Below are positions 1 to 64,000 of a stretch of 64,000 nt of DNA, in pieces (position 1 is the stretch's first letter; each line of letters begins with the position of its first letter). The translations under genes were made by a program, and so were the position numbers. The stretch lies in the NCBI RefSeq assembly GCF_009914755.1, contig NC_060930.1. The stretch is one strand, 5' to 3'. The DNA comes from the human T2T-CHM13v2.0 reference genome, Homo sapiens. The notes under the pieces were generated by a model. The model did no database searches. It saw nothing but the letters and a program-made list of their open reading frames with translations, and was not told the DNA's origin.

Positions 1-99
1 GATATAGGAAAAGCTGACGCTATGAGGAGCCAGGGAAGACTGGAGACTCAGGAAGAAGTCTATAGCAAGAAGTGGCATTTGGCAAGGTGTTTCATCATA

Positions 100-400
100 A
101 GTAAATATTTGTATGTAGAAGAACAGGAAAGGGCCTTAGGGACAGATATTAGAGCTTTGGCAACAGCACAGATGTGAAAAGTAAACAGTGAGAAAAGTTA
201 TGTGCAGTTGAGAGAGAGAAGTTCCATGTGGCTAGTAAGAAACACTAGCAGGAGCTGAGGTTGAAAAGGATCTCTCAGGGTAGGTCGTAAAAAACTTGGG
301 ATGCTAAGCTCCACAGTAAGTTTTACTCTGTGGATGAGGAAGGGTCCATAATGAACTTAAATTTAAGGCGAACAACATGGTCAGATTTATGAGATGAACT
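100..400 (-). mobile_element. Degenerate L2 LINE fragment
   Basis: Purine-rich tract resembling antisense L2 (..ttttactctgtggatgaggaagggtcc..aacatggtcagatttat). Recalled consensus; boundaries approximate. Confidence 0.45.
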
Positions 401-930
401 GTTTGTGAATTTTATAATGGAATAGACTGTTATTGTGCTTTGAAAATTCCTGTATTACCAGGATGTAGAACAGATTCAAACAAATAGCATATGCTTAATT
501 ACTATCTGTTGAGTCGAATGCTTAGTTATGAGGCTGCAAGAGTCTAAGGGTAGAGATACAGAATAATGTTGGAGTTCAGATATATTTTACCATTGATTCC
601 TCTTTTGGATATTGACATTCCCATAACTTTTTCCTTTTCCTGAAGGCTAGGCAATTCAGAGCTATGCAATAATTATATGTGTTCCTCACAGTTGGCATGC
701 ATGCTTCTTCCTTTTTGTGGCTTTTATTTTCTGTTTCCATTATATTGATGTTAACTCTTTTGTAGCTTTTATCATAGGCCACCTCAAATATGTTTTGGAA
801 ATATGTTGAGTGTAAATGAACCCATATTTATTTGGAAACTTTTAGGTTAACACTGCTTTCGTATTTCAGGCCTATTCACATGGAAATGACCTTAAAAGAT
901 GCTCACAGCCACCGGCTCACCCTCAATGAT

Positions 931-944
931 GCGCCCCCTAGAGG
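931..944 (-). promoter_or_regulatory. CTCF core motif
   Basis: Minus strand reads CCTCTAGGGGGCGC versus the CTCF core CC(A/G/T)C(C/T)AG(G/A)(G/T)GGCGC. It lies in a small non-repeat GC-rich patch with retained CpGs. Confidence 0.65.
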
Positions 945-1454
945 AGGCCTGCAGCCCACTCAGGCAGGCTGCCAGTCTTATTTTGGAAGACGGCAATGGC
1001 AAAATGCATTCTCCTTGTTATGTCCACTTGTCTTTTTATTTTTTTGTGGTTTCAGAAATATACAAGCATTGAGTTGTCATGTACAGGGAAATTGTCTAAA
1101 TGCAGCTTTAAAAAAATGATATACATATCAATTAAACTCTTTAACCTTCTGGGATTTCTTCCCAACTTTAAGAATCTAAATATTAAAGGTAATCTATGGA
1201 CAATTCAGTCTGCACCATGAACTATAATCACATAAAAACTTCAATTATCAACACTTATGATCTGAACTTGCTTTTTGGTACAATAGAAATAATAATAACC
1301 TAAAGTGTTATTTGGCATTGTTGAAGGCACCTCAGTATGCTGATATGCTTGAGAATCACAGCTATGCAGGAGCCTACGGCAGGTTGAAATAAGTGACAGC
1401 TTTGAAATCAGGAAATGTGGTCCTTTCAACATCACCTTCGCACCTCATTCACAG

Positions 1455-1590
1455 TATAATTGGGAAAGTCATGCAATCTCCTGAAAATCTTACTTCCTCA
1501 TCTGTTAGACAGAAATTATTCTTTCATAGAATTATGAAAATTGAAAAAATGTGTATAAAAGTATCCCAATACAGTATACTGTATAAAATT
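1455..1590 (+). mobile_element. MIR SINE fragment
   Basis: ttgggaaagtcatgcaatctc..cttcctcatctgttagacag resembles the MIR core. Confidence 0.55.
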
Positions 1591-2057
1591 GTATTTTAAA
1601 ACTGATGTAAGTGAATTATAGAAATTCTGGTTATGGGACATTGCATTTAACATAGTCAGTAAATTTACTGTAAAATTAATATTTTCATTATGAAAGAGAC
1701 ATATATTTTACCACTCTATGCCCACTATTCATCTATCCTGAATTAAACTTGGCTGAAAAAGTTAAATTTAAAAAAAAGTTTGGTTTGAAGAGCAAGTATT
1801 TCCTAAATGTGATAGCTTAATGATAACACTGAGTTAGTTCTAATCTAACATTAAAGGAAGAAACATGTACACTTACGCTTTGGATGGGACAAATTTTTGT
1901 TATTCACATTTGAAATTCACTTTAGTTTTAGCACAATAAAATTTAATAATTTATTAGTCCCTCATAGCACTCTGCTGAGAAGTGAATGTCTTGTCAAAGG
2001 ATCAGTTCAAAGTAGCTTTACTTCCTACGTTTAACTAATTTAAAACTGCCTTACCTA

Positions 2058-2361
<304 letters not shown>

Positions 2362-2398
2362 CTAATAAATACTAAAGTAGTCCTCCCTCCAGTTTCAG

Positions 2399-2433
2399 TT
2401 TTTTTTTTTTTTTTGAGATGGAGTCTCGCTCTG
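2399..2433 (-). mobile_element. Alu 3'-end remnant (19 nt of body plus A16 tail)
   Basis: T16 followed by gagatggagtctcgctctg. No TSD visible. Confidence 0.85.
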
Positions 2434-2614
2434 GAATATGAAAAATCTTTAGAATTTTATAAAAATCTGATACTGCAAATATTATTACAAAAAGTTCAAT
2501 TAAATTAAACATTTTTGTGGTAACATGGTACTGACAACCATCATCTTGTTATCAAAATATATTTGAAAATAAATCAACCTCTAAAGGATTTTTTAATAGT
2601 AGAAATAATATAAA

Positions 2615-2726
2615 TTTTTTTTATTGTTATACTTTAAATTCTAGGGTACATGTGCACAACTTCATGTCCTTTGTAGGGACATGGATGAAGCTGGAAACCA
2701 ACATTCTCAGCAAACTATTGCAAGGA
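2615..2726 (-). mobile_element. Tiny 5'-inverted L1PA (about L1PA5)
   Basis: 2615-2660 is the antisense L1 3' terminus; 2661-2726 is sense L1 (ttcatgtcctttgtagggacatgg..gcaagga). Imperfect TSD atataaa(a)tt. Confidence 0.8.
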
Positions 2727-3975
2727 TATAAAATTGTTGTTTAAGCAGACTACCTGTTTAAAAGAGGATGAGAGAAGAAAATGAAGTCTTCATGGCTCTG
2801 TTATATAATCAGGGTGAAGCAATAATTTAAATAACTCAACAACATTTATAAAAACTCAGGTAGTTTTAAAAATTGTCCATTCCCTATATATGCATAATGT
2901 AACATAGAAGGGGCTATTCATCATATAAGGCATCTTTTGAAAGCTGAAGAGGGAATGAAGTGCATTTTTATTTCAAATGACAACCATAATAAGAGACTGC
3001 ATCATATTGTTGTTTTTTAAATGAATACAACTTGGTTCCTAGATATATAATAAGAATCAACTGGGTAAAGCTAGAACTAAACAATTTTAAAGGCATAAGA
3101 ATCTCTCAAGTCGGGAAAAACAAATATTTGGAAACTTGGAGGGAGGAAGAGATCCCACTCTTTCTTCATCCCCACATTTATTTAAAAATTCCACTGGTTA
3201 ATTCTCTAAGGAATTCTCTTAGGGTTTGGCTTCCATGACAATAAGCTCTCTTTGTTTAGTTTTAGTTTCTTTCAAAAAATGACAAGCTAATACCACAGAT
3301 AAAGAGGTCAGAAAGAATGGACTCACAGGCAAGTACACTTTTTAAGTAAAGTGACAAAGCAATACCAAGGGCTTTGACACTTGAGACGGTTCCTGAGTGG
3401 AACGACAAGGTGTTCTGTAATTTTACTGAAGTTGATGAGATTATGCTTTCTACTACTTTGGTAGTTTGGGTGTCTGACATTGTGAATGTTTGCATATTTT
3501 CACGTTAGCAGAGATACAAGTATTAGGAAACAATGAAACTGGAATATAATAACAATCAAGTGTTCTATTGCCTCTTCTAAAACATTTGTTTAAATGAAGA
3601 AAGTAGCAGGCATGTGGCCAAAAAACTATACATGTATACACTAAAGAAATGTTCCAACAAATAAGAAAATTGGTCTTGTTGCTTTCAGTTATTCTGTGTT
3701 GATCAAAACGGGGAAATAATGTCCGTTTAAAGCTAAATAAAATATAAATTCCAAATAAAGCCATGCAGAGTAACTCAAACAGTATTTCCCTAGGGTCAAG
3801 AATTATGGGTTCTTTTCACAATGTTAAATATGCAGTTGTTTGTATTCTGGGTCTGTTTCTCCAACCTTAAAATGAATTGTTTAAGAACGAGCTCTAATTT
3901 TTCTTCAAGCCCTAAGATCATATGACTAAGGAGAAATGATATCCGCATGCCTGGCATGAGTTCTGCTTTTCTAAG

Positions 3976-3980
<5 letters not shown>

Positions 3981-4019
<39 letters not shown>
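3981..4019. repeat. (ATT)13 microsatellite
   Basis: Read directly from the sequence. Confidence 0.95.
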
Positions 4020-4063
4020 GGGCTTGGACTCAAGTGCCTGTTGCATTTGTTATCTTAGGCTTA

Positions 4064-4165
4064 TAGTGGTTTTCAATCTTGTTGGTCTCAGGACTCTCCT
4101 ATGCTCTTAAAAATTATTGAGGACTCCGAAGAGCTTTGGTTTATGTGAATTACATTACAGTACAT
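4064..4165 (+). mobile_element. hAT-Charlie DNA transposon end (Charlie4a/MER80-like)
   Basis: tagtggttttcaatcttgttggtctcaggactctcc..ctcttaaaaattattgaggactccgaagagcttt matches the recalled Charlie4a left end. Confidence 0.7.
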
Positions 4166-6640
4166 TAAAGCTTAAGTGATCACCAATGTTAAGTATCACT
4201 TGCCAGTTGCTACCTAAGCTCTCCAGTAACCTTTGGTCTCATCAGTTTTAGCATGATTCAAACTGATCTTCGAAGAAAGGGAGCTAATTTCCTTACTGTA
4301 TCATTAGGTTAAAGACTGTGACTTCAGCTGCTTATGTTTATGCTTTTAGCCAGATCTAGTATCTTTCTCTGGGTTATTCTTTAGGCAGGTTTTTGCTAAC
4401 TTCGTTAAACAGATCAACAAAATATTATTTCTCCTGTGTCTACTATGTAAATTATCTCTACCTCCTCTTACTAAAAGAGGATGGAACTTTTTGTTCACAT
4501 ATTTTGAAAGAAGAAAAATGTTAGTTTTAAATTTTAATTTTAAATTACAAAAATTACAATTTTACAAACACAGAGCTGTGACAAGTCCCTATTTTAATAC
4601 TTTTAAAAGGCATTATAGTTATTCCTTCATCTTTAAATTTTATATTTAAAAATGTTTTCCAGGCTGTGTAAAGTTTGAAGGCACTGTATTTGCTGAAACA
4701 GTCAAATTTTATCTTGGCAGTAATTGCTTCTTTACGACTTGTCTGCCTGACAGTGTAGTAGATGATCTCTTGATATGTAGTCTGAGGTTGCAGACTCCTA
4801 AAGCTGTCTGTGGCTACTCACAGAATTCCTCGCACCTACTCCACCACTGCTTCTGTGAAATTATATGTTCCTTAAAGTGTGTCATGTAATTGTCCTTAGT
4901 TCTTCCTTTGCTCATGGTCTTTGTGAGAACAAACTTCAAATGTATTCAATGGAATTGATGTGGCTAGGAAAATGTATAGACTGCCGTCATTGCTACATTA
5001 AAATAATAATCAATTTCAATTCTACGGGGTACACATTAATGGATATGGTTTGGTGTGCGGTAATTTCCCTGTAGTGAAAGAGTATTTTTCTATTATGTAT
5101 ATCAAGGGGCCTGAGTCTTTCTTAGGAGCAACTCTCTATCATACAAAATAATCATGAACAGATGGCTTTTGTTCTGTTTTAGAATGGCAACAATTATGTG
5201 TGTGATATTTTCAATAGCGTGCAGTATAGAAAGGAAAAGAAAAATATAATTGCAAACTTTTGTTAGTGCTACTTTTGGAGCAATATAGGCAAGAACTAAG
5301 CCAATTCATGAAGATGGTTGTATGTTAATTCCTCTCTCCCACACAAATTTTAGTGAGGGCATTATTTCTTACAATAAATATTGGGAATCAATCTCTTTCA
5401 TATTGATTTTATTATTTTGTTCTCCCAAATGCCATAATGCATATTCAAATCTACTCAGTAGGCAATTTAGTCTAGCAGCAAATGGTTGCATATTGGTAGT
5501 GATAATTTAAAGGCTGCTTTAAGAAAAAGTGGAGAAGACAAACTCAAATTATTTAGATCTAAAAAAACACAAAAGGTAGAATATCATAAAATGATACAAC
5601 ATCTGAATGAAATTTCATGGACAGGCTATTTTTGGTGTAAATGTTCATAATTAATTTTCAGCAGCTATATTGCTTTTGGAAATAATGAATATGTACTTTA
5701 TCATGAATATTTATGAAGTGATATGAAAGATTAAAATTATTAGCAAAAATGTTGAAAATATTTTTAATTCCTTTTTTCTAAAAACTTTTAATACTATCGC
5801 ACATTGTTTTTTTAATGTCATGCTAAAAATTTTGTTTCTTATATGATATATGCAGCTCTTTAAAATTGTAAGAAATTATTCATGAATGCATTTAACTTCT
5901 GCCTTAAGAAGATAAAGGTACGTCAAGAGATTGTACAATACTTAAAAATGCAGACTTTATTAAAAACACAACTATCTCTAAAAAATCAAAAATACCTCTG
6001 TATAAAACGTGATTTAAAGGTTGACTATTAGTGCGCTGCACAAAAAATGAATTGCTGTAAATTGTTTTAAAATCATAAATTATATTTAAAATTTAAATAT
6101 GTACACTTGCATAATCCCAAAATATTGGTCAACTACTTGGTAAAATCAGGTGGAAAATTAATCAGATTTTCAATTTTTCCTTAGTCATGTAGTTAGAGAA
6201 TCTGTGCATCTCTCACATATGTGTTAGCGGAAAGAAACCAGTAAAGATTATCTCTAGAATATGTTAGAACCTGCACTGTTTCTCTCCGGCAATGCCTGAG
6301 ACAATTCCACGGAGTTGATAGTCTTTGTATCCCAACAGCCACTTGGCTTCCCACCTGGGGCCACGCTTAAGAGATCCAGACCCCATCCTTCCTTGGGTGG
6401 AGCTTCAGCTTCATCTGTTCTGTCCTTCTCTCCTCCTATGCCCTTTCCTAATTCTGAATAGCAAAGATGGGAGAAATTGGTGGTTGATTTCAAAGATCTG
6501 AACTATATTATATAGTAGGCAAAGATTTCTTTATAAATAAAAAAAATCACTAAAATCAATGATAATTGTTTATATAACACTATTTGCTTCATCCAGTTAA
6601 GGTTGCAGTGTAGTTGACCCTGAAGAGAAGGCCACCACAA

Positions 6641-6750
6641 CTCTCTCTCTACATATATATATATCATATATATATATGATATATATATCATATGTATCAT
6701 ATATATGATATATATGTTTATATTTACATTTATATAAGTTGAATATATGA
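6641..6750. repeat. (CT)n followed by degenerate (TA)n low-complexity repeat
   Basis: Read directly from the sequence. Confidence 0.9.
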
Positions 6751-7142
6751 TCCAAATGGAGGAATTCTTCATATTAAAAATAGTTTGTTTGCTTCCTTAC
6801 TTATCTGTTAATATGTCCCTTAGGAGGAAATCGCAAGATGATTTAGGACAAAGAGCAGTATACAATCAAAAAGATCTGGGAAATAAACTGTGTTCTTGAG
6901 GCTTCAATTTAATGCATTTAGTGTGGTACCTAATAAATGAATATCCATTATGATACTATCACTGTGTGGTTTGGCCACATTTATGTTGTGCCACTGAGTA
7001 GAGATGGAAGGATGTACGCAACTCTGCATCCCAGTGACTCCAGAACACGAACACTGCTTTAGTTAGTCTCCCTGACTTTGCTCCTTCTGTACATCCTCTC
7101 AGAGATAGGGTGTTTTCTGAGAGAACAAAGAAAGGCATATAC

Positions 7143-7660
7143 CGTGGATGGCTGCTATTCCTGCCTATCCAGTGTCTATTTCTCCTTTTCTCTTAAAAAC
7201 ATCTGAATTTTGTTTGTGTGATTTAGCCATTAGATACTAAATTTTGGGGGGGGGTGTTAAAATGTGTCACTTCTCCTGAACTTAGTTTTGAAAATCAGAT
7301 GCTAGCTTCCTAAAATGTGCATCTTTAGGTAAAGAACATATAAATTAAGAAATATTTGGAAGAGGCTCATGGGAATGGCAGTATCTGAAGAGACCATCAA
7401 TAGTTCCTGCTAATTGTTCTCAACTTTTCTATACCTTGTCCTTTCTGAAACCTCTTCAGCTTTTTCCCTCAATATCCTTCTGATAAATACTCCTTTTAAT
7501 TATATGTGCATGTGTATATATACACATTTATGCACACATACATACATGCATATATACACACATATACACATACATATGTGTGTACATGTGATATGTTTGT
7601 ACATTTAATAAATTACCCAGAGTTGGGTTCCACTGGTTAATGAAGACCTGTATTTATAAT
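7143..7660 (+). mobile_element. Ancient ERVL/MaLR-type LTR containing a (TACA)n-like tract at about 7500-7600
   Basis: Start gtggatggctgctattcctgcctatccagtgtctatttctcc and end ccagagttgggttccactggtt resemble old ERVL/MLT LTR termini. Confidence 0.4.
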
Positions 7661-9229
7661 AAAATTCTGAAGAGTTAGAATATATTTCATTATGTAGGAG
7701 AAGCGTCACTGCAAAGCATCACCAACAAATCATGTTGAAAGAGACAGGAGGAGATGTGGAAAGAATAGTACCAGCCAAAATACGCAATCTATTTCATAGG
7801 TAGGCAATAAATACTGCAGTAGGGTTAAGCAAAATTAGGCTGAGGAAAGAGCACTTATTTTGACAATGAAGACGGTAATCATCAGAGAAAATCCTGTACC
7901 CTGATGGCCCAGGGGAAGGGGGAGGGGGCCATCTATACTGCCATGGATTAAGGTGAGGAAGGAAGAGGTTAATAAAGAGAGAAGAGAAAATCAGCCTTGG
8001 GAAAGAGAGTTGAAGATTACAATATGATTAATCTGTGTTATTTGAGGAAAGTGGGAAAAAAAGGCAAAGAAAGAAATGAAAGATTTGACACCTCATAATA
8101 GGAAGAATAAATAATAAAAGAGATTAAAAGAGAAGAAAACAAAGCACAGGTGATTTTCCTAGAGGAAATAGTAAACACAGAAGTAAGGAAATGCAAAGAG
8201 CTTAAATTTACAGCCTGTACAATTTTTTAGAACACAATGGTTTTTAGTGTTCAGCATTTTCCAAAGTCAGGCATAAGATGATTCTAAAAAAGCAATAAAA
8301 CACTCTGTTTTATGTACTCTCCATCTTTATACTTGCACATTGTTTTATTTTTAATTTTTTTCTGAAAAATAAAGAGAGTTTGAAAAAGCAATGAATATAT
8401 AATTCCTAGTACTGTGTTGCATTGATTTTACTTAAAGGAAAAAAAAAAGAAACTTAAGTAGGATTGACCCAAGTATCCAAACATAGTACATTTTTTCTAC
8501 TTATACTTCTATATAAACAGTTTGATACAGATTTGCGATCAGGTTCTTATAAATCTAAAATTGATCAGGTAATTCAATTTAATTTAATTATAAAATAGCT
8601 AGGTAGACATTTTCATAATAGATAATTAAAAATTCATAAAAGAGTACATAATTGAATTAAAAATGGATTAGCTATATTTGAGATGCTGTGTCCTATACTC
8701 ACAAAATTTATAAATTGGCAAAAGTGTCATTGTTAAACGTACTGTTTTTCTTTTATCAAAAAACCCTGTTGCTGTTCATTGGACAGTTTACTTTTATACT
8801 TTAAACTGACATTCTATGAAAAAATATGAAATGATAAACTAGTATGTTAAGCAGAGAGAAAAGTATTAATTTACTTTTGAATTCTGAGACCTATAAACTT
8901 GTAGTATCTATTAACTGCATGAGATCTTGAACAGGAAATAGAAAATATTTTACTGTCCCTACAACAAATGATTAAGTGCTAAATGGGTAATGGATAATGG
9001 GCAGCTAATGGATAACACTAAGAAAATTCCTCATGCCAAGGCAAGAAAGAACGACTTTAAATCATCAGGAACATTTGAAGTATCAATATTTATAGAATTT
9101 TTACAGGAACAATTAAGAGAGATATAGAGTGCAAAATGTGAGTAAATGTATTAACTCAGTGAATATTATAATTAGTGTAAAATTTTGGTGTGCCTGGACT
9201 GGAGGAAAACAATTTTGATTAACATGAAG

Positions 9230-9430
9230 AAAAATTATAATTGTCAATGGCGGCCCAATCTTGTGGAACTTTAGATCTAATGAGAAAGACTATAGATTTC
9301 ATTCTATCTTTGTAAAAGAGGAAGAATTAAGATCTTAGAACAGAAAGCAGTATGACCACTGCTGTACTATGGAAAGAACATTCTTACAAGAAAGTGTAGC
9401 ATGAATGGACCAGAGGCAGTGAGGTCAAGG
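9230..9430 (-). mobile_element. L2 fragment
   Basis: aagactatagatttcattct..cactgctgtactatggaaag..aatggaccagaggcagtg resembles antisense L2. Confidence 0.45.
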
Positions 9431-11540
9431 AGGGGGTCAATAATGTAGAAATAATTACGATGCCTTTTAATATATCCTTCATTGAATCATTCTTCATCTG
9501 CATTGATATCACACTATGTCTCTGATTAGACATAGTGTGTCTAATGAGAATGGCTCATTGTCTGAGCTCCCCTATTGATTGTGATCTTCTCTCCGGCCAG
9601 GACATAATTTATGTAATTATGATTTATGATTATGTGCCCTAGACCTACCTCAGGTAAAGGTTAATTAAATATGTAAAACCAAGTGTGAGTGAATATCAAG
9701 ATGTCAGAAGATAGAAATCATTAGGATATTAGTTATCAGTGTAGGATAATGAATTTCAGTGCTAATTAGGAATTGCAGGAGAAAACAATAACAGACAGAT
9801 TGAAAATTAGGAGACTACATGGTTCCATCGATCTTAAAAGAACAAACACTTGCCTTTTATTTATTCAGGACAGCCGGGCCATGGCCTTGTGACCTAAGCA
9901 TGGTCATTTGAATAATCCAGCAGAAGACTTTATATTTTAATGGAACACTACAAAGGCATAAGGTTTGAGAAATTATTAATAGCAACTACAATGTCCACCT
10001 GTGTCCAGCTGTTATAAGGGGAGTAATGACATCCCCAGTTAATTTTCTCTTGTCAAAGTTTTGCCTTTATCTGGGTATTCTTGAAAAAAACAGATTCTTC
10101 AGGACTCCTCCTGTGAGCAGTATTCTGTGAGCAACTGTTTACCAAGTCAGGTTCAACCTAACCCTGTCTAATATAGCATCATAATTGTCAAAGGAAGGGC
10201 TACAGAGAGAGGAGAATTTGAAATTCAAACTCCGGATATGTTGACAGCATTAAAGAGGTGGGAGGACCAGAAAAGTAGAAAAGGGAACAAAGATGAGTAA
10301 GAAAAGCATAAGGGTGGAAATTTTTATTCACAAAAGCAAAGCAGTATCAAAAATTTTGCCTTGCACATTATAAACGTGTAAGACTCTTCTGTCTTATAAT
10401 TATATTTATGCAATTTTTCTCTATTGTCATAATTTTTTTGTTGAATTTATTTTCCACACAGGTCTATAGAATTTATAGCTCAACTGTGACTTCCACTGTT
10501 GATTTTCTACTAGTAGTTCAGTTACTTGTACCTTGAAAATAAAATTTGATAGCAAATTTGTGTAAACTAGTGATTAGTGAGCATAATGTATTTTGACTGT
10601 ACATTTTGTAATAATATAGGCAAAATACACTATTTTTTACATTTTATATGGATTAAGAATAATTTTATGCTTCTCAATTGATTAGTAAAATATAACCTTA
10701 CTTTCTGTAAGAATAAGAAAATATCTTGACTAAGCCTACAGATTTATTTGTAAAAGTAAGTAAAAGGGAAGGTTTTAAGTATCATAATGATTATGTATTT
10801 AATTTGTAAATATCTATTTAATTTTAAGTAAGTTATTTATTTTTTCTTATTTTTTGCTAAAAAAATTGTTATGGACACCTGTCATTAAATGTTAGTACTA
10901 TTAAAACCTTATGATCTCAATTTTTCTATTTTAGTCATTTTGGTATTTTCAAATGGAAATAGACCCTAATTTATGTGATTATCAAGTGGCAAAAAGTTTA
11001 AAAGTTGATATTAATATATTGATCAATTTTTATTGGTATGTACATGTTGCATGAGATACATATATATATTTGTATATGTGTACCTACAAATGTCATTATG
11101 TTTGTGACAAAATCTTTAGGCAATGCTGATAATGTTAATTACTAAATTTCCACTTAATATAATTTTTTAAAGAAATTAATACATTTTTAAAATGAAGGCA
11201 TAAAATAATCCTGTTGTTATTTAAATAAAAAAAAACCTTAACTCTGGCTGTAACTATGCTTTATGGCAATACCCAAATATCTTGAGAACAGCAATATTGA
11301 AAGTTTTATATGCTAATAAGAATGTAATTTACATTTATAGCCGAACTTTAAGTAATTCCCATATAATTTTATTGTATATTAACTAGGTTTTCCCATTCAT
11401 ATATGTGCATTAAATTCCAGCTTTTAAAAGTCACCTAAGATGTAATTAATTTATAATAATTACATCAAACATTCTGAATTTATACTTTCCATGTTGCTAA
11501 ATGAATCTCTAAACATTAAATCAAGTATTGAAGATCAAAG

Positions 11541-11890
11541 ACAACTCATGGACACATAGAGGGGGAACAACACACACTGGACCTTTTTTGGAGGGTGGAA
11601 GGTGAGAGGAGGGAGAGAACCAGGAAAAAGTAACTAACAGATACCAGGCTTAATACCTGTAGGATGAAATAATCTCTACAAAAAACAGCTATGGGGGAAC
11701 AACACACACTGGACCTTTTTTGGAGAGTGGAAGGTGGAAGGAGGGAGAGGACCAGGAAAAGTAACTAATGGGTACCAGGCTTAATACCTGGAGGATGAAA
11801 TAATCTCTACAAAAAACAGCTATGACACAAGTTTACCCGTGTAACAAATCTGCACCTGTACCCCTGAACTTAAAATAAAAGTTAAATAAA
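11541..11890 (+). mobile_element. Old L1PA (about L1PA13-16) 3' end with an internal 132-bp tandem duplication
   Basis: Runs from aactcatggacacatagaggggaacaacacacactgg to tgtacccctgaacttaaaataaaagttaaa. 11561-11692 is repeated at 11693-11823. Confidence 0.9.
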
Positions 11891-14036
11891 TTTTTCAAAA
11901 TAATATTTTTTTTAAATCACAAAATTGATTGAGCTGTCTACCTACAAACAGAACTGTGTAATGGGTAAACAAATAATGAATCATCTTAAAATTACATACT
12001 TCACTTGAAGTTGAGTCTGAAGTTGAGTCAGTCCTAGAATGGCAGACCTCCACAGTCCTAAACCCTTTTCTCTGCACAGTTACAGTCCTAGATTCTGTTA
12101 CAGTAGAGCACTGAGGGAAATAAACATCTTCACATTTGTACTTGGTTAAATGGAATTAAAATGGTTTCATAGATGTTTAGTCTAATAAAATTTGTTTTTT
12201 TCTATGAACTATTTAATTTCATTAATTTTATATTTTACTTTGATATCAGATCTAGCTCCAAAGTAATGTAGAAAAACGTTTTTAATTTAATTGTAGAAAA
12301 AATATAGGGTTAAATATCAAAACTTATTTGGAACTCTATACAAAACATATTATATAAATATATGTAATTGCATTATCAATTTATGTTGATGGCAAAGTCA
12401 TGCTTTGTTAAAGATATCTCTTAATACTAGCACAGCATAAATATCTGTGAAAAGAATACTCTTTCAGGTTTATTGGAGAAACGTTAAAAATATTCACTTT
12501 TTCATTTATAAGATTATATACTGTCATATCTTGAAAGTCATTAATTTGGAGTTATCCTGGTCTAAGTAATATAGTACAAGAATAGTTTTTCTGGGTTTAG
12601 TAATGAGCAGATAGGGCCAAATAATTATGAATAGAACCTCACAAATTAGATACCCAAAATAAGGCACCCAGATTTCTAGTGAGTACCAGAACAAAGATGT
12701 CTGTGTTGGCACAGAGGCAGACAGCTTGAGGGATGTCTAACTGTACACTGTAGGATAATTTGCCAGGAGAGAATTTTGGGAAGATTTTGGTAAATAAGCA
12801 ATAGGCAGTGGGTAGTAAAGCCATACCTGTGGGAAGTAAAAATGTATGGCAATAACTGGGTAGGGTAGAAAATAAAAAATGGTTTGGCAGTAATTGAAAC
12901 TTCAGTAACCAAACTACAAGCATATCAATCAGCACAATTTTCCAGTTGGTAAAAAAGATTAAAAACATCAAGAGTTGTTGGAGAACAAGCGGACAAGAGC
13001 CTAGGTAGCAGAACAAGGGCAAAGTGGAGAGCTCAGTTAGGAATGCTTCCTTCCATTTATCTTGCCAAGGGAAAGGATCTTCATGTTCATGTGAGGCATG
13101 TGAAAGCCTCTGATTAATTACTTCTCATATTGAAACTTAAAGGGCTCTCAGAATAGAAAATAAAAAAATTACTTTTACTAGTATACTCTAGCACACATGT
13201 TCTTCTAATAATAGAACTGTACATGTACACATTATTGGAGCACCTCAAAACTTCCCCAGAAAAGTATCTACAAGCCAACTCATATTAAATCTTTGTTTCT
13301 TTTTACGTGGCAAACATGAAAATAACTTACTTGGCAAAGCACATTTAGCCCTTTGCTCTTTTCCAGCTGATGTTGCCTATGTTTCATTCAGGTGTCCTCC
13401 AAAGGTTACTTGCCTTTTCTTTGTAATCTAGCCATTTCATTAACAGAAGCAAAGATGCAAAAGTGCCCTACAAGGCTGGCCTCATTTCAAACGTTTACAT
13501 GCTATTTACAATCTCCCATATGTGCTGGAAAGCTGATGTTTAACAGCTTAAAAACATTATCCAAATTTTTGATGCTGTCAGTGTAACAAAGTGACAAATT
13601 CCTAAAGAAATTATTAAACCTCTCTCTCATTCTCTATGCAGTCTAAGAAATAGACCCAATTGATTTTGGATGTAAAAAACAAAAACAAAACATAACACCT
13701 TACCTGCTAATAAAACCTTCAGACTAGTTCAGACTCCTTCTGTACCCTTTTATCCTATGGCTGGTCTCCGTCATGTAATCTAGCCCGGGCTGGATCTTAG
13801 TGGATGCTGCTCATGACATTTTCTGCTTTCTCATGCATACTCTGAGTCTATGTCTGATTTCATACCGTAAGTTGAAATGTATGGTATGTATATGTACTGC
13901 TGAAGAACTCTCTTGTAAGCTAAGTTTCCCCCTTTACCATATAATTATAAACAAAGTATATTTTATCCTTAAAAATAGTCTTTAGTTGATAATCACATTT
14001 AAATGTGACCTAAAGTCGCTATTGACCCGACGGGAA

Positions 14037-14410
14037 TGATATGGTTTGGCTGCGTCCCCACCGAAATCTCATCTTGAATTGTAGCTCCCATAATCTCCGT
14101 GTGTCATGGGAGGAAAGAAGTAGAGATAATTGAATCATGTGAGCAGTTTCCCCCATCCTGTTCTTGTGATAGTAAACTCTAATGAGCTCTGACGGGTTTA
14201 TAAGGGGCCCCCCCCTTCTCAGGGAACTCATTCTTCGCCTTGCTGCTGCCATGTGAAGAAAGACGTGTTTGCTTCCCTTTTTGCCATAATTGTAAGTTTC
14301 CTGAGGCCTCCCCAGGCATGCTGAACTGTGAATCAATTAAACCTCTTTCCTTTATAAATCACCCAGTCTCCAGTATGTCTTTTTTAGCAGTGTGAGAACG
14401 GACTACTACA
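14037..14410 (+). mobile_element. THE1 (THE1C/D) solo LTR, MaLR
   Basis: TGATATGGTTTGGCTG...GAGAACGGACTACTACA, with 5-bp TSD GGGAA at 14032-14036 and 14411-14415. Confidence 0.95.
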
Positions 14411-14949
14411 GGGAATAAGAACAAATTTTACTGTGGAGAAAATAAAACCAGAAGCAGCTAGAGAACTGAAGCACATGTACTTTAGTTATTAAATCCTGAA
14501 TGCAGAGCCTCCAGGAAGGTTGCTGTGGAAGAGGCTATGATACTGGGTAGGTGTTTGAGTGAGCAATAGTAGTAGTAGGACAAGGCTAAGGAAAATGCTC
14601 TCATCCTCCAGGAGATGAGAAAGAGTGGCTCACCTTTAGAAGAGTAGAAAAGACCAGGAGAACGGCACCTGCGAGGGATTATGAGTGGCCAACATCCATC
14701 AATAAAATGCTTTGACATGAGTGGTGCTGGGAGTTTCTTGAGGAAAAAAAGGACAGGGGACTTTAGATTGTTTTGTGTAAGTCGTTGTAAGTCTTTGATA
14801 TAGAGATTTGCCTGCTCCTAATTTGAGGATACACAAAACACGCAGAAGCATAAATGTTGAATGAAGAGGAGAAAACACATTTTCCTCGGTAAAGAGATAA
14901 AGAGGAAAGAAATCCTAGTGGGCTTTTAAATGCCTTTATGTGTACCTGT

Positions 14950-16190
14950 GACTTTGTGTACCTCACTTTTAGCTGAGATGCCTCAAAATAGCTGTCAATT
15001 ATCTTTAAAAAACAGAGGAAGGCACTCAATGACTTTTGAAGGCTTTGGAAAAACGGTGGCTATAAACAAGTTTTGTGCCCCTTGTCCACCCACCAATTGG
15101 AGGATGTGAAAAGGTTAACATCAGAGAGACCACAGGAGTTTGAAACTTGAAGAATATCTTTAGAGAGTATTGTCTGTGTTCTGTGAGTACCTTAAACTAT
15201 GGAAGAGGGATAGTGTTCCATCCCCATAGCAAACCAAACTGGGGAGGAAGGGATGTCAAAAAACCATTCACTGTGTTTCCTGTATCTGTTGGAATTTTTA
15301 TAAAAGGGTGGATAAATGTCTAACTCACATCTAGAAATATAAAGGGTAAGAAACAGTGACTGAAACTACTACCATATGCAAAATGAAAAGAGGGTTGAAT
15401 TTAGCAAGAAACCGTACTTCTACCAGAAGCATGGTCCAACATTATGTGATTCTTCTGGACCCAATAGGAAACTCTAAAACAGAGAGAAAGGAGGAGAAAC
15501 AGGTTTGTGCTGTCCTAGATCCTGGCTAAGAGGTTCACTGGTTCACTTGCAGGGTTAATGAGACCCTATCAAAGAGTTTCTGTAAACTTCTGTGTGGAGG
15601 TTGTCAGCTGGCTAGGGTGTTCTCAACCCATTTTGAGAACTGCTGGTGAGACTCACTAATGGAGGAGGGAATGTTCCTTAAGAAACCACAAAAATGCTCC
15701 TATGAGTCAGCTTTGTCTCATCACAAATGAGTCAGAAACACACTTTAGAGTTATGTCTGTAAAGTAAGACTTTTTTTCTGTCATATTAATTGTTTTTCTA
15801 CTATTACCAACTATAGAAGGGCCAGAGATCAGGTAACACTAGGTAAACAAAAATAAAATAATCCAGCCAAGCATTTTTTCCCATTATAGACTTCTTCTCT
15901 GTAGGGGGCCTGAGCTACAGAAGGGGGAACTTGATTTTGAGTGGGGTTTGCATTTTGATTATAATATTGAGTTGTATATAAATATTAATGAATTAATACT
16001 GTAGAGGATAAATTTACTTCAGAACATTTTTATGACTTGAGAATGACAAAAAAAAATTCTGTTTCATTCTAGTGGGTGAGAGACTGGATATGCACATTGA
16101 GTCAGGAGAAAAGATTTAGTACAACATTTTAAAATTTTTTTCCCTGAAATTTTTACTTGTCCAGTGAACCACTTAGCTTTGCTACGGGGT
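14950..16190. mobile_element. Possible ancient LTR (LTR78-like)
   Basis: gtttgcattttgattataatattgag..tttttatgacttgagaatgac resembles recalled LTR78-family sequence. Boundaries are very uncertain. Confidence 0.35.
15684..15734. promoter_or_regulatory. RUNX motif plus two AP-1 motifs
   Basis: AACCACA at 15684-15690, TGAGTCA(GC) at 15703-15711 and TGAGTCA at 15728-15734. Confidence 0.45.
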
Positions 16191-16267
16191 ACTGTAAACT
16201 TCATAGCACATACAAAATTATTTACTTCAATATCATTTCTTGGAACTTAAAACTCTCAGAACTCTGG

Positions 16268-17092
16268 TGTATCAGTTAGGATTTGATCAGGAAAAGAGAA
16301 GCCACGAGGTAAGAAAGAGTCCAATCCCAGAAATTATGGGTATTAAAAGAAAAACTTTAACAAATTAACTTAGCCAAGTTATTTGAGCAGAGATACAATT
16401 CATGAATCAGAAAGTTCCCTAAACCATTAAAGGATCAGAGACCCTCATCCAGCAATGCGGACAGGCAATATTTATTGACAGAAAACGAAGTGACATACAG
16501 GAATAGCCTGATTAGTTACAGCTCAACATTTGCCTTATCTGAACATGTCTGAGTAGTTTTCAGCCTGTGACTGACTTAAAGCTAAGTTGCTATGGTTGGC
16601 CTAGACTTTGTTACTTGTTACAAGAATACACTCTCAAGTTGCAGTTTGCTTACATATTAGGTTAGGTTACAGTTTGCTATGTACAGAGGCAGATTTAAGC
16701 CAAATTTAATTTAGTTTATCAGAAAAATTGAATGTCATGGAAGTGATGGAGAAGTGAAAGTCAGGTATCTCAGCTGCATCTGGTGGGTTTCAAAAGCTTG
16801 CCCAGAAGTCACTGGGAATTTTTTGACTCATGAGGGGCTACCACAGATTATTTCAGTCTGCAACACCAACAGAAGTAATTCTTAAGAAGCACCATCTTGC
16901 TATCTCAGCTACTTAGAGTACTAAAGTGGATGATTCAAGGAGCTTGCCCATAGATATGCTTGAAGCTGCAAGAATTACGGCTGCTCCTTCTATTCTGCCT
17001 TCCAAACTGCACAAGTGCCTCATTGACAGACTCTAACACAGAACTACAAAGGGCAGAAAACTCAAAGAAAGGTTCTTCTTGAAAAGGGTGAC
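16268..17092 (-). mobile_element. Ancient ERVL LTR (LTR33/LTR16-like) interrupted by a MER57-like LTR
   Basis: tgtatcagttaggatttgatcagg at the left end; ctgccttccaaactgcacaagtgcctcattgacagactctaac near the right end. Confidence 0.4.
16341..16721 (-). mobile_element. MER57/MER93-group ERV1 solo LTR
   Basis: tattaaaagaaaaactttaacaaatt...gttaggttacagtttgctatgtacagaggcagatttaagccaaatttaatttagtttatca. Confidence 0.7.
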
Positions 17093-19763
17093 AATGATTC
17101 CAAGTTCCCAACCAATAATGCAGCACATCTAATTTGGCACTTCTTATTTTGTCCCTTTTCCCTTATGACTTTTTTTGTAGTAACATATTTTACTATTTTA
17201 CTGCTATTATGTTGCTCTTGAAGTCAGGAGTCATAGTGATTCAATCACTTGTTCACTTATCCATGCAGCATATAATGAGAGCTTTGACTATTTTTCAGTC
17301 TCTCAGGCTCTGAGCACAAGGAGTGATAAGATGCAACTACCCAGAAGTATAGTCGTATCATTCACACTTATTTGCAATGAGAAACAGTCAAGTGTTTACT
17401 GAGAGTCCATGAATGAATAAACATATAAATACACATTTTTCATATGTGGACAGTAAGCAGTCCTTTATCTCTAGGACAACAGAATGTTGTATCTAAAGGA
17501 AGACTTTAAGAAGATATTTGAAGACGAGGTGCTGCCATTGATGTGTTAAATGTACAAACTAAAAAATTGGGAACATAAATTGAAGTATGCGGTGCTTTTC
17601 TTGTGCTACACAAAAACGAGTGTTCAATTTCAGTTGGTAATGCTTATTATATGAAGTTTTGAAACATAGTTTCATTTTATGTATTTTTTAGGGCAGATAT
17701 CACCATATATCACACATAGAAGCATATATGAAACATGCTTATCACTCAGGGAATTATGAATTGAATAAGCCATACCAAGTTCTTACCACCTCTAACTAGT
17801 GTTAGAATGTAGAAAAGAACATAAACTGAGACTTAAAGGGGCAGTGGAGTGGGGTGGGAAGAAATTCTCAAAGTCCAACCTGCATCCAGAGTAAGTAAGT
17901 TTGTTAGATGAAGGGAATCCTAGGTGGTGTTCGAAGACAAATTGAATGTATCTGTATGGTCTTTTGTGAAACCAGTTTGATAAACAATTTCCTGATAATC
18001 CCAAGGCCTCCTGAAATCTCTCAAGCATATGAAATTGGGGAATCCGGGGGCAAGACTGAGCAGGAGGTGTATGGCCCCCAGTAATAGCTCTCATCTACAT
18101 TATGTAGCTCTGACTGACTCTGAGCTGAATTACTGTTTTCTTCACATATTCAGGTCTTTTTGTTTTCAAATATACTCGATCGCTGAAGGTTAAAAATGTA
18201 AAGCACAATTTGTAAATAAAACAGATGTCAAAGGAAAGTACAAAATATCATTAAGTGTATCTGAATGCCAAGTTCTCCAGGTGACAGCAATGTGAAGTGC
18301 ACAGTTAAAGATGAAAAGAAAATAGCTCAGTTATTTGGGTGATCAAAAGAATATCTGGATGATTAATTACATATTTGAAACTTGAAGACATTTCTTTTGT
18401 TTCATTTTCTTTTGTCTTTTCAAAAGAAAAAAATGTCAAGGGTTGATATGTCATTTTAGTTAAGGTTTATGAGCTGTTTTTTTTTTCCCCCTACAGGTGA
18501 AATCATTAACAGTTTTAGCATTTAAACAGAGCTATTTGAGCTTACAACTAAATCCTCTTGGCATGAAAGCTCTTGTTTTGCTACTCATGGTTTTAGTCTT
18601 CCTAGAAGCTGATTGATTAAAACCAATGTGCTCAGAGAATTCAAAATAAGAAAGAATACAAGTAAGAATAACTTTTGACAATGTAGGCTAAGTCAGCCAG
18701 TTTGTTTCATTTATGTCGCCTTTCTTCTTCACACTTTTTACCTGATTAAATCCCATTTTCACTTTGTGTTTATTTGTTTCAATTTGATTAGAGTTTCTGA
18801 AATGAATACTTAGATTCAAATAACTATCCATAAAGCCATGTGACTGTAGGATTTTAATTCATATATTAGTACTCGCATACACAATTATTAACAAATCAGG
18901 AAATTTCTACATTTCCCTTGAAGCAAGATACTGTATATTTAGTAAAATTCCTTGATAAATACTTGGAATGGAAGACACAACACCCATGTGGTAAAAGTTT
19001 TCTGGTTCCAAGGTTTTAGCAAGGAGGACATAAACTATTCTGTGTAAAAAGAGGAGGATGAAAATTTGTTTGCTTCTTGAGAGAGGAATGGGTGTGATAA
19101 AAGATAATAAAGAAAGAAAGGACTCAGGAAAATGAAGAGATGATTTGAATAGGCCAAGTGGAACTCCCTGAATGATGAATATCCAAAATTCAGATTTAGA
19201 ATGGTGGTAAGATTCTTCTACTTGATATTTGTCATGTTCAATCAAAGCACTTCCTCCTTCCTCCCTCCCATCTGAAATCTTTAGAAAAACCATCCATTTA
19301 AAAAGTTTAGCCAAAATACTGAAATTGAAATTTTATCTATATAAATAAGAGATTTTGATGATTGAATAATTGTTTGGTTATTTCTCCTTTTAGTATTTAT
19401 AACTTCTGATTTTCCAGTCTATGGTTTTACATTTTGTATTTTTGTACTTTTTACTTATCATCCAGGAAACATGCTGAAATAAATATGGAGCTAAAGATCA
19501 CACATATTAACAGCTTAACTCTCTGAGATATCACCATAACCAATGCTAATAACTTATCTTCTTTCAATTTGTAGATAAGAAATACATGCTTTTGTCCATA
19601 TACACACAGAACAAATATTCTTTGATATATAGATATATTTTTTTGCCATGATGATCTTAATTTTTACATATAAAATGTTTGTAAAATAATTCCACATGTT
19701 TGAACTCAGCTATAAATTTAAAATCCATTCAAAGTTAAAAACTTTAAGATAAAAATTAAAATG

Positions 19764-21132
19764 TCTTATAAATTTGTTTAAATTCCTTATAGATGCTGGA
19801 TATGATAACTTTGACAGGGGCATAGTTTGCAAATATTTTCTTTCTGTAGGTTGTCTATTTCCTCTGTAGATAGTTTCTTTTGCTGTGCGTAAGCTCTTAA
19901 GTTTAATTAGATCCCATTTGTCAATTTTTGCATTTGTTGCAATTGCACTTGGCATCTTTGTCATGAAATCTTTGTCTGTTCCTATGTCCAGAATAGTATT
20001 GCCTAGGTTGTCTTCTAGGGTTTTTATAGTTTTGGGTTTTCCATTTAAGTTTTACTCCATCTTGTGTTGATTTTTGTGTATGGTAAGGGGTCTAGTTTCA
20101 ATCTTCTGCATATGGCTAGCCAGTTATCCCATCACCATTTATTGTATAGGGAGTCCTTTCCTCATTGCTTGCTTTTGTCAACTTTGCCAAAGATCAGATG
20201 GTTGCAAGTGTGTGGCCTTATTTTTGGGCTCTCTATTCTGTTCCATTGGTCTATGGGTCTATTATGGTACCACCACTTAAAAGTGGGCAAAACACATAAA
20301 CAGACACTTTTCAAAAGAAGACATACACATGGCCAACAAGCATATGAAGAAAAACTCAATACCCCCAATTATTAGAGAAGTGCATATCAAAACCACTATG
20401 AGATATCGTCTCACAGCAGTCAGAATGCTATTAATAAAAAGTCAAAAAACAACAGATGCTGGTGAGGTTGTGAAGTAAAGGGAAACTCATATACTGTTGG
20501 TGGGAGTGTAAATTAGTTCAACTATTGTGGAAAGCAGTATGGCAATTCCTCAAAGAGCTAAAAGCAGAACCACTATTGGATCCAGAAATTTCATTGCTGG
20601 GTATATACCCAAAGGAATCTAAATCATTCCACCATGAGGGCACATGCACACAAATGTTCATTGCAGCACTATTCACAAGAGCAAGACATGAAATCAACCT
20701 AAATGCCCATCAATGACAGACCGGATAAAGAATACATGGTACATATACACAATGGAATACCATTCAGCCATTAAAAAGAATGAAATCATGTCTTTGTGGG
20801 AACATGGATGGTGCTGGAGGCCATTATCCTTAGCAAACTAACGCAGGGACAGAAAACCAAATACCACATGTTCTCACTTATAAATGGGAGCTGAATAATG
20901 AGAACTGATAGACACAAAAGGGGGGCAATAGACACTGGGGACTACTTGAGGGTGGAGGGTGGGAGGAAGGAGAGGATCAGAAAAAATAATACTTGGTACT
21001 GGGCTTAGTACCTGGGTGATGAAATAATCTGCATAGCAATCCCCTGTGATATGAGTTTACCTATACAACAAACCTGCAAGTATACTCCTGAACCTAAATT
21101 AAAAGCTTAAAAATAAAAATAAAAATAAAAAA
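19764..21132 (+). mobile_element. 5'-inverted (twin-primed) old L1PA (about L1PA13-16)
   Basis: 19764-20272 is antisense ORF2 ([12 protein letters not shown] in the ORF track); 20273-21132 is the sense ORF2 end, 3'UTR and A tail. The two pieces are nearly contiguous in L1 coordinates. Confidence 0.9.
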
Positions 21133-21855
21133 CAGTGACAACACCAAAGACTGATGAGGATGCAGGGAAATTAAATCAGTCATACACTTCTGGTAGGCAT
21201 GTAAACAGGTACAGTCACTCTGTAAAACAGTTTGCCAATTTCTTAAAAAACTAACCATGCAACTACCATATGATCCAGAAATTGTACTCCTGGGCATTCA
21301 AACCCAGAGAAATGAAAATTTGTGTTCACACAACCACCTGTACACAATCTTTATGGTAGTTTTATTTGTAATAGCAAAAAAATACTGGAAAAAAAACCTC
21401 TAATATCATCTGTAGACTATTACTCAACAAATAAATGGAACAAACTATTAATAGAAGTGATAACCTAGATAAATATTCAGAAAATTATGCTAAGTGAAAA
21501 AAGCAAATCCTAAAAGGTTACATATTGTATAATTCCATTTATATACTGTTTTTGAAATTATAAAATTATAGAAATCGAGAACAGAATAGTGATTGCCAGG
21601 GTTTAAGGAGAGAGCTAGGGGTGGGAGGAAAATGATTGTGACTATGAAAGGTCAACAGGAGGGATCCTCGTGGTGATAGGAATGTTTTCTTTATTAGCTT
21701 TATCAATGTCAATATACTGGCTGACATTCTACTATAGTACTGCATAACATTACCACCTGGGGAAATTGGTTAAAGACTATGTTGAATCTCTGTATCATCT
21801 CTTACAATTGTGTGTGAATCACAATTATCTCAAAGTAAAAAAGTTTAATTTAAAA
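21133..21855 (+). mobile_element. L1MD-type 3' end
   Basis: caacaggagggatcctcgtggtgataggaatg..gtgaatcacaattatctcaaagtaaaaaagtttaatttaaaa. Confidence 0.8.
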
Positions 21856-23599
21856 CAATATTTTAAAATTAAATAGACCTAATTTATTCATTTAAAAAAA
21901 TTATATATTTTTTCCAGACTTAAAATATAGATTATGACCAAATTGTTACATATTGACCATTTAACATAGGTTGTACCATCTCTGTTACATTATTATGTAT
22001 GTATACAATATGACTACATTTCAATAGTTTTTAAATTTTGTTTTCTGAATTTCATCACTTCTGAAATTTTACCACACTGCCTGATCATCTTTGGAAATAG
22101 GGAAAAAGAGAAAGTAGATTAGGAGTGAGATGTGAAGGCAATGGATATTATTGACATTTCTATTCTTCTGTTTAGGTTTCTAAATCAATTGAAGGAATTA
22201 AATGACATATAATCAAGTATTTAATGGCCTGAGACTTGGAGGCATGTTTCCCAAAATCCAGACTTATGTGCCACTATTTATTAGTAAAGATTCTTCTTAA
22301 AGCAAGGCTAATACTGAGTTGCATAATTGTGTTGACTTACGTACTGTTAAATTCTAAGTGATCCAACAGGTTATATTTCAGACTACCATCTATACAAAAC
22401 AGAGCACAGAGAGCAGATTCCATACTGTGGATCATAGTTTTAGAATATTTAGTAATCCTTTGAGTAAAGAAAAAAAATTCTTAAAACATTTCTTTCTGGT
22501 GACATTTTGAAGCCTTTTGCAGGAGATAAATAGAAATATCTAGATTAAAAGGAAATAACTACAACAAGTTCAAAGCTAAATATAGAGATTTACTGAATAT
22601 TTCCACAGTCAACAAATGTTTTCACATTTGAAACAGAAACATATTTAATGAGAGCTCCTGGGCTTAATATATGGCCAAAGTTCTATTGCCTGTTTTAAAT
22701 AACAACCAAAACAGGAATAGAAAAATGGAAATGAGTAAAGCAAAATGGAAGTTGATATGCCAGGCCTAAGGGCCTTCTTCTGTTCCTTTATATTCAATGC
22801 TTTTAATAAAAAGAGAAAATGCCTGCATGTCAACTTTTGCAAATAAAAATATATGGGTTTTTAGCAGTCCTACCAGTAGGATTTCAGAGGCATTCTTATT
22901 TCTCTGACCATATACATTCTGAAACACTTTATTGTTCACACGACTATCCTTGATATCTTGATATCTTAGGTAAACAAGCTGTTTTTCTTTCTCTAAAACA
23001 AAGCAATGTTTTTGAACTATGGGTACAATTCAATGAAATATGACCGAAATAAATGCTTAGGGTAAATTAAGAAAGAAACTTTTGTTTATTATTTTAATAT
23101 TTCCTACATACAAAAATAACATATAGTAAGCACATCTTATTTTATATATGATATTTAATAAGGAACCATAAATAAAAAATAAAATTTAAAGGAAACCCAA
23201 AGTATATGTTTTTTGTTATACAACATTTTACCTATAGCTCCAATAGAAAATATAGAAATTTTTGAAAATTTTAAATGTAAAGACAAGGGAAAAAGAGAAA
23301 TCACAGGAGAGTACCAATTTACTTAAAAGTTATCATTTAGAGAAAAACATTCCGTTTGCTTAAAAATTGAGAATTATTTCATTTGGAGCATCATTACACA
23401 AGACAGACTTCTATATATAAGTATATCACATATATATGGATGTAAGTATACATAGACTCACAGAACCACTGTCCCAGGTTCTGTAGAAAATTAGGTCATA
23501 TGGTGAAATATGAATTCAATTACAACATGTCAGCAATTTGAATGACTCTAAGAAATAATCTGGAATACATTTTTCCAAAGTTTGAAAATTGATTGCGGT

Positions 23600-24965
23600 A
23601 TATTTCATGTTCCTCCAGGTTTTCACTTTTACCACTCTCTTTCATGCATTGACAGGTATTCTTGTTTTATTCCTCCCAGAATCTCCTCCCCTATATCATT
23701 TATCTACCAGGGACTTCTCAGTCCTCTTTTCACTTCCGCATCACTGCATGTTCCTTTATCTCCTTTTCTGTTACAATCTCTTATTACATAGTCTCCTTTA
23801 TGGCTCTCAATTCCAGGGTTCTTCTATTCTTTTTTCTCCCTCATGACCTTACCCACTTCTTTAGAGCCAGTAGCCTAGTAGGGGGCTCTGTCCAGATGTT
23901 CCACGTGGATTCAAATTCATATGGTAACATTTAACCATTATTTCTCTCCTGGAATGTGTTTTGCTTTGAATCTTTTATCTTAATTTATGTCAAACATTGA
24001 ACTAGTCATTCATGTCAAAAATCTTATTTTTCTATTCCCATTACTTATTTAGTACCAAGTGCTTTCACTTTGAACACTGTCTTAAAAATGTCTCCTCCCA
24101 CCAATCTCAGCCACCTTAATCAGCCCTCAGCAACTCTAATTACTCCTGGGTAATTTAATGAGGAAATAGCTGCTACCAGCCACTTTTTATTTTGTCTTCT
24201 TCAGTCCATTTGTGTATTGCCACTCTACAGAGCCTTCTAGAATAACAGTCTGGTCATGTTACAGATTTGGTGAAAATCTTACAACGCTGCTTTATCAAAT
24301 CTGTTCTATTGAAAAATTGTTCTATCATCAAAAAGATATGGAAATTTGTGTTAAACAATAAATAATTTTCTTATATTACAATGTTTCTAAGAAATGGAAT
24401 ATGTTTTCTCTTTCCTAGAGCAAGACATACAATGGTATACAGAGTTTTTTGAATCTATTAGATCCTAAAACGGTTTATATGTATCCTCCCATAAAACACT
24501 ACACAGAACCAGTGTTCCCTAGGGCACATTTTGGAAAACTTAGGTCAGGATTAAATCTGACATGCTTTGTATGTACAAAGAAGGCTCTGAACAAAGTAAT
24601 CCATGCCTAACTCTTTGTGTCCTACTCATGTACATCATTCAATGGCCTGGCCTCAACAAACTTTGTAGTTCTCCAAGTATGCCACAACTCTCTTTTTCTT
24701 CTTTGGTTAAAATGCTTGACTTCCTATTAGCAGTCTGTTGAATGTCTGTGTATTATGATATACCAATTCATACACAATCTTCATTCTTGATCATATCTTG
24801 ATATATTCCTCCCTCTAGTGAAAGTGGTCATTATCCCATTTGTACCATTCTCCCAGACTTAATTGTGAAGATGAGAACGAGATTAATCATCTTTTTCATC
24901 CATATACTCTAGTGGAGTCCCAAGAACATTGACATTAAATAAATGCTTTTTCATTAAGTAAATGA
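23600..24965 (+). mobile_element. Degenerate L2, probably interrupted by a hAT-Charlie MER at about 24285-24542
   Basis: Pyrimidine-rich L2-like body (tctggtcatgttac, aattgtgaagatgagaacgagatt..aaatgctttttcattaagtaaatga); MER-like end gtgttccctagggcacattttggaaaact. Confidence 0.5.
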
Positions 24966-26807
24966 CTGAAGTCTAGTTCAACATTTAATGGACATCTCTT
25001 ATGTGTCACCAACTATAAGAATTGAATGATGCTTTTCTTATGAGTATAATTATAGTACATATTTTATGAGATTGTTTTGGTAATTAAAATGAATGACTGT
25101 AAAACATTTAGAACACTGCTTGATCAGTGCTATATGAGTTTTTGTTAAAATAAAATTTAAGAAAAGGAATACTAGAGCTCAGCTGTCAAGTAGCTTATAA
25201 ATCTAAAGCAGAAAATAAGTTTGCAGACTTGCTGATTGTGCCAAGCAGAACACGTTAAAATAAAGTTTTGAAATGTATGAAATGAAGATGGAGAAATAAA
25301 TTCCAGCAGAAAGAATTGAGATGGAAACTCAGAATCCAATGTTAGTGAAGAAAAAGATTCTGTAAGTAGAAAGCCAGCTTCAGAGTGGCTGGTCACTTGA
25401 AATTTGTGCATGGGTATTTCTCCTATTGATGAGGAGAAGCAAGAAGTATTCAACCTTAATTGTCCCAGTCATTTTCATATGCAGTCCATGTTTAATGTTG
25501 AACTAAATTCTAGTATTTATTTTACTTAAGTCATATGTAAAACAGTCTTTTTAGTATAGTGATTTTTAGTAAAGTGGCTGCTTCAGTATAATTATCTAAC
25601 ACTGATAAGTAAAATAAGTAAACAATTATTTTTTTAAACTTTAACCAAATGCTTGTTTCAGACACTTAGATAATAATTTAAAAGTACTAAAATATCTAGA
25701 ATTTTCATTAAATATTTAATGAACAAGAGACTTAGTAAGTGAAAAGAGTAGATGTTAATATAACTTAAGTCTAATAAAATATCTTTATTTCTCTATTCCT
25801 CTTTCTAGACAGATACTCTTACATGTTTATATCTGCAGGACATGTGTTCCTAGAGTTATGAAATATATTAAAATTTTGTTTGGTGATAAATATTTTCCAG
25901 AAATAATAAAATTAGAAAATAAACATATATGCAATAATTTTACCAATTTTACAATTATAGGATTGATTTAATAACTTGGAGATTTATAACATGATATTAC
26001 TGTGAGGTTTTCTTTATTTTTCTAAGTTAAAAAGCATCACTTGATATAAAAATATTAACTAATGACTTCGTTTTTGTGTTTGGCTGTTTTTTACCCTTCT
26101 AGTGACAAGCTACTAGGGATATAACAACTCTTTATTGTTAAGCTTCTAATAATCTTGAAAAACATCTCCTGGCTAGGGAGGAAGGAATCTAAAAATGTCT
26201 CATTAAAATAATCATTTGGTAACTTTTTTTTAAATTTTCTTCAAAATCAAGCAGAATTACAGCACACAGACTCCAAAAGCTAAACGTGAGTACATCCTTT
26301 CCAGATCTAATTAATCCACAATTTGTCACAAGAAATTTATTCTACTTATATTCATTTTCTGAACAATCTCCGCCACTTTCGGGTTCTTCTGACACCCCAC
26401 CTCTAACCTTTGATATGCCGGTAAAATTGGAGAGATTGCCACACTATTTTGTGATTAAGGGCAATTTCAAAAGAAATTGAGTTCTCATGCTATAGAGCAA
26501 GAACTTACCTAAAGTAGTCAAGAAACAAGAGAAACCAGAAATTGTTTTACATGAGACAGATCTCATATTTTTAAATATAGTGTACCACTTTCTTAATAAG
26601 TAAAATTAAAAGAAAAATGTAACTTAGGATACAGAAAGTCCTAAAGGACCATTACTCCCTCCTAAGAATAACAACAAAATATAAAAGTTACCAGCTCAAA
26701 GAATTAGCTAATGGTTGCTTTTATCCCTAGCAGAGAAACAGGAGAGGATTTTGTAGTACGCCTGGGATATATTGTGTTATGTATTAATAAAATTGATGAA
26801 AAATTGA

Positions 26808-27151
<344 letters not shown>

Positions 27152-27848
27152 AATAAAATTAAATTTTAAACTAACAATTAAAATTTTAATACATTCAGAA
27201 ATATTCATGCAGGGACTGTGGTGGATTACAATATCAAGGCACCCTTGCTATGGTGTAAGTCTACCCATTCGAAACTCTTTCCCATGGGCCTTCATTGAGC
27301 ACACTGAAAGTATAGAGTCTGGGAGTCACACCAGTGGGTTGAAAAAAATTCTTTCAAGTCCTCTGGGCCTTTATTGCATCCATTGCTGCAGTCTCAAATA
27401 GGTGGACATAAAGCATGAGAGGTAAGACAATTCTACCAGGCAACCAGGGTTTTTATGCAATTGTCTCCAGCAGCTGTCCAAAGTCTAGAAACAGGCTTCA
27501 GGACAGGCAAATATCTCTTGAGGTTCAGAAAGTCTGGCAGGACTAGACAGCAATAAAATTTTCCAGTAACCCACAAAGTCATCACCCAGGCTACAAAGCA
27601 GAGAATGATGTTCTAGAGTTTGGAAAGTTGACAGCTATCTGCAAAATATTTAAAAAATTGGGATTTTAATCTTGCTCAGATCCCAAGTCTTGCTGAAGAC
27701 GTCATAATCTCATTCTCAAAATACTTGAAAGCTGTGATCAATTAACTCGAAACCAAACTGAGAACCAGTCTACCTGCAGATTAGGTTAAATCAGGCTCCC
27801 TCAGTTTGGCAAACTAGGAAAATTACAGGAAACATTTAAAATATTCTA

Positions 27849-28158
<310 letters not shown>

Positions 28159-29565
28159 AAATATTCTGAGGAGAAAATTTTATTTACTACAATGTTTGTG
28201 ATTCTTTCCCACACAACGTTCAACATATAATAAAAAATTATGAGTCTCTTGAAGGTACAATAAAATATGACCCATGGTCTAAAGAAGAAACAGTCAGTTG
28301 GAGCAACCCCCTATTTTGGATTCAGTTGCTGGAATCATCTTATAGGGATTCTTAAATAACTGTGAGTACTATGCTAAAAGATCTAAAGAAAAAAAGGGGA
28401 CAATATGTGCAAAGACAAGGTATGTCAACAGAGATTGAAACTATAAAATTAATTCTGATAGACAAGCTAGAAACTTAAAACAATTCATATTAGAAATGAA
28501 GAATGTATTTGAAGGGTTCAAAGATTAAAAGCCATGGAGAAGATAAGTGAATCTGAAGGCTTTCCATAGTAATCGTCTAAATCAACATAAAGAGAAAACT
28601 TATTTAAAAAGATCAGAGCATATGATGCCTGTAGAATAATGACAAATAGCTTCTCACACATAATTAGAGCTAGAGATGGAGAAGTAAAAAAGAGTGGAAC
28701 AAAAGAACTACTTGAAGAAGTATGTAGTAATCATTTTCTAAAATTGATGAAAAGCATAAATCTATAGTTCTGAGAAGCCAGCAAACTACAAACAAGATAA
28801 AGTCAAAGAATCAATTATCTATGTACATTAAAATTAAACTGCTTAGAAGCAAAGAAAACCAGAAAAAATAAAAGCAGCAGGGTTGATATATCACATCATG
28901 ACATCAATGATAAGAATGACAATTGACTTAAGAAACACTGGGGCTAGGAGACACTGGAACGAAATCTTTAAAATGCTGGAAAAACTCTGTTAAGGATTCT
29001 TTACCTGTATCTATGTTTTTCAAAAAGAAAGAAGAAATAACACTTTTAGGCAAAATAAAAGCTGAGATAATTTGTCTTCGGCATATTTATAATATAAAAA
29101 TTACTAAAAATACTTGTTTAAGCTAATGTAAAATTATATCAGACAAAAATCCAGAACTCCAGAAAAAACTAAGAACCCAAAAAAGTAAATATATCATTAA
29201 ACATAAAGGACATTTTTCATAACACATATATACACAAACATAACTACATATGCACATGCATATGCATATGTATTTAACATAATTTTAAAGATGGTTGATT
29301 GGTTAAAGCAAACATAACAATGTATTATAGGGTTTATATCACATGCAGAAGTAAAATATGTGACAAGAGGACATAGAGAGATAAGAATATACAAAACTAA
29401 TCTATGGTATTAGAAATCATAAAGTTGTTGGGGCAGGGGTGGGTTAATTAGAAAAGTGGACAAGAGAACTTTTGCTATAATGGGAATATTTTCTATTTTG
29501 CTTTTTGTGTAAATGGGCATATAAAATTGTCAAAAATCATCAAACCTAAACCCTTAGATCTCTAC

Positions 29566-29595
29566 ATTTAGAGATCTAAATTTAGATCTCTAAAT
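29566..29595. repeat. Perfect 30-bp palindrome
   Basis: atttagagatctaaa|tttagatctctaaat equals its own reverse complement. Confidence 0.95.
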
Positions 29596-30876
29596 TATAA
29601 AAATAATATTAAAAATAAAAATTGAATGCATACGAATTTAGCATGATGACCATATTTATTTTCTTCTTTCTTGTTTTGGTTTCAAGGCATTTAAATTAGC
29701 TACTAAACTTTTTTTTTAATTTGAATTTTTACTTTTCTTGGTTTTCTTTACCAAATTTTCTAAAATGAGTCTGTGTTATCAGAGAACATAAATATAAATC
29801 TGTTCTATGTGAAACGAACAAATGAATAAAATAATAGCATTGCCTCAGCAGGAAGAAATCTTGTTTCTCAATAAGATCTTTCAGTTTACATTAATCATTC
29901 AATAAATAAGCCAAAGTAAGCCAAAAATCTTAGATTTCATTTTTTTCTGTATTTTTCTTTTTCCCTTTTGCTTTCATTCTGCTTCTCTGATGATTATGTA
30001 CTTTCTTGTCATTGCTCTTCTTTCCTCTTTCTCTTTTCATTTGACTTCTAATCTTTGGCCTGAAAATACTTTTTTCATCTGGTTTTATCAACTAATACTA
30101 AAATTTGGCTGTTCCAATTAATTATTTTGCAACTTTGTTAGCCCTAATTCTGAAACAACAACATTTTCTCTCAATACATTGCTTAATTCAACACATTCTG
30201 AGGAATTTAACACCATCTTTTTTTTTTTTTCCAATGGACAATCATCAGGGAATTAGCCAATAATGAGCTAGTGATATTGGCAAACTGACATACAGTATGA
30301 CTGTTCAGGCCTTTGCAGACATCCAATTTGCACACAAAGGTGCATGCACACACACATACATACACATACACATAACACCTATATTTTTCTCAATGAATCT
30401 CCTTTTTGGGTGTATCTACTAAACTTCCTCTTTGGTCTTGCCTGTCCTTGTTCATTGTCTTAGTTTGAGATGCAGCTCATTCTACTTAGTTTTATGCTTG
30501 CATCTGACCTACTGATTATCTTGCCTTCCCAACCTTTATGTGAGTTGGCATTTTTAGTCTCCCTTTCTTTGCACTCTAAACTCACCAACTCCCAAATTCT
30601 CTGGGAATGTTCTTTGACCGATATTGAACAAAAATTCTTTTTAAGTCTGAGAATAAGAATTTTTTAAATCTGACTTTAAGGCCTTAGAATACTACTGTTT
30701 CTCTTACCTTCTGATTAATATACTCCTGAAATAATTATGAAATCATAAATGAACAAATCTCATTATGTCAAACCAGGCATTAAGTAACTCAAGTTGAAGA
30801 ACAGAATAACATGTATTTAGGATACTAAGTTGTCATACCAAAATTACCTTGGGTCTACAATCACAAAATTAAAATC

Positions 30877-31182
30877 AGCCAGGCACAGTGGCTCACGCCT
30901 ATAATCACAGCAGTTTGGGAGGCTGAAGCAGGAGGACTGCTTGAGCCCAGGAGTTTGAGACCATCTTGGGCAACATAGTGAGACTTTGTTTCTACCAAAA
31001 AAAAAAAAAAAATCAGCCAGTGTGGTGGTGTGTGCCTGTACTCCCAGCTACTTGGGAGGCTGAGGTAGGAGGAATGTTGAGCCTGGGAGGTCGAGGCTGC
31101 AGTGAGCCATGATTGTGCCCGCTGCTCTTCAGCTTGGGCAACAGAGCCAGACCCTGTCTCAAAATAAAAAAAAAAGAAAAAA
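30877..31182 (+). mobile_element. AluJ
   Basis: ggaggactgcttgagcccaggagtttgag and gaggtcgaggctgcagtgagccatgattg. Confidence 0.92.
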
Positions 31183-32424
31183 ATTCAATTAAATTCATTA
31201 AAACATTGACGGATTAAAATGATTTTTCTGTAGCTTTTAAGGGAGTATGCTATCTTAAGTAGTTAACCATTTTTTTGTCATTTTAACTTATTTAAATGTC
31301 AATATTAAGTTCAAGAACATTGATATAAAATATCATCTTAACCTTAGATTAAGACTTGCATTATTATATTAATCATTTTACAACTTACTTCTTTAAGGCT
31401 TAGTTTTATTTTTAATTCATTGTTTTATTAGACTCTGATGAGAATATGAATTTTTAAAAAGTTTGTTTTCTAATACCATATATCAACTATATGTTATTAA
31501 ACATAATTTTAGCATCTATTTTTATATAAATATGTCAAAAATCACATGAAAAAGCAAATTATAGTGTGTATTTTCATTCATATCTTTTTGATAAAAAAAC
31601 TATATTAACTAATGATAAATAATTTATTATTCTGTATGAATAAACTTCTTTTATCTGAAGTCCTCTTACCTGCTTCGGGAAAACAAATGTAAGGGAAAAA
31701 ACAAGTAAAACAAATGGAACAAAAGGGGAAAATAAAAAAGATCTTCCTAATAAACTATGTAACAGAGATCATTCACCTTAACTGTCAGCAGGAATTCCAG
31801 AATAAGTCATTTATTCAGTGATGGTAACTTCACAACATTATGACGACAATTACAGGTACTCTCTATTACATGGTTTAACATTGAACCTCAACTTGAGTTG
31901 AGTCAGTGCACTGGAGTAGCAAAATAAATAACTGTGACATTTTGAAATGTCTGCATATCACCAATATATGCATTGATTTTTCATTTTAAAAGTCTACCCT
32001 TTTTCCAAATTAATCTTTATATTTTCTCCCCAAAATTTGGGTAATGCATAGGGCTACATCCTACTTGCTTGAAAAGTGAATGGAACCATTCATATAGTTA
32101 TAAGAATCTCTACAAATAGAAAAGAAAATTTAGTAAAAGAGAGATAAATAGCATTTACCATTTGGCTTATAATGTAAATATCATGCAATGTCCTTAGTTG
32201 AAGACCTGTACTTATTAACAAAATATATATATATAAAATTATATTTATTTCTTTACATACATAAAAATATCTATTTTTTAAATAAGTATAAATCTTTAGC
32301 CAATCAGATTATATGATTTTTAATTTAATAGACCACTTTGTCCAAGAATCTTTTTTCCCTCAATTAATATACATTTGTTTATGTATTAGAGCTAAATTTA
32401 TGTGTCTCTTTGTAAAATTTATTT

Positions 32425-32856
32425 ATTTTGTTTTTTTTTTATTATACTTTAAGTTTTAGGGTACATGTGCACAATGTGCAGGTTAGTTACATATGTATAC
32501 ATGTGCCATGCTGGTGCGCTGCACCCACTAACTCGTCATCTAGCATTAGGTATAACTCCCAATGCTATCCCTCCCCCCTCCCCCCACCCCACAACAGTCC
32601 CCAGAGTGTGATATTCCCCTTCCTGTGTCCATGTGATCTCATTGTTCAATTCCCACCTATGAGTGAGAATATGCGGTGTTTGGTTTTTTGTTCTTGTGAT
32701 AGTTTACTGAGAATGATGATTTCCAATTTCATCCATGTCCCTACAAAGGACATGAACTCATCATTTTTTATGGCTGCATAGTATTCCATGGTGTATATGT
32801 GCCACATTTTCTTAATCCAGTCTACCATTGTTGGACATTTGGGTTGGTTCCAAGTC
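32425..32856 (-). mobile_element. 5'-truncated L1PA2
   Basis: 3'UTR diagnostics on the sense strand: aatgagatcacatgg, gaatatcacactctgggga, gctagatgacGAGttagtgg (GAG, not ACA/ACG). Perfect 15-bp TSD ttgtaaaatttattt at 32410-32424 and 32857-32871. Confidence 0.9.
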
Positions 32857-34079
32857 TTGTAAAATTTATTTTGTTGAACACATGGATAAATCAATACATT
32901 CTGACTTTTTAAAAAGTCCATTTTGTTGATTCCTATTTCTTTGACAGTAAAACATATATTTTTATTCATATGGCTTTTCTCTCAAAATTTATCGCCCTAA
33001 TATTTAACTTTGCCTTCTATAGCTGCTCAAAGTTACTTATTAGACTTCCACTTAACACATAATCTCTCTTGTAGAGTACACTTAAGTATTTTTTAGAGAC
33101 TTCATGATGAGTACTTGGTTGTCCCTAAGTTTTTCTGACAATTTTGTTATTTTAACTTTCATTTCTTGTTCTTAACCCTCTTAAATGAAACTTCCTATTT
33201 GTGATAGACTTATTCTTTTGTTCTTGACTTTCCATTGCAACCACCTCTGGGGTAATATTTTTAAAAGAATGTTTAGAAATCAAATAGGAGTTTAGCTAAC
33301 TATGAATGAGAACATATTTTCATTACATGTTTGAGGAATAGATTTTTTACTGGGTAAGAGATCTCAGGCACAATTCTGGCTAACTAAAATATTGGCTTTA
33401 GCTACATAAGGTAAGACATTTAATAAGTGTCAGGTCTATACCATAGATGTCATGATTAAACAAGCTACTAAGTGTATAGCTAGGATGCATTAAAAAATTG
33501 TTCGGGAAATTTTTGGCAGAAGAATATTATCCAGAATCAGATTTATGAGGATGCAGTAAAAGATTAAGATTTTGGCTGGTGCTCATGGTAATACGGTCTA
33601 AGGGAACCAAGGTTTTATTTAAGCTTGAGGTATGTTGATGTACTACCTAATGGTTATCAAATTTTTGTTTCCAGGAATAAATGATTTAGACAAATTAGTT
33701 CATAATTCATTAGGAGAAAAATATATTGCTTAAAATCTATTGATAACTAAAGTTGAATAACTTTTAATAACTTTGATTTCTGAATTGATCATTGGTATTT
33801 TCTTTCTGGAGCCAGAAATAGGCAAATTCTATAATTGGTAAGGTATGCATATTTAGTCTTTTATAAAGATGGCTTTCAAGGTTATTCAAAACCATATAGT
33901 GTTTTTGCTTTTCATAATATCTATGCCCTTAAATCATTTTCTGTATGCTTATTTGAGATTGTTCCTTCTATTAGGTCAAGATTTTATAAATTTCAAGGAC
34001 TATTATCCTGCTATAGTACAGAATACATTTGAAAGGCCAGTGGTGATAGTGTTTTCCACCCAGATAACAATACTAATAA

Positions 34080-34315
34080 ATTATTTACTAAGTGCACTTA
34101 TTGTGTCCAAGGACTGCAATAAATGCTCAGCATGCATCTCCTTTAACTATCATAAAAAAATCTATAATGGGTTTTAATTATGACCACATTACAGATCTTT
34201 TTAAATGAGGCTTAGACAACTTAAATTCCCATTATCAAATGGCTAGTAAGCGTAGAACTAGGATTATAAAACAGATCCATTTGAACTCAAAATCCATGTT
34301 CTTTCTACTCCACCA
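34080..34315 (-). mobile_element. MIR
   Basis: atttactaagtgcacttattgtgtcc..gaggcttagacaacttaa..gaactaggattataaaacagatcc..tttctactccacca. Confidence 0.75.
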
Positions 34316-34446
34316 GGAATAACATATCTAGTAATTGCGCTGCTAACCTTTTATGATGCTCATCCCCGCTGAGCCCAGATGTGCTCTAAATTAGTGCTCT
34401 TATGTTCAAATCAATCACCCGAGAATCTTGTTAAAACACAGACTGT

Positions 34447-34694
34447 CATATAAATGTGGAATCATACAGTAATTGTCTTTTGTGACTGGCTTATTTCACT
34501 TAGCATAATGACCTCAAGTTCTGTGCATGTTGCAGTTGTTGTTTAATGGGTACAGATTTTCACTTTTGCAAGATGAAGAAGTTTTGGAGAGTGGCTGCAT
34601 GACAATGTGAATATACTTAACACTACAGAACTTCACACTTAAAAATTAAGTTAGTAAATTTTGTGTTATATGTATTTTACCACAGGTTTTAAAA
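34447..34694 (+). mobile_element. 5'-inverted L1MB (about L1MB3) 3' end
   Basis: 34447-34535 antisense (ggcttatttcacttagcataatg); 34534-34694 sense terminus (tgtttaatgggtacag..gtattttaccaca). Confidence 0.75.
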
Positions 34695-34705
34695 GTAGAC
34701 TCTTA

Positions 34706-35019
34706 GTGGGGTACAGAGGCTCCTGTCTGTAATATGAGTATTTTGGGAGGCCCAGGTAGGAGGATCGCTTGAGAACAGGAGTTTATGCCAGCCTGGGAAA
34801 CCTAGCAATACCCTGTCTCTAGAAAAATAAAAATAAAATAAAATAATCATCTGGGTGTGGCAGTGCACATCTGTAGGCCTAGTTACTCGGGAGGCTGAGG
34901 TGGGAGGATAGCCTGAGCCCGGGAGATTGAGGCTGCAGAGATGATTATACCACTGCACTCCAGCTTGGGCAACTGAGTGAGACCCTGTCTTAAAGAAGCC
35001 AGAAAAACAAAACAAAAAA
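34706..35019 (+). mobile_element. AluJ (diverged)
   Basis: ggaggatcgcttgag and gaggctgaggtgggaggatagcctgagcccggg. Confidence 0.9.
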
Positions 35020-35730
35020 TGGAATCTTATTTGCTGGGTCTGGGATGAGCCCAAGGTGATGCTGATGCCACTGGTTCATAAGCACCCTCTGCCATGCAAG
35101 GGTATAGATATTTTTCTCCAGGGTGACCTCTAAGAAACCACTGCCATTTGATTTGAATTGGCATGTAAGATATTAATAAAACATATTGAGTTTTTGCTAT
35201 CTACTATACTTTCTTTCCAACTAACATGCATGTCCTCATTCACACTAGTAGGACAGGTGAGCAAAAAGTGCCCATTGCTTCTGATGCCCTTCAATTTCCT
35301 AGACAGTTCAGATTCTAAGAATGTCTTTGGCCTTGGAAGCATTTTTGTCTTAAACTTCTGAAATAATTGTGTCCTGAAATACCTTTTGTGATATTTGTTG
35401 AAAAGTTTCCTCCTACTCTGAGAGCTGAGAAGAGAGGAACCATTTCCAAGCTGCTGCTACATATCAAAGAGCCTGTCTTTTCAGCTTCACTGACAAGTGG
35501 AATGATTTTCCGGAGTCTGAGAAAATATCAGGCAAAATCTTTTCCAGATAAAAAAGCTGCTGTCAGCTGCCTGCAGCTGAGGAAGCAACTTTAAATCCTG
35601 TGGGGAGAATTTCTATTGCAACCTCAATCCCAGATTCCAGCTTCTGTCTTACATCCTTTTTTGGCTTGACTCTGCTCAAGGAGCTCACCAAACTAAGGAA
35701 AAGAAAGTTAGCAGGACCTACGGGTCTCAC

Positions 35731-35784
35731 CTTCACACTGCCAATCTCAAAGTTTTCTCTTGAGGAAACCATGGTAACAGACGC
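35731..35784 (-). other. Candidate exon (54 nt) containing accATGG
   Basis: ttacattgcttctctgaacag|GCGTCT...GTGAAG|gtgaga; one open frame, ASVTMVSSRENFEIGSVK. Confidence 0.4.
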
Positions 35785-35841
35785 CTGTTCAGAGAAGCAA
35801 TGTAAGGTGATTATTTACACATAACCTATTGTGCTTTGTAG

Positions 35842-36223
<382 letters not shown>

Positions 36224-36400
36224 TAATTGAAGTGTCCTGACATGACAATTTTATATTACATGGCAATGTGCTATGGCAATAATATCTTCTGATTTGGGAA
36301 GTGAATATGATACAAAGAGAATTAACAGGAAAGCAGAGAATCAAGAGATGCCTTCTACTATGAAAATTATTCCCAGAGCTGCACTGACCTTGAAACTCAC

Positions 36401-36517
36401 CTGTTGCTCCACGGCGGCTGAGTTAATTTTTCTTTACTTTCCCATGTGTCTTCCCAATATATTTGCATTCATTGGAATAATCCTGAGTTCTCTTGATTTC
36501 TTGCAAATTGAAAATGC
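36401..36517 (-). other. Candidate non-coding exon (117 nt)
   Basis: ctaattctgtgtttag|GCATTT...GAGCAACAG|gtgagt in non-repeat DNA; stop codons in all three frames. Confidence 0.4.
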
Positions 36518-37134
36518 CTAAACACAGAATTAGTTTTGCCCATTGATCAAGCCTTAATAAATCTTACAGATTCTGGCCTTGACCAAGGCTATGATCTCCA
36601 CTCCATCAGTGACTGGCCTGAGCTGGCTCTGGAGGGGTCCGGCCAGGCCTCTTACTAAGTTATCTTTATAGTTTTCATGGCACCTGTACTCAGGGGCAGC
36701 TCTGTTTTGTATTTAGAAATACCTCATTTTCAAGAAAGATATCTGTTTTCATTATTCCTATTATAGTCCCAGCAGCCTTTAAAAAAATGTGCTTAGCCAG
36801 TCAAAATGATAATCTTGAGATTTTTCTAACTTTACCTTTTTCTCCTACTTATTTGCTTAGAGAAAAGAGTGGTCATCTACCTCTCCAAACTGTATGCCAC
36901 CACTACTGTGCTCTTAACTAATATTTCTGATTTGTCAGTTAGGAATTCCTTCCTCTCTGTTTCATTTTTTTTTCAGAAGCCTCCAACATACCATGTTTTC
37001 TATTCTTTCTTCACGTATTACTAAAGTATATTTTCCCTTCCCTTCCATATTTGCTATTCTTTCAACTTTGCCATTCACCTTCCTAATCCACTGATATTTC
37101 AGGAAAGGTTCTTTTTCCATTTCTGCTATTTATT

Positions 37135-37290
37135 ACCATGTGGCTTACTTCATCCTACTGAGACATCATTTCTACATTTGTAAATGGGGATTAAAAATGC
37201 CTGCATTTCCTACTTTGCAAGGATTTGTGAGAATGAAAGATGGTAATACAATGGAAGTGTTTTGTAGTTATAAAGTTTTACATATTATCT
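37135..37290 (+). mobile_element. MIR
   Basis: catttctacatttgtaaatggggattaaaaatgcctgc..ggatttgtgagaatgaaagatggtaatac. Confidence 0.65.
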
Positions 37291-40200
37291 AGAGAACTAT
37301 CTTGCTTTCATTTTATACGGTCAGAAACAAGATATTAAATAAGGAAGTGCTCTCAGAAAGAAAGACCTTTGCATTTAAAAATGTGGTTCATCATTTATAT
37401 TTATTTAGTCACACACCATTTTAAAAAGTGTCATTACTTTTTTATCTGTATGATATATATTATTTTTGGACCTGAACTCACAGTTTGTTAAAATGCAAAG
37501 ATAAATAGAAATCAGAAAGCTCTGAATATTAGTTGTCAAAAATAATAAAATAGTTCACCTCTGAATTTTGATGAGCAAATCAACAAGTTCAGTTTTCCAT
37601 CAAGAAAGAAAAATAGCTGTCTCATTCAAATACATTTTTTAATTTATATTATATTAATATTGCTGTCACAGTGACCATTATGACTTCAAGTAATCTATGT
37701 AAACATCATCTAACAAAATGTACCTGAGAACTGTGTTTCATGCTTACCAATTTATTATTCTGCCTATTTGGAAGTTCTATTATTACTAGCATACATAGTT
37801 TATATACTTCTTCCCTTAGGGAGGAAAAACCTCTCAATTATACTGTTTATTAGCTAAGACAAGAACTCTAGCATTTACCTGAATATAAAGCTTTTGGATA
37901 GAGGAGACATATAGTTTAGTGGGAATTTTGGGCACCTAAGATTTATTGCCAGATATTCTTGTTAACTTATTTGGTCTACAGTGATTGTGAAAGTAGGTTT
38001 TTGAGCCTTGTCCCCTTTGTCATTCCAAAACTGAGATTAAAGCAATGCTCAATTTTACATTTAAGATGAATAAAGTATGATTATAAAATAACACATATAA
38101 AATGACCAAAAATTAATAATTAATTGTCTGATGTGGACCATTCAAGCACATCAGACACCTAACAATTAGGATAGATGAGCATCTTTCATGAAAGGAAAGT
38201 TAGCATCTATATTTTTAAGGAGGCATATGATAATAAGGACTACAGAGCAATTACTTTGAGAGTGCTTCTACTGTCACATTTTAGAAGAGGTTCTAATGCA
38301 AGATTTCTGTTTCATTTCTTATTTTTAATTTTACCAAGAAACTCTTGAATTTGCAATTGTATACCACAAATAAATGCATTAGGTACAAGTGCCTCAATGT
38401 CCTAGGAAATTGATGTCTTAGTTCAAAAGGAAATGCTGTTACAGCTTTATAATTGAGTCATATAATTTCCATGGTTGAGTAGATGTTGGCTTTCACCGGT
38501 CCTTGTCCTTTAAAGTCCACCACCTGACACATCACCACAAAGAACAGGTAATTTATTATTTTTTATTGCCATTAATTTATAGCTTTAAGTTTCAAAGGAG
38601 AATTATAAGTTACCACAATATCTGGAGCTTTTTAAGTTTTGTATTCCCCTTTGACTGCTTAGGATAATCTAAATCACCAGAGATTAGAAAAGAATCATGA
38701 AATAATGTTCAAATTACGGAAAAACAGACTTTAAAAAACAGTATTAAAATGGAGGTAAATTATCTTAGTGGATTATTTATTTCTGACAGATTTGCCTATA
38801 TTGTAGTTAAAGAAATTGGCTTTTTTCCTTGATTTATAATGATTTTATTTATAGAAAAAATATAATGGGACAAATTTTCTTTGGATCTAAAATTTTTCTT
38901 AAAATTCAAAATTCAAATGATAGTTGTGGTATTATAAATTTGGATTCTATTTTATTTAAAATGTTGCCACCTCTGAAAATGGCTTAAAGGCTCTATCACA
39001 AAATGTTTGCTAGTAAAATTAATACAATACAATCTAGCTGTATTAACACAGAGCACCAATCAACTTTACCAAACACTATTTGCAAATAAACATTTGTAAT
39101 CAAGAATTTTGGAGACTTAAAATCCATCTCACTTACACACTAGTTATTGAACTTTGAGGTCCAGAGAAGAAAATAATTTATCAGTTTCCTATCCTGTGAT
39201 GTGAGAATAATAACAGGCATATCATAGAAACTTGTGAGGATTATCCCTCTTACATTCATACGAAAACTAAAGTCTAGAGAGGCTAAGAGATCTTAAGGTA
39301 TCACAAAGAGAAACTTGTAGGTTTAGTATTCAAACTTTATATGCCCTGCTCTAAAATGCTACATTTTCCTTGATAAGCACATAATCACATACAGAGTTTC
39401 AGATTATTTAATTTCTTATTCATAGAAAGAATATGTTGGATGTATAAAACATATTTCTTAGGAATTATTATCTACAAAACGGGTTTTAAAATACTGTTAA
39501 CTCCAATCACTTAACAGTTTGAGTTGTTTTGGATGGTTCACCAGTCCCTATAACTCTTGCAGCTTACTGCCATTTGGGTTTCTCAGACAAAACCACAGCC
39601 TTCTACTCGATTTGAGAATTTTTCTTTTTAACCTGTACACTCGCTAAGAGAATACAATTTGGAATAAGTTGACAGAAATAGCTATAATAGTATATGTAGT
39701 TGCACACTGACTGTTTCAGTCAAGGCACAATCAGGGAAAGAAAGTGTTGCAATTAAGTGAATTCAGATCAAAGATTTGGTTAAGATGGTAAAGAAGGAGC
39801 TGAGGACCAGTCAGAACACAGTAAAGGAACATACATATTAGGAACTGCAGGAAACCATCTAGCACTCCTAGACTGGAGAGAGAAAGGAAAATTGTGGTGT
39901 CACTTGAAGTAGCACCAGTCCCTGAACAGAAGCTGGAGATGGAGACATGGAGGACATGTAGTCACTTTAAGAATACCCTTCAAAAAATCAATGAATCCAG
40001 CAGCTGGTTTTTTGAAAAGATCAACAAAATTGATAGACCACTAGGAAGACTAATAAAGAAGAAAAGAGAGAAGAATCAAATAGACACAATAAAAAATGAT
40101 AAAGGGGATATCACCACCAATCCCACAAATATACAAACTACCGTCAGAGAATACTATAAAAACCTCTATGCAAATAAACCAGAAAACCTAGAAGAAATGG

Positions 40201-40369
40201 ACAAATTCTTCAACACATACACCCTCCCAAGACTAAACCAGGAAGAAGTTGAATCTCTGAATAGACCAATAACAGGCTCTGAAATTGAGGCCATAATTAA
40301 TAGCTTACCAAGAAAAAAAGTCCAGGACCAGATGGATTCACAGCCAAATTCTACCAGAGGTACAAGTAG

Positions 40370-40900
<531 letters not shown>

Positions 40901-40903
40901 TAA

Positions 40904-41467
<564 letters not shown>

Positions 41468-41470
41468 TGA

Positions 41471-41809
<339 letters not shown>

Positions 41810-42346
41810 TAAATGTTAGACCTAAAACCATAAAAACCCTAGAAGAAAACCTGGGCAATACCATTCAGGACATAGGCATGGGCAAGGACTTCATGTCTAA
41901 AACACCAAAAGCAATGACAACAAAAGCCAAAATTGACAAATGGGATCTAATTAAACTAAAGAGCTTCTGCCCAGCAAAAGAAACCACCATCAGAATGAAC
42001 AGGCAACCTACAGAATGGGAGAAAGTTTTTGCAATCTACTCATCTGACAAAGGGCTAATATCCAGAACCTACAATGAACTCCAACAAATTTACAACAAAA
42101 AAACAAACAACCCCATCAAAAAGTGGGCAAAGGATATGAACAGACACTTCTCAAAAAGAAGACATTTATGCAGCCAAAAGACACATGAAAAAATGCTCAT
42201 CATCACTGGCCATCAGAGAAATGCAAATCAAAACCACAATGAGATACCATCTCACACCAGTTAGAATGGCGATCATTAAAAAGTCAGGAAACAACAGGTG
42301 CTGGAGAGGATGTGGAGAAATAGGAACATTTTTACACTGTTGGTGC

Positions 42347-43647
42347 TGTGTCCAGAATTGGTGGGTTCTTGGTCTCACTGACTTCAAGAATGAAGCCACG
42401 GAACCTCGCGGTGAGTGTTACAGTTCTTAAAGGTGGCATGTCTGGAGTTTGTTCCCTCTGATGTTCGGACGTATTCGGAATTTCTTCCTTCTGGTGGGTT
42501 TGTGGTCTTGCTGGCTCAGGAGTGAAGCTGCAGACCTTTGCGGTGAGTGTTACAGCTCATAAAGGCAGTGTGGACCCAAAGAGTGAGCAGCAGCAAGATT
42601 TATTGCAAAGAGTGAAAGAACAAAGCTTCCACAGTGTGGAAGGGGACCCGAGTGGGTTGCCACTGCTGGCTCTGGCAGACTGCTTTTATTCTCTTATCTG
42701 GCCCCACCCACATCCTGCTGATTGGTCCATTTTACAGAGAGCCGACTGCTCCATTTTACAGAGAGCTGATTGGTCCGTTTTGACAGGGTGCTGACTGGTG
42801 CGTTTGCAATCCCTGAGCTAGACACAAAAGTTATCCACCTCCCCACTAGATTAGGTAGATACAGAGTGTTGACGCAAAGGTTCTCCAAGTACCCACCAGA
42901 GTAGCTAGATACAGAGTGTCGATTGGTGCATTCACAAACCCTGAGCTAGACACAGGTTGCTGATTGGTGTGTTTACAAACCTTGAGCTAGATACAGAGTG
43001 CCAATTGGTGTATTTACAATCCCTTAGCTAGACATAAAGGTTCTCCAAGTTGCCACCAAACTCAGGAGCCCAGCTGGCTTCACCCAGTGGATCCCATACT
43101 GGGGCTGCAGGTGGAGTTGCCTACCAGTCCTGCACCATGCACCCTCACTCCTCAGCCCTTGGGTGGTCGATGGGACTGGGCGCTGTGGAGCAGGGGGCGG
43201 CGTTGGTCGGGGCGGCTCGGGCTGCGCAGGAGCCCATGGCAGTGGGGAGGCTCAGGCATGGCGGGCTACAGGTCCCAAGCCCTGCCCTGCAAGGAGGCAG
43301 CTAAGGCCCGGCAAGAAGTCCAGCACAGCAGCTGCTGGCCCAGGTGCTAAGCCCCTCACTGCCCAGTGCCAGCAGGGCTGGCCGGCAGCTCCAAGTGCGG
43401 GACCAGCCAAGCCCATGCCCACCCAGAACTCGTGCTGCAGCCCTGGTTCCCGCCTGCGCCTGTCCCTCCACACCTCCCTGGAAGCTGATAGAGCCGGCTC
43501 CAGCCTCGGCCAGCCCAGGAAGGGGCTCCCACCATGCAGCAGAGGGCTGAAGGGCTCCTCAAGTGCTGCCAAAGTGGGAGCCAAGGCAGAGGAGGCACCA
43601 AGAGCAAGCGAGGGCTGCGAGGGCTGTCAGCACGCTGTCACCTCTCA
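42347..43647 (-). mobile_element. LTR12 (ERV9) solo LTR, 1301 bp (LTR12C/D/E group)
   Basis: Minus strand TGAGAGGTGACAGCGTGCTG...CCAATTCTGGACACA with tandem CCAAT-containing repeats; 4-bp TSD GTGC/GTGG (one mismatch). L1 sequence resumes exactly on both sides. Confidence 0.95.
42650..43030 (-). promoter_or_regulatory. LTR12 U3 promoter (NF-Y CCAAT boxes, GATA, AATAAAA TATA-like box)
   Basis: CCAAT at about 42721, 42769, 42922, 42963 and 43004; AGATAAG at 42699-42693; AATAAAA at 42690-42684. The TSS is expected near 42660, firing toward lower coordinates. Confidence 0.7.
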
Positions 43648-45154
43648 GTGGGACTGTAAACTAGTTCAACCATTGTGGAAGTCAGTGTGGCGATTCCTCA
43701 GGGATCTAGAACTAGAATTACCATTTGACCCAGCAATTACATTACTGGGTATATACCCAAAGGATTATAAATCATGCTGCTATAAAGACACATGAAAACG
43801 TATGTTTATTGCGGCACTATTCACAGTAGCAAAGACTTAGAACCAACCCAAATGTCCAACAATGGTAGACTGGATTAAGAAAATGTGACACATATACACC
43901 ATGGAATGCTATTCAGTCATAAAAAAGGATGAGTTCATGTGCTTCGTGGGGACATGGATGAAGCAGGAAACCATCATTCTCAGCAAACAATCACAAGGAC
44001 AAAAAACCAAACACCGCATGTTCTCACTCATAGGTGGGAATTGAACAATGAGAACACATGGACACAGGAAGGGGAACATCACACACTGGGGCCTGTTGTG
44101 GGGTGTGGGGAGGGGGGAGGAGTAGCATTAGGAGATATACCTAATGTTAAATGACGAGTTAATGGGTGCAGCACACCAACATGGCACATGTATACATATG
44201 TAACAAACCTGCACGTTGTGCACATGTACCCTAAAACTTAAAGTATAATAAAAAAAAAAGAAAGAATAGCTGCTAAGGCAGAGTAAGAGGAGAAACATCT
44301 GAGCTCCTTCCTCCCAACTGTTGCCCATCTCTAGAGGCTGACTCAGCTGGAATTCAGGTAATGTGGGATCCAAGGAACAGCGTCTACAGTGCTCAGCCTT
44401 CTTAATATATGATCATTACTCTACAAGCTATGGCATGTTTGATTTGAGAAGCACTCAAATCACCTTATTCATTTTATCAAATTCGGTTCTTTCTTCTGAC
44501 TAAGTACTAGGTACTCAATAGCTACAAAAACTATCCTCCAAAGGCAGAAACAGCATCTTACACTTAGTTATTGGGGATAACCATGATAATATTCCCTCAA
44601 AGCAGATTCTCACACACAGATACTCATCCACTCAGTACGTAAAACCTGACCTTCACTCTGCCTCACCGTATCATAAGCAAAGGATCTCAAGTGAAGAAAC
44701 AAAAACTGACATGTTCCTGGAAGATGCCAATGGTACTGCTATAATTATTTGTCAAAGAATGCAACTAATATTTTTAGAATTTGTCCATGTCATGATTCTC
44801 AATTTTTTAGTTGATTTTTGTGTCACGTTTCTTTTTCTATCACAATTTTAATAATAAGCAGCCCTTCCAACCACCTCCACAGGAGGAAGATTAACTGTGA
44901 GATGGTTAAGGAAAGGCAATGCTAATCAATGATGTGGCCAATTCTTTCTGCAACAGTTATACACATTGTTATATTCCGGGATAAACTTCTCCTGCCCACT
45001 CATAAATTTTTATTTCCTTCTCCTCTGGTTTTATGGTTAAATTAATGAAAAATAAAACTTTTCAGAAGGTAGCTGACTCTTCATGTGATTTCAAACTTAC
45101 CAACAGGAAATATCCAATATACACTCCTTACGCCTTCCTACAGCACATGAAATC

Positions 45155-46395
<1,241 letters not shown>

Positions 46396-46526
46396 TGAAC
46401 TGGCCAGAAACAGAAATTCCTCAAGTGCTTAGCAGAAAAGCCTAGCTATAGTAGCTTCACACTTTTTCTATTTTTAGGCAATTACAAATATATTTTGAAT
46501 TTGGAAAATAACATATAATTTAAATG

Positions 46527-46648
46527 ATATACACACGCATATATACACACACATATATACACATATATGTATATACATATATGTGTATATACATATATAC
46601 ACACATATATACATATATACACACATATATATATATACATATATATAT
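46527..46648. repeat. (TA)n/(CATA)n compound microsatellite
   Basis: Read directly from the sequence. Confidence 0.9.
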
Positions 46649-46958
46649 GCAGTAACTTCCTAATAAGTTTATTTAAATTTATCTGATTTTAGGTGAATAA
46701 AAAATAAAGGTTTGGAGAGTACCTTTTTAAATGTCAGAGGAATCCAACAACCAATTGTACAAGTGAGGGGCAGAAGGAGTCTTTGATTTGAGGATACCTA
46801 GTAGCTGTTGTTGCACATCTGATCACTTTGCCTATTCTTCTTACTACCTGGGTGTCAAATCAATTCAGAAAAATAATCTGGAAACTGTAAACCAAAAATA
46901 AAATTCTAAGCACCCCCAATCAACTGAAGAGACCCCTCATCTCAGCCAAGTGCATTCT

Positions 46959-47489
46959 TTTTTTTTTTTTTTTTGAGATGGAGTCCTGCTGTGTTGCCCA
47001 GGCTAGAGTGCAGTGGTGCAATCTTGACTCACTGCAACCTCTGCCTCCTGGGTTCAAGCTATTCTCCTGACTCAGCCTCCTGAGTACCAAGGACCACAAG
47101 CACCCGCCACCATGCCCAGCTGATTTTTGTATTTTTAGTAGAGACAGGGTTTCGCTAAAACTAGTGAAAAGCATTTTCCTTTATAGAAAAAATTTTCACA
47201 CACTAACTTCCACAGTGGTTGAACTAGTTTACAGTCCCACCAACAGTGTAAAAGTGTTCCTATTTCTCCACATCCTCTCCAGCACCTGTTGTTTCCTGAC
47301 TTTTTAATGATCGCCATTCTAACTGATATGAGATGGTATCTCATTGTGGTTTTGATATGCATTTAGCTATCGATGACAAATCCACAGCGATATTGGGCAG
47401 GCTGGTCTCAAACTCCTGACTTCACGTGATTCACCCACCTTGGCCTCCCAAAGCACTGAGATTACAGGCATGAGCCACTGCACATGGCC
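46959..47489 (-). mobile_element. AluS interrupted by a 233-bp foreign insertion at 47156-47388
   Basis: 17-bp TSD tcagccaagtgcattct at 46942-46958 and 47491-47507. The Alu breaks at agggtttcgc| and resumes at |gatattgggcaggctgg. Confidence 0.93.
47199..47388 (+). repeat. Dispersed local copy of 45730-45919 (L1 inversion junction)
   Basis: 47236-47388 is identical to 45767-45919 (153 nt, offset 1469); the first 37 nt differ at 6 positions. Confidence 0.95.
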
Positions 47490-48052
47490 ATCAGCCAAGT
47501 GCATTCTAAAGTAAACCAGAAACCCTAGTTCAGGCCATGATAGGAATAGGTGGTCAGACATGCCTCATTATACCTCCCTCCTGTTGGATTAATTTGGGCA
47601 CAGCTGGCCAGCATTAACACTAAAACAGAAACCTTAAGACGGACAGAACAGACTCTTTGTAGCAATAAGATACCTACATGACAGCAGGTTCTGAAAGAAA
47701 TTGAAGTATTAATATTTTACTCCCAAACATATTTATTTGACATATTTTGAAATGGCCCCGCAAAGCTGTCTCTTGTCGGGGAAAATCTACATTCTGTAGA
47801 GAATCCTTTTCCCTTTCCAGGTGTTTTTACTGATCCGGAGTGAATTAACAAAGAGTCTGGCACCTGTTAAAGTTTGACAAGAAACATTTACAATGTCTTC
47901 TCTCCGAAGCCTGCTACCTGGAGCCTTCATCTGCATAATAAGAACCCGGGTCTCTAAAACCCCTGATCTTAACCCAGACAGTCCCTTCTGTTGATTCCTG
48001 ATCTTTAGATGCACTCTTTCAACTAATTGCCAATTAGAAAATCTTTGAATTT

Positions 48053-48409
<357 letters not shown>

Positions 48410-49979
48410 CTACCCACTTCAAGTTGTCCCGACTTTCTGTACAGATTCAATCAATGTACATCTTGCATGTATTGATTGATGTCTTATGTCTCCCTAAAAT
48501 GTATAAAACCAAGCTGTAGCCCAACCACCTTGGGCACATGTTCTCAGGATCTCACGGAGCTGTGTCATGGGGCCAAGGTCACTTGTATTTTGCTCAGAAT
48601 AAATCTCCAAATATTTTACAGAGTTTGACTCTTTTTGTCAACAAAATGTAAAGCATTAAAAGAAATTAGCCAGCAATATACTTAATTATCATGAGCATAG
48701 TAAGCGATTTTAGTTTTCCTTTCATCACTTATTAATATCTTACATCAAATTTATTTTTACACTGACAGGATTATATCCCTTCTTTAAAGCTTTCTATTTA
48801 TAGTATGCAATGTAATATGGAGGTTACTACCTACTTCAAGCATAGAAGGCCCATCCTTTATACTCCACAGGCTTGTAGCACATTTATATCTGAGAATTAC
48901 TAGTGAAAAGCTTCCTTTAACAGTTTTAGAAATGAAAATCAAGAACATCTGTGACTTTTGTTTGACCCCCCCCCCCCCATAGGCAGTTACAAGGCAAATG
49001 TGCATACTCCTCTAGCAATCACTATAGCAACAAGCAAGTAATTGCTTTAAATAGCATAAGGTGCCTTTGCTGAAATCATTTCAAGTATCCTGAGTTAACT
49101 CTGTGTCAACAAAGCACTCATAGGTCTTGGATTCTTTAATGGGGGTTCTTTTAAAAAAGAAAATTACAGCTTTGTAATTGGTCATTTAAAATTTCAGAAA
49201 AATGTAGATACACCAAAGAAAATGTATTCTCCAACTATGAAGAAATAATTGGCAAAATAGTATCATTTTCATATTCCTAATAATTTTTCCTATACATATA
49301 CTGTATGTGTTTATTTATATTTCTTATTTCTTACTATAAGACTTTAAGCCAGTGCTTGTGTTACCTGTTTTCATTGCCTTCTTACAATTATCTTATACAG
49401 ATATATTATAAAATAAACTCACTTTTAAAATATTTTCTGTGATAAGATTATGAAATGGCATCCAAAGGGAATCACACGCAGGATTTTTTATTTTATTTCT
49501 GAAAAATATTTGTAGGTTCAATTTAATTATCATATATTGAAAGGTGCTTAGTGCTTTTTTGCATCAGACAAGGTGAAAAATTCAACTTTCAAATGGCTAT
49601 AGTCCCTGGCTTCTTATTTTCATCTTAGCAAAATAAAACAACACCCTACTTATGAATTGAAATTGTAATGCCATTCCATTTTCTGCTATACCATAGAAAT
49701 AACTCTAAATACTAAAATGTATAAAGTGGAAAATGCTGATAGTATTCCAATTTGTTTCATTTTCAATTTGAAGAAAAAGGATATGTGTCTCCTGGGGTGA
49801 AGAAATGAGTCAATTAGGTATAGAAGAAGGGGCATGACTATATCAAGCTTACACTAAAAATGCTGAATAACAATGACAAATTAGATAATTATTAATAAGT
49901 AGATAATTCCAACCCTAAAAAACAAAAGACCTTGCATGGTTAATATACAAATGACTTTTAGAAACATAAACATAAATGG

Positions 49980-51058
49980 AAGCCAAGGAAACAATCAACT
50001 GAGTGAAGAAACAACTTGTGGAATAGGAAAAAATATTTGCAAATCATATTTTCAATAAGGGATTGTTATTGAAAATGCATAAGAAACTTGAATAATTTAA
50101 CAATAAGGAAACAAATGACCCAATCAAAAAATGGGAAAGATCTGAATAGACATTTCTCAAAAGAAGACATACAAATGGACAATATATGAAAAAATGTTTA
50201 ATGCCACTATTCTTCAGAAAAATGAAAATTAAAACCACTCCTCAGCTCCTCACAGCTGTTAGAATGGCTACTATCAAAAAGACAAAAAGTAGCAAGTGTT
50301 GGAGAGAATGTGGAGAACAGGGAATCCTTGGACATTATTAATGAGAATGTAAACAATTATAGGCATTATAAAAATATGGAAATTCCTCAAAAAATTAAAA
50401 ATAGCACTACCATATGCTCCAGCAATCCCTCTACAAAGTATATATCCAAAGGAAAGGAAATCAGTACGTCAAAAAGATATACTTCCTTTCATGTTTACTG
50501 CAACACTACTCACAATAGACAAGATATGGAATCAACCTAGGTGTCCATTAACAGATGAATGGATAAACAGTCATATAAATATGTATATCTAGTATAAACA
50601 CACACCACTTATAAAGAAGGGAAATCCTATTATTTCCTACAACATGGATGAACCTGGAGGACACTATGTTAAGTGAAATTAGGCACAGAAAGACAGATAT
50701 CACACAGTTTTACTTATATTTTGAATCTTTGAAGGGGTAGAGAGGAGAAAGGTGGTTATCAGGGAATTAATGGGGGGGTAGAGAAGTGAGGAGATGTTGG
50801 ACAAAGGATACCAAATTTAATTCATGTAGAAGAAATAAAGATACCTAATGTATGACACAGCGACTATAGTTAATGCATTGTATTCTTGAAAATTGCTAAG
50901 AGAGATTATTTTGAGTGTTATTACCACAAAAAATGTGAGGTAATGCATGTGTTAATTATCTTGACTAAGCCATTCCACAATGTAGAAATATTTCAAACTA
51001 CATCATGTTGTACACAACAAAAATAAACAATTTGTAATATAAAAAATAAATTTAAAAA
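49980..51058 (+). mobile_element. L1MA-type 3' region
   Basis: ORF2 end (gaatagacatttctcaaaagaagacatacaaatgg) and 3'UTR (atgtgaggtaatgcatgtgttaatt..gccattccacaatg). Confidence 0.85.
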
Positions 51059-51059
51059 A

Positions 51060-52075
51060 TATATGTACAAAAAGGAAATACAGATGGCAAATATGCATGT
51101 GAAAAGATAGTCAAAGTTATTATAATAATGAAAATGATCAAATCAGGGTAATTGGGATATGCTAGGAACATTTAAATCACACATTACATGAATGTATTAA
51201 ATTATCACATGTATATTGAAAATATGTACACCTATTATATCATTTCTTCTGAAAGTGAAATCTAAAATACTGTACACACCACAAGGATAGCAAAAATTAA
51301 AACAAGAACAAAAGCAGACATTAAAAACTGCTGAAAAGTAAAATCTAAAATAATACTGAAAACACCACTAGAATAGCAAAAATTAAAAGAACAAAAACAG
51401 ACAATAAAAAGTGCTGACAAGGATGTAGAGAAGCCAGAACTCTCACATAATGCTAGTGAGAATGCAATGGTACAGTCATTTTGGAAGACAATTTAAAAGT
51501 TTCTTTTGTATTCAAACATACACTTACCAACAACTGATAAATTTTACTTTTGTATTTACTCATGATAAATAAAAATATTTGTCTTCACAGAGACGTATGC
51601 ATAAATGTTTATAGCAATGTTATTCAAAATTGACGAGAACTGAAACTAAATTTTTATTATGTGGAGAATAGATTAAAAATTAAGGTATATTCAGACAATA
51701 GAATATTATTTAACAATCAAAATGAATGAACTATGGGTACATGCAGCAGTAAAGATAATTCTCAGAAGCAATGTGGTAAGTGAAGGAAGCTAGACACAGA
51801 GGGTCTGTGGTGTATCGTCCCATGTACATGATATTTGAGGAGAGAAAAGCCTATCAGGATAAAAATACTATCAGTGGTTTCTGAGGGTCCAGAGTTTGAG
51901 TGGGGGTTATTGACTACACAAAGGCATGAGGGAACTTTTTCAGAAAATGGACATATTCTATATTTTGATTATATGTAAACTATACATCTATCTAAATTAA
52001 TCAAATTATATATATACAAGGGTTGAATTATACTGTATAAACTTATATCTCAATAAACTTAATTTTAGAAAACTT
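51060..52075 (+). mobile_element. Older L1M (L1MD/ME-type) 3' region with an approximately 82-bp tandem duplication
   Basis: gtgctgacaaggatgtagagaagccagaactctcac..aaacttatatctcaataaac; 51249-51330 is repeated at 51331-51417. Confidence 0.75.
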
Positions 52076-52611
52076 CTCAGGAAGATAAAGGAGGAAATAA
52101 TATCCATGAAACAAGAACAAGGCACTGAGGAACAAGAATAGGCAGCTGTGAAACAGAGGTGAGGGAGAAGAAATATTTGAAGTAAAATTTACAAAACCTT
52201 TTCAGAATTGGAGACATAGATCTTCATATTGGCCTGTTATCACTGAAAACCAAGGACAATTAAAACTAAATAGATAAAAAGAATCACTGTAGTAAAATAG
52301 CAGAACCTGAAGAATAAAAATACATTTTTCAATATGACTGTTAACAAAGAGAGGTAATATTGACAATTTTACATTAATGTTACTTAGAAAAGGAATATTT
52401 TCTAAGTTAAGAGAAAAAGTAACTACAATATGCAATTATTTGTTCCACTAAGCTGACAATAAGTAGAAAAATAACAATACCTTTTTAAGTACATAAAACA
52501 ATTTTACTATCAAATGGATTTTTCTAAAACAACTCCTAAAGAATTCAGTTTGCCTAGAAGAGAAATACAAATAGAAGTAGTGAAGTTGATACCAGAAGCA
52601 AGATTTGGAAA

Positions 52612-52630
52612 ACACACACAGATACACACA

Positions 52631-52674
<44 letters not shown>
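52612..52674. repeat. (CA)n microsatellite
   Basis: Read directly from the sequence; two interruptions. Confidence 0.95.
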
Positions 52675-52675
<1 letters not shown>

Positions 52676-53158
52676 TTTATTAAATAAATGAATATCAAGA
52701 TCTCAGGATGAGTTTAGGAAAGCTTGGAAAATTTGTGATTACAAGTTTGGTGACTGGGCATATTTGTATATTTTTAAACTCCATTCAAGATTTATTTGGT
52801 TCTTTTCAATGTTAAAATATATGAAAACTACTTCATTCTCCAAAACATGTTATTTTTGATATTCTAAGAGAAAATTACTGAATTGTCAATCTTATTTCCC
52901 AAGTAAGATTCTTTTTTCTTTTCTTTAAAGTAATGGTGTTGGTTATTTTCAATTACAATAATGTTGTATGGTCTAGTCATTCTAGAAATATATTTTTAAA
53001 AAGGTTAAAAACAGAGCAAATTATAATCACCTTCATAAAATAAACCACAGTGATATATGGACAAATATAAAAATGTATTAACTATTAACTTTATTACTAA
53101 AAGTTTAACGGTAAATTATATAAATTTGACATTATAGGAAAGAAGCAGTAATTTATTA

Positions 53159-53381
53159 TAGGGGTCAGCAAACAATGGCCTATGGGCTAAATCTAGCCTG
53201 CTTCCAATCTCGGTCAATAAAGTTTTGTCAGAACACAATCAGATTCATTTATTTTTGTATTGTCCATGGCTGCTTTCATACTACAATGTATGTCAGAACT
53301 GAGTAGTTTCAACAGAAACATTCTGGTTTGCAAATCCTAAAACATTTACTATCTGTTCTTTTACAGACCTGTCAGCCTCTG
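53159..53381 (+). mobile_element. MER58A (hAT-Charlie)
   Basis: aggggtcagcaaacaatggcctatgggctaaatctagcctgc..taaaacatttactatctgttcttttacaga. Confidence 0.85.
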
Positions 53382-53707
53382 CACTGCTCATATAGGCACC
53401 ATAGGAACATTTGTGATACTACAGACACTTTCAACTAACTTAAAAAGAGAAAGGTGCCCTTTCTTTTTAGTAGTATAGGATAAAAGGAAAGAATTCTCTT
53501 TAACTTTTGAACTGGCAATGATAGAATTTAAGAGATGCAACCCTGAAAACTAAAATTGTACATTGGTTGAATAAAATATTTTCTAAATATGTATTTTTAT
53601 ACTTCAATTTAAGATTGTTGCTCTGACTAAATATTTTTATAATATTTTAATCATGAGCATTCTGCTTTACAAAACCATTTCTTAAAAATACTCTTATACT
53701 TTTGCTG

Positions 53708-53915
53708 TAGAGTAATTTTCAGTCAGGGGAAATTTGGCAACATCTGTAGACATTGTTCATTGGCATAATTCTAGTGGAGGAAGAAAAACATGCTACTGGC
53801 ATCTAGAGCAAAAGGTCAGTTGCTCTGCTAAACATTACAATGCATAGGACGGACCACACAACCAAGAACTCTTCACCCCAAAATGTCAATAGTTCTGAGG
53901 TTGATAAATTTTCCT
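53708..53915 (+). mobile_element. MER20 (hAT-Charlie)
   Basis: caggggaaatttggcaacatctgtagacatt..tgctactggcatctag..ccccaaaatgtcaatagttctgaggttga. Confidence 0.85.
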
Positions 53916-54673
53916 ATAGAGATATGGTAAAACAAAAGAAAGCAAAGTAAAGCAGAACAGAACAACAACAACAAAAAAAACACAAACTAATTAGATTTCA
54001 AGATAAAAAAGATTATTTCAGAATTCCCATCTCCAGGCCAGCTTTTATTGTGTATACACCAATTGCAGCATCTTTCTGAAGAAAAATAAGGAGGCTCTTT
54101 ACAGCAGACATCATGTAATAAACAGTATACACTCACAAGGATCATAAGTTTGGGAACTTTTTAGGAAGTTCCTAAAAATAATTTCCCTGCAAGGAAAATT
54201 TGCTGTTAGTATGTTGATATTGTTTTCTGTAGAATTCAGTGTTAAGGTGTCACTTTTTCAAGGACTCTTTTTTTAACATGGCCTTGTTGCTATTTCATCT
54301 TTTTTGAAACCACTCTATGATCACATGACAAGGCAGTTTCAAAGTTTTTGCATGTTAATGCAGTGTGTCTTTGACTAAGGAAGAAAGATAAGAGTGTCCC
54401 ACAATATAACTTGTTAACTAATAGTTACATGCAGTTTTTAAATATTTTTGTTTGTTTGATCTTACAATTTCCAGTACCAAAAATTTTCACAAAAATTAGA
54501 ATTATGACATGGTCTAATCTCCCTAATTCTGTTCATGTTATTCCTCAATTTTTGCAAACCTTTTCTCTAAAAAATAAATGTAATAACATTTCTTCCTAAA
54601 GTCATTATTATTTATCTACCTTAACATTTGTAATGACCATAAACTATTTAACATTTTCTTTTCTTTCCTTCTT

Positions 54674-54691
54674 TGTATGTGTGTGTGTGTG

Positions 54692-54729
<38 letters not shown>

Positions 54730-54832
54730 TTTAGAGACCTAGTCTTGCTCTGTTGCCCAGGCTGGAGTGCAGTGGAAGGATCATAGCTCACTGCAGTTTT
54801 GAAGTCCTCGTCTCAAGGGATCCTTCCACTTT
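54674..54832 (-). mobile_element. AluJ/FLAM-like monomer fragment with a (TG)n tail at 54674-54727
   Basis: tagagacctagtcttgctctgttgcccaggctggagtgcagtgg..atcatagctcactgcag. Confidence 0.85.
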
Positions 54833-55184
54833 AACATGTCATAACACTTCTTGATTAGCATTAAGTACTGCAGCATTTCTTGTTGCAATGTCAATTATTT
54901 ATTCATATGTTAAAGAGCTGATAAAAATCAATACAAAGTTACATTTTTTTGTGGCGATTGTTGATATATATTCATTAAACAAATTCATATATTTCCCTAA
55001 AGTTTTCCTATATGATGTATGTTTGAACAGGATTTTGCAACTATCATTAAAAAGAATGCAGTATTTCAACAGTAATATTGATTCTTTGTTAAAAATTTAG
55101 ACACAATTGTATTACATAAAGATTAAACAACTTAGAATTTTTGAAAATGCATACACATTTTATATACTACTCTTTTTTAAAAAA

Positions 55185-55430
55185 AAATTTTCATTCCATT
55201 CCAGGGGTACATGTGCAGGTTTGTTATATAGGTAAACTCGTGTCACAGGGGTTTGTTGTACAGATTATTTCATCACCCAGATATTAAGCCTAGTACCCAA
55301 GAGTTATTTTTTTCTGCTCCCCTTCCTCCTTGTACCCTCTACCCTCAGGTGGGACCCAGTGTGTGTTGTTCTCCTCTTTGAGTCCACGTGTTCTCGTCAT
55401 CTAGCTCCCACTTATAAGTGAGAACATTCA
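55185..55430 (-). mobile_element. Old L1PA (about L1PA13-16) 3' end
   Basis: ggggtacatgtgcaggtttgttatataggtaaactcgtgtc..gctcccacttataagtgagaacat. Confidence 0.88.
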
Positions 55431-56282
55431 CGTACCACTCATAATCTATCCTTTTACTTCAAGAAAAATTATGAAAAGTTAGCATAAAATTTGTGTACAT
55501 CATTGTTCTTGTATTTCTGTATCTTATTCCATTATTTTCATTTGGCAAGATATTTTTCATCATTTTTATAGTTCATACCAAAATATACTAATTTTTTACA
55601 TATATGTTAAATTATATTTTCCTAGTTTTACTTTATGTTAAATTTAACTTTATGACTAATCCTTATGATGTGTAGAAATTTATTTTTTATGGTCAATTGT
55701 AGAAATCTTAGGCTTTATAATTTTTACTTGTGCATACAAAAATTTTCTTCTCTGTCAAGATTATATATATTGGCCTTATTTTCTTTTGCATCTATTATAG
55801 ATAATCTGAATTAATTTTCACAATAATTATAAGTTAGGTGTTTTTCTTAAAGAAAACACTGGCTTTAAAGAAAAGTTCCATTATGTATGAATTCAAATGA
55901 TTTTCTCAAATATACACTTTCAATTCGCTTATTCTCTCAATTTCCCATGGAAACAGCAAGGTTCATAAAATATAGAAAACCATCTCACTATTATGCCTAA
56001 TTCATCAGACTTCAAAAACATACCTGAAGGTCAGCGCTCTGAAATACATAGGTAGGTACACAGTGTCCTACATAATTTCATGAAATGCCTCATTGTATTT
56101 ACCGATAATAAAAATTTTCCTCAAAAAAATTTAAAAAATAAAGTTTGTTATATAAAAATAGGTGCAGTGAGGGGAGTGTCTGATTTCTCCAAACTTTGTC
56201 TAAACTAGAGATAAGAGAGTATTTGTACTAATGAGATAAGTGCAGACGATAAAGAATAGCATAGTCTGAGACGTATAAGAAA

Positions 56283-57485
56283 TAACAAAACCTGGCAGAG
56301 ACACAGCAAAAAAAGAAAACTTCAGGCCAGTATTTTTGATGCACATTGATGCAAGTATCCTTAAAAAATACTTGAAAACCAAATCTAGCAGCACATCAAA
56401 AAGTTAATTCAACATGATCAAGCAGGCTTCATCCCTGGGATGCAAGGTTGGTTCAACATACACAAATCAATAAATGTGATTCATCACGTAAACAGAACTA
56501 AAGACAAAAACCACACGATTATCTTAACAGATGCAGAAATCCAACATCCCTAAATGTTAAAAACTTTCAATAAATCAGGTATTGAAGGAATATACTTCAA
56601 AATAGTAAGAGTCATCTATGACAAACCCACAGCCAACATTATATATACTGAATGGGCAAAAGCTGGAAACATTCCCCTTGAAAGCCAGCACAAAAATGCC
56701 CTCTCTTACCACTTCTATTCAACATAGTATTGAAAGTCCTAGCCAGAAAAATAAGGCAAGAGAAAGAAATAAAGGGAATCCAAATAGTAAAAGAGAAAGT
56801 CAAACTATCTCTGTTTGCAGACAACATGATTCTATATCTAGAAAACCCCATAGTCTCCACCCAAAAGCTCATTGAACTGATAAGCAACTTCAGAAAAGTT
56901 TCAGGATACAAAATCGATGTACAAAAGTCATTAGCATTCCTGTACACCAACAACAGACAAACCAAGAACCATATCAGATAGGCAATCCCATTCACAGTTG
57001 GCACAAAAGGAATAAAATACCTGGGAATACAGCAAACCAGGGAGATGAAAGATCTCTGTTTACAATGAGAATTACAAAAGGCTGTTCAAATAAATCTGAG
57101 AAGACACAAATGGAAAAACCTCCCATGCTCATGGATAGTAAGAATCAATATCATTAAAATGGTTATACTACCCAAAGCAATTTACAGATGTAATACTATG
57201 ACTATCAAACTACCAATGGCATTCTTCCCAAAACTATTAAATTGGCTATAGTACCCAAAGCAATTTACAGATTTAATACTATGACTATCAAACTACCAAT
57301 GGCATTTTTTCACAAAACTATTATAAAATTCACATGGAACCAAAAAAAAAAAAAAAAAAAGAGCTCCAATCCTAAGCAAAAAGAACAAAACTGGAAGCAT
57401 TCTATTACCTGACTTTATACTACAAGGCAACAGTAACCAAAACAGCATGGTACTAGTGCAAAAACAGGCACATAGACCAATGGAA
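56283..57485 (+). mobile_element. L1PA/PB ORF2 internal fragment (no 3'UTR) with an 83-bp tandem duplication
   Basis: ORF2 peptides (LFADNM). The fragment stops at agaccaatggaa; 57160-57242 is repeated at 57243-57325. Confidence 0.88.
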
Positions 57486-59034
57486 ACACATTCTTATTTG
57501 TTCTTTTATTCAAAACAATATTAATTGAATGACTTCAAAGTATCAGGCCTTCTTAGAGACTACATTTATTAGCAGAATTCTATTCATCATCAGGATTTTT
57601 TTTTTTAGGATTAAGCTCTTCTTCACTTTTGACATTTATCATTATCTTATTCTTTTCCTTATTAATTCTGGAATTTCTAAAATATATTATTAGTCAAATC
57701 TGATGTTTCCTAGAAGTCTACAAAAATATTTTTAATGGCCAATATTTTGTTCAATCTACTTAGTAAAAATGTTCATATCTTTAATTCAGTGGAAAGTACA
57801 TTTTTAAATAGAAGCTTAGAGGAAAAATAATAGACTGAGTCTACAGATTATAGAACCTAAAGTTTAAAAGTATTCAAGAATATGTGGAAACCCATTAACT
57901 TTTAAATATTCAATAATACTGCTATTATGGAAAAAATTTGGTTTTCTCATTTAATGATGGTTGAGTGGAATTATCCTGTATCTGGCTTAGAGTGAGGAAA
58001 GCAATTATCCCATTTTTACTGTAATTTTTCCTCTGCCCCTAATTTATTAGAGAGAGAAAGAGATCTGAACTGGGAAGATTTAAGATTTTTCATCTGAAAA
58101 AAATAGAAGATTGTTATAGATGAATTCTAAACTGTTATCTTTAATATTCTATATGTTTATGCTATGTTTAATAATTAATATCAGTATTAATAATACTGGT
58201 AACACAATTTTTAGTATATAATTCACATTCTTTCATTTAAAACAATACTTACTATGTCTTTCTTTCTGCCAGATACTTTTCTGAGTAGCTATTAACTGGA
58301 TTTTCATAGATGAATGATTTTCATTTGGTTGCAGACAAATGAATTATTCTCTATAAATTGCATAACTGTCAATGGTAAAACTCAGTATTCTGACAATAAA
58401 TTCATGCAATATGCAAATGCATTAATAATTGACTTAATGGTTGTGAATAATGCAAATATTTTACCTTTAAGTACATTCATTAATAGTAAAACAATAGTAA
58501 ATTGGAAATAGGTATTGAAGTAGGTACTTAGTTTTAGAGATGAAATTAATAATTTATATAATCAAAATGACTAATTTGGTTGGCTAGGAAAGGTCAATGA
58601 CCACCTAAGTTCTCACATTTTCTGGGTTATTACTGGAACATATTTTCTCTGGACTTAGAGCTCATTAAAGATGCATAGTCTAAAGTTCTGACATTCAATA
58701 TTTTTTCTCTGATTCAGAGAACTAGTTTACAGCGTTCTTTTTATTTTTTCTTTTTTGAAGCAGATGAAAAAAGAATTCTTGGTCTTTAAAGAACATCAGA
58801 GAGCCTTTTCAAACAAACACGAGTATAATCATTAATAATTAAGCTGTATAGAGAAATCTCATGTATTCAAAATTCTGACACCAAATTTGACTTAAGAATT
58901 TAAAGGGATTCTCACAATCTTATTACTATAATTGATGCACAGAGGGTACTCATTATGTCTACTAAATCTGAACCAGATCCTGATGTCTAAAAATACTTGT
59001 CAAATTGCATGTTATATAAGCCATCATTGTAATT

Positions 59035-59230
59035 AACTCATTTATTCAACAAATCTTATGAAATATCGACTATACACTTTTGCTGAGCATCAAGGCTACC
59101 ATACTTGGGAATAAAAAAGACATAGTCTCTTTTCTCAAGGAATTGACAGTCTAATGAAATATTCATAGACTAATCAAACAGTCACAAGTAATGTCAAATA
59201 TTAACTACATAGATTATAAAATGAATGTAC
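59035..59230 (-). mobile_element. L2 3' end
   Basis: catttattcaacaaatc..aagacatagtctcttttctcaaggaattgacagtctaatg. Confidence 0.7.
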
Positions 59231-59582
59231 AAGGTATTATACATCAGAATAAAAAAAGGAATAAAATATTCTCAAAGTAAATTTAAAGCTTAGAAAACCA
59301 AAAATATCTACCAGTTTTTATTTTTAAAATTTATAATTTTCTATTTATTTCTTATAAATATTTTAAAATTATCAGAAGTATTACATTTATTATCTCAATA
59401 TGGATTCAACATTTAGTTCATCCTGCTTTCAAAAAAACAAATGTCATATCTTAGCTATTGTGAATAATGTTGCAATGAGCATGGGTAAATAGCTGTTTAA
59501 CACACTGATTTCATTTCTTTTGGACATATACCCACGAGTGGGATTGCTGGATCACATAGTAATGCTGTTTTTAAGTTTCTGA

Positions 59583-60004
<422 letters not shown>

Positions 60005-60279
60005 TTTTTTAAATCATACTTTAGTCTGGAATATATGTGCAGAATGTACAGGTTTGTTACATAGGTATACATGTGCTGGAAACCATCATTCTCAGCAAAC
60101 TGACACAGGAACAGAAAACCAAACACCGCATGTTCTCACTCATAAGTGGGAATTGAAAAATGAGAACACATGGACACAGGGAGGGAAACATCACACACTG
60201 GGGCCTGTAGGTTGGGGTGGGGGTCGGGGGCTAGGGGAGGGATAGCATTAGGAGAAATACCTAATGTAGATGACAGATT
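60005..60279 (-). mobile_element. Short 5'-inverted L1PA7/8
   Basis: 60005-60076 is the antisense terminus; 60075-60279 is sense 3'UTR, with GC microhomology at the junction. TSD ttgtc(c/g)tttt at 59685-59694 and 60278-60287. Confidence 0.85.
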
Positions 60280-62210
60280 GTCGTTTTAATAACCATTCAA
60301 ACAGGTGTGTGGTGATACCTTACTTTGGTTTTGATGTATACTACCTGATTTTAGTATGTTGAACATTTTTTATACACCTGTTGCCATTTGTGTGTCTTCT
60401 TTTGAGAAATGTGTATTCAGATCCTTTGCGTAAATTTTTTTTCTGTTGATTTATTTGACTTTCTTATGTATTTTGGATGTTATCTTCTTATCAGATGTGT
60501 GGTTTGCAGTTATTTTCTCCCATTCCCTAGATTGTCTCTTTATTGAAGCCTTCCTTTTCTGTGCAGAAACGTTTTAGTTTTATGTAATCCCATTTGTCTA
60601 TTTTCAGTTTCATTTCATGCAATCTCATCTATTTTTGCTTTTGTTGCTTGTGTTTTTTGATGCCATATCCGAGAAATATCACTATCCAGACCAAAGTCAG
60701 AAGTGTTTTTTTTCTGTTTATTTCTTAGTAGTTTCACAGTTTCAGATCTTACATTTAAGTCTTAAATTCATTTTGAGTTGATTTTTATACGATGTGAGGT
60801 GGTAATATCAATTTATAGATGAATGAAGAAAATGTGGTACATAATGGAATACTAGTTTTTTTAAAAAGAGAAAATACTGCCATTTTGACAACATGGATTA
60901 ACTTGGAGGACATTATACAAAGTGGAATAATAGACACAGACAAAACCATATGATTTCACTTACATGTATAGTATAAAAAAATTGAACTCATAGAAACAGA
61001 AAATAGAATGGTGGTTGCCACAAGCTGGGAGGTAGGGGAAAATGGGGAGATGTTGGTCAAATGATATAAAGTTTGAGTTGTGTAGATTAAATAAGTTCAA
61101 AAGATCTAATACGTGGCATGATGGTTATAGTTGATAATACTGTATTGTATACTTGAAATTTGCTAAGAGTATATAACTTACATGTTGTTACCACAAATAT
61201 GCATATAAAAGGTAACTATATACAGTGATGGATATATTAATTTGCTTAATTGTGGTAATCATTTTATTGTATATGTATATCAAAACATAACATTATATAC
61301 CTTAAATAGATACAATACAATTCTTTAAAATTATACCTCAATAAAGTTGGGAAGAAAAGAAAAAGAAATCATACAAATTAAAAAAAAAAAAAACACCAAG
61401 CATTCAAAGTACAAATTAGTGCAATATATATATAACTGTGTGTGTGCAAGAAATCTGGTTTCACAAATGTAAGAGAAATCCTAAATACATGGCTTTCTAT
61501 ATTATTTCAAAAATTTTTATCTCTTTTCAAGCTATAGGTGGCTTTTCATTATGATATTCTATATAAGGAGGAAAGAAGACTTATGCACAATTATTCTCTG
61601 ATGAGATAGTGGTTTAGTTTACCTTATCTCACTAATAAACTGTAGACAAACAAATGGAACAAAGTATACTATCTCTCTGTATTCTTTCTTGTATACAGGA
61701 AAGAAAAATTGACACCCTGGGAGCAGACATGTATTTAAAACCTGTATTTGACAGTGACTAGGTGCATGATTCTGAGAAAGTTTACAAACAGTGCCTCTGC
61801 TGGTAAAAATTGCAAAATAAATGGTAGTTACTCTTATTGTCATCATTAAAATTATCATCAGTATCATCATTGATGTTAATAATAAGCAATGTTTACTTCA
61901 GCAAATCTGGATAAAATGCAGAATTGATAAGAATGGGCACTTAATTCGCATTTCTTACTACAACAGTGCAGGGGATATGTCCTAGGCACTACACATTTAT
62001 CTAATATTTAACAATGGAATATATTATTTAAATTGGCTATTTACACATATTTTATGCTTTACACCAGTCCACCTAAGGCTTGAAGTTGGTGAGAAGTATT
62101 TAATACTAGATTAAAATCATGTATTAAAAGAAAACATGTAGGGAAATTACAAAGCATTTGATCCTGTGCATGATTAAGGATAACACCAATTTGATTCTAA
62201 TATATATATA

Positions 62211-62603
<393 letters not shown>

Positions 62604-62809
62604 TAACGCATTTTAGAAACCAGTATTTGTCAACATCTCTCAATACGGAGTGAGAGTATACATCAAAACAAAATTTAGTATAATACATTTTATAAAGTCA
62701 ACACATGATTCAATAATAAACATCTATCTGTTAAACTGACACTCTCTAAGTGTAAATTTAATTCTCTATATTGAAAAGAATGGGTTTCTTGCCATTAATT
62801 TATCTATTT

Positions 62810-63090
62810 GATGACTTAATGTGTATTAAACAAATAGTTGTTGAAGACATTCTAGGTGTCAAGCATGGTATTATATATCACACACACAAATAAATATAAG
62901 AATTGTATCCTTTTGCAAGAAATTCACTGTCCAGTGAAAGGAGAGTTAAATAAGAAAATAAACATAATGCAATACTGGAAAGAATGAAGGAATCACTTGG
63001 TAGCACAATATGCTTACACCTAAGAAAAATGGAAGTAGAAGAAAAAGCTGTCTGAAGAGTGATATCTGAAAGAAGTCTCAAGTGATTTAT
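62810..63090 (-). mobile_element. L2 fragment
   Basis: aacaaatagttgttgaagacattctaggtgtcaagcatgg..gaagagtgatatctgaaagaagtctcaag. Confidence 0.65.
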
Positions 63091-63214
63091 TTGGAAAACT
63101 ATTTCTAAAAACTAGAATTTAGTTAAGAATTATAAAGAAAATTATAACATATGGTAAGAATTTTGCATAAAAATGTAATTTACAAAAGCGGTATCTTAAG
63201 AGCAATAAAAAATA

Positions 63215-63850
63215 AATTATCTTCCTTTTCCAGCCATAATGTTATAATAGAGACCAGATTTAACCTTCTGCTCTAAACAACTAGAAAACTGACCAGTACA
63301 ACTAAAACAAGGGTTTTATGTTTTGGACAACAGACTAGAAATGACAGTGAACTCTTTGATTACCCCATCATACTGTCTGGAGAAAGTCTCTGGTCTTCTG
63401 CACAGATTGTGGGAACACAAATGGAACATGGCATTCTCCATGAGTAGAGAAGATAGATTTGAGAATTCAGGAAGGCCAAAATAAATAGAATTTTCTGTGT
63501 ACAGTACCAGAGAAAAGTGAGTTGCAGAGGTCTCCAGAAATCTGCAGAGGATTAGCCTTAAGTCTTCAACTGAACACTGATCATAATAATTATGTGAGGA
63601 AACTATGGGGTTTGGAAAAAACCACCAGAAAAGAACAGACCCAACAGAAAACTGATAAGAATGGAAAGCATATAGCTGAGAAATGTGAGCAGAGGAAAGT
63701 AAGACCCATGATGGACAAGAAGGCCTAGGAAACAGAGCTAGTGAAGGAAGATGAACATGAAAAAGAGACCAGAAATTAACATCTAAAGGGAGGAGAAAAA
63801 TCAGTGAGCATAGTGCCAAGACCTTTCCCTAGTCAAACGTAATAGTTTAA
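63215..63850 (+). mobile_element. L1M 5' region remnant
   Basis: cttccttttccagccataatg..agagaccagatttaaccttctgctctaaacaactagaaaactgac. Confidence 0.55.
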
Positions 63851-63857
63851 AATACAG

Positions 63858-64000
63858 CTTCTCTCTCTGGGCAGCGCATCTCTGAAAGAAAGGCAGCAGC
63901 CCCAGTCAGGGACTTACAGATAAAATTCCCATCTCCCTGGGACAGAGCACTTAAGGGAAGGGGCAGCTGTGGGCAGCTTCAGCAGACTTAAATGTTCCTG
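63858..64000 (+). mobile_element. L1PA8-like 5'UTR fragment running off the window
   Basis: ctgggcagcgcatctctgaaagaaaggcagcagccccagtcagggacttacagataaaa..cttcagcagacttaaatgttcctg. Confidence 0.8.

What the first reader, a model, noticed from the sequence alone, without database searches (positions are those of the whole stretch)
47156..47388. Locally templated 233-bp insertion inside an Alu that copies the unique inversion junction of a neighbouring L1
Seen: the AluS is cut at tttcgc| and resumes without loss of sequence. The insert has no poly(A) and no TSD, only GC at both junctions. Its last 153 nt are identical to 45767-45919. That includes the chimeric twin-priming junction (gatatgcattt|agctatcgatg), which is specific to that insertion, and five variants absent from the L1PA4 at 39976. 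Inference: this is not retrotransposition but capture of nearby sequence during break repair or replication (template switching of the MMBIR/FoSTeS or polymerase-theta type). It happened much later than the L1 insertion, so it may be lineage-specific or polymorphic.
Basis: partly seen in the sequence, partly recalled or inferred. Interest (0 to 1): 0.8.

Follow-up and report, generated by a model that had tools for sequence, protein, structure and literature searches.

The report
Three-donor templated patch inside an Alu
A 233-base insert inside an Alu in an EYS intron is a repair patch copied from three other places on the chromosome, one about 430 kb away; it is a clear example of a known kind of break-repair scar.

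Summary
An Alu is interrupted after 47155 and resumes at 47389 with no bases lost. There is no poly(A) and no target-site duplication, only GC at both edges. The last 153 nt equal 45767-45919, including the neighbouring L1's inversion junction. A 40-mer across that junction occurs exactly twice in the genome.

The insert is not simply local, though. It is a mosaic of three donors, all on the + strand:
- 47160-47172 copies 48899-48911, about 1.5 kb downstream.
- 47176-47300 is identical to G000:C6:65275377-65275501, about 430 kb upstream. It includes the unique target-site/L1 junction of a second twin-primed L1.
- 47236-47388 copies the neighbour.

The switch between the two L1 donors is in register. 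Six informative sites follow the distant donor, then six follow the neighbour, with one crossover in a 65-nt identity block. Seven nt (TAAA, ATT) remain unexplained.

My best reading is one germline break patched by serial template switching and then end joining. This is a complex templated insertion of the MMBIR/SDSA type. An RNA or cDNA template is not excluded. There are no differences from the donors over 226 nt, so the event is young (roughly under 7-13 My). Whether it is polymorphic could not be tested. It is a new member of a known kind.

The parts
46943..46957 (.). Left target-site duplication of the host Alu (CAGCCAAGTGCATTC)
   Evidence: The exact 15-mer is found only at 46943 and 47492 in the window; sequence read.
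46958..47155 (-). Host Alu, left arm on the + strand: poly-T, then the Alu in reverse orientation, ending ...GGGTTTCGC
   Evidence: It aligns with 5 of 5 intact Alu copies of the window up to the break.
47156..47388 (+). The 233-nt insert: a mosaic patch with no poly(A) and no TSD
47156..47159 (+). TAAA: 4 nt of filler with no in-register template. A weak lead is that CTAAAACT (47155-47162) equals the reverse complement of 48922-48929.
   Evidence: The chance level was estimated only roughly, so this lead is tentative.
47160..47172 (+). 13 nt copied from donor C (48899-48911)
   Evidence: Exact 13-mer match; sequence read. The pattern of the 13-mer, 0-8 nt, then TTCCTTTA has exactly 2 hits genome-wide: the insert and 48899.
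47173..47175 (+). ATT: 3 nt between the donor C and donor A segments, unexplained. The alternative parse is a CTG>T scar in a donor A copy that reaches GCAT.
   Evidence: junction table.
47176..47235 (+). Segment that can only come from donor A. Donor A lies OUTSIDE the window at G000:C6:65275377-65275501 (+), which is window places -382623 to -382499 and locus L003 local 1501-1625, 429,779 nt upstream of the insertion point. The segment holds 23 nt of non-L1 flank and TSD plus the start of that L1's inverted arm, and carries 6 of 6 donor-A-specific bases. Donor A is identical to the insert over 47176-47300.
   Evidence: A 41-mer across the flank/L1 junction has exactly 2 hits genome-wide at up to 3 mismatches.
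47236..47300 (+). Crossover zone: 65 nt identical in the insert, donor A and the neighbour. It is the longest of 13 identity blocks between the two L1 donors.
47301..47388 (+). Segment that can only come from the neighbouring L1. It carries 6 of 6 neighbour-specific bases, the inversion junction (47364|47365) and 24 nt of the sense arm.
47389..47491 (-). Host Alu, right arm, resuming GATATTGGGCAGG
47492..47506 (.). Right target-site duplication of the host Alu
45767..45919 (+). Donor B: the stretch of the neighbouring twin-primed L1 that is identical to 47236-47388. It ends 1,237 nt upstream of the break.
45149..46358 (-). Neighbouring L1 in minus orientation, of twin-priming type. Layout: TSD GAAATCTTT at 45149 and 46350, poly-T from about 45158, antisense 3' part up to 45897, then the inverted (sense on +) ORF2 part from 45898 to about 46352.
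   Evidence: strand assignment; definition of twin priming from passages of PMC2837659.
48899..48919 (+). Donor C: ACTAGTGAAAAGC followed by TTCCTTTA. These 8 nt also open the donor A segment. It lies about 1.5 kb downstream of the break.

Best explanation
One germline break inside the Alu, between 47155 and what is now 47389, was repaired by DNA synthesis that copied short stretches from several other places and was then joined back with no loss of Alu sequence. The patch reads: Alu...GC, TAAA, 13 nt from 48899-48911, ATT, 60-125 nt from the flank/L1 junction of a twin-primed L1 about 430 kb upstream, 88-153 nt from the neighbouring L1 across its inversion junction, then GC shared with the Alu. 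The switch between the two L1 donors was guided by homology: it is in register and lies within 65 identical nt. The other switches used microhomology or filler, namely TTCCTTTA shared by donor C and donor A, and GC at the exit. This is a complex, multi-donor templated insertion of the MMBIR/FoSTeS or multi-invasion SDSA kind, finished by end joining, with DNA as template. The mosaic, the donors and the junction sequences are shown. A single event, DNA rather than RNA as template, and the direction of synthesis are inferred. One sub-model fits the mix of junction types. In it the two break ends each copied a different ectopic donor, the right end copying the neighbour and the left end copying donor C and then donor A. 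The two nascent strands then annealed through their shared L1 sequence.
For: The mosaic is clean. Of 12 informative sites, the 6 on the left match donor A and the 6 on the right match the neighbour, with one crossover. Both donor-specific junctions are single-copy markers: the inversion 40-mer has 2 hits genome-wide and the flank/L1 41-mer has 2 hits. The donor C pattern also has 2 hits genome-wide, and the 8 nt that follow the copied 13-mer in donor C are the first 8 nt of the donor A segment. All three donors are intact at their own loci, with their L1 TSDs in place, so sequence was copied and not moved. Retrotransposition hallmarks are absent: no poly(A), no AATAAA, no TSD, and the target reads GGGTTTCGC|GATATT, which is not T-rich. 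The Alu shows no loss. In print, germline 'complex' templated insertions from three templates with imperfect microhomology are described in PMC8421209 (sections read). Multi-donor insertions at human DSBs, made by contact, annealing at microhomology, BIR-like synthesis and NHEJ, with a median size of 120 bp, are described in the preprint 10.1101/2022.09.30.509517 (passages).
Against: Seven nt (TAAA, ATT) have no in-register template. The TTCCTTTA microhomology sits 3 nt out of place, so that switch is not cleanly explained. The Alu arms show no excess of substitutions within 20 nt of the junctions (6 of 38 positions against 41 of 263 overall, Fisher p = 0.57), so the error-prone-synthesis signature reported around some replicative rearrangements is absent there. 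All three donors are in the same orientation as the recipient and lie within one transcription unit, EYS, which is on the minus strand per the hub annotation. An RNA template would predict this arrangement. Random DNA templates would give it about 1 time in 8 (my estimate). A 430-kb jump is long for a local template switch, and I had no chromatin-contact data. That this was a single event is argued from parsimony and is not shown.
Confidence: 0.6

Rival explanations
1. RNA- or cDNA-templated patch (class 2 templated sequence insertion). A reverse transcriptase, such as L1 ORF2p acting without its endonuclease, extended the broken + strand end on intronic EYS pre-mRNA. It jumped between RNA stretches, adding a few untemplated nt at each jump, and the cDNA was then joined to the other end.
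For: All three donors are on the + strand and inside the EYS span, and EYS is transcribed from the minus strand (hub annotation). A cDNA of EYS RNA would therefore have exactly this orientation. Fillers of 3-4 nt at two switches resemble the untemplated additions that reverse transcriptases make when jumping templates (recalled). The size, the absence of TSD and poly(A), and the microhomology fit class 2 TSIPs, which are 73-414 bp with a median of 191. The authors of that class attribute them to reverse-transcribed RNA (PMC5110952, whole text read).
Against: The donor order in the insert is C, then A, then the neighbour. This is not collinear with the EYS transcript in either direction, where the order is C, neighbour, A (coordinates). 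Several intermolecular jumps at internal RNA positions would therefore be needed. The in-register switch inside 65 nt of identity is what strand annealing would give. EYS is mainly a retinal gene (recalled), so germline RNA would be scarce. If the tentative 5-nt inverted piece next to donor C is real, both strands of that site were used.
Confidence: 0.22
2. Copy or capture from one contiguous template that no longer exists in this genome. The template could be a haplotype with an L1/L1 unequal-recombination deletion of about 430 kb, which would place donor A's flank, a chimeric L1 and the neighbour's junction 1.2 kb from the Alu. It could also be a free chimeric DNA fragment captured by end joining.
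For: The insert has exactly the 'donor A left, neighbour right' configuration that a deletion between two direct L1 repeats would create. Capture of fragments at breaks is known (PMC5110952).
Against: It requires an extra large deletion in EYS, and then a crossover within about 1.2 kb to move the insert onto an undeleted chromosome. It does not account for the donor C segment or the fillers. No such sequence exists elsewhere in this genome.
Confidence: 0.08
3. Two-step history: an older single-donor insert was later overwritten in part by gene conversion from the other L1.
For: Interlocus gene conversion between nearby L1 copies is common (recalled), and conversion would also give a sharp boundary between identity tracts.
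Against: Each donor contributes unique non-homologous sequence at an outer edge of the insert: 23 nt of flank from donor A and 24 nt beyond the inversion junction from the neighbour. Conversion would need homology beyond those edges. On one side is the Alu and on the other the donor C piece, and neither provides it. Both tracts show 0 differences from their donors, so both would have to be recent.
Confidence: 0.05
4. Assembly artefact in the telomere-to-telomere assembly.
For: No evidence from these tools.
Against: A chimeric artefact would not be expected to restore the Alu to the base, carry microhomology at its edges, or stitch three donors in register.
Confidence: 0.02

Closest known systems
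Complex templated insertions attributed to MMBIR ('complex MMB-TI', Osia et al. 2021, PMC8421209; sections read)
   Same: They are germline variants in which one insertion is built from up to three templates by successive switches. Microhomology at the junctions is often imperfect or interrupted, and synthesis returns to the original site.
   Different: The search in that paper targets inverted templates within 100 bp and insertions no longer than a read. Here the donors are direct, lie 1.2 kb, 1.5 kb and 430 kb away, and give a 233-nt patch. One switch uses 65 nt of L1 identity, which is far more than microhomology.
Multi-donor templated insertions at human double-strand breaks (preprint 10.1101/2022.09.30.509517, 'Mechanisms of insertions at a DNA double-strand break'; passages only)
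   Same: One or several donor pieces are inserted at a break. The median size is about 120 bp and donors are enriched on the same chromosome. The proposed route is contact, annealing at microhomology, BIR-like synthesis, displacement, and NHEJ at the acceptor.
   Different: Those are somatic events in cultured cells at an engineered acceptor, with donors tied to transcription and induced breaks. This one is a natural event fixed or segregating in the germline, whose donors carry unique L1 junctions.
Class 2 templated sequence insertion polymorphisms (Onozawa & Aplan 2016 review, PMC5110952; whole text read)
   Same: They have no TSD, no poly(A) and no L1 endonuclease site, and show microhomology and extra nucleotides at the junctions. 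The donor stays intact and the size range is 73-414 bp.
   Different: The review does not use the word 'chimeric' and does not describe multi-donor patches (term search). Its screen required unique donors. The authors favour an RNA origin. Polymorphism is untested here. The two primary papers (PMC4419790, PMC4040595) are not held, so their tables could not be checked for this locus.
Alu/Alu-mediated rearrangements by template switching (search listing only: PMC6071635, PMC13041450)
   Same: An in-register chimeric repeat forms where synthesis or recombination passes from one dispersed repeat copy to another.
   Different: Those events produce deletions or duplications between the two repeats. 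Here the chimeric L1 is only a 166-nt piece inside a patch, and the 430 kb between the two L1 copies is unchanged.

Membership tests
Class 2 templated sequence insertion (TSI/TSIP) | The inserted sequence is templated from elsewhere and the donor locus is left intact | tested here: met
   Three donors were identified and all are present at their own loci.
Class 2 templated sequence insertion (TSI/TSIP) | No TSD of 5 bp or more, no poly(A) tract or poly(A) signal, and not at a TTTT/A site | tested here: met
   Only GC is repeated. There is no AATAAA, the longest A or T run is 6, and the target reads GGGTTTCGC|GATATT.
Class 2 templated sequence insertion (TSI/TSIP) | End-joining features at the junctions (microhomology, extra nucleotides) | tested here: met
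   GC microhomology at the exit; 4-nt and 3-nt fillers.
Class 2 templated sequence insertion (TSI/TSIP) | Polymorphic among humans | not testable with these tools
   No other human or ape genome is held; the genome search states that the genome has no relatives here.
Class 2 templated sequence insertion (TSI/TSIP) | Derived from reverse-transcribed RNA (the authors' proposal) | not testable with these tools
   Donor orientation is compatible with it but the donor order is not collinear with the transcript. No expression data were available.
MMBIR/FoSTeS-type complex templated insertion | Two or more template switches within one event | tested here: met
   At least three donors and four junctions. 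That it was a single event is inferred.
MMBIR/FoSTeS-type complex templated insertion | Microhomology or microhomeology at each switch | tested here: inconclusive
   Exit: GC. Donor A to neighbour: 65 nt of identity. Donor C to donor A: 8 nt shared but displaced by 3 nt. Alu to donor C: none, with 4-nt filler.
MMBIR/FoSTeS-type complex templated insertion | Narrow MMB-TI signature: inverted template within 100 bp of the insertion | tested here: not met
   Donors are direct and lie 1,237 nt, about 1,510 nt and 429,779 nt away. Only a tentative 5-8 nt inverted piece was seen.
MMBIR/FoSTeS-type complex templated insertion | Raised substitution density next to the breakpoints | tested here: not met
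   6 of 38 positions differ within 20 nt of the junctions against 41 of 263 overall, p = 0.57. There are 0 substitutions in 226 templated nt.
L1 retrotransposition (target-primed, or endonuclease-independent L1 insertion) | Poly(A) tail, TSD, T-rich nick site, and a 3' end of an L1 transcript | tested here: not met
   None of these is present. The L1 piece is internal and carries junctions private to two genomic copies plus non-L1 flank.
Interlocus gene conversion or unequal homologous recombination | Homology between donor and recipient on both sides of the transferred tract | tested here: not met
   The recipient is an Alu with no similarity to the donors at either edge.
Twin-primed (5'-inverted) L1, applied to the two L1 donors only | [quoted passage not shown] | tested here: met
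   Neighbour: TSD GAAATCTTT at 45149 and 46350, a poly-T, and arms matching opposite strands of one L1 copy. Donor A locus: antisense arm at L003 1524-2404, sense arm at 2404-2966 with poly(A), and TSD AAAA[A/G]TTTTCA.

The most novel reading that the evidence does not exclude
The patch is a natural germline footprint of transcript-templated break repair. A break in an EYS intron would have been bridged by cDNA copied from three stretches of the gene's own intronic RNA, one of them 430 kb away along the transcript, with the reverse transcriptase jumping between them. The unique L1 junctions would then serve as built-in barcodes that show the RNA came from the same gene. A more modest version is that this is a human-specific or still-segregating multi-donor DNA patch, showing that germline repair synthesis can hop 430 kb between dispersed L1 copies without leaving any copy-number change.
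Probability: 0.2. Interest if true: 0.65.

Novelty: new member of a known kind. Interest (0 to 1): 0.42.

Why it matters
By chance the patch carries two single-copy markers: the private junctions of two different twin-primed L1 insertions. The donors of sequence that would otherwise be uninformative L1 can therefore be named with certainty. This makes it a well-resolved natural example of several points:
- Germline break repair can stitch several donors together.
- Dispersed L1 copies can guide an in-register switch across about 430 kb.
- All of this can happen without any deletion or duplication.

If the insert is polymorphic or human-specific, it dates such an event and provides an empty allele for comparison.

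There is also a practical point, which is an inference. The patch joins 'donor A left' to 'neighbour right', which is the signature of a 430-kb L1-mediated deletion in EYS, a recessive retinitis pigmentosa gene. Reads from this patch could therefore mislead structural-variant calling at this locus.

Tried and rejected
- **A single source for the first 80 nt within the window:** none was found. blastn of the insert against the window explains only 47199-47388, plus a short gapped hit at 48899 that proved real.
- **The 20-nt head as a diverged copy of donor A's flank:** a gapped local alignment scores no better than shuffles (81% of shuffles reach the observed score). Rejected.
- **A chr1 site as source of the head:** it matches the 24-mer with 2 mismatches (L022), but the similarity does not extend into the flanks. 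Treated as chance.
- **Error-prone synthesis scars in the Alu arms:** no excess of differences.
- **A 10-mer, AGCATTTTCC, matching the minus strand about 2.6 kb downstream:** about 0.5 such matches are expected by chance. Dropped.
- **Fold-back origin of TAAA from 48922-48929:** kept only as a tentative lead.
- **Other L1 copies as sole donor of the 166-nt L1 part:** the best of the 40 scored candidates, out of 1,864 found, are 96-98% identical and none extends into either unique flank.
- **The two primary TSI papers:** not held, so I could not check whether this locus is in their lists.
- **Searches for prior description:** searches were searches on mechanisms. None was specific to this locus, so I make no claim that the insert is undescribed in print.

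Full report
**1. The observation**

The + strand at 46958-47491 is an Alu in reverse orientation, with its poly-T first. It is flanked by a 15-nt target-site duplication, CAGCCAAGTGCATTC, at 46943 and 47492. The Alu stops at ...AGGGTTTCGC (47155) and resumes at GATATTGGGCAGG (47389).

I aligned the whole stretch with five intact Alu copies from the same window. In 5 of 5 the two arms are adjacent, and the arms of the interrupted copy add up to the same length. Nothing was lost or duplicated except the ambiguous GC that ends both the left arm and the insert.

The 233-nt insert (47156-47388) has these properties:
- no AATAAA on either strand, and one ATTAAA on the minus strand;
- no A or T run longer than 6;
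- a target site that is not T-rich.

**2.

blastn of the region against the window gives 47199-47388 = 45730-45919 with 6 mismatches. All six lie in the first 37 nt, so the last 153 nt are identical. If the six were scattered at random, the chance of that clustering is 5e-5.

The identical tract crosses a true inversion junction. 47238-47364 matches the minus strand of a contiguous L1 copy in the window (42345-42219), and 47365-47388 matches its plus strand (40804-40827).

The neighbouring element has the full twin-priming layout. Its TSD is GAAATCTTT at 45149 and 46350, with a poly-T from about 45158. The antisense 3' arm runs to 45897 and the inverted arm runs from 45898 to about 46352. The definition of twin priming comes from passages of PMC2837659.

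A 40-mer across the junction occurs exactly twice in the 3.1-Gb genome at up to 2 mismatches, and the reversed control gives 0.

**3.

Searching the whole genome with 47140-47405 returned the self match and the neighbour. It also returned a third place, G000:C6:65275377-65275565 (+), whose match starts 23 nt before the L1 homology begins.

I put all three sequences in register:
- The insert is identical to the distant locus over 47176-47300.
- It is identical to the neighbour over 47236-47388.
- The two L1 donors differ at 12 sites. The six on the left (47202, 05, 13, 15, 26, 35) all carry the distant donor's base.
- The six on the right (47301, 14, 26, 28, 38, 57) all carry the neighbour's base.
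- The single crossover lies in a 65-nt block identical in all three, the longest of 13 identity blocks.

The distant locus is itself a twin-primed L1 in + orientation. It consists of flank and TSD, an antisense arm (L003 1524-2404), a sense arm (2404-2966), a poly(A), and TSD AAAA[A/G]TTTTCA.

The insert therefore also carries that element's private target-site/L1 junction. A 41-mer across it has exactly two hits genome-wide at up to 3 mismatches. The distance from this donor to the insertion point is 429,779 nt. In window places the donor lies at -382623 to -382499, outside the window.

**4. A third donor**

The first 20 nt had no gap-free match elsewhere. A 24-mer at up to 2 mismatches found only itself and a chr1 site whose flanks do not match.

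A k-mer scan of the surroundings found that 47160-47172 (ACTAGTGAAAAGC) equals 48899-48911 on the same strand, about 1.5 kb beyond the break. In that donor the next 8 nt are TTCCTTTA, which are the first 8 nt of the distant-donor segment. The combined pattern (the 13-mer, 0-8 nt, then TTCCTTTA) has exactly two hits in the genome: the insert and 48899.

In total, 226 of the 233 nt are templated, with 0 substitutions.

TAAA (47156-47159) and ATT (47173-47175) are left over. The following weak leads bear on the leftover bases and the junctions; I do not rely on any of them:
- CTAAAACT equals the reverse complement of 48922-48929.
- The distant donor reads GCAT-CTG-TTCC where the insert reads GCAT-T-TTCC.
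- At the exit junction, ATAT is shared one base out of register.

**5. Mechanism**

The features point to one break patched by copying:
- the donors are intact;
- the Alu is restored to the base;
- retrotransposition hallmarks are absent;
- there are several donors;
- the junctions use microhomology or filler;
- one switch is guided by homology.

Gene conversion in two steps is unlikely. Each donor contributes unique, non-homologous sequence at an outer edge of the patch, and no homology lies beyond those edges.

I favour DNA-templated serial template switching finished by end joining (confidence 0.6). The sequence does not fix the direction of synthesis. One attractive variant has the two ends each copying a different ectopic donor and the nascent strands annealing through the shared 166-nt L1 stretch. 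That would explain why the internal junction uses long homology while the outer ones use 0-2 nt.

Two results count against a classic error-prone replicative event:
- There is no excess of substitutions in the Alu arms next to the patch (6 of 38 positions against 41 of 263 overall, p = 0.57).
- There are no substitutions in the copied segments.

**6. The main rival: an RNA or cDNA template (0.22)**

All donors are on the + strand and inside EYS, which is transcribed from the minus strand (hub annotation). That is the orientation a cDNA of EYS intronic RNA would have. Class 2 templated insertions of this size are attributed to reverse-transcribed RNA by the authors who defined them (PMC5110952).

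Three points weigh against this rival. The donor order is not collinear with the transcript. The in-register switch looks like strand annealing. EYS is mainly retinal (recalled).

Lesser rivals are:
- a lost contiguous template or a captured chimeric fragment (0.08);
- a stepwise history with gene conversion (0.05);
- an assembly artefact (0.02).

**7. Age**

With 0 differences in 226 templated nt, and rates of 0.5-1.0e-9 per site per year on both copies (rates recalled), the 95% upper bound is about 6.6-13 My. At 6.5 My the chance of seeing no difference is 0.05-0.23.

The event is young relative to the Alu, which differs from the majority of five window copies at 41 of 263 positions, and relative to both L1 insertions. 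Whether it is human-specific or polymorphic cannot be decided here.

**8. Comparison with what is known**

- Germline 'complex' templated insertions from three templates, with imperfect microhomology, are described in PMC8421209. That screen targets inverted templates within 100 bp.
- Multi-donor insertions at human breaks, made through contact, annealing, BIR-like synthesis and NHEJ, are described in the preprint 10.1101/2022.09.30.509517 (passages).
- Class 2 TSIPs share the junction features and the size.

This case is therefore a new member of a known kind. Three things set it apart: the donors are proven by two private L1 junctions, one switch runs through L1 homology across about 430 kb, and there is no accompanying copy-number change. 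I did not find this locus in print, but my searches were on mechanisms and not on this locus, and the two primary TSI papers are not held.

**9. Verdict**

Interest is moderate (0.42).

Noticed in passing
window 39972-44262, with an insert at 42346-43647: A + oriented L1 copy with its poly(A) near 44250 is split by an LTR-like element of about 1.3 kb, and the L1 sequence continues across it. The name LTR12/HERV9 is only recalled and was not tested.
   Followed up: no
window 46520-46650: An AT-rich (CA/TA)n-type microsatellite lies between the neighbouring L1 and the Alu, about 0.5 kb from the break. It is a possible fork-stalling or fragile sequence.
   Followed up: no
window 48966-48978: A run of about 12 C lies roughly 50 nt beyond donor C.
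   Followed up: no
L003 1501-2980 (G000:C6:65275377-65276856): The distant donor is itself a complete twin-primed L1. It has an antisense arm, a sense arm starting only a few bases from where the antisense arm begins, a poly(A), and a 12-13-nt TSD.
   Followed up: partly
window 45730-45766: In the 37 nt just left of the identical tract, the neighbouring L1 carries four private substitutions (45733, 45744, 45757, 45766). This cluster is what exposed the mosaic.
   Followed up: yes
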